This document shows positions 1 to 56,856 of a stretch of DNA of 56,856 nucleotides, piece by piece. The stretch spans positions 1-56,856 of the forward strand of contig JAUUXD010000001.1 in assembly GCA_030588705.1 (NCBI GenBank), given 5' to 3'. Under the pieces are notes generated by a model. It was not told the origin of the DNA. It saw only the letters and a list, made by a program, of their open reading frames with translations, and searched no databases. A program made the position numbers and the translations under genes. Numbering within the stretch: the stretch's first letter is position 1; each line of letters begins with the position of its first letter. Origin of the DNA: a bacterium. Lineage in GTDB: Bacteria; Babelota; Babeliae; Babelales; Vermiphilaceae.

Positions 1-8525: not shown

Positions 8526-8537
8526 AAGGAGTTTGGC

Positions 8538-10487
8538 ATGAAAACGCTTTCATGGATTATGGCATCTTTACTATTAAGCAACGCCCTATACGCAGAAGAT
8601 ACAAAACCGGTTGATGAACATGGCCAGATTGATTTCAATGCCATGATAGAACAAGCAGATACACTCATCACACAAGAACTCAGCCTTGAACAGCTTTTTC
8701 ATATAGGAAATACCGCTCTCAATGAAGGCAAGATTGATGATGCCATTGATTATTTCACCCGAGGTACCAAGAAAGAACAATCATCCCCTCAACTCTGGTT
8801 TAATCTTGGCGTCGCCTACGAACGAAAAGGAGATATCGATAACGCCATTGAAGCGTATAAAGATGCAATCCTCCTCAGGCTTGATTACATAAAGGCACAT
8901 CAGCAACTTGCTCCGTTATTGCAACGAAAAGGGAACATTGAGGAAGCAACGGTTCATTTCCAACACGCGGCCAATTTGGATCACAATCTCGTTGATGCGA
9001 GTTTAACCGCCGCCCGCCTCCTGTGTCAGCAAGAACGCTTTCCCGAATCATTACCTTATTTTGATCGCACATTAAAAGCACGTCCGGATGACGTGGTGCT
9101 TACGTTTGAATACGCAAACACGCTAACAACGTGCAATCACAATGAGCAGGCCCTTACATTATACCTTGAGCTACTAAAGACAAGGCCAAACGACGCAATG
9201 ATACTCTACAATACTGCTTTCACGCTCAAAAAACTGGGGCGCATCACTGAGGCAATGCCCTACTATCAAGCAGCCCTTGCTCGCAATCCAAACCATACTG
9301 AAGCACATTTTAGCCTCGGCCTTGCGTACCTGGCCATCGGTGATTTCAAACGAGGATGGCCAGAGTATGAATATCGCTGGAAGCGGAATACACAACTTTC
9401 TCCTCGCAATTTTTCAAAACCACAATGGGATGGATCACCACTGGTAGGAAAAACATTACTCATTCATGCAGAACAAGGCCTTGGGGACACGTTCCAATTT
9501 ATTCGCTATGTACGCGAGGTAAAGGAACAATACAACACCACCATCATATTTGCTGCACAACGACCACTGCACACCATCATCTCTCGCTGTTGCCCCTACA
9601 TCGATCGCGTAGTCACCCTTTCGGATATCCCTACCTCGTTTGATGTTCATATCCCACTCATGAGTTTGCCTCTTCTATTCAAAACGGAAGAAAAAACGAT
9701 TCCCACACGTATTCCCTACATTTTCCCCGATGACGGACTCGTAGAACATTGGAAACAGGTATTAGCTCACGACAATAATCTTAAAGTGGGGATCTGCTTC
9801 CAAGGAAACAGTAAATATAGTACCGCCGTTTTACGAGCAGCAGTTGCTTCCAAATCATTATCGGTACATAAATTGGCACCACTATCAGAACTGGAAGGAA
9901 TAAGCATCTATTGTCTCCAAAAAGAGACCGGAACCGATCAGCTTAAGCGCATCTCTCCTCGTTTTAATCTTCATCGTTTTGATGATACGTTTGATACCAC
10001 TAATGGCAGATTTATGGATACCGCTGCCGTCATCAAAAATCTTGATCTGGTGATTACGGTGGATACATCTATTGCGCACCTTGCAGGAGCCATTGGCACG
10101 CCAACCTGGATCATCTTACCAGAACCTGCTGACTGGCGATGGATGCTCAAACGTTCCGATACTCCTTGGTATCCAAAAAATGTGCGCCTCTTTCGACAAC
10201 CAAAAACCGGTGATTGGAACTCCGTCATCCAAACGGTAAAAGAAGAACTACAAATCTTTCTGAACAATAAAGATAGTGAAATTCACCGTGAACCGGTTAC
10301 CACAACAAACACACCGGCACCCACCCAGCATAGTGATCCCTTCAAAGCTTTGCTCAAGCTTCGAGCAGAAGCCATAAAAGATATCGATCCTAATGACACC
10401 GAAGCATTTCTACACGAATTGAAAAAAGCACATCAACTATATAAAGTGCACAAACTCATGCAAGAGATGATTCAGGATATCGCATGA
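8538..10487 (+). CDS. TPR-repeat protein fused to a GT9-like domain, paralog 2 of 3, with Sec-like leader and C-terminal helical extension
   Basis: 649 aa. The leader is MKTLSWIMASLLLSNALYA and the TPR region is longer than in paralog 1. Motifs are HAEQGLGDTFQFIRY, KVGICFQG, FMDTAAVIKNLDLVITVDTSIAHLAGAI and DWRWM..R.DTPWYP. Confidence 0.75.
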   Translation: MKTLSWIMASLLLSNALYAEDTKPVDEHGQIDFNAMIEQADTLITQELSLEQLFHIGNTALNEGKIDDAIDYFTRGTKKEQSSPQLWFNLGVAYERKGDIDNAIEAYKDAILLRLDYIKAHQQLAPLLQRKGNIEEATVHFQHAANLDHNLVDASLTAARLLCQQERFPESLPYFDRTLKARPDDVVLTFEYANTLTTCNHNEQALTLYLELLKTRPNDAMILYNTAFTLKKLGRITEAMPYYQAALARNPNHTEAHFSLGLAYLAIGDFKRGWPEYEYRWKRNTQLSPRNFSKPQWDGSPLVGKTLLIHAEQGLGDTFQFIRYVREVKEQYNTTIIFAAQRPLHTIISRCCPYIDRVVTLSDIPTSFDVHIPLMSLPLLFKTEEKTIPTRIPYIFPDDGLVEHWKQVLAHDNNLKVGICFQGNSKYSTAVLRAAVASKSLSVHKLAPLSELEGISIYCLQKETGTDQLKRISPRFNLHRFDDTFDTTNGRFMDTAAVIKNLDLVITVDTSIAHLAGAIGTPTWIILPEPADWRWMLKRSDTPWYPKNVRLFRQPKTGDWNSVIQTVKEELQIFLNNKDSEIHREPVTTTNTPAPTQHSDPFKALLKLRAEAIKDIDPNDTEAFLHELKKAHQLYKVHKLMQEMIQDIA

Positions 10488-11875
10488 AAATAGGAGCATT
10501 TGTCCTACTTACCCTTCTGGTCACATCAGTTGGTGCCCAAACCTCTTTTGAACAAAAACAACTTGAAGAGGAGTTTGAACCCCTTCTTGCCAAAAATCCT
10601 ACTGATGCAAAAGCGTATTTCGACTATGGACGCGCTCTGGCTAATCTTGATGAGGAAAAAAACTACGAAAAATCTATTGCACTCATGAGTCGTTCGGTGC
10701 GGATTGAAGAAGATTTCAATAGGCTGTTCTCACTAGGAACCCTCTGTTGCCGTGTGGGCAAATTTAAAGAGTCTCTTGCCGCATATCAACAAATCCTTGA
10801 AAAACGGCCGTCACTGATTCCAGTCCTTTATAATAGCGGCTACACACTCAAACTAGCCGGCGAGCTCGATCTTGCAATTGAACTGTATAAACAAATAATC
10901 GCAATTCAACCAACCTATGAACCGGCACATTTAAGCCTCGCATTCTCATACATCCAACAGGGCGATTTTGAACGTGGCTGGAAAGAACATGAATGGAATT
11001 TAAAAAAACAGGGGAAGTATGCCGAATCGTTACGAGAGCTGCTACGCAATAATACCCTACCAGGCAAAACCATATTACTCGTACCAGAGGGGGGCATAGG
11101 AGACACTATACATTTCCTCCGCTATGCCCAACGACTCCATGATCAAGGAGCCTACGTCGCGGTAGCGGTTCAACCATCACTGGTACACCTTCTTGCACGC
11201 TGCCACTATATCGATCTTCTCATTCCATTGCGCAGCCCCACCCCACGTCACGACGCATCCGCCACGTTAATGAGTTTGCCCGCTATTTTTTCCGATACTG
11301 AAAAAACAATACCGCGCACCATTCCCTACATTTTTCCCGATCCTGCCCGCGTGCAACATTGGCATGAACAGCTTGCACAGGACACCAATTTCAAAATTGG
11401 CATCTGCTGGCAACCGGACGTCCATAATGATGTATCTCGTTTGCCCATCGCTCGACGCGGCATTCCCCTTTCTCTGTTTTACAAGCTGGGATCCACTCCA
11501 GGAGTTAGCCTCTATAGCCTACAAAAAAAAGAAGGTTTGGATCAGTTACGCACTGTTCCTTCTTCAGTTAATCTTCATGTTTTTGACGAAGCATTTGATG
11601 AGGAACATGGTAGTTTTGTGGACACAGCAGCAGTTATCCAGGAAATGGATCTGATTATTAGTGCCGATACCGCCACCGCCCATATTGCGGGCGCATTAGG
11701 GAAAAAAGTTTGGCTACTATTGCCCTATGTCACCGATTGGCGATGGCTACATAATCGAACTGATTCACCGTGGTATCCCACCATGCGCATATTTAAACAA
11801 CCCCATCCATTCGATTGGCAAACAATAATGGATGAGCTCTACACCGTTTTTGTAAAGGAACTACACAAAAAATAG
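10484..11875 (+). CDS. TPR-repeat protein fused to a GT9-like domain, paralog 3 of 3, with Sec-like leader
   Basis: 463 aa. The start overlaps the stop of paralog 2 by 4 nt (ATGA). The leader is MKIGAFVLLTLLVTSVGAQ. Motifs are PEGGIGDTIHFLRY, KIGICWQP, FVDTAAVIQEMDLIISADTATAHIAGAL and DWRWL..R.DSPWYP. Confidence 0.75.
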   Translation: MKIGAFVLLTLLVTSVGAQTSFEQKQLEEEFEPLLAKNPTDAKAYFDYGRALANLDEEKNYEKSIALMSRSVRIEEDFNRLFSLGTLCCRVGKFKESLAAYQQILEKRPSLIPVLYNSGYTLKLAGELDLAIELYKQIIAIQPTYEPAHLSLAFSYIQQGDFERGWKEHEWNLKKQGKYAESLRELLRNNTLPGKTILLVPEGGIGDTIHFLRYAQRLHDQGAYVAVAVQPSLVHLLARCHYIDLLIPLRSPTPRHDASATLMSLPAIFSDTEKTIPRTIPYIFPDPARVQHWHEQLAQDTNFKIGICWQPDVHNDVSRLPIARRGIPLSLFYKLGSTPGVSLYSLQKKEGLDQLRTVPSSVNLHVFDEAFDEEHGSFVDTAAVIQEMDLIISADTATAHIAGALGKKVWLLLPYVTDWRWLHNRTDSPWYPTMRIFKQPHPFDWQTIMDELYTVFVKELHKK

Positions 11876-11896
11876 TTACTAAAAAAAGGAGTAATT

Positions 11897-12355
11897 TTGA
11901 ACTATTATCACCCCGCCGCACTCTCCCTACTCATGTTCGGAATGCATAGTTATGGAGAGATAGAACCTGCATTGGTTCGTGTACCGATCTCCACCGGAGA
12001 ACTGTTTGATAAAATTACCATTTTAGAAATAAAAATTAGACGGGTTGCAGATGCACAAAAACGAGACAACGTCCTCAATGAATGGCATGAACTTACTGAT
12101 ACACTGGAACAACATATCAGCATGAATCATGAACTTACTCAATTAAAAAAAGAACTGTTGTTCATTAACGAACAGTTGTGGGATATCGAAGACAGCATTC
12201 GTGCCAAAGAAGCTCAACACCTTTTTGATGAAGAATTTATTGAACTGGCACGCAGCGTATATTACACCAATGAGCAACGCAGCGTATTGAAACGTAAAAT
12301 TAATATACTCACCGGCTCTACGCTCATCGAAGAAAAAGAGTATACGAAATATTGA
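11897..12355 (+). CDS. Small helical protein of unknown function, last gene of the TPR-GT9 cluster
   Basis: 152 aa with a TTG start 5 nt after an AAGGAG SD. It carries the motif STGELFDKITILEIK followed by coiled-coil-like sequence. I vaguely recall similar small proteins next to TPR/GT9 genes (possibly a DUF family), but this is unverified. Confidence 0.5.
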   Translation: MNYYHPAALSLLMFGMHSYGEIEPALVRVPISTGELFDKITILEIKIRRVADAQKRDNVLNEWHELTDTLEQHISMNHELTQLKKELLFINEQLWDIEDSIRAKEAQHLFDEEFIELARSVYYTNEQRSVLKRKINILTGSTLIEEKEYTKY

Positions 12356-12417
12356 ATAATTCCCCCTTCCCGCTACACTAGAACGAACAGAATCTTCTTC
12401 AACTCTAGGTGAGCAGT

Positions 12418-14655
12418 ATGCAGAACAAATCATCTATTTCGCTCAACGCACAACAAAAAGAAGCCGTTACCCACACGAAGGGTTCGCTGCTCGTGATCGC
12501 TGGAGCTGGTTCGGGCAAAACGCGTGTAATCACCGCACGCATCACACATCTCATGCTTGAGCATTATATCCCTGCACCCGCTATCGTTGCCCTCACGTTC
12601 ACCAATAAAGCTGCCACTGAAATGAAAGAGCGTATCGCTAAATTTATAGGCACCGATCGAAATCTTCCGTTTGTAGGTACGTTTCATTCCTACTGCCTTC
12701 GGCTGCTCAAAGAGAATGCCCATCTGCTTGATGTTCCTTTTCTTTCAATTCTGGATGGTGACGATCAGAAGAAGATGATTCACAATATTTTAAAACGAGC
12801 CAATTTACATAAGCAGATTGCTGCTCGTCAAGCGGCGTATCACATATCCCAAGTAAAAAATAAAAACATATCTCTTTCAAAACCTTCAGAACAGCTATTT
12901 GATAATCCGCTCATGCCAGACATTTTCGAGGCATACGAAAAAGAAAAAACAGCAAGTAAATGCCTCGACTTTGATGATCTTATTTTAAAAACGGTCGGGC
13001 TGTTCAAAAAAAATAGAGTCTTTAAAAAGGAGTTTCAAGACACCGTATCCCACCTGCTCGTAGATGAGTATCAAGACACCAACGTGGTGCAGCATGAGCT
13101 TTTAAAGCAGATGGCTTTACGCAATAAAAAACTGGCCGTCGATTCCATTTGCGCCGTTGGTGATGAGGATCAATCTATTTACTCCTGGCGCGGGGCACAA
13201 GTAACCAATATTCTCAACTTTCAAAAAGATTTTGGAAAAACCACCATCATAAAAATTGAGCAAAATTATCGATCCGTGCAGCCTATTTTGCACGTTGCCA
13301 ATCATATTATTAAGAAAAACAAGCAGCGCAATCCCAAAAAATTATGGTCGGAACGCAAGGCACAGGATCGGGTGCGCCTATTAACCTGCGTTTCTGAATA
13401 TCAAGAAGCTGATGCAATCACGCATCTCGTCTCAGTACATCGCACCCATCATAAAGACCATCAAATTGCTGTTTTGTATCGCACGCATACCCAATCACGC
13501 GCAATTGAAGAAGCATTTTTGAAACATGCCGTTCCCTATAAAATTGTTGGCGGCATCCAGTTTTATGAGCGAAAAGAGATCAAGGATCTGCTCGCCTATT
13601 TGCGCTTGATAGTCAATCCGTTTGATCGAGCAACCCTCTTTCGGATTCTCAACATTCCGGCGCGGGGATTTGGCACAAAATTTGAAGAACAACTCTATGA
13701 AAGCCTTACCCAGCAACCATTCATGACCTTTTTTGACGGATGCGAACATCTACATGAAACACTGCCCTCTTCCAAGAAACTGGCCATCAAACAGTTTCTG
13801 AAAATATTTGAAGGGATCACCGCACAAACAAAGCCAAGCACCGCGCTTGATCTTATCGTGGGACGCACGGCATACAACGCCTACTTGAAAAAAACATACG
13901 AACCGGAAGACGCACAAACGCGCATCCAGAACGTACAAGAGCTTGGCGCTGCCATGAAACATTTTGAAACACAAAAGGTCGACACTATCGCCCTTTTCCT
14001 TGATGAAGTTACCCTCATGCAGGAAAAACTGGCCGCCACCGATGATGAAGAACAGAAAGTGCTTTTGATGACACTGCATGCTGCCAAAGGACTCGAATTT
14101 GATATTGTGGCACTCATTGGTTTAGAAGAAGGAATTTTGCCCACCTCCCGCGCCCTCTATGATGACGATAATGATAAGGCACTAGAAGAAGAGCGACGCC
14201 TTTTTTATGTGGGAATCACACGAGCCAAGGAGCGACTCCTACTCACTAACGCAAAATTTAGATACACGTATGGACAGATGAGCGATCAACTTCCCTCGCA
14301 ATTTCTTGATGAACTACCAAAGAAGCATATCGCTATGGAGGATTGTAACTACTGGAATGGCGCACGGTTCCGACAATATTTTGCTGATTGGATCGGGCTC
14401 AAACACGATAATCCTCTGTCATCATTCTCCCGCACACAACGGCAGTTTGCCACACTCATCAAAGACAAAATTAAACAATCAAAAACTCGCACCTCCGCGA
14501 ACAGCACCTGGAAGAAAAGTCAACCGGTCAAGCATAAAATATACGGTATGGGATTGATTCAAAAGGTGGAGAAAAAATCGAGCAACACCGTGGTAACCGT
14601 TAAATTCAAAAGCGGCACGAAGAAAATTGTTTCACGCTTTTTGACGACTCTTTAG
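12418..14655 (+). CDS. uvrD: UvrD/PcrA-type superfamily 1 DNA helicase
   Basis: Motifs AGAGSGKT, DEYQDTN, QNYRS, TLHAAKGLEF and VGITRAKE are present. The ATG at 12418 follows an AGGTGA SD (the track start at 12409 is GTG). Confidence 0.9.
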   Translation: MQNKSSISLNAQQKEAVTHTKGSLLVIAGAGSGKTRVITARITHLMLEHYIPAPAIVALTFTNKAATEMKERIAKFIGTDRNLPFVGTFHSYCLRLLKENAHLLDVPFLSILDGDDQKKMIHNILKRANLHKQIAARQAAYHISQVKNKNISLSKPSEQLFDNPLMPDIFEAYEKEKTASKCLDFDDLILKTVGLFKKNRVFKKEFQDTVSHLLVDEYQDTNVVQHELLKQMALRNKKLAVDSICAVGDEDQSIYSWRGAQVTNILNFQKDFGKTTIIKIEQNYRSVQPILHVANHIIKKNKQRNPKKLWSERKAQDRVRLLTCVSEYQEADAITHLVSVHRTHHKDHQIAVLYRTHTQSRAIEEAFLKHAVPYKIVGGIQFYERKEIKDLLAYLRLIVNPFDRATLFRILNIPARGFGTKFEEQLYESLTQQPFMTFFDGCEHLHETLPSSKKLAIKQFLKIFEGITAQTKPSTALDLIVGRTAYNAYLKKTYEPEDAQTRIQNVQELGAAMKHFETQKVDTIALFLDEVTLMQEKLAATDDEEQKVLLMTLHAAKGLEFDIVALIGLEEGILPTSRALYDDDNDKALEEERRLFYVGITRAKERLLLTNAKFRYTYGQMSDQLPSQFLDELPKKHIAMEDCNYWNGARFRQYFADWIGLKHDNPLSSFSRTQRQFATLIKDKIKQSKTRTSANSTWKKSQPVKHKIYGMGLIQKVEKKSSNTVVTVKFKSGTKKIVSRFLTTL

Positions 14656-15269
14656 TCTGAAACCTTTTTCGAAAGATTCAACGGAGCAGCAAACGCCTTA
14701 TTTTTGAAAAGCAGCTTATTCGGATTGCGCATCATCGCTTCAATATCTGCATCCTCATTCAAGATAATACCCTCTCCAATCACCTTTCCATTCGGAAGTT
14801 TCACCCCATTGCCTGGCGTGATGAAATACCCTTTTTTCGTGCGCACCACCATATACTCTTTCCCTTGCACACTTGGATTGTCATCCACGTAGGGTCCCTG
14901 CCATTTATCGGCATACTTCAAATTCATCGGCCCCAGTTCAGAGCTTTTGAAGGTTCCCACGTTCAAAAAATTAATTGGGTTCTGCTGATAATCAAAACTG
15001 ATGATCCCACATTGTTTGTTAATATCATCAAAGATCGTCACCAGCTTTTGCACGTCATCAGAAATTACCTCGGTCGTGAGCGACTTAGATCGATACATAA
15101 AACTAAATATAACGGTGAAAATTATCACCGCAATTCCCACTCCAATACCCAATCCGAGGAATAACTTTTTGTTACGCATTGTTTCTCCCATGTTTTTTAC
15201 TTTTTTCGTATACAGATCATAGCGTTCCTGTGGAGATAGATGCAATGTTTCATTCATGACAAGAAACAA
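14652..15269 (-). CDS. Hypothetical membrane-anchored protein
   Basis: It has a single N-terminal TM segment (LFLGLGIGVGIAVIIFTVIFSF), and the start codon is uncertain. The C-terminal W-QGPYV...GKEYMVV...GYFITPGNG is faintly reminiscent of GspG-type pseudopilins, but there is no prepilin G-F-T-L-E motif. The 3' end overlaps the uvrD stop by 4 nt (convergent). Confidence 0.5.
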   Translation of the reverse strand: MFLVMNETLHLSPQERYDLYTKKVKNMGETMRNKKLFLGLGIGVGIAVIIFTVIFSFMYRSKSLTTEVISDDVQKLVTIFDDINKQCGIISFDYQQNPINFLNVGTFKSSELGPMNLKYADKWQGPYVDDNPSVQGKEYMVVRTKKGYFITPGNGVKLPNGKVIGEGIILNEDADIEAMMRNPNKLLFKNKAFAAPLNLSKKVSD

Positions 15270-15448
15270 AAGGGCTCTTGTACGTATCCCCGTTGAACCA
15301 AACCCGTTTTATTACGCACCTCCCCTCACACATTTCTCATAGAATTTTCACTGCTCGTGACACTCGTGCTATCTTGCACAGTATGTAACAATTATGGGAT
15401 ATGGGCTTGTCGAAAAATCATCGACAGGCTCCATGCGGGGACAAAAAC

Positions 15449-18366
<2,918 letters not shown>

Positions 18367-18455
18367 TTAAAGAAATAAGAAATGCCCAATGCCATTGCAG
18401 ATAGGCCATTCTTACTGTACCCTCATACTATATCTCTTAGCATGAAAGGAGCCCT

Positions 18456-19292
18456 ATGAGCTTGTATGCATATCTTATGAACCAAATTATCTTTCTTACA
18501 TGGCGTGACGCCATTGAAATACTGTTCTTTTCCACCGCTTTTTATTATTTGATCATGTGGTTAAAAAGAGATCGAGAAAAACGATTGCTTCCCTATTTTT
18601 ATGGATACTGCGCGCTCACCTTTACCGCACACGCACTCCATCTTTCCACTATCACGTACTGCCTCTTTCTCTTTTCTCCCGCTATCATCATGCTATTTAT
18701 GTTCATGCACCAAGATACACTCCAACGCAATATGATCGCGCTCAAAAATATCACCTCCACCGCAACTATTCCCCAAGATTGGCTTTCATGCATTATGCGC
18801 AATTCGTTAAAAGCATTACATGATAATAAAAGTCTTCTCATACTTATTGAACACAGCGATGCACTTTCTGGCTTTCTCAAAACACAATACCGCATCAACA
18901 GTCTCGTTACTGATGACACACTCAACTTGTTCACCGAAAATGGCCTGTGTGACGCTCAACAAATGTTGTGGATAAAAACTGATGGCACCGTACAAGGTAT
19001 TCGAGCTTCCTGGAAAGCAAGTTGGCATCCAAATTCCTACACTGATACCAACGAATGGGTTGATGATGCCATTGCCTATACCACTAAAACTGATTCGCTC
19101 ATTATGAAAAGTAACGCAAAAACCCAATCATACACTCTTGCCTTCAATGGCACCGTTACACATGATCTTACCGTAGAACAAGTAGGACAGATCATCAGAA
19201 AACAAATTAACCAACCGACCCCGACCATGGAAAAAGGATTACCTCATGAACAATCCCCCTCCTCAAAAAAATCGACACAGCAATCTCCTTAA
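18456..19292 (+). CDS. CdaA-like (DisA_N) membrane protein with degenerate diadenylate cyclase motifs
   Basis: It has three N-terminal TM segments arranged as in CdaA. The cytoplasmic domain is alignable to CdaA, but DGA is DGT and the GTRHRAA position reads TNEWVDDA. It lies upstream of ybbR-like and glmM genes. Confidence 0.6.
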   Translation: MSLYAYLMNQIIFLTWRDAIEILFFSTAFYYLIMWLKRDREKRLLPYFYGYCALTFTAHALHLSTITYCLFLFSPAIIMLFMFMHQDTLQRNMIALKNITSTATIPQDWLSCIMRNSLKALHDNKSLLILIEHSDALSGFLKTQYRINSLVTDDTLNLFTENGLCDAQQMLWIKTDGTVQGIRASWKASWHPNSYTDTNEWVDDAIAYTTKTDSLIMKSNAKTQSYTLAFNGTVTHDLTVEQVGQIIRKQINQPTPTMEKGLPHEQSPSSKKSTQQSP

Positions 19293-19644
19293 AGGCATTG
19301 CACTCGTTATCGGATACACCTTTTGGTATATTTTTGGTGGTTCCCATGCCAGCGTGGTAACCCTTTCAGTACCACTCTGCTTTTACAATATGCCAGCCAG
19401 TACCCACATCGTTGATGCTCCTGAATCGATCTCAATCACGCTTACCGGTAAACGTGCTGATATCCGCGCATTACATCAGGAACATCTTGCGGTTCATCTC
19501 GATGCGTCTTGTTTACGCAACGGAAAGCAACCGATAACGATCACCGAAAGAGAGCTCATGCTCCCAACAACAACCGGTATCAAGCTCGTCCAACATTCTC
19601 CCTCAAATCCCACCGTAGAACTATCAACACACGAGACAAGTTAG
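19246..19644 (+). CDS. YbbR/CdaR-like single-domain protein
   Basis: 132 aa with an N-terminal TM segment (LLKGIALVIGYTFWYIF) and one YbbR-like repeat (VPLCFYN...ESISITLTGKRADIRAL...LDASCLRNGKQPITI). It sits between the cdaA-like gene and glmM and overlaps the upstream ORF by 47 nt. Confidence 0.5.
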   Translation: MNNPPPQKNRHSNLLKGIALVIGYTFWYIFGGSHASVVTLSVPLCFYNMPASTHIVDAPESISITLTGKRADIRALHQEHLAVHLDASCLRNGKQPITITERELMLPTTTGIKLVQHSPSNPTVELSTHETS

Positions 19645-19653
19645 GAAATAAAA

Positions 19654-20973
19654 ATGGGGAATAACCTTTTCGGCACCGATGGCATTCGCACCACCGTGGG
19701 TTCGGGCCCACTTACCCACACCAACATACCCCGCCTTGGGTATGCCATTGCCTGCTGGGCCACAAAAAAATATGGTTCCCCTCTACGCATTATTCTTGCC
19801 CATGATAGCCGAATTTCGGGAGAGTGGATGAGCTCCACACTCATGAGTGGCCTTCTTCTTGCACCCATCACCGTGGAGTATGCTCGCGTGTTGCCTACCC
19901 CTGCTGTGTGCAACCTTTTGCAACAACGAGCAGATCTGCATCTAGGCATTGTTATTTCAGCTTCTCATAACGCCTACCAAGACAACGGTATAAAAATTAT
20001 TGATCGAATAACGGGAAAAACAAGCCAAGAGGACGAAGAAACCATATCAACGTGGTATCACGAACAAACATTCCCTTCCTACCGTGAATTTGGCGCACTA
20101 AACTTGTATGAAAATGCTCATCAAGAATATATACGGGATGTAAGCAATAGGTTTCCTTCCGATCTCCTTGCTCACAAAAAAGTGATCCTCGATTGCGCCC
20201 ACGGGGCCACCTCATTCGTGGCACCAGCACTATTTCGCGCAGTAGGAGCAGAAGTGATTGCTATACACAACACACCCAACGGCACCAACATCAACGATCA
20301 GTGCGGTGCTCTTCACGTAAACAAATTACAGAACCTCATGCTCAAAGAACATGCCGATATTGGGTTTGCCTTTGATGGCGACGGGGATCGAGTAATGGCC
20401 ATTACCAAACAAGGAACCGTAAAAAATGGGGATGATATGCTTGCGCTTTTAACTGGCCATCCCGCGTATCAGCAAGAGAAAACAATAGTCGGCACTATTA
20501 TGAGCAATCATGGCCTCGATCTCTTTTTGCGCACTCAGGAGAAACAGCTCGTGCGCACACCGGTAGGAGATAAATATATTGCTGACTACCTGCAACAGCA
20601 CAATGGCCTTCTTGGCGGAGAACAGTCGGGCCACATTATTTTGAACGATTATTTGCCCACCGCCGATAGTATCGTAACCGCATTTCGCATCATCGAAATA
20701 ATCAGCCAAACGGACAATTGGAATCTTAATACGTTCACTCATTACCCCCAAATACTCGTGAATGTACCCGTTGGCCAAAAAAGGGATCTTCAAGATCCTT
20801 CAATTGCCGCCATTATTGCTGATTATGAGGCACAACTGAATACAGGACGGCTTGTGGTACGGTATTCTGGAACAGAAAATCTACTTCGTGTTATGGTTGA
20901 GGACACGGAACAACAAACCGCTCAACGCATTAGCAGCTCACTCGCCAGCACGTTGCAAAAAGAGTTACCGTAG
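19654..20973 (+). CDS. glmM: Phosphoglucosamine mutase
   Basis: 439 aa. The active-site loop is SASHNAYQDNGIK (the usual Pro after SASHN is Ala here). GFAFDGDGDR and GGEQSGH are also present. Confidence 0.9.
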   Translation: MGNNLFGTDGIRTTVGSGPLTHTNIPRLGYAIACWATKKYGSPLRIILAHDSRISGEWMSSTLMSGLLLAPITVEYARVLPTPAVCNLLQQRADLHLGIVISASHNAYQDNGIKIIDRITGKTSQEDEETISTWYHEQTFPSYREFGALNLYENAHQEYIRDVSNRFPSDLLAHKKVILDCAHGATSFVAPALFRAVGAEVIAIHNTPNGTNINDQCGALHVNKLQNLMLKEHADIGFAFDGDGDRVMAITKQGTVKNGDDMLALLTGHPAYQQEKTIVGTIMSNHGLDLFLRTQEKQLVRTPVGDKYIADYLQQHNGLLGGEQSGHIILNDYLPTADSIVTAFRIIEIISQTDNWNLNTFTHYPQILVNVPVGQKRDLQDPSIAAIIADYEAQLNTGRLVVRYSGTENLLRVMVEDTEQQTAQRISSSLASTLQKELP

Positions 20974-20983
20974 GGGAAATCAT

Positions 20984-21634
20984 ATGGCACAAAAACAAGA
21001 ACCGTCAGAACGAATCATTAAATTTTTAAAAGTCGCCTTTATCAATGGCATAATTACCATCTTGCCGTTTACATTCACCATAGGCGTTTTCATGCTCTCA
21101 TTTAAGCTGGTGATTAACTGGCTTAAACCAATCCAAGATTTTATCGGCGATCCAATCGGCTTTTTGGCAGCCATCCACTATAAAGCAATTGCCAACCAGC
21201 TCTTTCTTTTAATCCTTGGCATTTTGGCCATCGGCATCGTCATTAGAGCGTTATTCCTCAAACGGTTTATGCTCCAGTTTGAAGAGATTCTTTTTAAGGT
21301 GCCCCTCGTACGCCCCATTTACTCAGGAATCAAACAACTGATTCATGCATTCAGTATTCAAGATAAGATCTCATTCAAGAAAGTGGTCCTCGTAGAGTTC
21401 CCCCGCGCCGGCATTTACAGCCTCGGTTTCTTAACCAGCGAACTTCCTGCCAGCATCGCCCCTAACGAAGGAAAATTCTATAACGTCTTTATCCCTACCA
21501 CGCCAAATCCCACCAGCGGCTACTTTATCATCCTGCCCGAAAAGGATTTCAAGGAGGTGGATCTGACCCGCCAGGAAGCGATGGCAATGATCATTTCAGG
21601 AGGGATCATCCAGCCTGAGCGACTCCTAAAATAG
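20984..21634 (+). CDS. DUF502-family membrane protein
   Basis: The ATG is at 20984; the track's 20852 start is a spurious extension into glmM. Two TM segments are followed by PLVRPIYSGIKQL and IPTTPNPTSGYFIILP, which I associate with DUF502. Confidence 0.7.
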   Translation: MAQKQEPSERIIKFLKVAFINGIITILPFTFTIGVFMLSFKLVINWLKPIQDFIGDPIGFLAAIHYKAIANQLFLLILGILAIGIVIRALFLKRFMLQFEEILFKVPLVRPIYSGIKQLIHAFSIQDKISFKKVVLVEFPRAGIYSLGFLTSELPASIAPNEGKFYNVFIPTTPNPTSGYFIILPEKDFKEVDLTRQEAMAMIISGGIIQPERLLK

Positions 21635-21635
21635 A

Positions 21636-22574
21636 TTAAAAATTCCCCTGCAGCACATTCGTAAAAAATAGCTCAAGTGCCACGTCGCTGCCACCGTTCT
21701 TTATATGGAAATCCATCTCATAGAGCTGATGATGTGCTTGCTGTAATGCAGCCAATGAGTGGGAGCGCCAATCACGATTCTTAAATGAAAACGGCAACCG
21801 ATAGGCTACCCTATTGGCCTCCACTCCTTTGCCCACTTTTTGCAAACGAACATACGCATACGCTTGCCACAGTTGCTCTGCCCAGAATGCAATCCAGAAC
21901 GGTGCGCCGTACGTGCGGCCCACTTGCTTCCATTGGCGAAAAAAGCTGCGTGACTGTTTTGAGAACAATGCCTGACTCAATGAAAAGAGAGAGCTCTCAG
22001 GCACCAGTAATTTATGTAACCATTCCTCTACAAACCGTGAACTATTTTTCCCCACCAGGCTCCCGTACTGCATAAGGAGTACGGCCTTTTCTAATGGAAT
22101 CTCTTTATGAAATCGATAGATCTGATCAGCGAACGGTTCCAACTGATTACCCATCAAGGTAGACAGTGTCAAAAACAGTTCATAATTAACGGTTGCAGGA
22201 AGCTTCACCACAACGCGTGATTTTGTTGTTTTGATCAGTTTGCTGGTAAAAAAGAATAATTTATTCGGCCCTTTATATGCCATAAGATACGCATGCCATG
22301 CATCCCCCACCTTTTTAGATACCATCGTATCTGAAGCAAGCCAATACCACGATGCAGTGCCCAAAAAAGTGGTCTGCAATGATGCCATGGTAGACACATG
22401 ATTTTCTGAACTCATACTACTCGTTAACATCTCCTGACTGCCAGTACGCGCGCAATGTGCAATCAGTTGACGACAAAAAAGAAGCGGATATGTATCTGCT
22501 TGAAAACAAACAACTGAGGCTTCGCTAATTGTTTTTTGGATTGCATCATCACGAAGAAATTGCGTTAGATTCAT
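21636..22574 (-). CDS. Possible DNA polymerase III delta subunit (HolA-like)
   Basis: 312 aa. The size and the C-terminal pattern (AYRLPFSFKNRDW...AALQQAHHQLYEMDFHIKNG) resemble HolA. This assignment is weak. Confidence 0.4.
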   Translation of the reverse strand: MNLTQFLRDDAIQKTISEASVVCFQADTYPLLFCRQLIAHCARTGSQEMLTSSMSSENHVSTMASLQTTFLGTASWYWLASDTMVSKKVGDAWHAYLMAYKGPNKLFFFTSKLIKTTKSRVVVKLPATVNYELFLTLSTLMGNQLEPFADQIYRFHKEIPLEKAVLLMQYGSLVGKNSSRFVEEWLHKLLVPESSLFSLSQALFSKQSRSFFRQWKQVGRTYGAPFWIAFWAEQLWQAYAYVRLQKVGKGVEANRVAYRLPFSFKNRDWRSHSLAALQQAHHQLYEMDFHIKNGGSDVALELFFTNVLQGNF

Positions 22575-23377
22575 TATCTCTCAGCAATTGATTGTTGACG
22601 TTTTTTTAAACTAAATAAAGGTAATTTTTGCTCACGCTTTGGCGTGATTTGTTCAAGAGAGAACGGATGCTTTTTAAAAAACTGTATGATCGTTGCAAGC
22701 CCACCAAGCGCAAGCTCACGAACTTCATCAATGTATTCCCACTCGATCGGCTCCTTTTCAGCACCACCCTGCATCTCAATCAATTTACCAGCATGGGTCA
22801 TGATCACGTTAATATCAGCCACGCCCTCGCTATCCTCACGATAATCAGGATCAAGCACCAACTGACCATCTGCAAGCACACCAACAGCAACTGCCGCTAT
22901 ACCATCCTTCAAAAATGGCTTTTCGATCGTGCCATCGGCAATCCAGCGCTGCTGTGCCATCAAAAGCGCAGCACTCGCTGCAGTAATTGACGCAGTGCGC
23001 GTGCTTCCATCAGCCTGCAGCACATCACAATCCACCACGATAGTTCGTTCACCGAGAACGGTATCGTCTATCACGGTACGTAATGATCTGCTAATTAAAC
23101 GAGAAATCTCCACCGAACGGCCCGAACGGCGCATCACTGATGCTTCACGGATTGTTCGAGTCTTCGTTGAGGCAGGCATCAATGCATACTCACCCATCAG
23201 CCAACTCACTCCCTTGCCACGTAGAAATGGGGGAACAGATGGTTGCAAGGTAACGGCACAGAGAATCTTCGTCTTGCCCTGTTCAAATAAAACCGAACCG
23301 GCTGCATATTCAAAAATGTTATAGGTAACGGTCGTCGGGCGAAGTTCATTCGCCCGACGTGTATCATGCCGTTTCAT
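22574..23377 (-). CDS. rph: Ribonuclease PH
   Basis: 267 aa with ANELRP, GKGVSWLMGEYALMPAST and DGSTRTASITAASAAL. The stop overlaps the holA-like start by 1 nt. Confidence 0.9.
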   Translation of the reverse strand: MKRHDTRRANELRPTTVTYNIFEYAAGSVLFEQGKTKILCAVTLQPSVPPFLRGKGVSWLMGEYALMPASTKTRTIREASVMRRSGRSVEISRLISRSLRTVIDDTVLGERTIVVDCDVLQADGSTRTASITAASAALLMAQQRWIADGTIEKPFLKDGIAAVAVGVLADGQLVLDPDYREDSEGVADINVIMTHAGKLIEMQGGAEKEPIEWEYIDEVRELALGGLATIIQFFKKHPFSLEQITPKREQKLPLFSLKKRQQSIAER

Positions 23378-23395
23378 ATCTTAAATCAGCTCTGC

Positions 23396-25486
23396 TTAGT
23401 TCGTCATAATACGAAGACTAATTCTTCCAGTGACATCGTCATAATCAAGAACTTCGACCTTAACCACATCATCTAGCTTATAGGTGCGAGCAAAATCGCG
23501 TTGCTTATCTCGTGGGATATTGGAAATATGTACCAATCCTTGTACCCCAGGAACCAGCTCAACAAAGATACCAAAGTCCGCCGTTCTTTTAACCTTACCG
23601 TCAAAGATATCACCTGATGCCATTTGGCCTGCCAAGGTTTTTACCCATTTAACGGCAACATCAGTTTTCGCGTCAGGACCACCAAATATTTTAACGATAC
23701 CATCTGGCTCGATATCAATATTTGTATTGGTTTCTGCAATAATTTCACGAATTGTTTTACCACCAGAGCCAATCACCGCACCAATTTTATCGGTATTGAT
23801 TTTAAGCGTGGTTACTTTCGGTACCAAATCAGATAGGTTTGGATTTGGCTCAGACATCACTTCGCGCATCTTTTCCAAGATGGAAAGACGTCCACCATGT
23901 GCCTGCTCCAATGCTTTTTCAAACACTTCACGTGCTAAGCCAGCCTTAGATTTGATATCCATTTGGATCGCCGTAATACCATCCTGCGTACCCGCAACTT
24001 TGAAATCCATTAAACCGAATGCGTCTTCAAAGCCCGTAATATCTGAAAGTACCTTAATCGTTCCATCTGCATTCTTAAGCAGACCCATAGCAATACCACT
24101 TACCATTTTGGTAATCGGCACACCACCCTGCATCAATGCCATCGTGGAACCACAAACCGTTGCCATCGACGAAGAACCGTTCGATTCTAAAATGTCGGCA
24201 ACAATACGAATCGTGTACGGGAACTCTTCTTTACCCGGACGCACATATTTGAATGCAGATGCTGCTAAGCTTCCATGCCCAATTTCACGTCGGCCAGGGC
24301 CACGTAAAAATCGTGCTTCACCCACAGAGAACGGTGGAAAATTATAATGGAGCATAAATGAACCATCAAAATCATTTTCACCATCACCCATCAATGTTTC
24401 TGCACGTTGCTCATCATCACCGCTACCAAGCGTTACCGTGACCAGCGCTTGCGTTCTGCCTCGTTTAAACATTGCAGAACCATGCGTAAAGGGTAACAAC
24501 CCAACCTGGATCGAAATCGGACGAACTTCATCAAAAGCGCGATTATCTATCCGCTTATTTTCAGCAAAGATAAACTCCGTTACTTTTGTATTAAGCACGG
24601 AATCAAAAAGGTAATTTGCCACTGATTTTGGTGTATCTTCTTCTTCCAAAAGCTCTTTATTCTCTTCAAGAAAAACTTCACGTAATGCCTTGAGCCGTAT
24701 ATCTCGCTCAATTTTATCAGACAAGTTGATCGTCTTAACTCGTTCTGCAGTAATATACAGTTGCGCACGATTACGCCATGCATCAAAATCATAGAGCGCT
24801 TCGAATTTTTCTTTCGGCACACCCGCTTCGCTCTGGATCGTCTGCTGCCAAGAAACTACCTGCTTAATCGCATCATGTCCCTGAAACAGTACATCCACAA
24901 ACTCTTTTTCATCCACCTCATTGCCAAGTCCTTCAACCATTACAATACCGTCAGCGGTACCAGCAATCGTGATGTTAGCATCAGCTTTTACACTTTCCGG
25001 ATAGGTTGGATTAATCTTCCATGTACCATCGAGCCGTGCTACTTCAACAGCTCCTATAGGACCCAAGAATGGAATCTTGGAGATAGAAAGCGCCATCGAA
25101 GCTGCAATCAATGCAATCGTATAAGGTGCATGTTCTTTATCAACTGAGTAAACCGTCATAATAACCTGCACTTGATCAAAATAATCAGCAGGAAATAGTG
25201 GACGTAATGCACGATCAATTAATCGAGCAGTGAGCACTTCACGCTCAGAGGGTCTCCCCTCCCGTTTGTAATAGCCCCCAGGAATTTTACCTGCAGCAGC
25301 AAACTGCTCACGATACTCCACCGTGAGAGGAAAGAAACCAGGAAAATCTTTTGATGGTGCGGAAACAGCAGTAGCTAATACCACCGTACCTCCATACTTA
25401 AACCATACAGAACCATCCGCCTGTTGTGCGAATGTTCCCAATTCAACTTCGTAATTAAAGTCTTTTAAACTAAATGTTTTTGTCAT
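23396..25486 (-). CDS. pnp: Polyribonucleotide nucleotidyltransferase (PNPase)
   Basis: 696 aa with two RNase PH-like domains, a KH domain (IGAVIGSGGKTIREI) and an S1 domain (GDIFDGKVKRTADFGIFVEL). Confidence 0.95.
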   Translation of the reverse strand: MTKTFSLKDFNYEVELGTFAQQADGSVWFKYGGTVVLATAVSAPSKDFPGFFPLTVEYREQFAAAGKIPGGYYKREGRPSEREVLTARLIDRALRPLFPADYFDQVQVIMTVYSVDKEHAPYTIALIAASMALSISKIPFLGPIGAVEVARLDGTWKINPTYPESVKADANITIAGTADGIVMVEGLGNEVDEKEFVDVLFQGHDAIKQVVSWQQTIQSEAGVPKEKFEALYDFDAWRNRAQLYITAERVKTINLSDKIERDIRLKALREVFLEENKELLEEEDTPKSVANYLFDSVLNTKVTEFIFAENKRIDNRAFDEVRPISIQVGLLPFTHGSAMFKRGRTQALVTVTLGSGDDEQRAETLMGDGENDFDGSFMLHYNFPPFSVGEARFLRGPGRREIGHGSLAASAFKYVRPGKEEFPYTIRIVADILESNGSSSMATVCGSTMALMQGGVPITKMVSGIAMGLLKNADGTIKVLSDITGFEDAFGLMDFKVAGTQDGITAIQMDIKSKAGLAREVFEKALEQAHGGRLSILEKMREVMSEPNPNLSDLVPKVTTLKINTDKIGAVIGSGGKTIREIIAETNTNIDIEPDGIVKIFGGPDAKTDVAVKWVKTLAGQMASGDIFDGKVKRTADFGIFVELVPGVQGLVHISNIPRDKQRDFARTYKLDDVVKVEVLDYDDVTGRISLRIMTN

Positions 25487-25506
25487 TATAACCTATTAGT
25501 AGTATT

Positions 25507-25522
25507 CGTGTCATATGACACG
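25507..25522 (-). promoter_or_regulatory. Perfect 16-nt palindrome in the rpsO-pnp spacer (candidate processing or attenuator hairpin)
   Basis: The palindrome cgtgtcatatgacacg lies 21 nt upstream of the pnp ATG on the minus strand. In E. coli the rpsO-pnp spacer carries regulatory hairpins. A similar function here is inference. Confidence 0.35.
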
Positions 25523-25534
25523 GTATTATATATA

Positions 25535-25804
25535 TTATTTTCTGAGGCCTAACTTGCCAATCAACTGTTTATATTTAGGCTCATCGGTACGTTCAAGATA
25601 CTTCAACAATTTCTTGCGCTCACATACCTTCCTAATCAGACCACGTCGTGATCCGAAATCTTTATGATGTTCCTTACAATGCTCAGTTAGTTGTTTAATA
25701 TCTTTCGACAACAACGCAACTTGTACTTCGCTAGAGCCCGTATCTTGTGGGGTCCTGCCAAATTCCTGCATTATCTTTTCTTTCTCTATTCTTTCTAATG
25801 CCAC
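25535..25804 (-). CDS. rpsO: 30S ribosomal protein S15
   Basis: 89 aa with a GTG start after an AGAGG SD. The sequence contains TGSSEVQVALLS...HHKDFGSRRGL. Confidence 0.95.
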   Translation of the reverse strand: MALERIEKEKIMQEFGRTPQDTGSSEVQVALLSKDIKQLTEHCKEHHKDFGSRRGLIRKVCERKKLLKYLERTDEPKYKQLIGKLGLRK

Positions 25805-25853
25805 AATCGTAACCTCTTGCTATGGTCTTGTTATATATTATCAATCGTTAAGC

Positions 25854-25928
25854 TGGTAGGCACGAGCGGTATCGAACCGCTGACCTCTGCTACGTCAAAG
25901 CAGCGCTCTACCACTGAGCTACGCGCCT
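25854..25928 (-). tRNA. tRNA-Val (anticodon GAC)
   Basis: Hand-folded 75-nt cloverleaf: AGGCGCG-TA-GCTC-AGTGGTA-GAGC-G-CTGCT-TTGACGT-AGCAG-AGGTC-AGCGG-TTCGATA-CCGCT-CGTGCCT-A-CCA. The 5' end overlaps the last 10 nt of rpoC. Confidence 0.9.
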
Positions 25929-28900
25929 ATGTTTGGCCCTGATAACTCTTCTTCCTGCGCCTGTTTTTCCAAGTCGGAAATGTCGTCACCAAGATATTTT
26001 TTTCTAAACACTTTTGTGCCCGTTCCCGCTGGAATCAACTTTCCAACAATCACATTTTCTTTCAGACCATATAGATGATCAATCTGGCCTGCAAGTGCCG
26101 CCTCGGCTAAAATACGCGTTGTTTCTTGGAATGATGCTGCAGAGATAAAGCTTTCGGTACCCAATGAAGATTGCGTAATACCCAGAAGTACCGGTTTAGC
26201 GATCGCAACCTTTTTACCTTCTGCCTGTAAAATTGCATTCACCGCCGCGAAATGAATACGATCAACTTTATCTCCAATAAGGAAATCACTATCACCAGAA
26301 TCCACCACGCGCACTTTTCTCATCATCTGTTTCACAATAATCTCTATGTGACGATCATGAATGTCAACACCAGTCAGGCGGTAAATTTGCTGAATCTGAT
26401 TCACCAAGTATCGTTGCACCACATCTGGTCCCAAAATACGAAGCATATCATGAAGCACCGGAGAACCAATCGAGAGTTGATCACCAGCACGTACCTGTTC
26501 AGCATTAACCACATTGAGCTGCTTACCACGTGGTACAAAATAGTCGTACGATTCTGCTCCAGATACAACGGTAATTTTACGCAACCCACGGTGCAAACCA
26601 CCGATAACCACTTCCCCATCAATATCGGAGATGATTGCAGGATCTTTCGGCATACGTGCCTCAAACAGTTCTGCAATTCGTGGCAAACCACCCGCAATAT
26701 CTTTTGTTTTGGATGCTTCACGTGGCATCTTCACGAGTATATCACCAGCCACAATACGCTGGTTATTGCTTACGTTCAAAATAGCGCCCGTTGGAAGGAA
26801 ATATTGTGCAATTTCATTCCCCTCATCATCCAAAATGAGCAATGCTGGCTGATATTTCTCACTACGTGCTTCCGTAATCATAAAGTTCGACATACCGGTT
26901 GTATCATCAAAACTCTCTTGAATCGTCAAATTTTCAATCAGATCAACAAACGTGGCCGTACCAGCCTTTTCGGTAATCAACACCTTGCCATGCGGATCCC
27001 ATTCAGCCATACGGATGCCCTTTTTCACTTCCTGTTTATTTTTGACCAAGAGAACAGAACCATACTCAAGATCATGTTTTTGTAACTCACGCCCATCTAC
27101 TGAGTTAACCAACAACGTACCACGACGGCTCAAAACAACTTCATTGCCATCTTTATTTGTTACGGTGTTACAGTTTATCAGCGCAATAATACCATCCTGC
27201 TTTGCATTAACGTAGGGCTGATCAGCATCAACACTAGCAATACCACCCATATGGAACGTTCTCATAGTAAGCTGTGTACCCGGCTCACCAATCGATTGGG
27301 CACCAATAATACCCACCGTAGTACCGAGATCAACCAATGCATCTTTCGACAAATCGTAGCCATAGCACTTAGCACACACGCCACGCTTTGCCTGGCAGGT
27401 GAGTACAGAGCGCACTAAAATTGTTGTAACCGCTGCATTATCAATGGTAATAACATCGGAACGACTAATCGAATCCCCTTGCTTAAATAAGAGTTTGCCC
27501 GTTACCGCATCTTTAAGGTCGGCAGCTAAAATACGACCAAAGACACGTTGCGCAACCGGATGAACCACCTCACCAGCTTGTTTCAAATCTATTATTTCGA
27601 GATAACCAAGCGTTTTGCAATCTTCCATGGTCACCACCACGTCTTGCGCTACATCAACCAAACGACGGGTAAGGTAGCCAGAGTTTGCCGTCTTAAGCGC
27701 CGTATCTGCCTGCCCTTTACGCGCACCATGAGTAGAAATAAAGTATTCCGATACACGCAACCCTTCTTTAAAGTTACTTTTCACCGGTGTTTCAATAATT
27801 TCACCCGTAGGTTTTGCCATCATACCACGCATACCAGCAAGCTGTTTGATCTGATCTTTCGATCCACGAGCACCCGATTCTAACATCATAAAAATAGGGT
27901 TGAAAGGCTTAAAGTCTCTGTCCTTATTATTAAAAGCAGCTTTATCTTCATCTTCAAGGTATCGATACATTTCCGATGCTACCGCAGCCGTCGCATGTCC
28001 CCAGATACTAATAATCTTATTGTATCGTTCACCATCGGTAATCGCACCATCCATATACATCTTTTCCGATTTAATCACCTCTTTTTCTGCTTTCTGAATA
28101 ATTGCATCCTTTTTATCAGGAATTATGAGATTAGAAAGAGAGAAAGAAATACCACTCATCGTGGCATAGTAAAAGCCGAGCTTCTTGATCCTATCCAAGC
28201 AGTCAACGGTAGCCGGTGCACCAAATTTATAGTAAATCTGTTCAATAAAGTTTCGCACATCCGATTTCTTCAACACCTTGTTGACCCACGCAAAATCGGC
28301 ACCCTTCGGCAACCGTTCATACACCAACACACGCCCCACCGTGGTATCAACTAATTCTCCACTATCAAGACGAAACTTGATTAATGTGTGAAGTGCCACC
28401 TTTTTTACATGGAAGGCAAGAGACACTTCTTGCGCACTCGAAAATACAATTCCCTCACCTTTTTGGCCAAAGCGAAGTTTTGTCATGTAATGAAGTCCAA
28501 GAATCATGTCCTGCTGCGGAACCGTCACCGGACGACCATTCGCTGGAGATAGGATGTTTTTCGTAGAAAGAATAAGTCGTTTACATTCTTCCTGCGCACG
28601 TTCATTCAATGGTAAATGTACTGACATCGTATCACCATCGAAATCAGCGTTGAATGCGCTACACACAAGAGGATGAATTTTAATAGCCTTGCCATCCACC
28701 AAAATTGGGAAAAACGCCTGAATACCCAAACGATGCAACGTTGGTGCACGGTTTAAGAGTACGGGACGACCTTTTACCACCGATTCAAGCACATCCCATA
28801 TTTCAGGAGCATGTTCTTCCACCATCCGACGAGCCACTCGCATATTCGGTGCCAATTCCCATTTCATCAATCCTGCATATACATAGGGACGAAACAGCTC

Positions 28901-30031
28901 AAGTGCCATCAGCTTTGGAATACCGCACTGATCCATGCGAAGATCAGGATCAACTACAATTACCGAACGACCAGAGTAATCCACTCGACGCCCAAGTAAG
29001 TTTTGTCGGAATCGCCCTTGCTTCCCTCGCAACATTTCACTCAATGATTTGAGAGGGCGACGATTCGATCCACGTACCGGTTGGCCACGACGACCATTAT
29101 CGATCAACCCGTCAACCGATTCCTGTAACATACGTTTTTCATTTTTAATAATTACTTCAGGAGCTTCAATATCCATAAGGCGTTGCAATCGAATATTTCG
29201 ATTCAACACCCGTCGGTATAATTCGTTCAAATCAGAACTTGCAAAACGCCCACCTTCTAACGGAACCAACGGACGAAGATCCGGTGGTAACACTGGCAAC
29301 GTAGTAAGCACCATCCATTCAGGTTTTAGGTTCGCATGCAACAATCCTGAAAGCGCTTTAATACGACGCATAATTTTATGACGTGCTGCAACCGATGCCG
29401 TTTTTGAATACGCTTGACGCAGTTTCGCTATTTCAAAGTTAAGATCAATAGCTCTCAATACTTGGCGAACTGCCTCAGCACCCGTTTCGGATAAAAACTC
29501 CGCATCTTCCGGGTGAGCATCCACGTAACTATTGTATTCATTGGTCGTTAATAATGTTTTAACAGGATACGGCGATTTCCCTTGCTTAACCACCATATAA
29601 GAATCAAAATAGATCACCCGCTCTAAATCTTTTACTACCATGTTCAGAATCAAACTAAGGTAGCTTGGAATTCCTTTTAAAAACCAGATATGGCAAACCG
29701 GTGCCACCAACGCAATGTGCCCCATACGTTCACGGCGCACACGTGATTGAATCACTTCAACGCCACATTTTTCACAGGTTACCCCGCGATGTTTCATCCG
29801 TTTATATTTTCCACAGTTACATTCCCAGTCCTTTACCGGACCGAAAATACGCGCACAAAACAGACCATCTCTCTCTGGCTTTAACGTACGATAGTTAATC
29901 GTTTCAATTTTCTTCACTTCACCATACGAGAGCAAATTAATTTTCTCTGGTGAAGCAAGACTCAACTTAATCGCATTAAATCGAGTGACGTTCACGTACT
30001 CTTTAAACCGTTCTAATATACGATCACTCAT
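25919..30031 (-). CDS. rpoC: DNA-directed RNA polymerase subunit beta'
   Basis: 1370 aa with the N-terminal Zn motif CNCGKYKRMKHRGVTCEKCGVEV and the catalytic NADFDGD. Confidence 0.97.
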   Translation of the reverse strand: MSDRILERFKEYVNVTRFNAIKLSLASPEKINLLSYGEVKKIETINYRTLKPERDGLFCARIFGPVKDWECNCGKYKRMKHRGVTCEKCGVEVIQSRVRRERMGHIALVAPVCHIWFLKGIPSYLSLILNMVVKDLERVIYFDSYMVVKQGKSPYPVKTLLTTNEYNSYVDAHPEDAEFLSETGAEAVRQVLRAIDLNFEIAKLRQAYSKTASVAARHKIMRRIKALSGLLHANLKPEWMVLTTLPVLPPDLRPLVPLEGGRFASSDLNELYRRVLNRNIRLQRLMDIEAPEVIIKNEKRMLQESVDGLIDNGRRGQPVRGSNRRPLKSLSEMLRGKQGRFRQNLLGRRVDYSGRSVIVVDPDLRMDQCGIPKLMALELFRPYVYAGLMKWELAPNMRVARRMVEEHAPEIWDVLESVVKGRPVLLNRAPTLHRLGIQAFFPILVDGKAIKIHPLVCSAFNADFDGDTMSVHLPLNERAQEECKRLILSTKNILSPANGRPVTVPQQDMILGLHYMTKLRFGQKGEGIVFSSAQEVSLAFHVKKVALHTLIKFRLDSGELVDTTVGRVLVYERLPKGADFAWVNKVLKKSDVRNFIEQIYYKFGAPATVDCLDRIKKLGFYYATMSGISFSLSNLIIPDKKDAIIQKAEKEVIKSEKMYMDGAITDGERYNKIISIWGHATAAVASEMYRYLEDEDKAAFNNKDRDFKPFNPIFMMLESGARGSKDQIKQLAGMRGMMAKPTGEIIETPVKSNFKEGLRVSEYFISTHGARKGQADTALKTANSGYLTRRLVDVAQDVVVTMEDCKTLGYLEIIDLKQAGEVVHPVAQRVFGRILAADLKDAVTGKLLFKQGDSISRSDVITIDNAAVTTILVRSVLTCQAKRGVCAKCYGYDLSKDALVDLGTTVGIIGAQSIGEPGTQLTMRTFHMGGIASVDADQPYVNAKQDGIIALINCNTVTNKDGNEVVLSRRGTLLVNSVDGRELQKHDLEYGSVLLVKNKQEVKKGIRMAEWDPHGKVLITEKAGTATFVDLIENLTIQESFDDTTGMSNFMITEARSEKYQPALLILDDEGNEIAQYFLPTGAILNVSNNQRIVAGDILVKMPREASKTKDIAGGLPRIAELFEARMPKDPAIISDIDGEVVIGGLHRGLRKITVVSGAESYDYFVPRGKQLNVVNAEQVRAGDQLSIGSPVLHDMLRILGPDVVQRYLVNQIQQIYRLTGVDIHDRHIEIIVKQMMRKVRVVDSGDSDFLIGDKVDRIHFAAVNAILQAEGKKVAIAKPVLLGITQSSLGTESFISAASFQETTRILAEAALAGQIDHLYGLKENVIVGKLIPAGTGTKVFRKKYLGDDISDLEKQAQEEELSGPNIGA

Positions 30032-33000
30032 CGACGTTCTCCTTCCCCACTTTCATGAGATCAACTTGTAGCCCTAAACTTTGCAACTCTTTTATGAGCA
30101 CATTGAAGGATTCTGGAACCCCTGGTTCAGGTATCTCTTCACCACGGATAATAGCCCCATATGCACGGTGCCTACCACTGACATCATCAGATTTATACGT
30201 CAACATTTCTTGCAAGGTATAGGCAGCACCATACGCTTCAAGTGCCCACACTTCCATCTCACCAAGACGTTGCCCTCCTTGCTGCGCCTTACCACCAAGA
30301 GGCTGCTGCGTAACCAACGAATATGGTCCCACAGAACGAGCATGCAATTTATTGTCAACCAGATGATTCAGTTTCATCATATAAATGGTACCAACCGTCA
30401 CTGGCTGATCAAACGCATCACCGGTGCGGCCATCACGTACAGTAAAAGCACCCGTTTCTGGCAAATCCAATTTTTTCATCAACGGTTTAATATCTGCATC
30501 AAGTTGCGCACCATCAAACACCGGTGTTTTAAAAAGCACCCCTTGTTTTGCACATCGTTTTGCAAGTTCCATAACCGCATCTTTACCATAATCAGTTTCA
30601 TACTGCTTGATCATTGCCGAGCCATAACATTCTTCCAGATATTTTTTCAACTCAGCATACCCTTTGGTTTCAAGCAACGTTTTGAACTGCTCACCCATTT
30701 TGGTACCTACCAGGCCAAGCGCTGTTTCTAAAATCTGCCCCACGTTCATACGAGAAGGCACACCCAACGGATTAAGCACAATATCGATAGGAACACCATC
30801 ATCTAAGTATGGCATATCTTCTCGTGGCACAATCGTAGAAACCACACCCTTATTACCATGACGCCCTGCAATCTTATCACCCACTGATATTGCACGTTTC
30901 ATGGCAATATACACCTTTACCACCTTGATCACCCCTGATGGTAATGGATCACCTTTCTTCAATTTGTTGATTCGTTCTTCTTTCAATCCTTCCAGAATAC
31001 GCAACTGGTTTTCGTAGGAATCCTTAAGGTGCCTAATCACCTCCATTGCTCCTTTTTCTTTTGCTTTTAATGCAAAAAGGTCTTGGATCGAACGCCCCTT
31101 CAAATCAGACTTTTTAAACGTACTCCCTTGGAATAACCGTTTTGCCAAACCAACGGCCGCTTTCTTGCCATGAAGCTCCTGCGCAATTTTTTCAGCAATC
31201 ATTTTTTCGAGCAACTCAAGATAATGAACATGATTCCGCTCCAACTTTCCAATCTCTCTCGTTACTTCTTCTTTGTAACGCTTATCTTTTCGCACACCAC
31301 TTCGTGAAAAGATCTTAACATCCACCACCGTTCCCTCAATACCAGGAGAAACACGCAGTGACGTATCACGAACTTCTCGAGATTTTTCACCGAAAATAGC
31401 TCGTAACAGTTTTTCTTCAGGAGAGTATTGGATATCACCTTTCAGGGTTACCTTACCAACTAAGATATCACCAGCCTTAACACGCGTTCCGATGCGAACA
31501 ATACCATCATCATCCAAGCTTTCAAGAGCTGCCTCACTCACATTGGCTAGATCACGCGAAATCTCTTCCGGTCCCAATTTCGTATCACGCGCCTCAACAT
31601 CGTACTCTTCAATATGTACTGAGGTTAAAAGATCATCAGATACCAATCGCTTACTCAACACAATCGCATCTTCAAAGTTGTATCCAAGCCATGGCATAAA
31701 CGCCACCAATAGGTTTGAACCTAACGCAAGTTCACCATGTTCAATTGCTTGACCATTGGTTAGAATATCGCCCTTCTTGACCACATCACCAGGACGCACA
31801 ATCGGTGAGTGATGCATCCAGGTACTGTAGCTTGAACGAACAAACTTTTTCAGCGTATAGGTATCAATACCTTGCGCTATCCATTCCTCTTCATCCGCGA
31901 ATAAATTCTGATCACCCTGCACAATAATTTTTTCTGATGATACATAGTTCACCACTCCGGCACGACGAGCGGAAAGAACAGCACCAGAGCCTTTTACAAT
32001 CTCTTTCTCCATTCCCGTACCCACAATAGGCACCTCTGTTTTGATAAGAGGAACCGCTTGGCGTTGCATGTTGGAACCCATCAACGCACGCACCGCGTCA
32101 TCATGCTCAAGAAATGGAATTAACGCAGCAGATACCGAAACAAGTTGTTTTGGCGAAAGATCAATATAGTTCACCCGATTAGCATCAACAAATAGCACAT
32201 TTCCTTCATGCCGAGCCGTTACCATATCGCTTTCTAATTCATTGGATCCAGGTTTCACTGCATCAGCTTGTGCAATATAATTTTCACCCTCTTGAAATGC
32301 ATCAAGAAACACCACCGCATCCTCAATTTTCCCCTTGGTCACCGGACGGTAAGCGGTTTCAATAAACCCAAGGTCGTTCACCATTGCATAGGTAGCCAAT
32401 GAGGAAATCAAGCCAACGGTCTGCCCTTCAGGAGTTTCAATGGGACAGATTCTACCATAGTGAGATGTATGCACATCACGAATCTCAAATGTTGCGCGAT
32501 CTTTAAGCACACCACCGGGGCCCAGCGCAGATAGTCGACGCTTATGAGCAAGCTCAGCAAGTGGATTGGTTTGATCCATAAACTGAGATAACTGCCCAAG
32601 ACCAAAGAATTCACGCAATACCGCACTCAACGGTTTTACGTTCAGAAAATCTTGCGGCATCAAACCACTATGTGCTTCCTGCATGCGAAATCGCTCACGT
32701 ACAATACGTTCAATACGCATAAAGCCAACATACATCTGATTGTTGAGCAACTCACCCACCAAGCGAACCCTACGGTTCCCCAAATGATCTATATCATCCA
32801 ATTCCCCTTCACCGCGTTCACGGAGGTTTACCAGATAACGAATCGTTGCAACAATATCTTCTTTTGTTAATGCAAGCTTATCTTGGGGAATATTCAATCC
32901 CAACTTACGATTAATACGAATACGACCAACACGAGTTAAATCATAAAAGCGACCATTAAAGAGCAGGTTGTTCAAGCGCTCTTTGATTTCCTTCAATGAA

Positions 33001-34349
33001 GCACTGTCTCCTGGCCATACTTTTATATGCAACTCTTTCAACGCTTCTTCCTCAGAATCACATTTACTCTGAGCAAGCGTAAGGCCGATTGTTGGTTGGA
33101 ACACATAGCCCGATGATTGAATCAACTTAACTGATAGTTTTTTAAAGAGGTGCAATTTTTCAAGAAGTGCCGGCGTAATTGTTTCACCCTGTTCCACCAC
33201 AATCTCACCCGTATCGGGATCAATAATATCCTGAGCGGCCACACGGTTCAATAATGCATTTCTTTTGAGCAAAAGCTTTTTGATGCCCAACTTTTGTAAC
33301 TTCTTAAGCATATCCTTAGTAACACGACGCCCTACAAATTCTTTCTCGTGCTTTTCAGGAATCATACCCTTTTCAATACGTACACCCACAATTTTATCAT
33401 TGACCGTACGGGAGAATTTTCCCCTTTCACCGGAGATCTCATCAAAGGAATAGAAGAGAGAAAGAATTTCATCTCGAGAATATCCCAATGCTTGCAAGAA
33501 AGTGGTCACCAAAAATTTCTTTTTCTTATCGATCCTAACATACAGAATATCGTTGCTATCAAACTCAAAATCGATCCACGAACCCCGCATAGGAATAATA
33601 CGGGCTAAGTAATAAGGGCGATCTCGATAATCTTTTACCTTCTTACTTTGCAAAAATACTACACCGGGAGAACGATGGAGCTGGCTTACAATCACCCGAT
33701 CAACTCCGTTGATAAGAAATGTCCCTAAATTACCAACTTTAAAACGTCCACCCTCTTCATAGACATCTGCCATAATCGGAAGGTCGGCAAAGAAGATGTT
33801 TTGCTCTTTAATGTCACGAACAACTTTCGTACCAGCTTGATCCGTATCCCAGCCAACAAGCTGAATCTTCACCTTAAACGGTAATGCGAAGGTTTGGCCT
33901 CGTGAACGGCACTCATCAACCGTCCTATCTAAACGAAGCCCCACACGAGACAAACAGTTCGTGCAGGTAATATATTTTGCCGCTTTCTTTTTACAAGAAA
34001 GACAAATATTTCCGCCCTCAAGCCGTGAGCATCCAGTTTTTGAACATCCCGAACAAGCCCACTTATACCTACTCTCAATGCCAGTGATTTTTCCGCACGT
34101 GCATGCCCAATTCCCTATCTCATAGCCCACATATTCCAATGAAAGATCGGAATCATGTTCCACCGGAAACACGTCTTGCAATACCTTCTCAAGGCCTGTA
34201 TTCTCTCGCTCTTCCGGCAAATAATCCAGCTGAACAAAATCATTAAACGACGCTGATTGAATCTCAATCAGATTAGGGACAGGAACAACGCCCTTGATTT
34301 TACTAAACGACTTACGAATAGTATTTTTAACCGTACGGAAGTATGACAT
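30024..34349 (-). CDS. rpoB: DNA-directed RNA polymerase subunit beta (with Cys-rich N-terminal insertion)
   Basis: 1441 aa with GNRRVRLVGELL, HYGRICPIETPEG and AGRHGNKGVVS. It overlaps the rpoC start by 8 nt. A 10-Cys insertion lies at aa ~81-140 (see findings). Confidence 0.97.
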   Translation of the reverse strand: MSYFRTVKNTIRKSFSKIKGVVPVPNLIEIQSASFNDFVQLDYLPEERENTGLEKVLQDVFPVEHDSDLSLEYVGYEIGNWACTCGKITGIESRYKWACSGCSKTGCSRLEGGNICLSCKKKAAKYITCTNCLSRVGLRLDRTVDECRSRGQTFALPFKVKIQLVGWDTDQAGTKVVRDIKEQNIFFADLPIMADVYEEGGRFKVGNLGTFLINGVDRVIVSQLHRSPGVVFLQSKKVKDYRDRPYYLARIIPMRGSWIDFEFDSNDILYVRIDKKKKFLVTTFLQALGYSRDEILSLFYSFDEISGERGKFSRTVNDKIVGVRIEKGMIPEKHEKEFVGRRVTKDMLKKLQKLGIKKLLLKRNALLNRVAAQDIIDPDTGEIVVEQGETITPALLEKLHLFKKLSVKLIQSSGYVFQPTIGLTLAQSKCDSEEEALKELHIKVWPGDSASLKEIKERLNNLLFNGRFYDLTRVGRIRINRKLGLNIPQDKLALTKEDIVATIRYLVNLRERGEGELDDIDHLGNRRVRLVGELLNNQMYVGFMRIERIVRERFRMQEAHSGLMPQDFLNVKPLSAVLREFFGLGQLSQFMDQTNPLAELAHKRRLSALGPGGVLKDRATFEIRDVHTSHYGRICPIETPEGQTVGLISSLATYAMVNDLGFIETAYRPVTKGKIEDAVVFLDAFQEGENYIAQADAVKPGSNELESDMVTARHEGNVLFVDANRVNYIDLSPKQLVSVSAALIPFLEHDDAVRALMGSNMQRQAVPLIKTEVPIVGTGMEKEIVKGSGAVLSARRAGVVNYVSSEKIIVQGDQNLFADEEEWIAQGIDTYTLKKFVRSSYSTWMHHSPIVRPGDVVKKGDILTNGQAIEHGELALGSNLLVAFMPWLGYNFEDAIVLSKRLVSDDLLTSVHIEEYDVEARDTKLGPEEISRDLANVSEAALESLDDDGIVRIGTRVKAGDILVGKVTLKGDIQYSPEEKLLRAIFGEKSREVRDTSLRVSPGIEGTVVDVKIFSRSGVRKDKRYKEEVTREIGKLERNHVHYLELLEKMIAEKIAQELHGKKAAVGLAKRLFQGSTFKKSDLKGRSIQDLFALKAKEKGAMEVIRHLKDSYENQLRILEGLKEERINKLKKGDPLPSGVIKVVKVYIAMKRAISVGDKIAGRHGNKGVVSTIVPREDMPYLDDGVPIDIVLNPLGVPSRMNVGQILETALGLVGTKMGEQFKTLLETKGYAELKKYLEECYGSAMIKQYETDYGKDAVMELAKRCAKQGVLFKTPVFDGAQLDADIKPLMKKLDLPETGAFTVRDGRTGDAFDQPVTVGTIYMMKLNHLVDNKLHARSVGPYSLVTQQPLGGKAQQGGQRLGEMEVWALEAYGAAYTLQEMLTYKSDDVSGRHRAYGAIIRGEEIPEPGVPESFNVLIKELQSLGLQVDLMKVGKENVDE

Positions 34350-34376
34350 TAAGTCGCTCCTCGTTATGACATAAAC

Positions 34377-34403
34377 GCATAACCGACCACAAGCCGGTTA
34401 CGC
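34377..34403 (-). terminator. Hairpin in the rplL-rpoB spacer (candidate attenuator or partial terminator)
   Basis: On the minus strand, gcgtaaccgg-cttgtgg-tcggttatgc forms a 10-bp stem including two G.U pairs, followed by gtttatgtc. The position matches the known rplL-rpoB attenuator of other bacteria. Confidence 0.45.
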
Positions 34404-34440
34404 CATCCTCCAACTATAATAAAGGTACTCACTCGCTCTT

Positions 34441-34827
34441 TTAGGCAAGCTCCACCTTTGCTCCCACCGCCTCAAGGGCTTTCTTGATTTTATCAGCGTC
34501 TTCTTTGGGTGCTGATTCAACAAGAACGGATGGGACTTCTTCAACAGCTTTTTTCGCATCAGACAAGCTCAACCCTTGTACTACCTGACGCAATGCTTTG
34601 ATAGTTTTGATCTTTTCAGCACCACCCTCTTTCAAGGTAACCTTGTATGCTGATTTTTCTTCCGCTGCTGGCGCTGCTTCTGCTGCAGTTGCACCACCTG
34701 CTGCGGCAACAGGCATTGCTGCCGTCACACCGAATTTGTCTTCTAATGCTTTCACAAAATCAGCCAATTCAATCACTGACATATTGCCAATTTCATCAAG
34801 CACTTTATCATATGACTTTGTAGTCAT
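34441..34827 (-). CDS. rplL: 50S ribosomal protein L7/L12
   Basis: The ATG at 34827 follows a GGAG SD (the track start at 34839 is TTG). An Ala-rich hinge and the C-terminal domain KIKTIKALRQVVQGLSLSDAKKAVE are present. Confidence 0.9.
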   Translation of the reverse strand: MTTKSYDKVLDEIGNMSVIELADFVKALEDKFGVTAAMPVAAAGGATAAEAAPAAEEKSAYKVTLKEGGAEKIKTIKALRQVVQGLSLSDAKKAVEEVPSVLVESAPKEDADKIKKALEAVGAKVELA

Positions 34828-34871
34828 AGCTTTCTCCAAAATAGTAAACGTTATTGTATACCTAACACCAA

Positions 34872-35390
34872 TTACTTCTTCTTCTCTGCTATCTTCTTCA
34901 ACACTACAAGGAGCTGCACAATTTGCATGTTTAGTACAAAAACTAAACGAGTCATCGGCGCCTTCAACGTACCACTCAATATAGCCAACAATTGAGGTTT
35001 TGAAGGAAGTGATGCAATGCGAACAATTCCCTGACTATCAAGAACATCTCCATCAAGTTTACCCACCACAAGCGTTAACGCATCATGTTTTTTGGCAAAC
35101 TCACTCAGTACTTTCGCTACTGCGGGCGGTTCTTCTGACACAAAAACAAAGCCTATCTGATCATGCAAATAGGGCAGTAATGCTTCTGCATTTTCTTGAC
35201 CCTCTAATGCCAATTTCATAAGGCGGGCTTTTGTGACCTTTAACGATCCTCCCTGCTCACGCAACTTAGAGCGCAGATCTTGCATCTGACTAACGTTCAA
35301 CCCTCTATACCCCACAATAAATGATGCCGGGCTTTGCGCGAAATTTTCGCGAAATAACTGTACAACTAATTCTTTTTGTTGCCGATTCAT
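34872..35390 (-). CDS. rplJ: 50S ribosomal protein L10
   Basis: 172 aa. The assignment rests on its position between rplA and rplL and an L10-like sequence. Confidence 0.9.
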   Translation of the reverse strand: MNRQQKELVVQLFRENFAQSPASFIVGYRGLNVSQMQDLRSKLREQGGSLKVTKARLMKLALEGQENAEALLPYLHDQIGFVFVSEEPPAVAKVLSEFAKKHDALTLVVGKLDGDVLDSQGIVRIASLPSKPQLLAILSGTLKAPMTRLVFVLNMQIVQLLVVLKKIAEKKK

Positions 35391-35403
35391 TTGCTTCCTT
35401 AAC

Positions 35404-36102
35404 CTAGGCTCGTAAAAACTCTTCAGAGTTTACCGGAATGCCAACTCCCATACTGGATGAAAGAGACATTTTCTTAATATATTTACCTTTTGCTGTTGGA
35501 GGCTTTACTGATTGAAGCGCTCTGACAAAAGCAAGGAGATTATCCTTCAACTTATCTGCATCAAATGACGCTTTACCAATAGAGAAATGCACAATACCTG
35601 CTTTGTCATTTCTGAAAAACGCTTGGCCCTTTTTCAAGTTGCCAACCACTTTAGCAACCTCTGTAGTTACGGTGCCAAGCTTCTTGTTGGGAAGCAAACC
35701 ACGCGGCCCTAAAATTTTTGCCACCTTACCAACAAGCCCCATCATATCCGGTGTTGCCACTGCATAATTGAAATCCATCCAACCACCAGTAATTTTCTCC
35801 AACAAATCCTCAGCTCCAACATAATCAGCACCTGCATTACGTGCTTGATCAGCATAATCACCTTTTGCAAACACCAATACTTTTACCGTCTTCCCTCTAC
35901 CATGAGGCAACACCACTGAGCCACGAACCACTTGTTCCCCCTTGGAAGGATCAATCCCCAAATTGACGTCAACATCAACAGATTCATCGAATTTGACGAA
36001 TGCTAGCTCTTTAATCTTTGCGAGTGCCTCGCCAACGGGAAGCCGCTCCCCTCTTGCAATCTGCTCTCGCACGTTATTATATTTTTTTCCATGTTTGGCC
36101 AT
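35404..36102 (-). CDS. rplA: 50S ribosomal protein L1
   Basis: 232 aa with KFDESVDVDVNLGIDP and VLPHGRGK. Confidence 0.95.
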   Translation of the reverse strand: MAKHGKKYNNVREQIARGERLPVGEALAKIKELAFVKFDESVDVDVNLGIDPSKGEQVVRGSVVLPHGRGKTVKVLVFAKGDYADQARNAGADYVGAEDLLEKITGGWMDFNYAVATPDMMGLVGKVAKILGPRGLLPNKKLGTVTTEVAKVVGNLKKGQAFFRNDKAGIVHFSIGKASFDADKLKDNLLAFVRALQSVKPPTAKGKYIKKMSLSSSMGVGIPVNSEEFLRA

Positions 36103-36118
36103 CTATATTACCCCGCTA

Positions 36119-36550
36119 TCAATCGACAACATCAATTCCCATACTGCGCGCACTACCAGCAACAATTTTCATCGCTTGCTCAATAGTAAATGCGTTTAGA
36201 TCAGGAAACTTAATCTTTGCAATTTCTTCAACATCCTTCCACGTGAGCTTTCCTACTTTCAGCTCATTAGGACGAGGAGAACCTTTCGATACATTTGCTT
36301 TTTTACGAATTAACTCTGAAACCGGCGGTGTTTTCACCACAAAATCAAAACTGCGATCCGTATAGATCGTAATTTCAACCGGGACAGTCTGCCCTTTTTT
36401 GTCAGCAGTTTTTGCATTAAACTGTTTGCAAAATTCCATGATATTGGCACCATGCTGCCCCAGAGACGAACCTACTGGAGGAGCTGGCGTTGCGCCGCCA
36501 CCGGGAATTTGAAGCTTGATTTTTGCTTTAACTTCTTTAGCCATGGCCAT
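36119..36550 (-). CDS. rplK: 50S ribosomal protein L11
   Basis: 143 aa with [35 protein letters not shown]. The start may instead be the second Met at 36544. Confidence 0.95.
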
Positions 36551-36566
36551 CCATCCGTTTGGTATC

Positions 36567-37088
36567 CTATTGCTTTATTTGATGAAATCCCAACTCAACC
36601 GGCGTCATACGCCCAAAAATACTCACCATCACGGTAAGCTTCTCATTTTCACTATCGACTTTTTCAACTACCCCCACAAAACCGGCAAATGGCCCGTCTT
36701 GTATGTCAACTTCACTACCAAGAGCAACGATGTCTTCTCGTTTTTTCTTAACTTCAACTTCGCCCCTTATCTGGGACAAAATACGTTCGATTTCTCGTTT
36801 GGCAAGCGGCGCTGGTTCCATGCCTCCCAAGAAACGTAAAACGCGCGGACTTTTACTTACCGCACGTATCGTTTCAGGAGTCATATCCATCTCAATAATA
36901 AGATAACCAGGAAACAGCTGCTGATCCTTTGAATCAGCCTCCTCAAAAAACTGCCGCACTTTTGCTGCCGGAATTAATATATCACCAAAAAGTTCTTGCA
37001 AGCTGCGTTCTTCGATCCTTTTGAGCACATCTGCTCGTACCGCATCCTCATAACCAGCATATACTTGAACAACGTACCATTGTTTCAT
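36567..37088 (-). CDS. nusG: Transcription termination/antitermination factor NusG
   Basis: 173 aa with an NGN start ([11 protein letters not shown]) and a KOW motif ([14 protein letters not shown]). Confidence 0.9.
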
Positions 37089-37107
37089 GTAAGCGCGTCC
37101 TATCAGC

Positions 37108-37311
37108 CTAATATCCGCCGTATACGGTGAATATGTATGTTGCTAATTTTGAAAGTCCCAAATCTATAATTCCCAAGTACACCGCAAAAAAACAGACCAA
37201 CACGAGCACTACTAGCGTAGAGCCAACAAACTCCTGAAAACTTGGCCAATCTACTTTTGAAAGTTCAAGCCGAACTTCCTGAAAAAATTGCAGTACATTT
37301 TTTAGTGTCAT
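37108..37311 (-). CDS. secE: Preprotein translocase subunit SecE
   Basis: 67 aa with a single C-terminal TM segment. It occupies the canonical slot between tRNA-Trp and nusG. Confidence 0.7.
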   Translation of the reverse strand: MTLKNVLQFFQEVRLELSKVDWPSFQEFVGSTLVVLVLVCFFAVYLGIIDLGLSKLATYIFTVYGGY

Positions 37312-37408
37312 AATCCGTACAACCTTTATTATCTAATATAAGCTTTTCACCTATCTTATCAACACGCCTCCGCGCAGCAAAAAGCGAAGCGGAAAGTGTT
37401 ATAAAGTA

Positions 37409-37484
37409 TGGCAGGCCAGGAGGGATTCGCACCCCCCCCCCGCAGATTTGGAGTCTGCCGCTCTACCATTCGAGCTACTGGCCT
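37409..37484 (-). tRNA. tRNA-Trp (anticodon CCA), with a G10 run and atypical T-loop
   Basis: Hand-folded 76-nt cloverleaf: AGGCCAG-TA-GCTC-GAATGGTA-GAGC-G-GCAGA-CTCCAAA-TCTGC-GGGGG-GGGGG-TGCGAAT-CCCTC-CTGGCCT-G-CCA. Confidence 0.8.
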
Positions 37485-37491
37485 CCAACCG

Positions 37492-37650
37492 CTACTTAGT
37501 CTCTTTATGCAGGTGATGCTTTCTGCATTTCGCACAAAACTTCTTTATATTCAATGAACCGATAGTTCTCGTCTTGGTAAGCCTTTGCGTGTAATTCCGC
37601 ATTTTGCATTCAGTGCATACCAACTGTGTAATTACTTTATTTTTTGCCAT
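37492..37650 (-). CDS. rpmG: 50S ribosomal protein L33
   Basis: Own translation gives 52 aa, below the track cutoff: MAKNKVITQLVCTECKMRNYTQRLTKTRTIGSLNIKKFCAKCRKHHLHKETK. It has the CxxC...CxxC Zn-ribbon type L33 pattern. Confidence 0.85.
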   Translation of the reverse strand: MAKNKVITQLVCTECKMRNYTQRLTKTRTIGSLNIKKFCAKCRKHHLHKETK

Positions 37651-37712
37651 AAGATTTTCGCTTAAAAAACTATCTTAAATTTTCTCTCTATTATCTCATC
37701 CGAACCAACTTC

Positions 37713-37788
37713 TGGAGCCCGCGACCGGGATTGAACCGGTGACCTCTCCCTTACCAAGGAAGTGCTCTACCAACTGAGCTACGTGGGC
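37713..37788 (-). tRNA. tRNA-Thr (anticodon GGT)
   Basis: Hand-folded 76-nt cloverleaf: GCCCACG-TA-GCTC-AGTTGGTA-GAGC-A-CTTCC-TTGGTAA-GGGAG-AGGTC-ACCGG-TTCAATC-CCGGT-CGCGGGC-T-CCA. The acceptor stem has one A.C mismatch. Confidence 0.9.
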
Positions 37789-37890
37789 ATCGCTACACTT
37801 TACTGACCTTGAATACTTACTAGAGTAATTAAAAAAAGAATAAAAAACAAATTTTTTAATCACTCTTTCCCTGAATCCATAAGAGGAATC

Positions 37891-37966
37891 TGGAGCTGGC
37901 GACAGGATTTGAACCCGTGACCTGCTGATTACAAATCAGCTGCTCTACCAACTGAGCTACGCCAGC
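37891..37966 (-). tRNA. tRNA-Thr (anticodon TGT)
   Basis: Hand-folded 76-nt cloverleaf: GCTGGCG-TA-GCTC-AGTTGGTA-GAGC-A-GCTGA-TTTGTAA-TCAGC-AGGTC-ACGGG-TTCAAAT-CCTGT-CGCCAGC-T-CCA. Confidence 0.9.
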
Positions 37967-38030
37967 ACCTATTTTTTATCCTAAAAACACTGCTTTTTAC
38001 CCCTGCTACACATGTTTCGCTGGGGGCCCC

Positions 38031-38120
38031 TACTTCGCATCGGCCATTCGACCGCTGCTACGAAGGGCAGGCCGTGCCATACGAAGCCTGCCGAGTCGGT
38101 AGACCCGGATAGGCGAAGTA
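38031..38120 (-). repeat. tRNA-linked GC-rich palindromic element A (tRNA-sized, abuts the CCA of tRNA-Gly)
   Basis: The 8-nt terminal inverted repeats are tacttcgc and gcgaagta. Internal hairpins lie at 38093-38106 and at 38066-38072 paired with 38086-38092. Positions 38078-38120 match 38324-38366 at 34 of 43 ungapped positions. Confidence 0.7.
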
Positions 38121-38196
38121 TGGAGCGGGAAACGGGTCTCGAACCCGCAACCTACAGCTTGGAAGGCTGTCGCTCTACCAATTGAGCTATTCCCGC
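38121..38196 (-). tRNA. tRNA-Gly (anticodon TCC)
   Basis: Hand-folded 76-nt cloverleaf: GCGGGAA-TA-GCTC-AATTGGTA-GAGC-G-ACAGC-CTTCCAA-GCTGT-AGGTT-GCGGG-TTCGAGA-CCCGT-TTCCCGC-T-CCA. Confidence 0.9.
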
Positions 38197-38230
38197 ATTC
38201 ATCGTAATTTTCAAATTGACTACCTTTAGC

Positions 38231-38366
38231 GGCGCAGCCAGACAAAGCTTGCTGATCCTACTTCGCATAAAGCTTCGTAGAACATACTTCTCCTTAATTT
38301 GCTATCAAAGTAAAGGCGACAGCCAGACGAAGCTTGCCGAGCCTGAAGGCCCGGATAAGCGAAGAC
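38231..38366 (-). repeat. tRNA-linked GC-rich palindromic element B (38259-38366, abuts the CCA of tRNA-Tyr) plus a 28-nt partial duplicate (38231-38258)
   Basis: The left 12-mer cctacttcgcat is identical to that of element A, and the right arm is 79 percent identical to A. The inverted repeats are aagcttcgt (38270-38278) and acgaagctt (38327-38335). The direct repeat 38231-38258 matches 38315-38343 at 25 of 28 positions. Confidence 0.7.
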
Positions 38367-38451
38367 TGGTGGCGAGAGTAGGATTCGAACCTACGAAGGC
38401 TGAGCCAACGGATTTACAGTCCGTCCCCTTTGGCCACTCGGGAATCTCGCC
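38367..38451 (-). tRNA. tRNA-Tyr (anticodon GTA), class II with long variable arm
   Basis: The 85-nt sequence is GGCGAGATTCCCGAGTGGCCAAAGGGGACGGACTGTAAATCCGTTGGCTCAGCCTTCGTAGGTTCGAATCCTACTCTCGCCACCA. The anticodon loop is CTGTAAA. Confidence 0.9.
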
Positions 38452-38484
38452 GGTGTTTTCAAAGAAACTCACATCGATTCAACT

Positions 38485-38513
38485 AGGATATTGTTTTTCT
38501 AAGGGGATTTCAA
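38485..38513 (-). promoter_or_regulatory. Candidate promoter for the tRNA/ribosomal-protein/rpoBC block
   Basis: On the minus strand, TTGAAA (comp 38508-38513), a 17-nt spacer, then TATCCT (comp 38485-38490), about 35 nt upstream of tRNA-Tyr. Confidence 0.35.
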
Positions 38514-38607
38514 CCTAAAATTTACCCAAAATGCGGCCTATGGCTTCGGGCAGGATACGTGCTCTGATAGCGCACTACGCCGAAACGGCCCCCTTTCGGC
38601 CATGAAA

Positions 38608-38633
38608 GGGTATAATGAGGCCTCATTATACCC
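38608..38633. promoter_or_regulatory. Perfect 26-bp palindrome carrying TATAAT on both strands (candidate operator or dual -10 element)
   Basis: The sequence gggtataatgagg/cctcattataccc lies in the divergent spacer between tRNA-Tyr and the MutS-like gene. The palindrome is certain; its function is not. Confidence 0.4.
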
Positions 38634-38641
38634 CCGTCCCA

Positions 38642-38671
38642 TTGACAAAAAGCCCTGAAATATGCCATATT
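38642..38671 (+). promoter_or_regulatory. Candidate promoter for the MutS-like gene
   Basis: TTGACA (38642-38647), an 18-nt spacer, then CATATT (38666-38671). An AGGAGG SD lies at 38703-38708 before the ATG at 38717. Confidence 0.3.
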
Positions 38672-38716
38672 GGAAGAGTGAGATATGAAGTTAAACAATT
38701 TTAGGAGGTTATACCC

Positions 38717-40648
38717 ATGAAGAAGGCATTAAAAATCAGACGAATTATCAGCTTATTGGTAGCAATAGCTACCCTCGTAAGCCCATCCCTTCAGGCATAC
38801 ACGCAGGAATATGTCAATAAGATCGCAGATAATCATCTGCGAACATTCCCAGTCATAGAAAAAGCACCACACAAAGAAGAGTCAATCAAACCGAAAAACT
38901 TCAAAGCGTTTCTTCAAATGATCACAAAACCACGCCACCTCGGCCTGAGAGATCTCAATGATCGAGATAAGCGGGAAATCGCTTTCAAGTATATGCAACA
39001 GGCTCCCTTCTCCCAGGAAGATATCATCGCCGCATCTTTGGTCGATAAATTAAACCTTATTCGTGGAGAAGCGCGCCCAAATGATCATCTCATGGGACGC
39101 CTGACAACTGACCCCGCCGGAAAAGAACTCCTCATGACAACTGCAGGAGCAAAGCGTTTTGTAGAAATTGTTGCGCAACCTACTACAGATCTAACCACAA
39201 TACGCAAACGACAAACCATCATCAGAGAGTTGGTCAATAATGATGCGCTCCGCATTCAGTGCAATCAGCTTCTCGCCAAAATACAAAAAGCTGAACCGTT
39301 CGTTTTTGATATGTACACGAGAAACCCGGATTCCGAAGAAGAAAAAATGAAAATGGCAGACTCACAAATCGGGCTCAAGGGGACCAATACACTAACCGTT
39401 ACAACAAGAACCGGCGAAGTTATATTCGCTATAGGAGTTCCCCTTATGATCGCTGGATCGCTCTTTCAGCTAGGAAAGGGCATTAAAGAAGATGACCCGA
39501 CCAAAATCGTTGGTGGCGCTTTCTTTACTCTCTATACATTGCTAGTGCAACTCGGCGCTGTATGGAATATGAAAGTTACGGTTGATATCCGTAAAAATAT
39601 GCAAGAACGCCTTATGGGCATGGCTACGTATCTTTCTTCTCTAAAGCAACTCGCTCAGACATTGGAGAAAGACAGTGCTATTGGCCAGTTAATTCCCGAA
39701 CTCAACAAAATAGTACAACAGCTTGAATACGATAAAAATGCATCAAAAGATTTTAATCGCCTCAATGAACTGCTCAGAAAAAAAACGTTTATAGAAGGAA
39801 CGCCATCTGCGCTCTCCTCACCCGGTAACATCGTGAATGCATACCGACGGGCAATACAGGAAGAGGTCCGCAAGGAATACGCACCAGCCATGAATCTGCT
39901 CGGGGAACTTGATGTATATGTAGCGCTTGCTAATAAGATCAAGGCACACCAAGGGCTTAATGCTCAATTTTGCTTTGCAGAGTTTATAGAAAAAAGCGAT
40001 AAACCAGTTATCAAAGCAACCAACTTCTGGAACCCATTTGTGGATCACACTATGGTGGTTGGCAACAACGTTGCGCTCAACACCGGCCAAGAGCGTGATA
40101 TCATTCTAACCGGCCCAAATACCGGTGGTAAATCAACGATAATGAAGGGGCTTATGTTCTCAGTCGTGCTTGCTCAAACATTTGGTATTGCACCGGCAAA
40201 ATCGCTTTCAATCACCCCGTTTACCAAACTGCTGACCTACTTGAATATTTCAGACGACACTGGCGCAGGGGTATCCCTCTTTAAAGCTGAAGTAAATCAA
40301 GCGAAAGCTATCATGGAAACCGTGCGCGCGCTCAAACCGAATGAGTTTGTGTTCTTGATCACTGATGAAATGTTCACCGGAACATCACCAGATAAGGGTG
40401 AAGAGCTTTCATTCAATTTTGCCAAACGGCTTGCAGCACTCCAAAATTGTATATTCATCCAGGCAACTCACTTTAAGAAACTTACTGAGCTGCCAGCACT
40501 CACAAAGGGCATATGCAAAAACTACTACACCGGCGTGGTCATTGAAGGTGGCAAGGTGGTGAAATACACCTACAAACTGGTACCTGGCATTTCGCCAATC
40601 AGTACCGCTGAGCAGATTGCAAAGGAAGAAGAAATATTTGATTTCTAG
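38717..40648 (+). CDS. MutS domain-V-type ATPase with N-terminal leader and internal TM pair, no mismatch-recognition domain
   Basis: 643 aa. Walker A is LTGPNTGGKSTIMKG and the Walker B region is ITDEMFTGTSPDKGE, as in MutS domain V. The leader is MKKALKIRRIISLLVAIATLVSPSLQA. Hydrophobic segments are VIFAIGVPLMIAGSLFQLG and IVGGAFFTLYTLLVQLGAVW. Confidence 0.7.
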   Translation: MKKALKIRRIISLLVAIATLVSPSLQAYTQEYVNKIADNHLRTFPVIEKAPHKEESIKPKNFKAFLQMITKPRHLGLRDLNDRDKREIAFKYMQQAPFSQEDIIAASLVDKLNLIRGEARPNDHLMGRLTTDPAGKELLMTTAGAKRFVEIVAQPTTDLTTIRKRQTIIRELVNNDALRIQCNQLLAKIQKAEPFVFDMYTRNPDSEEEKMKMADSQIGLKGTNTLTVTTRTGEVIFAIGVPLMIAGSLFQLGKGIKEDDPTKIVGGAFFTLYTLLVQLGAVWNMKVTVDIRKNMQERLMGMATYLSSLKQLAQTLEKDSAIGQLIPELNKIVQQLEYDKNASKDFNRLNELLRKKTFIEGTPSALSSPGNIVNAYRRAIQEEVRKEYAPAMNLLGELDVYVALANKIKAHQGLNAQFCFAEFIEKSDKPVIKATNFWNPFVDHTMVVGNNVALNTGQERDIILTGPNTGGKSTIMKGLMFSVVLAQTFGIAPAKSLSITPFTKLLTYLNISDDTGAGVSLFKAEVNQAKAIMETVRALKPNEFVFLITDEMFTGTSPDKGEELSFNFAKRLAALQNCIFIQATHFKKLTELPALTKGICKNYYTGVVIEGGKVVKYTYKLVPGISPISTAEQIAKEEEIFDF

Positions 40649-40673
40649 GCAAGATACTAAATAAGTAAAATAC

Positions 40674-40701
40674 AGAGGCGCCGATTAGGGCGCCTCTTTT
40701 T
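40674..40701. terminator. Bidirectional rho-independent terminator between the MutS-like gene and tsaE
   Basis: A 9-bp GC-rich stem, agaggcgcc (40674-40682) with ggcgcctct (40689-40697), has a T-run downstream on plus and an A-run upstream, so there is a T-run on both strands. Confidence 0.75.
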
Positions 40702-41134
40702 ATGTCTTCCTGATCGTCATCACCCGTTTTTCCAGATCCTCATGGTAGTCAATTGCCACATGGCATGCACCCTGGGAAAGCAAGGACAGAATATGCTCCG
40801 GCCACTCAATCAGCGTGTAACTTTCCGGTTCGTATAAATACTCATCAAAGCCAGCCTCCTGAAATTCAGCCACGCTTCCGATCCGATACAGGTCAAAATG
40901 GTAAAACGTCTGGCCTGCCTCATTCTCGTACAGATTAAGATAGGTGAACGTGGGACTCGTGACCGTCTCTTGCACTCCCCACTGCTTGAGAAGCTCTTTG
41001 ATCAGTGTGGTCTTGCCAGCACCCAGCGGACCAGTAAAGGTGATCACCTGGCAATCCTTTACGAGCTCCTTGAGCTTTTTGGCCACCGAAGGGATATCAG
41101 AAAGGGAGTAGGTTGTGGTTGTTTCTGTCTTCAT
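40700..41134 (-). CDS. tsaE: tRNA threonylcarbamoyladenosine biosynthesis ATPase TsaE
   Basis: 144 aa with GPLGAGKTTLIK, SPTFTYLNLYE and YHFDLYRI. Confidence 0.85.
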   Translation of the reverse strand: MKTETTTTYSLSDIPSVAKKLKELVKDCQVITFTGPLGAGKTTLIKELLKQWGVQETVTSPTFTYLNLYENEAGQTFYHFDLYRIGSVAEFQEAGFDEYLYEPESYTLIEWPEHILSLLSQGACHVAIDYHEDLEKRVMTIRKT

Positions 41135-41700
41135 AGCTTTTTCAACTTTTTAAGCAACAATCGATCCTTCTTTGAACTTCGGCCAGTCCGAAGGTGCACG
41201 TCACTCGGCGTTATATCCTCCTGTTTGCATGGCACCATTTCACTCGCCTGCTCCATAAGCGCATCCAGATCCAGATCACCCTCATCAATACTCACCTCTA
41301 TTTCTTCAACTTCCTCCGGATACTCTTGAATTCCCTGCTTGAAAAGTGGGTAAAAATCATCTGATCCTATTGAGGCAATATCATATTTCGATGCAAACAA
41401 ATTGAGCTCATGATCAGAAGATATCAGCAGGAGATCTTGCGTTTTATGATCAGCAATATACCGCATAATCACGGTGTCCGCTGTATCTCGCTCCCCCGAA
41501 TAAATAACTTTTATACCATTAACGAGCTCTTTGTGCGGCCATTGGTACGGCCCCCCATCAAATACCAGTACAATTTTGTGTTTTTTACGCCGTGCATACC
41601 GTTTGAGCTGATGCAAAAACACCGTCCGTTCATGTTCGCTTATATCATGATGAGGATCAATATGTTTTAAGAGGTTATATCCATCAATAATCAAAATCAT
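41131..41700 (-). CDS. NYN-domain protein, YacP/Rae1-like
   Basis: 189 aa with MILIIDGYNLLKH, IVLVFDGGP, TADTVIMRYI and LLLISSDHEL. It overlaps tsaE by 4 nt. Confidence 0.7.
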   Translation of the reverse strand: MILIIDGYNLLKHIDPHHDISEHERTVFLHQLKRYARRKKHKIVLVFDGGPYQWPHKELVNGIKVIYSGERDTADTVIMRYIADHKTQDLLLISSDHELNLFASKYDIASIGSDDFYPLFKQGIQEYPEEVEEIEVSIDEGDLDLDALMEQASEMVPCKQEDITPSDVHLRTGRSSKKDRLLLKKLKKL

Positions 41701-41812
41701 TCAGCTATCCAGCTCTTTCTTCGTTTTCATCTTGTTCATCAATTGCAAAACAGGGAAATACTCAGTACATTAAAAAAGCCTTTTGTGATCTTTTTTATGG
41801 AGCACCCTGCGT

Positions 41813-42664
41813 ATGTCTAAGTTAATACAATTACGCCAACGAAGCAAAGCGATCGAAACGATCAAAAAAATCACGCATGCCATGCGTCTCATATCGATGT
41901 CTACCCACTCTCATTTACAGCATATGCAAGACTCATTAACTCGATACACACGGGAAGTTGATCAACTGTTTTCCCAACTGATAACCTACGCACCAACATG
42001 GCGCAACCCCATCCTTCACCCAAACGAGAATAGTAGCCCCAAAACAGCAATTATTCTCATTGGATCTCAAAAGGGATTGTGTGGAAGCTTCAACACACAA
42101 CTAACTAAACTGTTTACCAAAGAGATAGGTGAACGCAACGAGCAATCGTTTGATCTCATTGCCGTGGGACAAAAAGCGGTGGATTTTACAAAAAGTAGCG
42201 AGCAGGGAGATCTCAAACAATCCTATGCAAAATTTAATGCACAGCGATTGGTGCCCATTGCGCGAGAAATAACACAGTTACTCATAGATGCAAAGCCGCA
42301 TTACACATCGGTTCTCATCTTTTCTAATCTTCCTAAAAGCTTCTTTATTCAAAAACCACAGGTTACCGAGCTGATCCCGATCATCCCACCAGAAAGTTCT
42401 GAGCCGGCAGATAAAAACGAATTCGCTTGGGAGGAATCACCTGAATCACTTCTCAATACGTTATTGCCGCAATATCTTGAATCAAAACTTCAACATTTCG
42501 AGTTTCAATCACTCATCGCCGAACATGCAGCCCGATTTATTTCCATGGATAGCGCAACACGCAACGCCAAGGAACTTCTGGAAGAAAACAACTTGGAATA
42601 CAATAAGCTACGCCAGACTAAAATCACCAAAGAACTCACCGAGCTAATTGGTAGTTATACGTAA
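41813..42664 (+). CDS. atpG: F-type ATP synthase gamma subunit, genomically isolated
   Basis: 283 aa. The N-terminal helix is IQLRQRSKAIETIKKITHAMRLISMS and the C-terminal helix is AARFISMDSATRNAKELLEE...YNKLRQTKITKELTELI. There are no other atp genes within 10 kb on either side. Confidence 0.85.
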   Translation: MSKLIQLRQRSKAIETIKKITHAMRLISMSTHSHLQHMQDSLTRYTREVDQLFSQLITYAPTWRNPILHPNENSSPKTAIILIGSQKGLCGSFNTQLTKLFTKEIGERNEQSFDLIAVGQKAVDFTKSSEQGDLKQSYAKFNAQRLVPIAREITQLLIDAKPHYTSVLIFSNLPKSFFIQKPQVTELIPIIPPESSEPADKNEFAWEESPESLLNTLLPQYLESKLQHFEFQSLIAEHAARFISMDSATRNAKELLEENNLEYNKLRQTKITKELTELIGSYT

Positions 42665-42668
42665 AAAA

Positions 42669-42699
42669 GCAAAGCCCCGCCAAAACAGCAAGGCTTTGC
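42669..42699 (-). terminator. Hairpin terminator for the minus-strand secreted-protein pair
   Basis: An 8-bp stem, gcaaagcc with ggctttgc, has a 15-nt loop and is followed on the minus strand by TTTTTT (comp 42663-42668). Confidence 0.4.
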
Positions 42700-42720
42700 C
42701 TTCATCTCGTACACTCTTTT

Positions 42721-43206
42721 TTACTTTAAGTTAAGCGGTTTGTAGGTTTTTGCAGCAGTTGCGGCACCAAGAGCTCCGGCAACTTTTCCACAATATTTTC
42801 CATGTTTAATGAGATCCAAGCGAACTGCTTTGCTGCAATCTATGCTGTTCCATACGCCAAATTCCCCTTTTCGTTGGCAAAAGATACGAAACTGCTTACG
42901 AATACCAGGCCAGTTATATTTCACCCGAAAACCTCCCGATGGAAGCTCCTGCCAACCTTTACTAAGCACGGTGGCCGGTTGAAATTCCGAGCCAACCAAC
43001 CCCTTTTTGAATTGCATTGATTGCACTCGTATACTTTGATCCCCGATTGGAGCGATCGTCACCCCGCCACAAAGAAATAGACTGGATCCAATCTTGATGA
43101 ACTCTTTTTCAAAGGTAGGCCTTCCGTCCCAATCATCCTTAGCAAAGCCAGTAGTACTCACCAGGCTCAAGCTCATCACTGCAGTAAATAGTAAGACCTT
43201 CTTCAT
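42721..43206 (-). CDS. Small secreted 4-Cys protein, tandem paralog 1
   Basis: 161 aa. The leader is MKKVLLFTAVMSLSLVSTTGFA. It shares the W-D-G-(R/K)-P-T motif and Cys spacing with 43221-43655. Confidence 0.55.
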   Translation of the reverse strand: MKKVLLFTAVMSLSLVSTTGFAKDDWDGRPTFEKEFIKIGSSLFLCGGVTIAPIGDQSIRVQSMQFKKGLVGSEFQPATVLSKGWQELPSGGFRVKYNWPGIRKQFRIFCQRKGEFGVWNSIDCSKAVRLDLIKHGKYCGKVAGALGAATAAKTYKPLNLK

Positions 43207-43220
43207 ACTTCTTCCCTTGA

Positions 43221-43655
43221 TTATTTACTTTTCATATTCAGATACCCTGTATCGTACCCCGCCCCTGCTATGCTTTTATCGCAACGCTGATTGTATATTG
43301 GATAAACTACCTTAACCTTTCCCTTGCATGGCACTCGTTTTCCTCCAACATAGCAAGCAATCGCCCAATGCTCTTTTCGTCCAAGCCCATTATATTTAAT
43401 GTAACTTAGGGCACCTCGAGGCTTAAACGTCCTGTTACCTCGCACCTTCGCACGCGAATTGAATTTTTTACCAGTAACTTGCCGACTCAATTTGAGCGTC
43501 ATGGTATCGCCGGTTGTAGAGGTAATCCTGAATGCACCGCATTTTTTCTTACGACCACTCGCTTTGATCGTATTACCAACGGTTGGTTTACCATCCCATT
43601 TAGCAGCAACCGCCGTACCACCTAAAAACAATAATAAGATAAGAAACTTCTTCAT
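43221..43655 (-). CDS. Small secreted 4-Cys protein, tandem paralog 2
   Basis: 144 aa. The leader is MKKFLILLLFLGGTAVAA, followed by KWDGKPT. IKYNGLGRKEHWAIAC corresponds to VKYNWPGIRKQFRIFC in paralog 1. Confidence 0.55.
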   Translation of the reverse strand: MKKFLILLLFLGGTAVAAKWDGKPTVGNTIKASGRKKKCGAFRITSTTGDTMTLKLSRQVTGKKFNSRAKVRGNRTFKPRGALSYIKYNGLGRKEHWAIACYVGGKRVPCKGKVKVVYPIYNQRCDKSIAGAGYDTGYLNMKSK

Positions 43656-43733
43656 ACTTCTTCCTTTTTTTGGTTTAAAAATATCTACTACAACTTCAAC
43701 CTTAGCAAAAGAAAGACTTTAGATTCAATGGTT

Positions 43734-45056
43734 TCAGAGAGAAGAAGAAAGAGAATCCTGTTGATAGGTTTTGATATGGCGCCAATCGCCCTGCCTGAGC
43801 TCAATATCAGCTCCCATGCGAGATAATTTATGCTCCAAACGCTCATAGCCTCGCAGCCAATGCTGAACCCCGGTCATCACCGTACTCCCTTTGGCCACCA
43901 AACCAGCAAGCACCAATGCGCTCGATGCCCGAATATCGGTGGCAATCACCTGCGCCCCATACAGCTCATCCACTCCCGTAATGGTTGCCTGATGGCCATG
44001 CAAATCGATCTGAGCTCCCATTTTCTGCAGTTCGCGAACATGGAGCAATCTATTTTCAAATACGGTCTCTTCCACCACGCTCTTGCCCTGGGCGATACAT
44101 TGCAATGCCATCATGGGCGCTTGCAAATCAGTGGGAAACCCCGGGTAGGGAGCAGTCTTGAATGAAACGGCTTTGGGAGCATCAGTAGCAGCAAGCGTAA
44201 CCCCTCGTTTGTTATCCCCCACGATAATCTTATGCCCCATTTCTTCAAGCTTGAGGAGAAACAGATCCAAATGATCCGCACGAGCAGCAGGAAGGGAAAC
44301 AGAGCCACCGGTAATCGCTGCGGCGAGCAAGAGCACCCCCGCTTCCAAGCGATCCACCACAACATCATGCTCAATCGGCCTAAGCTCACTCACCCCGGTA
44401 ATTTCTATCACCGCTGGTGGCAGAATTCTGATAGCCGCACCCATCTTTTTGAGCACCTCAATAAGATCAAGGACCTCAGGCTCAAGAGCCGCATTAATAA
44501 TCGTTGTTATACCAGGAGTACACGCAGCCGCCATCATCAAATTCTCCGTGGCCCCCACACTTGGGTAGTCGAGCACCAGCTCCCGCGCACACAATTGCTT
44601 TGTGTGCACATTCAGGTAGGCCCCCCGTTCAGCAATCGTCACTCCTATCTTGGCAAAGTTCTTCAAATGATAATCGATCGGACGAGAACCGATTACGCAT
44701 CCGCCCGGCAGCGCAATCTCTGCCTTTGAAAATCGAACAAGCAACGGCCCCATCACCAAGATAGAGGCACGCATTTTGCGCATAATATCGGGACTCACCC
44801 GCCATTTGTTCACGAACGTGGTATCCACGTCTAATACATTCTGTTTTGCATCAAAGGAAACGTGTGCACCCAGCGAGCGTAATAGATCAATCATATGCAG
44901 CACATCACTCGACGCGGGTACATTTTTTAAACGCGACGTACCGCGCGTGAGCACCAGCGATGCCATGATAACGAGCACCGCATTCTTCGCACCTCCCAGT
45001 GAAATTTCTCCCTGCAATGGACCACCCTGTTTGGCAAGTAGATACCAATCCGCCAT
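43734..45056 (-). CDS. murA: UDP-N-acetylglucosamine 1-carboxyvinyltransferase
   Basis: 440 aa with LQGEISLGGAKNA and the active-site loop LPGGCVIGSRPID, in which the Cys is retained. Confidence 0.95.
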   Translation of the reverse strand: MADWYLLAKQGGPLQGEISLGGAKNAVLVIMASLVLTRGTSRLKNVPASSDVLHMIDLLRSLGAHVSFDAKQNVLDVDTTFVNKWRVSPDIMRKMRASILVMGPLLVRFSKAEIALPGGCVIGSRPIDYHLKNFAKIGVTIAERGAYLNVHTKQLCARELVLDYPSVGATENLMMAAACTPGITTIINAALEPEVLDLIEVLKKMGAAIRILPPAVIEITGVSELRPIEHDVVVDRLEAGVLLLAAAITGGSVSLPAARADHLDLFLLKLEEMGHKIIVGDNKRGVTLAATDAPKAVSFKTAPYPGFPTDLQAPMMALQCIAQGKSVVEETVFENRLLHVRELQKMGAQIDLHGHQATITGVDELYGAQVIATDIRASSALVLAGLVAKGSTVMTGVQHWLRGYERLEHKLSRMGADIELRQGDWRHIKTYQQDSLSSSL

Positions 45057-45781
45057 TACGTCTCCAGTTTTGCAATCCTTTTTAATTTCACCACATCACG
45101 ACTCGTAAGCACACGCCACCCGCCAACCGGCAAGCCACGCTTGGTTAATCCTGCATACTTCACTCGATCAAGCGCTTTTACCCGATAGCCCAACTGTTCA
45201 AATACACGCCTGACCACCCGATACTTTCCGCTGTGAAGCACAAGCCGCACTTGATTTTCTTTTGCGCCAACAAATGGAAAAATTTTAGCAATTTTTACCA
45301 TACCATCCCGTAAGCGCACTCCCCTCATGATATGTTTACGATCACGCTCACTAAACGCGCGATCAAGAAGCACCACATACTCTTTCTGTATTTCATAGCG
45401 AGGATGAGCCAATCGCTGTGCGAGCTCACCATCGTTGGTAAGTAGCAATAAGCCGGTCGTTGTTTGATCCAAGCGCCCCACCGGATAGATTCGTTGGGGA
45501 ACATGTTTGCCAAGTAATGCCATCACCGTTGGCTTGCCCGTGGGATCGCTCGCGGCAGTAATATACCCTTTCGGTTTATTCAAAAGAACATAGACCGGTT
45601 TTTCAAGAATCACCCGCTTGCCTTGCACAGTAACTTTATCGGTTTCTTTCACCACATATGCCGGCTCTTTCACGATCACACCGTTTACGCGTACCAGGCC
45701 TTTTTTAATGAGCTCAACCGCGTTACGGCGAGAGCATACACCCGCATGGGCAAGATATTTATTTAATTGCATAGTATCCAT
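45056..45781 (-). CDS. Pseudouridine synthase, RsuA/RluB family
   Basis: 241 aa with an S4 domain (LNKYLAHAGVCSRR) and the catalytic VGRLDQTTTGLLLLTNDG. The stop overlaps the murA start by 1 nt. Confidence 0.85.
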   Translation of the reverse strand: MDTMQLNKYLAHAGVCSRRNAVELIKKGLVRVNGVIVKEPAYVVKETDKVTVQGKRVILEKPVYVLLNKPKGYITAASDPTGKPTVMALLGKHVPQRIYPVGRLDQTTTGLLLLTNDGELAQRLAHPRYEIQKEYVVLLDRAFSERDRKHIMRGVRLRDGMVKIAKIFPFVGAKENQVRLVLHSGKYRVVRRVFEQLGYRVKALDRVKYAGLTKRGLPVGGWRVLTSRDVVKLKRIAKLET

Positions 45782-45792
45782 AAAAATTATTC

Positions 45793-46329
45793 TTAATCCT
45801 CTCCCGTACTCTCTTCTATGTAAAAATTTTTATCAACAAGCTCTTGCAGGAACACATCCGCACACGCTCTAGCTCGTTCACATAACTCAGCTTGACGTGG
45901 GTCGTATAGTAATTGACTAGCTATACCAATCGCTTCTCTTTGAAACCCATTCAACTCAATAATACCCACCTGCTTCAATAAAAAATCATTCTTCGCTATT
46001 CGTTCGAGCCTCCCTATCGTCTCTTGAACATCAGACTCCTCTTCTTTTCCTCTCTCTCGAATCAACTCCCAAAACCGCTCCTGACAAGTTGAACATGTCC
46101 GAAGAAGCCTAGGTTGCTCATCGGGAACCTTAGAGCATAGACTTCTGGCCTTTTCATAGCATCGCAACAAAGCGGTCTTATCCAATCGAGAAGAATCTTC
46201 TAGTTTTTTCTCTAACGATCTCATGTCCCGTTGATATTTCCACAATTTCAATCTTTGCCATCCCCCACCTTCTATCTGCGAACTCGCCAACACGCATACA
46301 AGTAAACCAACTATCCATCCTTTACACAT
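45793..46329 (-). CDS. Hypothetical secreted helical Cys-containing protein
   Basis: 178 aa with a hydrophobic N-terminus (WIVGLLVCVLASSQ). I recognise no family. Confidence 0.45.
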   Translation of the reverse strand: MCKGWIVGLLVCVLASSQIEGGGWQRLKLWKYQRDMRSLEKKLEDSSRLDKTALLRCYEKARSLCSKVPDEQPRLLRTCSTCQERFWELIRERGKEEESDVQETIGRLERIAKNDFLLKQVGIIELNGFQREAIGIASQLLYDPRQAELCERARACADVFLQELVDKNFYIEESTGED

Positions 46330-46422
46330 CCCGTCCCCCGAAATTTTTATGGTTGCGCATCTTATTAGTTAGGTTACTATAATACGATTGTTTTGCGCAC
46401 AACTCAACTAAAGGAGCTTACT

Positions 46423-47043
46423 ATGAGCAGGAAAAAAGGCACATACACCGGATCGCTTGAGCTGATTTGCGGACCTATGTTTTCTGGAAAAACGGAAGAA
46501 TTAATTCGCAGGCTCCGGCGCGCTCAAATTGCCAAGCAAAAAGTTGCCATCTTCAAGCATGCGATCGATAACCGATATAACATCGAATGTGTTACCTCGC
46601 ACAACGGGGTTAAGCTAAACGCACACGCAATAGATAACAGCATTTTTATTGCCGAACAAACAGAACAAAACAATTATAAAGTGGTTGGTATTGATGAGGT
46701 GCAGTTTTTTTCAAACGATATCATTACCACTATCTGCGATCTCATTGACAACGGCACACGCGTAATCGCTGCCGGTTTTGATCTTGATTTTCGCGGCGTT
46801 CCCTTTGGCCCGATGCCAACGCTGCTTGCCATCGCTGATAAAGTAACCAAACTGCAGGCTATCTGCACCAGTTGCGGCGATGAAGCAATGTATACGCAAC
46901 GATTTACAAATAATAAACCCGCAAAGTACAACGAACCACTCATTCTGATCGGCGCGGAAGAAAGTTATACTGCTCGCTGCAGAGATTGCCACATGATTGA
47001 TAAACCAAGAAACTACACACAACACCTCCAACATCTGTCCTAA
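46423..47043 (+). CDS. tdk: Thymidine kinase
   Basis: The ATG at 46423 follows an AAAGGAG SD. GPMFSGKTEELIRR, GIDEVQFF and the C-terminal Zn motifs CTSCG and CRDCH are present. Confidence 0.9.
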   Translation: MSRKKGTYTGSLELICGPMFSGKTEELIRRLRRAQIAKQKVAIFKHAIDNRYNIECVTSHNGVKLNAHAIDNSIFIAEQTEQNNYKVVGIDEVQFFSNDIITTICDLIDNGTRVIAAGFDLDFRGVPFGPMPTLLAIADKVTKLQAICTSCGDEAMYTQRFTNNKPAKYNEPLILIGAEESYTARCRDCHMIDKPRNYTQHLQHLS

Positions 47044-47049
47044 ACGTCT

Positions 47050-48405
47050 ATGAGCAAACAGAAAATAAGCTACGCATGCACCTCCTGCAAACACACGAGC
47101 ATCAAATGGCTTGGCTGCTGCCCTGAATGCAATGAATGGAATACGCTTGTGGAACAAGCGGCTCCTACGCACACCACGCCGGGCGCACGAAAATCAAGCA
47201 GTGCGGGTGCACCCATCATCATGCAACCCTGCTCATCAATCACGCACAAACCACAACCACGCATGCTCTCTGGCGTGCAAGAGTGGGATCGGGTGCTTGG
47301 TGGCGGCATCATGCCAAGCTCGCTGCTTGTGCTCACGGGTGATCCGGGCATTGGAAAATCAACATTGCTTTTACAAGTATGCAACGCACTTGCAAAACAG
47401 TATCGCACCTTTTATTTCTCCACGGAGGAGTCGATTCATCAAGTGAAACAACGGGCAGAACGGCTCTCTTGCACACAGGATAATTTGCTGTTTTCTGACA
47501 ACGCAGATCTCATCGCCATTCTCGCTACAGCCGAACAAGAAAAACCAGACGTGATGGTGATTGATTCGATTCAAAACTGCTACATTCCCGGATCGCAAAG
47601 TTTGCCCGGCAGCGTGGGACAACTGCGCGAATCCACGTTCCAGCTCATGCGCCTCGCAAAAGAGCAGGGAATCACCATTATCATCAGCGGACACATCACG
47701 AAAGAAGGAGTGATTGCCGGCCCTAAAATGCTTGAGCATATGGTAGATGGCGTATTTTATTTACAAGGAGAGGATCGATTTCAAACCCGTATTCTGCGCG
47801 CAGTAAAAAATCGTTTCGGCACGATCAACGAACTCGGTTTTTTTGAGATGCATGAGAATGGCCTGCAGGAAGTAACCAACATAAACGCGCATTTACTTGA
47901 AGATATCTCCAATCAAACCGGATCAGCACTCATCAGCGTGATCGAAGGATCCCGCCCGCTACTACTCGAACTACAAGCACTCACGATTGAATCAAAACTT
48001 GGATTTCCCCAACGAGTGGTTTCCGGCATTGATCAAAAGCAGGTGGTGCTCATTGCGGCAATTCTAGAGAAATATCTGCGTATCAAACTAAGCACGCACG
48101 ATATTTTCTTCAAAGTGAGTGGCGGATTTAAAATCAAGGGAAGCAACATCGATCTTGGTATCGCCCTCGCCCTGCTTTCAAGCTACTTTCAGAAACCGCT
48201 TCCTGATCAAACAATCGTGCTCGGAGAGATCAGCCTCACCGGCCAGATCAAGCCAATCAATCAGATCAGCCTTTTTGCCCGCGAAGCCGCAAAGTTCAAC
48301 ATGAAGAACTTGTTTATAGCCAAGAACCAAAAGATGGAGAAATCGCTCTGCAAGACTACCCGATTTGGGCATGTGTATGAACTTCTAACGCTGTTTCCTT
48401 CGTAG
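47050..48405 (+). CDS. radA: DNA repair protein RadA
   Basis: 451 aa with the Zn finger CTSCKH...CPECNEW, Walker A GDPGIGKSTLLLQ, the KNRFG motif and a Lon-like C-terminal domain. Confidence 0.95.
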   Translation: MSKQKISYACTSCKHTSIKWLGCCPECNEWNTLVEQAAPTHTTPGARKSSSAGAPIIMQPCSSITHKPQPRMLSGVQEWDRVLGGGIMPSSLLVLTGDPGIGKSTLLLQVCNALAKQYRTFYFSTEESIHQVKQRAERLSCTQDNLLFSDNADLIAILATAEQEKPDVMVIDSIQNCYIPGSQSLPGSVGQLRESTFQLMRLAKEQGITIIISGHITKEGVIAGPKMLEHMVDGVFYLQGEDRFQTRILRAVKNRFGTINELGFFEMHENGLQEVTNINAHLLEDISNQTGSALISVIEGSRPLLLELQALTIESKLGFPQRVVSGIDQKQVVLIAAILEKYLRIKLSTHDIFFKVSGGFKIKGSNIDLGIALALLSSYFQKPLPDQTIVLGEISLTGQIKPINQISLFAREAAKFNMKNLFIAKNQKMEKSLCKTTRFGHVYELLTLFPS

Positions 48406-48407
48406 CA

Positions 48408-49577
48408 TTACGCCGTAATTCGTAATCGCTTCAAGATCTTATTCACCATAATCACCAGCGCACCATCGCCCATCACGTTCGCAGCCGTGCCGAATGGATC
48501 GAGCAGGAAATAAAGCGTGGTTATAATGCTTATCATCTGCGGTGTAAAACCAAGTTGGGAAACTAATATGGGAATCATCACCAAAATACCGCCACCGGGA
48601 ATACCGGATACGGCAAACATCGTGGTACAGAAATAAAAGACAAATACTGCGTACTGCATAAGTCCTGGCAACGTCCCTGTAAACACAAGCATTGTCACCA
48701 TCGCCAAAATCGGTGTACCAATACTATCGCCCAATAAATGCACGTTCGCCATAATCGGCATTGCCATGGAAGGCAAGCCAGTGGTTCCCGTATTCTCTTC
48801 GGCCGCTTTAATAGAGACCGGCACCGTTGCGGTGCTAGACATCGTACTAAACGCCGTGAGATAAGATGGCAATGCATTCTTGATTGCCGCAAACGCACGA
48901 GAAACGGAAAATCCTGACGCAAGCAAATACATAAACAGAAGATAGAGAATCTGCATCGATAGAATGAGGACAACGGCACCGCCGTACTGAGCCAATAGGC
49001 AGGAGAGCAAACCCTCATGATAAATTTTTAACAGAAATCCAAGCACATAGAGCGGCAGCAACGGAATAAATCCATACATAAGCGCCTTCTCAATCCAGCT
49101 CTTTACCTGGTTGATTATGGAAACCACCCGAGGAACACGCACAACAGAAAAGAATATGCCCAACGAAATAGCTGCAAGCAACGCATGAATCGCACTCACC
49201 GGCACCGGAATAGAGAACGGAAGAAGCGAGTCGATCGTAGCGGTTGGTGAAAGGATTATATCGGGGCGCTCACAGGAAACAAACGGAGAAAAAAGAGACA
49301 TCGTCCCGTAGCTCACCAGCGCCACAATCGCATTTGAAAAAAAGATGGTACCCAGCAAGACTGCCAGCACCAGCGGCGCATTCCGTTGAAACGAAAGAAT
49401 GCCGGCCATCACAAAAAAGAACACCATGAAGGGAAGAATTAGGCCTAGGAGCTCTTTGAATAGCACGCTAAACGTGTAACTGACTTGCACAAACTGCATA
49501 GGAATAAAATTACCCAGCAGCACAACACCAACAATCACCACAATGAGTTGCAACGGCAACGAAATCTTTAACTTCAT
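48408..49577 (-). CDS. Dicarboxylate/amino acid:cation symporter family transporter (SLC1/DAACS)
   Basis: 389 aa and polytopic. It has an HP1-like MSSTATVP and NVMGDGALV near the C-terminus. It is convergent with radA, with a 2-nt gap. Confidence 0.8.
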   Translation of the reverse strand: MKLKISLPLQLIVVIVGVVLLGNFIPMQFVQVSYTFSVLFKELLGLILPFMVFFFVMAGILSFQRNAPLVLAVLLGTIFFSNAIVALVSYGTMSLFSPFVSCERPDIILSPTATIDSLLPFSIPVPVSAIHALLAAISLGIFFSVVRVPRVVSIINQVKSWIEKALMYGFIPLLPLYVLGFLLKIYHEGLLSCLLAQYGGAVVLILSMQILYLLFMYLLASGFSVSRAFAAIKNALPSYLTAFSTMSSTATVPVSIKAAEENTGTTGLPSMAMPIMANVHLLGDSIGTPILAMVTMLVFTGTLPGLMQYAVFVFYFCTTMFAVSGIPGGGILVMIPILVSQLGFTPQMISIITTLYFLLDPFGTAANVMGDGALVIMVNKILKRLRITA

Positions 49578-49680
49578 AAAACATGCCTAATGTAGGGGAT
49601 TATTTGATATTTTTCTCGTTCATTATACCCTAAACGGAAGAAATAGTAACGCCCTACACCTGTAACCAAAGGAACAGTCC

Positions 49681-52600
49681 ATGAAAACGATCACCAAATC
49701 ACCTTATTTTTGGGCACTATTTGCTGTAGCATCCTGCGCTGCTGCGTTTCTTTCCTATCGTTATTTTCCTCGCGCATTTCCCATCATTCATCTGAATATA
49801 CAAATGGATCGTTCTGAAGCGGTCAAACAAGCGCAACAGATCACAAACAAGTTTAAACTCGGCCCCAATAATGCGCGGCATGCTACTGCATTTATCACCG
49901 ACGACCCGGTAAAAACATTCATTGAGTTGGAAGCCGGCGGTAAAGAGGAGGTAGTGGCAATGATGGAACAAAACCTTTATCAGATCTACACCTGGCAAGT
50001 GCGCCAATTTAAACCATTTGAACAAAATGAAATAACGGTCCGTTTCACTCCCGAAGGCACGCCTTATGGATTTCAAGAAAAAATATCTGAAAACGAATCT
50101 GGCACAAACGTAGGGGAATCAAAAGCACAAAATGTCGCCACCTCGTTTGCACAAGCAGCCCCGTGGAACATCGATTTCGAGCAATACAAATTAGTGGAAG
50201 CATCACAAGAAAAAAAAGCGAGTGGCCGCATCGATCACACAATTATGTATGAACGAAAAGATGAAAAGATTGGTGAAGGATTTTATCGACTCAAGATAGT
50301 CGTCAGCGGTGATAACGTTTCTGAACTCACTCATTCGGTGAAAGTTCCTGATGCGTTTATCCGCCGTTATCAAGAGATGCGATCCGCAAATGAAACAATC
50401 GCCCATGCGGCTAACCTGATTATGATGCTCTTATATATGCTCGGCGGCTTGTTGATCGGCTTGCTCTTTCTATTTCGAAAACGATGGGTTATATGGCGAC
50501 CAGCATTTTCCTGGGCACTCCTTATTGCCCTGCTCTCCAGCGCAACAATCGTCAATAAACTCCCCCTCTATTGGATGGGATATAACACTGCCTTATCACC
50601 GTACGCGTTTATCATGCAGCTCGTTATTATGATCATCTCAAGCTTTATATTTTCAACCATTCTTTTTTCCGCCGTGTTCATGGGCGCAGAAAGTTTAACT
50701 CGACGCGCTTTTGGCAATCAGCTGCAGCTCTGGCACGTTTTTCAACCATCAGTGGCAAGCTCCTACACCATCCTTGGCTACACAATATCAGCATATCTTT
50801 TGGTTCCCTTCTCGCTTGCCTACGTCGTACTGTTTTATCTGTTTACTTCTCATTATCTGAACTGGTGGACTCCCTCATCCGCCCTCTTTGATCCAAACAT
50901 TTTGGCATCCTATTTCCCGTGGCTCGATTCGATTGCCATCTCACTGCAGGCAGGTTTTTATGAGGAGTGTTTATTCCGCGCCGTTCCTTTAGCCTCCGCT
51001 GCACTTCTGGGTAACCGTTACGGCAAACGGAATTGGTGGATCGCCGGTGCATTTATTCTGCAAGCAATTGTGTTTGGTGCTGCTCATGCGAACTACCCTG
51101 CCCAGCCTGCCTATGCACGTTTGGTAGAGCTCCTTGTATTCTCATCCGTGTTTGGAGCAATTTATCTGAAATTTGGCCTCTTGATTGCGGCAACTTCCCA
51201 CTTTGCCTACGATGTGTTTTGGTTTGCACTCCCGCTCTTTATATCCACCGCATCCTACGCATGGATTAATAAAATTGCGGTAATTGCATTAGCCGGCATA
51301 CCACTCTGGATTGTGGGTATATTGCGCATTAAAAGGGGTGCTTGGCTCACTATTCCCGCATCGTTCTATAATCGTGCATGGCGTCCCGCAGGAGAAAAGG
51401 AAATCACACAGGAATCCTCCTTCGCTAAAGCTACGGCGGACAGGCCTAGTATCCATGCGCGCACGTTGCATGCTTTTGTGATCGCCGGAATCATCGGCCT
51501 CGTTGGATGGACAGTCACCACACGGTTTCGAGCAGAGACCCCTTCGTTTACCGTAGGCAGGGCATCTGTTGCACACATTGCCCCACAAACATTGCAAGAA
51601 AAACAGATTGATCTAAAAAAATGGTATCAAATAGTGTATGCAATTACACAACTTGAACGATATCCTGATCCCATTAAACGGCATCGATTTATTTGGCAAA
51701 AAGGAGGCAAAGAGCTCTATCGCGAGTTTATTAACTCCTATCTTTCACCACAACTATTCGTAGCACGTTTTGTAACGTGGGACGGCAGCGTAACAGAGCG
51801 TTCAGAGGAGCATCATCTCTATTTTATGCCAAACGGTTCTTTCAGACGGTATACACACAAAATTCCTGAAGCCACACCGGGGGCATCACTTTCTAAAAAA
51901 GGGGCCAAAGAAAAAGCGCTCGCGATGATTGCCCAACAATTTAATCGCACGAAAGATCAACTTAAGGAGGTTTCAGCGGTTGCCACAAAACAACCAGAAC
52001 GATTGGATTGGAAGGTAACCTACGCAAGCACCACTGATTACCCACTTGATGAGGGTGAAGCACGCTTGGAAGTCTCTATTGCAGGAGATGAAGTAGTGGG
52101 TGCGTATCAATACATCCACGTTCCAGAACAATGGGAGCGTGCGTATGAGAATAAGCAGGCATTTTCAACTATCATCAATATGCTCTGCATGCTCATCATC
52201 TATATTCTGTTTCTTGCGTGCGCCTTTTTGTCATTTACCCGATGGAAGATTCACACAACACAGGCACTCATTTTCAACTTCGTTGGATTAAGCATCATCT
52301 TGCTGTTTGGGCTCTTTAACTATTGGCCATCGGTTATTGCCATGTTTAACACAAGCCAACCGTTTACCGACCAGCTGTTCCGCATCTTTAGTATCTCAAC
52401 GGTGATGACGGTGTTACAAGCAGCTCTGCTTGCTGTAATGATTAGTTTGGTTACCCAGGTGCGCTCAATCTATCGCGCACTCCCATCTTCTATGGCAACG
52501 GCCATCGGCATCAGTTTAGGTGCCGTCACTGCTGGATCGCTCGCCGTAATCACCTGGCTCATTCCATCCCTTTCGCCAACGTGGGCAAACTTTATGCCTC

Positions 52601-53049
52601 TCGGCTTTGCGTTTCCGGGTATCAGCGATATCAGTAGTCAACTTGTTCTCTATATCACCACTACGATTAATCTGATGCTCTTTATCGCCATAAGTGATCT
52701 GGCAACGAGTCACTGGAAACGATTACGGTTTGTGGGAGTAGGGATCTTTTTTGTAGCAGGATTTGTGCGAGCTGGGCTCATCAGCTCTTACAACATCCCG
52801 CTTTTGATAGCAACCGGGCTGCTCGTATCGTTGATCTTAGTTTGCGGATACCTCTTTGCAATTCGTTTTGATTACTCGATTGTGCCGATTGCCACGGGAA
52901 CCTACGCTATCTTGCAGCTTATGCAGCAACTGATCTTTAATGCGTATCCCTATGCCATACTATCCAACATCGCAGCTATTGCTCTGATAACGGGCGTTTC
53001 ATGGTATTGGCATACACAGATGCGGAAGAATTCTTGTTATACGACTTAA
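49681..53049 (+). CDS. Large polytopic membrane protein with a CPBP (CAAX-protease-like) intramembrane protease core and internally duplicated architecture
   Basis: 1122 aa. The CPBP motifs are FYEECLFRAV (EExxxR), FGAAHANY (FxxxH) and SHFAYDVFW (HxxxD). The second half repeats the soluble-domain plus multi-TM layout without these motifs. Confidence 0.75.
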   Translation: MKTITKSPYFWALFAVASCAAAFLSYRYFPRAFPIIHLNIQMDRSEAVKQAQQITNKFKLGPNNARHATAFITDDPVKTFIELEAGGKEEVVAMMEQNLYQIYTWQVRQFKPFEQNEITVRFTPEGTPYGFQEKISENESGTNVGESKAQNVATSFAQAAPWNIDFEQYKLVEASQEKKASGRIDHTIMYERKDEKIGEGFYRLKIVVSGDNVSELTHSVKVPDAFIRRYQEMRSANETIAHAANLIMMLLYMLGGLLIGLLFLFRKRWVIWRPAFSWALLIALLSSATIVNKLPLYWMGYNTALSPYAFIMQLVIMIISSFIFSTILFSAVFMGAESLTRRAFGNQLQLWHVFQPSVASSYTILGYTISAYLLVPFSLAYVVLFYLFTSHYLNWWTPSSALFDPNILASYFPWLDSIAISLQAGFYEECLFRAVPLASAALLGNRYGKRNWWIAGAFILQAIVFGAAHANYPAQPAYARLVELLVFSSVFGAIYLKFGLLIAATSHFAYDVFWFALPLFISTASYAWINKIAVIALAGIPLWIVGILRIKRGAWLTIPASFYNRAWRPAGEKEITQESSFAKATADRPSIHARTLHAFVIAGIIGLVGWTVTTRFRAETPSFTVGRASVAHIAPQTLQEKQIDLKKWYQIVYAITQLERYPDPIKRHRFIWQKGGKELYREFINSYLSPQLFVARFVTWDGSVTERSEEHHLYFMPNGSFRRYTHKIPEATPGASLSKKGAKEKALAMIAQQFNRTKDQLKEVSAVATKQPERLDWKVTYASTTDYPLDEGEARLEVSIAGDEVVGAYQYIHVPEQWERAYENKQAFSTIINMLCMLIIYILFLACAFLSFTRWKIHTTQALIFNFVGLSIILLFGLFNYWPSVIAMFNTSQPFTDQLFRIFSISTVMTVLQAALLAVMISLVTQVRSIYRALPSSMATAIGISLGAVTAGSLAVITWLIPSLSPTWANFMPLGFAFPGISDISSQLVLYITTTINLMLFIAISDLATSHWKRLRFVGVGIFFVAGFVRAGLISSYNIPLLIATGLLVSLILVCGYLFAIRFDYSIVPIATGTYAILQLMQQLIFNAYPYAILSNIAAIALITGVSWYWHTQMRKNSCYTT
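51416..51448. repeat. Candidate in-frame copy of the GC-rich repeat family inside the CPBP gene
   Basis: The sequence is cctccttcgctaaagctacggcggacaggcc. It has 18 identities over 21 aligned columns with the left end of element B (38257-38280). It has 23 identities over 26 aligned columns with 3471-3497. It encodes SFAKATADRP. Confidence 0.4.
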
Positions 53050-53064
53050 AGACGAGTAAACCTT

Positions 53065-53391
53065 TTATTTTTTGGCCTTAAAAAAAGGGAGACAGCATCT
53101 GTGTAAGGATTTTTTTCGAGCTCTCCGTTCCTCACGATCTGCCATTCTCTGCTCTCGAGCCAACCTTGCTCCTCGCGATTCAGGCTGTCCTATCCCCTGT
53201 TCCCTCATAAGCTCTCTCCAACCTTTTCCCTTCTTGGGACTCTCATCAGCACCTGGACCAATAGTCCATCTTTCTGATCTTCTATCATCAAAAGAAACCG
53301 ACTCATCATCGCCGTCATAACTGTCGCTTGATTCTTCCATAGCAACAACCGTCAATACAAAAAGAGCAACCATAAGTAAAAACTTTTTCAT
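53065..53391 (-). CDS. Small secreted highly charged protein
   Basis: The likely start is MKKFLLMVALFVLTVVA at 53391, in an ATGA overlap with the upstream gene's stop. The body is Arg/Glu/Asp-rich and ends in HRCCLPFFKAKK. Confidence 0.45.
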   Translation of the reverse strand: MKKFLLMVALFVLTVVAMEESSDSYDGDDESVSFDDRRSERWTIGPGADESPKKGKGWRELMREQGIGQPESRGARLAREQRMADREERRARKKSLHRCCLPFFKAKK

Positions 53392-53888
53392 CAGGACTTG
53401 CTTTCTTGCTCCGTCACATGCACTTTGCGTGCCATACTTAATATGCCAGCAATCCTTTCCAGCTGCCCTTTCACGGAACATTGTATCTCCCCACCATCCT
53501 CCGCAAGCAATCCCCTCACCATCTCTTCGCGCTTGGAATCAGTATCACACTCTTGCCCTATCAGGAAGTCCACAACCATGTTTTTCGCCATCTTAGCAAT
53601 TAATGGCTCTGAGTCTTCAGCTATTTTTTTAAAAAGAGATTCATATTTGGTTGCCGGCGCATCACAATAATCCTTTGCAGCTTCTTGAAATTCTCCCCAA
53701 TTTTCTGCCAGTACCTCGCCTAAAAGGCGGTCCATATAAGGCAGACAAACATGCCGTTGGTTGCCCATTTCACTCATCTTATGCACCAGCCGCGCAATGG
53801 GCTCAGCATGCCCACGTCGTTGCTGATCTTCATCCATAGCCGCCAGCGGGAACACCAAAAGTGACAACGCTAGTAACAACTTTTTCAT
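53391..53888 (-). CDS. Secreted helical protein of unknown function
   Basis: The likely start is MKKLLLALSLLVFPLAA at 53888. The leader is similar to that of the downstream gene. Confidence 0.5.
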   Translation of the reverse strand: MKKLLLALSLLVFPLAAMDEDQQRRGHAEPIARLVHKMSEMGNQRHVCLPYMDRLLGEVLAENWGEFQEAAKDYCDAPATKYESLFKKIAEDSEPLIAKMAKNMVVDFLIGQECDTDSKREEMVRGLLAEDGGEIQCSVKGQLERIAGILSMARKVHVTEQESKS

Positions 53889-54012
53889 AACAGTTCCTTC
53901 CATTTACTATACGGGTAAAAAATATAAGAGTAATTATAGTAAAACAGGGGGAAAAGTCCATAACTTAAGGATCTTCAGCCAATCGGCCTACGCGTTCACA
54001 TCTGCCACACTA

Positions 54013-55911
54013 TTACTCCTCCTGGGCAATATGCTCCTGCATAATCTGTTCCCACTCATCATTCTTTTGCTCGAGATCCTGATCAATGGCCGTGAGCTTA
54101 GCTAAGAGTTTATCATACTCATGCGCCCCATAGGTGAGGCCCGAAAGGCGCTCTCCCATCGCATCACGCTTAGCTTCAAGCTTTTTTATCTGAGTCTCTA
54201 ATGCACCAAGCTGTTTCTTTAGCTGACGCCGCTGATTAGGATCTTTTTGCGTCTTCTTTTTTTGTGATTCAACACTCTTTCTTATTTGATCCTGCTGATG
54301 AGAAAGATGCGCTACTCGCTTGTGATACAGATATGATTCATAATCGCCATTATACAGATGTAGGCCATTCGGAGTTAACTCCAAAATAGTATCTGCAACA
54401 TGCTGCACAAAATCATGATCATGGCTCACAAAAAGAATCGTACCTTGATACCGCTGAAGCGCTTGTTGCAGCACATCTTTTGCATACAGATCTAAATGAT
54501 TAGTGGGCTCATCGAGTAGAAGCATGTTTGCATTTTGCAAAAGAACTTTCACCATGGCCACGCGATTTTTCTCTCCCCCACTCAGCTGCCAAATTTTCTT
54601 CTTGGCTTCATCACCTGAAAATAAAAATGATCCCAAAAAGGAACGTATGCGCTCTTCTGGAACCCGAGAACAGGCATCGAAAACTTCTTGCAACACCGTA
54701 TTATCTTTATTCATGACCCGTGTTTGATCTTGCTCGAAATAGGCAGTGGTCACGTTGTGCCCAAACGTTATAGATCCGTGCTGGAGCGGCAGCTTACCGG
54801 CAATGAGGTTGAACAGCGTTGTTTTCCCCATGCCATTGGGCGCAATCAGCGCAACTTTTTTGCCACGCATAATCGTGCAAGACATGTTTTGAAACAGTAC
54901 ATTGTCATCAAACGCATGGCTCACCTTCTGCACTGTTAACACCACATTTCCCGCACGCGTAACGGGAGCAAATGAAAAGGAAACCTGCGGCAACGTTGGT
55001 TCAACTTCTATGCGCTCCATGTTATCAAGTTCCCTACTCATGCTACGCACCATGGCTGCCTTAGAAGCCTTAGATCGGAATCGCTCAATCGTTTTTTTCT
55101 TACGCGCAATCTCCTTTTGCTGTTGAGCATAGGCCGCTAATAATCGCGCTTGCCTCTCTTCTTTTTGCACGAGATAGGAGGCAAAATTTCCTTTATAGGT
55201 GGTGGCAACACCTCGCTCAATCTCAATAATTTTTTCGCATGCCTTTTCCAGAAAATATCGATCATGGCTCACCAGCAAATACCCAAACGAAGCCTCTTTT
55301 AATAATGATAAAAACCACTCTTTGGCCGGCAAATCTAAATGGTTAGTGGGTTCATCAAAGAGGTAAAAATCTGCGTCTTGCAATAACAACTTTGCAAGCA
55401 CCACGCGCATTTTCCAACCAACGCTCAACGAATCAACCGATTGATTACGTTGTTTTTCTGAAAAACCAAGCCCGCGTAAAATGCCGTCCGCTTTCGTTTT
55501 CGCTGCCGTTGCATCGAAATGCATAAGCTGTTCTTGCATGTCACTATACCGCTCAACTAATTGATGCGCTATAGCATCATCAGCACCCGCAGACAGCTCG
55601 TCTTCAATAGTTTGCGCTTCAGCTTGCAGTTGCAAAAATTCAGCAAAAACGGTCATCGTTTCATCAAACACCGATTTACTCGAACACAAAATAAGCTCTT
55701 GTGGCAAATACCCAATCTTCTTTTTCTTGTCGTACGTCACCGACCCGCCATCCAAATACTGCTGCCCAGCAATCACTTTTAGCAACGTTGATTTACCAGA
55801 ACCATTGCGCCCCAAGAGACCAATCTTCTCATCATAATCAATTACAATACGCAGATTATCAAACAGCGTACGATCTTTAAAGGAGAGGGAAATGTTGTTT
55901 AGTATAAGCAT
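54013..55911 (-). CDS. ABC-F family ATPase (Uup/YheS-like translation factor type)
   Basis: The start is MLILNNISLSF at 55911; the track's 55971 start is a spurious extension. There are two cassettes (GRNGSGKSTLLK with LSVGWKMRV, and APNGMGKTTLFN with LSGGEKNRV), no TM domain, and a C-terminal coiled coil. Confidence 0.9.
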   Translation of the reverse strand: MLILNNISLSFKDRTLFDNLRIVIDYDEKIGLLGRNGSGKSTLLKVIAGQQYLDGGSVTYDKKKKIGYLPQELILCSSKSVFDETMTVFAEFLQLQAEAQTIEDELSAGADDAIAHQLVERYSDMQEQLMHFDATAAKTKADGILRGLGFSEKQRNQSVDSLSVGWKMRVVLAKLLLQDADFYLFDEPTNHLDLPAKEWFLSLLKEASFGYLLVSHDRYFLEKACEKIIEIERGVATTYKGNFASYLVQKEERQARLLAAYAQQQKEIARKKKTIERFRSKASKAAMVRSMSRELDNMERIEVEPTLPQVSFSFAPVTRAGNVVLTVQKVSHAFDDNVLFQNMSCTIMRGKKVALIAPNGMGKTTLFNLIAGKLPLQHGSITFGHNVTTAYFEQDQTRVMNKDNTVLQEVFDACSRVPEERIRSFLGSFLFSGDEAKKKIWQLSGGEKNRVAMVKVLLQNANMLLLDEPTNHLDLYAKDVLQQALQRYQGTILFVSHDHDFVQHVADTILELTPNGLHLYNGDYESYLYHKRVAHLSHQQDQIRKSVESQKKKTQKDPNQRRQLKKQLGALETQIKKLEAKRDAMGERLSGLTYGAHEYDKLLAKLTAIDQDLEQKNDEWEQIMQEHIAQEE

Positions 55912-56007
55912 AATCAGACAACGGTAGAAGATGACAAAACAATGATAACCAATTAACCAATAATACCACAATTATGCGTTATAATCGACTCTTTGAAGCA
56001 ATAAAAA

Positions 56008-56030
56008 AGCCCCGACTATTAATCGGGGCT
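56008..56030 (-). terminator. rRNA operon terminator (bidirectional hairpin)
   Basis: An 8-bp stem, agccccga with tcggggct, has a 7-nt loop and is flanked by A6 and T7, 16 nt downstream of the 5S 3' end. Confidence 0.65.
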
Positions 56031-56045
56031 TTTTTTATAATTAAT

Positions 56046-56159
56046 CCTGGCACTACCTACTTTCCCAGGCCGTCGCCAGCCAAGTATCATCGGCGCTGTG
56101 GACTTCACTGCCGTATTCGGAATGGGAACGGGTGTTTCCCCACAGCTATCCGCACCAGA
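56046..56159 (-). rRNA. rrf: 5S ribosomal RNA
   Basis: The minus strand reads TCTGGTGCGGATAGCTGTGGGGAAACACCCGTTCCCATTCCGAATACGGCAGTGAAGTCCACAGCGCCGATGATACTTGGC...GGTAGTGCCAGG. Helix I pairing and the CCGAA(T/C)AC motif are present. Confidence 0.9.
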
Positions 56160-56282
56160 AATTTTTGATTCTCTCGAGGAGAAAAATCTTTAAAAGATCT
56201 GTTCACTTATGATCTTTGAAATATTGGTAAGTTATATCTTAACAAAAAACTTTGCATCGCTTAATGCACCGAATAATTTAAA

Positions 56283-56856
<574 letters not shown>

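Follow-up and report, generated by a model that had tools for sequence, protein, structure and literature searches.

The repeats closest in design to the element reported here are the REP sequences, with their BIME and REPIN forms, which are mobilised by the Y1 transposase RAYT. They are short imperfect palindromes of 25–45 nt, oriented by their mismatches; they are found as singletons, inverted doublets (dimers) and clusters, the stems of their subfamilies differ by complementary changes, G.T pairs are common, and some copies lie inside genes, occasionally inserted in frame (PMC3733652). Our element shares these features, and its CGTAG and CGAAG motifs recall the GTAG tag of REPs (PMC3733652). 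However, the REP tag GTAG/CGTC lies at the unpaired foot of the hairpin, whereas CGUAG/CGAAG (CUUCG on the other strand) is found inside the element as a symmetric internal loop. REPs have tens to thousands of dispersed extragenic copies per genome, while the element has an apparently low copy number, with three sites in 56.9 kb. A REP family usually belongs to one lineage, but the core of the element is common to several phyla; about half of its copies, and nearly all of those in Dependentiae, are fused to the CCA of tRNA or tmRNA genes.

Other systems share part of this design. The IS200/IS605 elements and the PATEs have strand-specific imperfect hairpin ends and insert in one orientation, on the 3' side of a short fixed sequence which is not duplicated. 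Our element is found in the same way exactly after CCA, in the tRNA sense, with no duplication, and this CCA is paired to a TGG of the element. In IS608 it is element DNA beside the hairpin which reads the target by base pairing; there the target is outside the hairpin stem and the guide is 5' of the hairpin, whereas here the CCA is within the stem. The units can be as short as 23 nt, and no TnpA gene was found in the loci examined. MITEs differ by conserved terminal inverted repeats and a target-site duplication: our element has a variable outer stem and a conserved interior, and a 101-nt indel in one relative (L005) shows no duplication. The Rickettsia palindromic elements are also small palindromic repeats of a host-dependent bacterium, placed in the flanks of RNA genes and in frame inside proteins, but they are longer and lineage-restricted, and we know of no specificity of theirs for CCA or tRNA ends. 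The attC sites of integrons combine a conserved outer stem and an inner stem with an unpaired centre, by which the strand is marked, and an apical region that varies, and they function as a folded single strand. This comparison is of design only: the GTTRRRY core, the integron integrase and the cassette array are absent from our case.

The window, by which we mean the whole stretch of 56,856 nt analysed, belongs to a Dependentiae (TM6) genome. Two related GC-rich sequences begin on its minus strand with the base that immediately follows the CCA of tRNA-Gly (TCC; 38121..38196, Rfam 73.2 bits) and of tRNA-Tyr (GTA; 38367..38451, Rfam tRNA 58.4 bits); both gene ends were confirmed by ARAGORN and Rfam. 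We call these sequences A and B. Our reading, to which we give a probability of about 0.55, is that both consist of small REP/REPIN-like hairpin repeats, clustered and inserted immediately after the CCA of the two tRNA genes. An earlier note on this DNA had already placed related elements at these two ends, and in this it was right: an ungapped alignment of their 5' arms over about 43–45 nt has 84% identity, both contain the identical 12-mer CCTACTTCGCAT (38029-38040 and 38257-38268), and the flanks of the other tRNAs of the window (Val, Trp and both Thr) have no element. The note had taken A and B as single elements of 90 and 108 nt. Each of them is instead a composite of two hairpin units and a linker, and the first hairpin starts three bases earlier than proposed, at C74 of the tRNA, and ends at UGG (38123-38077 and 38369-38323). 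That the CCA of the tRNA itself is part of the hairpin had been overlooked.

The unit, a strand-specific hairpin, consists of a basal stem of 6 bp, a symmetric internal loop (3x3) and an apical stem whose length varies. The general design of the first unit, M1, is CCA-NNC / UUC / GC..GC / UUC / GNN-UGG, so that the CCA of the tRNA pairs with the downstream UGG; at both tRNA and tmRNA genes the first three pairs come from the gene's own CCA. M1-A (38077..38123, minus strand) reads CCA-UAC / UUC / GCCUAU-CCGGGUC-UACC-GACUCGG-CAGGC / UUC / GUA-UGG; the encoded CCA of tRNA-Gly (38123-38121) forms its outer three pairs, and its apical 7-bp stem-loop occupies 38108-38091. M1-B (38323..38369, minus strand) is CCA-GUC / UUC / GCUUAU-CCGGGCC-UUCA-GGCUCGG-CAAGC / UUC / GUC-UGG, with a basal stem, a 3x3 loop of pyrimidines and an apical 7-bp stem-loop at 38354-38337; here the CCA of tRNA-Tyr (38369-38367) provides the outer pairs. 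Both folds are better than chance, with an MFE of −23.5 kcal/mol for M1-A (z = −5.4, 87% of the ensemble) and −20.9 kcal/mol for M1-B (z = −4.6); none of 200 shuffles was as good in either case.

The second unit, M2, is an inverted copy of the M1 design with purine loops, GAA or GUA in place of the two UUC. M2-A (38026..38068, minus strand), detected as a regular-expression match, by its fold and by an inverted repeat, has the sequence GCCCUUC / GUA / GCA.CGGUC-GAAU-GGCCG.UGC / GAA / G.AGGGGC and folds with −21.2 kcal/mol (z = −3.3). Its 3' half is GCGAAGUA, which the earlier note had paired with the 5' end of A. M2-B (38256..38284, minus strand), found as a reverse-strand unit, is UUCUAC / GAA / GC-UUUAU-GC / GAA / GUAGGA; the shared 12-mer end lies in its 3' half and its fold is weaker (−7.9 kcal/mol, z = −2.3). 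M1, linker and inverted M2 together give a long-range closing stem. The inverted termini described before are present (38028-38038 and 38113-38123, 11 nt, 91% complementary), but the closing stem which they were thought to form is a pairing of M1 with M2, and it comes about since M2 repeats M1 in inverted form. The linker of B (38285..38322, minus strand) starts with CUGUCGCC and continues with an AU-rich stretch; a consensus scan of the minus strand picks out a weak resemblance to a promoter at 38308-38281. Comparable AU-rich linkers are found in four other loci (L007, L014, L025, L050).

Remains of further units are found nearby. Next to B there is a partial third copy (38220..38255, minus strand), which corresponds to the 3' half of M1 and the following hairpin (..GCAAGCUUUGUCUGGCUGCGCCGCUAAAGGUAG). 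The partial duplicate reported in this place is real, with 88% identity between 38235-38259 and 38320-38344; the third copy has no stable fold of its own, and it closely resembles the 3' half of M1 after tRNA-Gly and tRNA-Thr in L003. Beyond M2-A a GC-rich tail (CCCCAGCGAAACAUGUGUAGCAGGGG..; 37981..38025, minus strand), recognised by alignment and with a weak fold, is probably a decayed further unit. It belongs to a block of about 140 nt in the Gly-Thr spacer of the window, which L005, L010 and L012 do not have. The last copy, at 51415..51440 on the plus strand, is a degenerate unit (TCCTCC-TTC-GC-TAAA-GC-TAC-GGCGGA) translated in frame as ..ESSFAKATADRP.. within an ORF of 1122 aa (49681-53049), for which a search found no homologues; its fold is no better than that of shuffled sequences. 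In all, the window counts two copies each of M1 and M2, a partial copy and a further one within an ORF, with units of 26–47 nt. BLAST and a mismatch search with A and B throughout the window gave no further full copies.

The element was redefined by comparison with 80 loci of Dependentiae and 120 metagenome contigs. In nine copies of the subtype found in the window 92.7% of the cells are paired and eight pairs are changed on both sides, a result not reached in any of 500 shuffles. The covarying hairpin of the earlier note is confirmed as to the one compensatory change between A and B, but its stem has 7 bp (CCGGGYC/GRCUCGG) and not 5 bp. The pair which is A.C on the plus strand and G.U on the minus strand, also noticed before, is invariant in the nine copies; with the opposite strand it would be a C.A. 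Of 121 metagenome contexts, 90 have Watson-Crick pairs at both NN positions (6% expected), with ten combinations of dinucleotides, and the pairing counts on the 41 distinct 26-mers are better than all 500 shuffles. Covariation supports the hairpins and extends to the NN pairs.

In Dependentiae nearly all units lie in the flanks of tRNA genes, as found in the 1.5 Mb of the 80 relatives' loci. The motif is directly behind 39 of 372 tRNAs (two of the 39 are the window copies counted again in L001), while 0.6 are expected. A pattern independent of CCA has 42 matches in the same 1.5 Mb: 29 are exactly at the CCA of a tRNA, the other 13 are overlaps or noise. M2 shows the same preference, since 21 of its 22 matches lie within 600 nt downstream of a tRNA on the same strand. 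A generalised hairpin expression was too permissive (240 matches, mostly noise), and only its GC-rich matches with short loops were used.

The repeat is not limited to this group. The 21-nt core of M1, CTTCGCCAAGGCTTCGNNTGG, is present in at least 120 metagenome contigs with a GC content of 31–67%, and in the metagenome sample 57 of 123 core copies (46%) adjoin the end of a tRNA or of a tmRNA or similar gene. The remaining copies are also preceded by CCA in 35 of 65 cases (54%) and by CCG in 13 of 65; altogether CCA is directly before 92 of 124 metagenome copies. The metagenome loci have twelve tmRNA genes, and in the contexts printed out the motif is directly behind the tmRNA 3' end; the junction in L181 is borne out by Rfam. 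The repeat occurs in many bacterial phyla, and about half of the sampled copies are at tRNA or tmRNA 3' ends. Tandem arrays are found in L127 and L182, inverted full doublets in L098 and L205, and copies inside ORFs in L095, L125 and L201 in addition to 51415-51440 of the window. No match was found in plasmid and phage collections, and the core is present in no more than 3 viral contigs out of 2.9 million. A search of the literature on palindromes of Dependentiae, on REPs or MITEs and tmRNA, and for the sequence itself gave no description of this repeat.

The distribution differs among relatives. The spacer between tRNA-Gly and tRNA-Thr of the window is 154 nt long; that of L005 has 18 nt. In turn, L005 has a clean insert of 101 nt after tRNA-Thr, without duplication, which is absent from the window and from L007. 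Relatives with 75% NusG identity have spacers of 5–19 nt. Occupancy and type of NN vary among the window, L003, L005 and L007 and are patchy on the phylogeny; in the window's own clade the units are at different tRNAs in each genome. Vermiphilus pyriformis and Noda2021, the two named complete genomes among those compared, have no M1 at this array, and no surveyed carrier of M1 is known to be cultivated. Copies in the same genome are often alike even in a mismatch, for example three times in L061 (chromosome OY969699) and twice in L003. On the other hand M1-B has 88% identity over 52 nt with the copy after tRNA-Tyr in L061, a locus whose NusG match is just 59% identical to the NusG of the window. 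Gain and loss of the units outpace the divergence of closely related species.

The search for mobilising genes and for known families was negative. No family of Rfam matched the window elements, either with gathering thresholds or with E <= 10, or the M1/M2 region after tmRNA in L181. Clustering of the ORFs which flank the 120 metagenome copies gave no recurrent protein family; apart from one GIY-YIG gene it returned spurious read-through ORFs. A tblastn search of 2.2 Mb of loci with two Y1 transposases, RAYT and the TnpA of IS200, found no match, which is a weak negative. Other leads were also dropped. The 3.8-kb insert between tRNA-Tyr and tRNA-Gly in L073, at first a candidate autonomous element, carries a DDE-type transposase (ISAs1-like, by eye) together with two ORFs unrelated to it, and M1 is not at its start. 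A 5-nt direct repeat (CCANN...CCANN) as target duplication agrees in 22 of 72 cases only. Similarity of the apical arm to an E. coli REP (..CTTATCCGGCCTAC) found no support, as BLAST with M1-B against 5,426 E. coli genomes did not match their REPs. A scan for GC islands does not discriminate the element because the genome has 44.5% GC.

Of the three hypotheses of the earlier note, a REP/MITE-like palindrome which targets tRNA 3' ends is the best supported, given its presence or absence among close relatives and its patchy occupancy. Copies are spread over many genomes and phyla and stand in tandem, inverted or inside ORFs, which agrees with it; terminal repeats with a target duplication, and a transposase, were not found. 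We propose that the units would spread as single-stranded DNA hairpins through a putative hairpin-specific recombinase. The TGG carried by the element may pair with the CCA of the target, which would explain insertion exactly 3' of CCA without target duplication; for targeting this pairing is an analogy with target choice in IS200/IS605, not a result. The favoured sites would be the very highly transcribed tRNA and tmRNA genes. Once inserted in the window, the units would be co-transcribed in the Tyr-Gly-Thr precursor, where the hairpins may sequester the CCA, and they would then have to be cut out by endonucleases and trimmed away. For the host the consequences are probably neutral to mildly regulatory.

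Several facts do not fit well with mobility. The low copy number, with three sites in 56.9 kb, and the near restriction to tRNA flanks in Dependentiae are unlike what classical REPs show, and no mobilising gene was found near the copies. The variable basal stem with conserved loops is the opposite of transposons with terminal repeats, and it is what one expects of a selected RNA structure. Purifying selection rather than transfer could account for the copy in L061, which is at the same tRNA and 88% identical although NusG has diverged. The absence from plasmids and phages and near absence from viral contigs count against these vehicles for a spread across phyla.

The first rival reading is a cis-acting role: M1 would be a selected RNA module of tRNA and tmRNA precursors, with dispersed copies as a secondary outcome. 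The hairpin could mask the CCA, mark the 3' end for an endonuclease, or shield it from 3' exonucleases or CCA-directed enzymes. Its position exactly at the mature 3' end, its strand specificity with the invariant G.U, the strong covariation of the basal stem and the constancy of the loop bases across phyla at 31–67% GC all favour this role. The same is true of the enrichment at both tRNA and tmRNA, which have a common 3'-end processing, of its conservation after tmRNA in three related high-GC contigs, and of its position within one transcription unit with no terminator. However, only about 10% of the tRNAs surveyed carry the hairpin, the four closest genomes use different tRNAs, and in close relatives spacers of 5–19 nt suffice. 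More than half of the copies across phyla are away from tRNAs, some of them inverted, in tandem or in ORFs. From what is established of tRNA 3' maturation, a hairpin which pairs the CCA would hinder exonucleolytic trimming, not help it. We consider this explanation rather doubtful. One version, the tRNA-like module cut by RNase P at the CCA|N junction proposed in the earlier note, finds no support in that form: the hairpin begins at C74, so that cleavage at the 5' foot would take the CCA away, and the 3' NCCA after the stem is absent. Another kind of cis-acting RNA role is possible.

The other explanations are much less probable. The 3' ends of tRNA and tmRNA genes are classic sites for integrative elements, which replace the gene end by their own copy and leave element DNA after it. 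Scars of such integrase-mediated events would have their junction right at the gene end, and the insertion in L073 is in a suitable place. This origin is very unlikely, as neither an integrase nor a direct repeat of the tRNA 3' end is found beside the window elements, units down to 23 nt recur with identical boundaries (L161), M1 is not at the start of the L073 insert, and many copies have no connection with tRNAs. Intrinsic terminators or attenuators between the tRNA genes are equally improbable. Stable GC-rich hairpins immediately after a gene, followed in several relatives by UGGCAGGCCAUUUUUU, do suggest them, but a scan of 37967-38366 gave no terminator-like site in either element, the U runs of the relatives sit in the loop of the next hairpin, L162 has a separate canonical terminator after M1, and the elements lie between co-oriented tRNAs without a convincing internal promoter. 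Finally, the decayed class-II tRNA pseudogenes suggested earlier, derived from tandem duplication in the array, can practically be discarded: in spite of the tRNA-like size of the elements within a tRNA array, of the CCUUCGUAG and UCGAAU-like stretch which M2-A has in common with the variable and T arms of tRNA-Tyr, and of a duplicated 3' fragment of tRNA-Thr in the L039 spacer, ARAGORN finds six true tRNAs in the window and nothing inside the elements, Rfam has no tRNA-like match at E <= 10 even for the interior of A which had been compared with tRNA-Tyr, and the units are simple hairpins, not cloverleaves, found also after about 20 different isoacceptors, after tmRNA and at non-tRNA sites in many phyla.

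The preferred reading is therefore that of inserted REP/REPIN-like hairpins. A bolder and less likely reading would make M1 an unrecognised cross-phylum element which specifically engages the universal CCA end of tRNA and tmRNA genes, either as the TGG:CCA targeting hairpin of a new class of single-strand mobile DNA or as a CCA-masking precursor module which controls the making of tRNA and tmRNA 3' ends. The 3' ends of these genes are landing sites of large integrase-borne islands; a tiny hairpin which shares the CCA would be a different use of the same landmark. If it is mobile DNA, it would show in nature how three base pairs stacked on a hairpin can select a target, and it would account for a common source of spurious small ORFs beside tRNA genes. 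As an RNA, it would bear on the finishing of tRNA 3' ends in bacteria with encoded CCA and few RNases, such as Dependentiae, and possibly also in bacteria of the candidate phyla radiation, judging from a single low-GC contig. In either case the long structured trailers in this operon need to be removed, and this locus is a ready test case.

The NusG protein of the window matches Dependentiae and Babeliales proteins in a protein search, and its sequence identifies the host as a Dependentiae bacterium (TM6, Babeliales-like). MAG contig SOJM01000083 (GCA_004376535.1) shares 6.2 kb with the window at 99.95% identity. The order on the minus strand is tRNA-Tyr (38451–38367), tRNA-Gly (38196–38121), tRNA-Thr-UGU (37966–37891), tRNA-Thr-GGU (37788–37713), rpmG, tRNA-Trp, secE, nusG, rplK, rplA and rplJ. 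In a sequence scan a promoter-like site is found upstream of tRNA-Tyr and no terminator-like site in either spacer bearing an element (Tyr–Gly and Gly–Thr), so that Tyr, Gly and the first Thr most simply form one transcript. Upstream of the promoter-like site a further GC-rich block (38540–38640, minus strand), with small palindromes and CGUAG/CGAAG motifs (GCCGAAAGGGGGCCGUUUCGGCGUAG..), adjoins a divergent MutS-like gene. A strongly conserved AT-rich block, AAAAATTTGTTTTTTATTCTTTTTTTAATTACTCTA (37795–37850, minus strand), is probably the promoter of the tRNA-Thr(GGU)–rpmG operon which follows it; it has an equivalent position in the relatives' loci L003, L005, L007, L025 and L041, and inserts are always upstream of it.

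The two GC-rich elements, A after tRNA-Gly and B after tRNA-Tyr, begin at the first base 3' of the CCA, as the earlier note had claimed. The related 5' arms (84% identity across 43–45 nt), the identical 12-mer common to their ends, the inverted termini and the partial duplicate adjoining B are also found as it described them; elsewhere in the 56.9-kb window there is no other BLAST match to A or B.

Both elements start with a hairpin unit, M1. The lined-up Dependentiae copies have the consensus CCA-N1N2C / UUC / GC...GC / UUC / GN2'N1'-UGG, with covariation between the dinucleotide that follows CCA and the one that precedes UGG (TA/TA, AC/GT, TC/GA, GC/GC, TT/AA, AT/AT, GA/TC and GT/AC are seen). 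The CCA of the tRNA itself is therefore paired with the downstream UGG. With the CCA included, M1-A folds at −23.5 kcal/mol (z = −5.4, 87% of the ensemble) and M1-B at −20.9 kcal/mol (z = −4.6). The 'covarying hairpin' of the earlier note is the apical extension of the window copies (GCYUAU-CCGGGYC-loop-GRCUCGG-CARGC); its covariation and strand sense hold in nine copies. This subtype is also present in L061, L071, L022, L198, L063, L072 and L024; across the nine, pairing holds in 92.7% of cells and eight pairs have changes at both positions (0/500 shuffles). An invariant G.U would read C.A on the other strand; the structure is therefore one of the tRNA-sense strand, whether as RNA or as single-stranded DNA.

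We have taken the tRNA array from three close relatives (NusG 83–88% identical) and 80 species-representative Dependentiae genomes. Further copies, which the earlier note had proposed to look for, are indeed present: NNCU[UAG]CG... is directly 3' of 39 of the 372 tRNAs (including the two window copies, re-counted as locus L001), with 0.6 expected by chance. They follow Tyr (18/70), Thr-UGU (9/71), Gly (6/72), Thr-GGU (2/74) and Trp (2/77). A pattern independent of CCA has 42 matches in 1.5 Mb on both strands; 29 are exactly at a tRNA CCA, the remaining 13 being overlaps or noise. In Dependentiae the tRNA flank holds almost every M1 copy. One locus (L041, 4407–4480) has a complete M1+M2 with a YacP-like gene on one side and tsaE on the other, and no tRNA anywhere near; CCA still precedes it, and the 3' UGG is now GGG. 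A second widespread repeat type (..CCGCTCATCCTGAGCTTGTCGAAGGA..), of the kind translating as 'LSLSKG' or 'FDKLR', is nested in several tRNA-linked elements in tRNA spacers of L023, L055, L061 and L085.

The second unit, M2, is built like M1, its loops being purine-rich in kind (GAA or GUA) and its basal stem G[UC]CC.../...GG[AG]C; 21 of its 22 matches are at most 600 nt downstream of a same-strand tRNA. M2-A (38068–38026, minus strand) folds with z = −3.3 and M2-B (38284–38256, minus strand) with z = −2.3. M2 amounts to an M1 turned round: UACUUCGC in M1-A can pair with GCGAAGUA in M2-A, and some high-GC contigs (L098, L205) have a full reverse complement of M1 at the right end. The complementarity reported before as a terminal inverted repeat or 'closing stem' is present, and is explained as M1 pairing with this inverted unit. 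Both A and B consist of M1, a linker and M2; a partial M1 3' half (38255–38220) follows B. In L039 the 690-nt spacer after tRNA-Thr(UGU) (745–1434) has a duplicated tRNA-Thr 3' fragment (..GGTTCAAGTCCGATCGCCAGCTCCA); behind this come a hairpin without mismatches (ATCTACGCTAAAGCGTAGAT) and an M2 unit.

The spacers vary greatly among close relatives. Gly–Thr measures 154 nt in the window, 234 in L003, 18 in L005 and 147 in L007; Thr–Thr measures 102, 546, 203 and 101 nt respectively. In relatives at 75% NusG identity spacers are 5–19 nt. By alignment, L005 has a clean 101-nt insert right after the tRNA-Thr CCA, without duplication, which is in neither the window nor L007, and tRNA-Gly of the window is followed by about 140 additional nt; the GC-rich blocks are therefore insertions, not ancestral spacer. 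On a tree built from NusG, L11, L1 and L10 M1 occupancy is patchy. The genomes of the window's clade differ from one another in the tRNAs that bear M1 and in its NN type (the variable bases after CCA): Tyr GTC and Gly TAC in the window's genome, Tyr TAC in L007, Tyr ACC and Thr GTC in L005, Gly GTC and Thr GTC in L003. Copies of one genome are often alike even in a mismatch (L061 GTC/GCC three times, L003 GTC/GTC twice). Gain, loss and within-genome copying of M1 therefore outpace speciation. In L073 a 3.8-kb insertion unrelated to the hairpin family (5261–9102) separates tRNA-Tyr from tRNA-Gly; it codes for a 397-aa DDE-type transposase (ISAs1-like, by eye) and for a pair of paralogous proteins which look secreted.

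The minimal M1 core, CTTCGCCAAGGCTTCGNNTGG, is found in at least 120 metagenome contigs, such as L127, L181 and L182. Among the matches listed, contig GC is 31–67%; CCA precedes 92 of 124 copies and CCG 13 (a G.U pair opposite the fixed UGG); 39 copies adjoin tRNAs of about 20 isoacceptors, and the loci include 12 tmRNA genes, the contexts displayed having the motif immediately after the last base of the tmRNA (Rfam confirms the junction in L181). A T-loop test, again among the matches listed, places 57 of 123 copies (46%) after a tRNA or tmRNA(-like) end; 35 of the other 65 start with CCA, against about 1.6% expected. Of 121 contexts listed, 90 have Watson-Crick pairing at both NN positions, and the pairing counts are above all 500 shuffles. 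Plasmid and phage collections gave no match, and the viral contig search only three contigs with the core.

Several copies have peculiar surroundings. L127 (~6371–6500) and L182 (minus strand), mid- to high-GC contigs, have tandem arrays of M1 3' halves or whole M1, with 3–4 copies, a 30-nt period and no spacers. In L095, L125 and L201 M1 is near the 5' end of the coding sequence of pilin-like genes, where the segment for the prepilin-type N-terminus (..FTLIELL..) is present twice in tandem with M1 between the two copies, and reads ..ACQPKPWRRQA... on the coding strand. A degenerate unit of the family is in frame (..ESSFAKATADRP..) at 51415–51440 (plus strand) of the window, in ORF 49681–53049; its 1122-aa membrane-like protein has no Pfam match, and no homologues were found. 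In L164 (~3860–3870) the CCA of tRNA-Lys(CUU) is followed by a second CCA which opens the hairpin (CCACCA): here the element brings its own CCA and does not share the tRNA's. L161 (2680–3110) has a gene for a GIY-YIG nuclease of 81 aa (Pfam E = 2e-17). Repeated fragments from the 5' part of the neighbouring tRNA-Ser are present on either side of this gene, broken up by small palindromes of other kinds (TTCGCCCAAGGCGAA, TCCGCCTAGGGCGGA); the tRNA-Ser which follows is intact and carries a minimal 23-nt M1.

Presence or absence in close relatives, the likeness of copies within a genome, the clusters, inverted doublets and tandem arrays, and the copies inside ORFs point to a selfish hairpin repeat like REP/REPIN, in agreement with the REP-like palindrome suggested before. 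Inverted dimers, complementary stem variants, G.T pairs and positions inside genes are known for REPs (PMC3733652). The sharing of CCA is the unusual trait of M1. The 46% at tRNA/tmRNA ends, among the matches listed, is far above the ~1% which we estimate from intergenic CCA. For IS200/IS605 elements the insertion point is 3' of a short target, which is read by pairing with DNA next to their hairpin; they insert in a single orientation and without duplication. By analogy, the units might move as single-strand hairpins whose TGG would pair with the target CCA, which heavily transcribed tRNA/tmRNA genes may offer single-stranded. Neither clustering of flanking ORFs nor tblastn with two Y1-transposase queries (2.2 Mb of loci) found a mobilising gene.

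The hairpin could also act in cis as RNA, either by hiding the CCA or by flagging the 3' end to an endonuclease. Strand specificity, conserved loops and the pairing with tRNA/tmRNA fit this role, and a varying stem with constant loops also looks like a selected RNA; however, orthologous conservation is lacking and many copies are away from tRNAs. The RNase P-type cut formerly proposed to yield the CCA end is at odds with the geometry: C74 is the first base of the hairpin, so that cleavage at the 5' foot would take the CCA away, and no NCCA follows the stem. An integrase scar finds no support, as the window elements have no integrase and no tRNA 3'-end repeat. The tRNA pseudogene reading is contradicted by ARAGORN and Rfam, which find nothing tRNA-like in the elements, nor any Rfam family, even at E <= 10; a terminator is contradicted by the scan, with no terminator-like site in them.

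A literature search, which included the sequence itself, found no published description of the element, and it has no Rfam match. We file it with the REP-like palindromic repeats, as a new form of them; its engagement of the CCA may reflect a novel way of choosing a target or a processing signal of a new kind.
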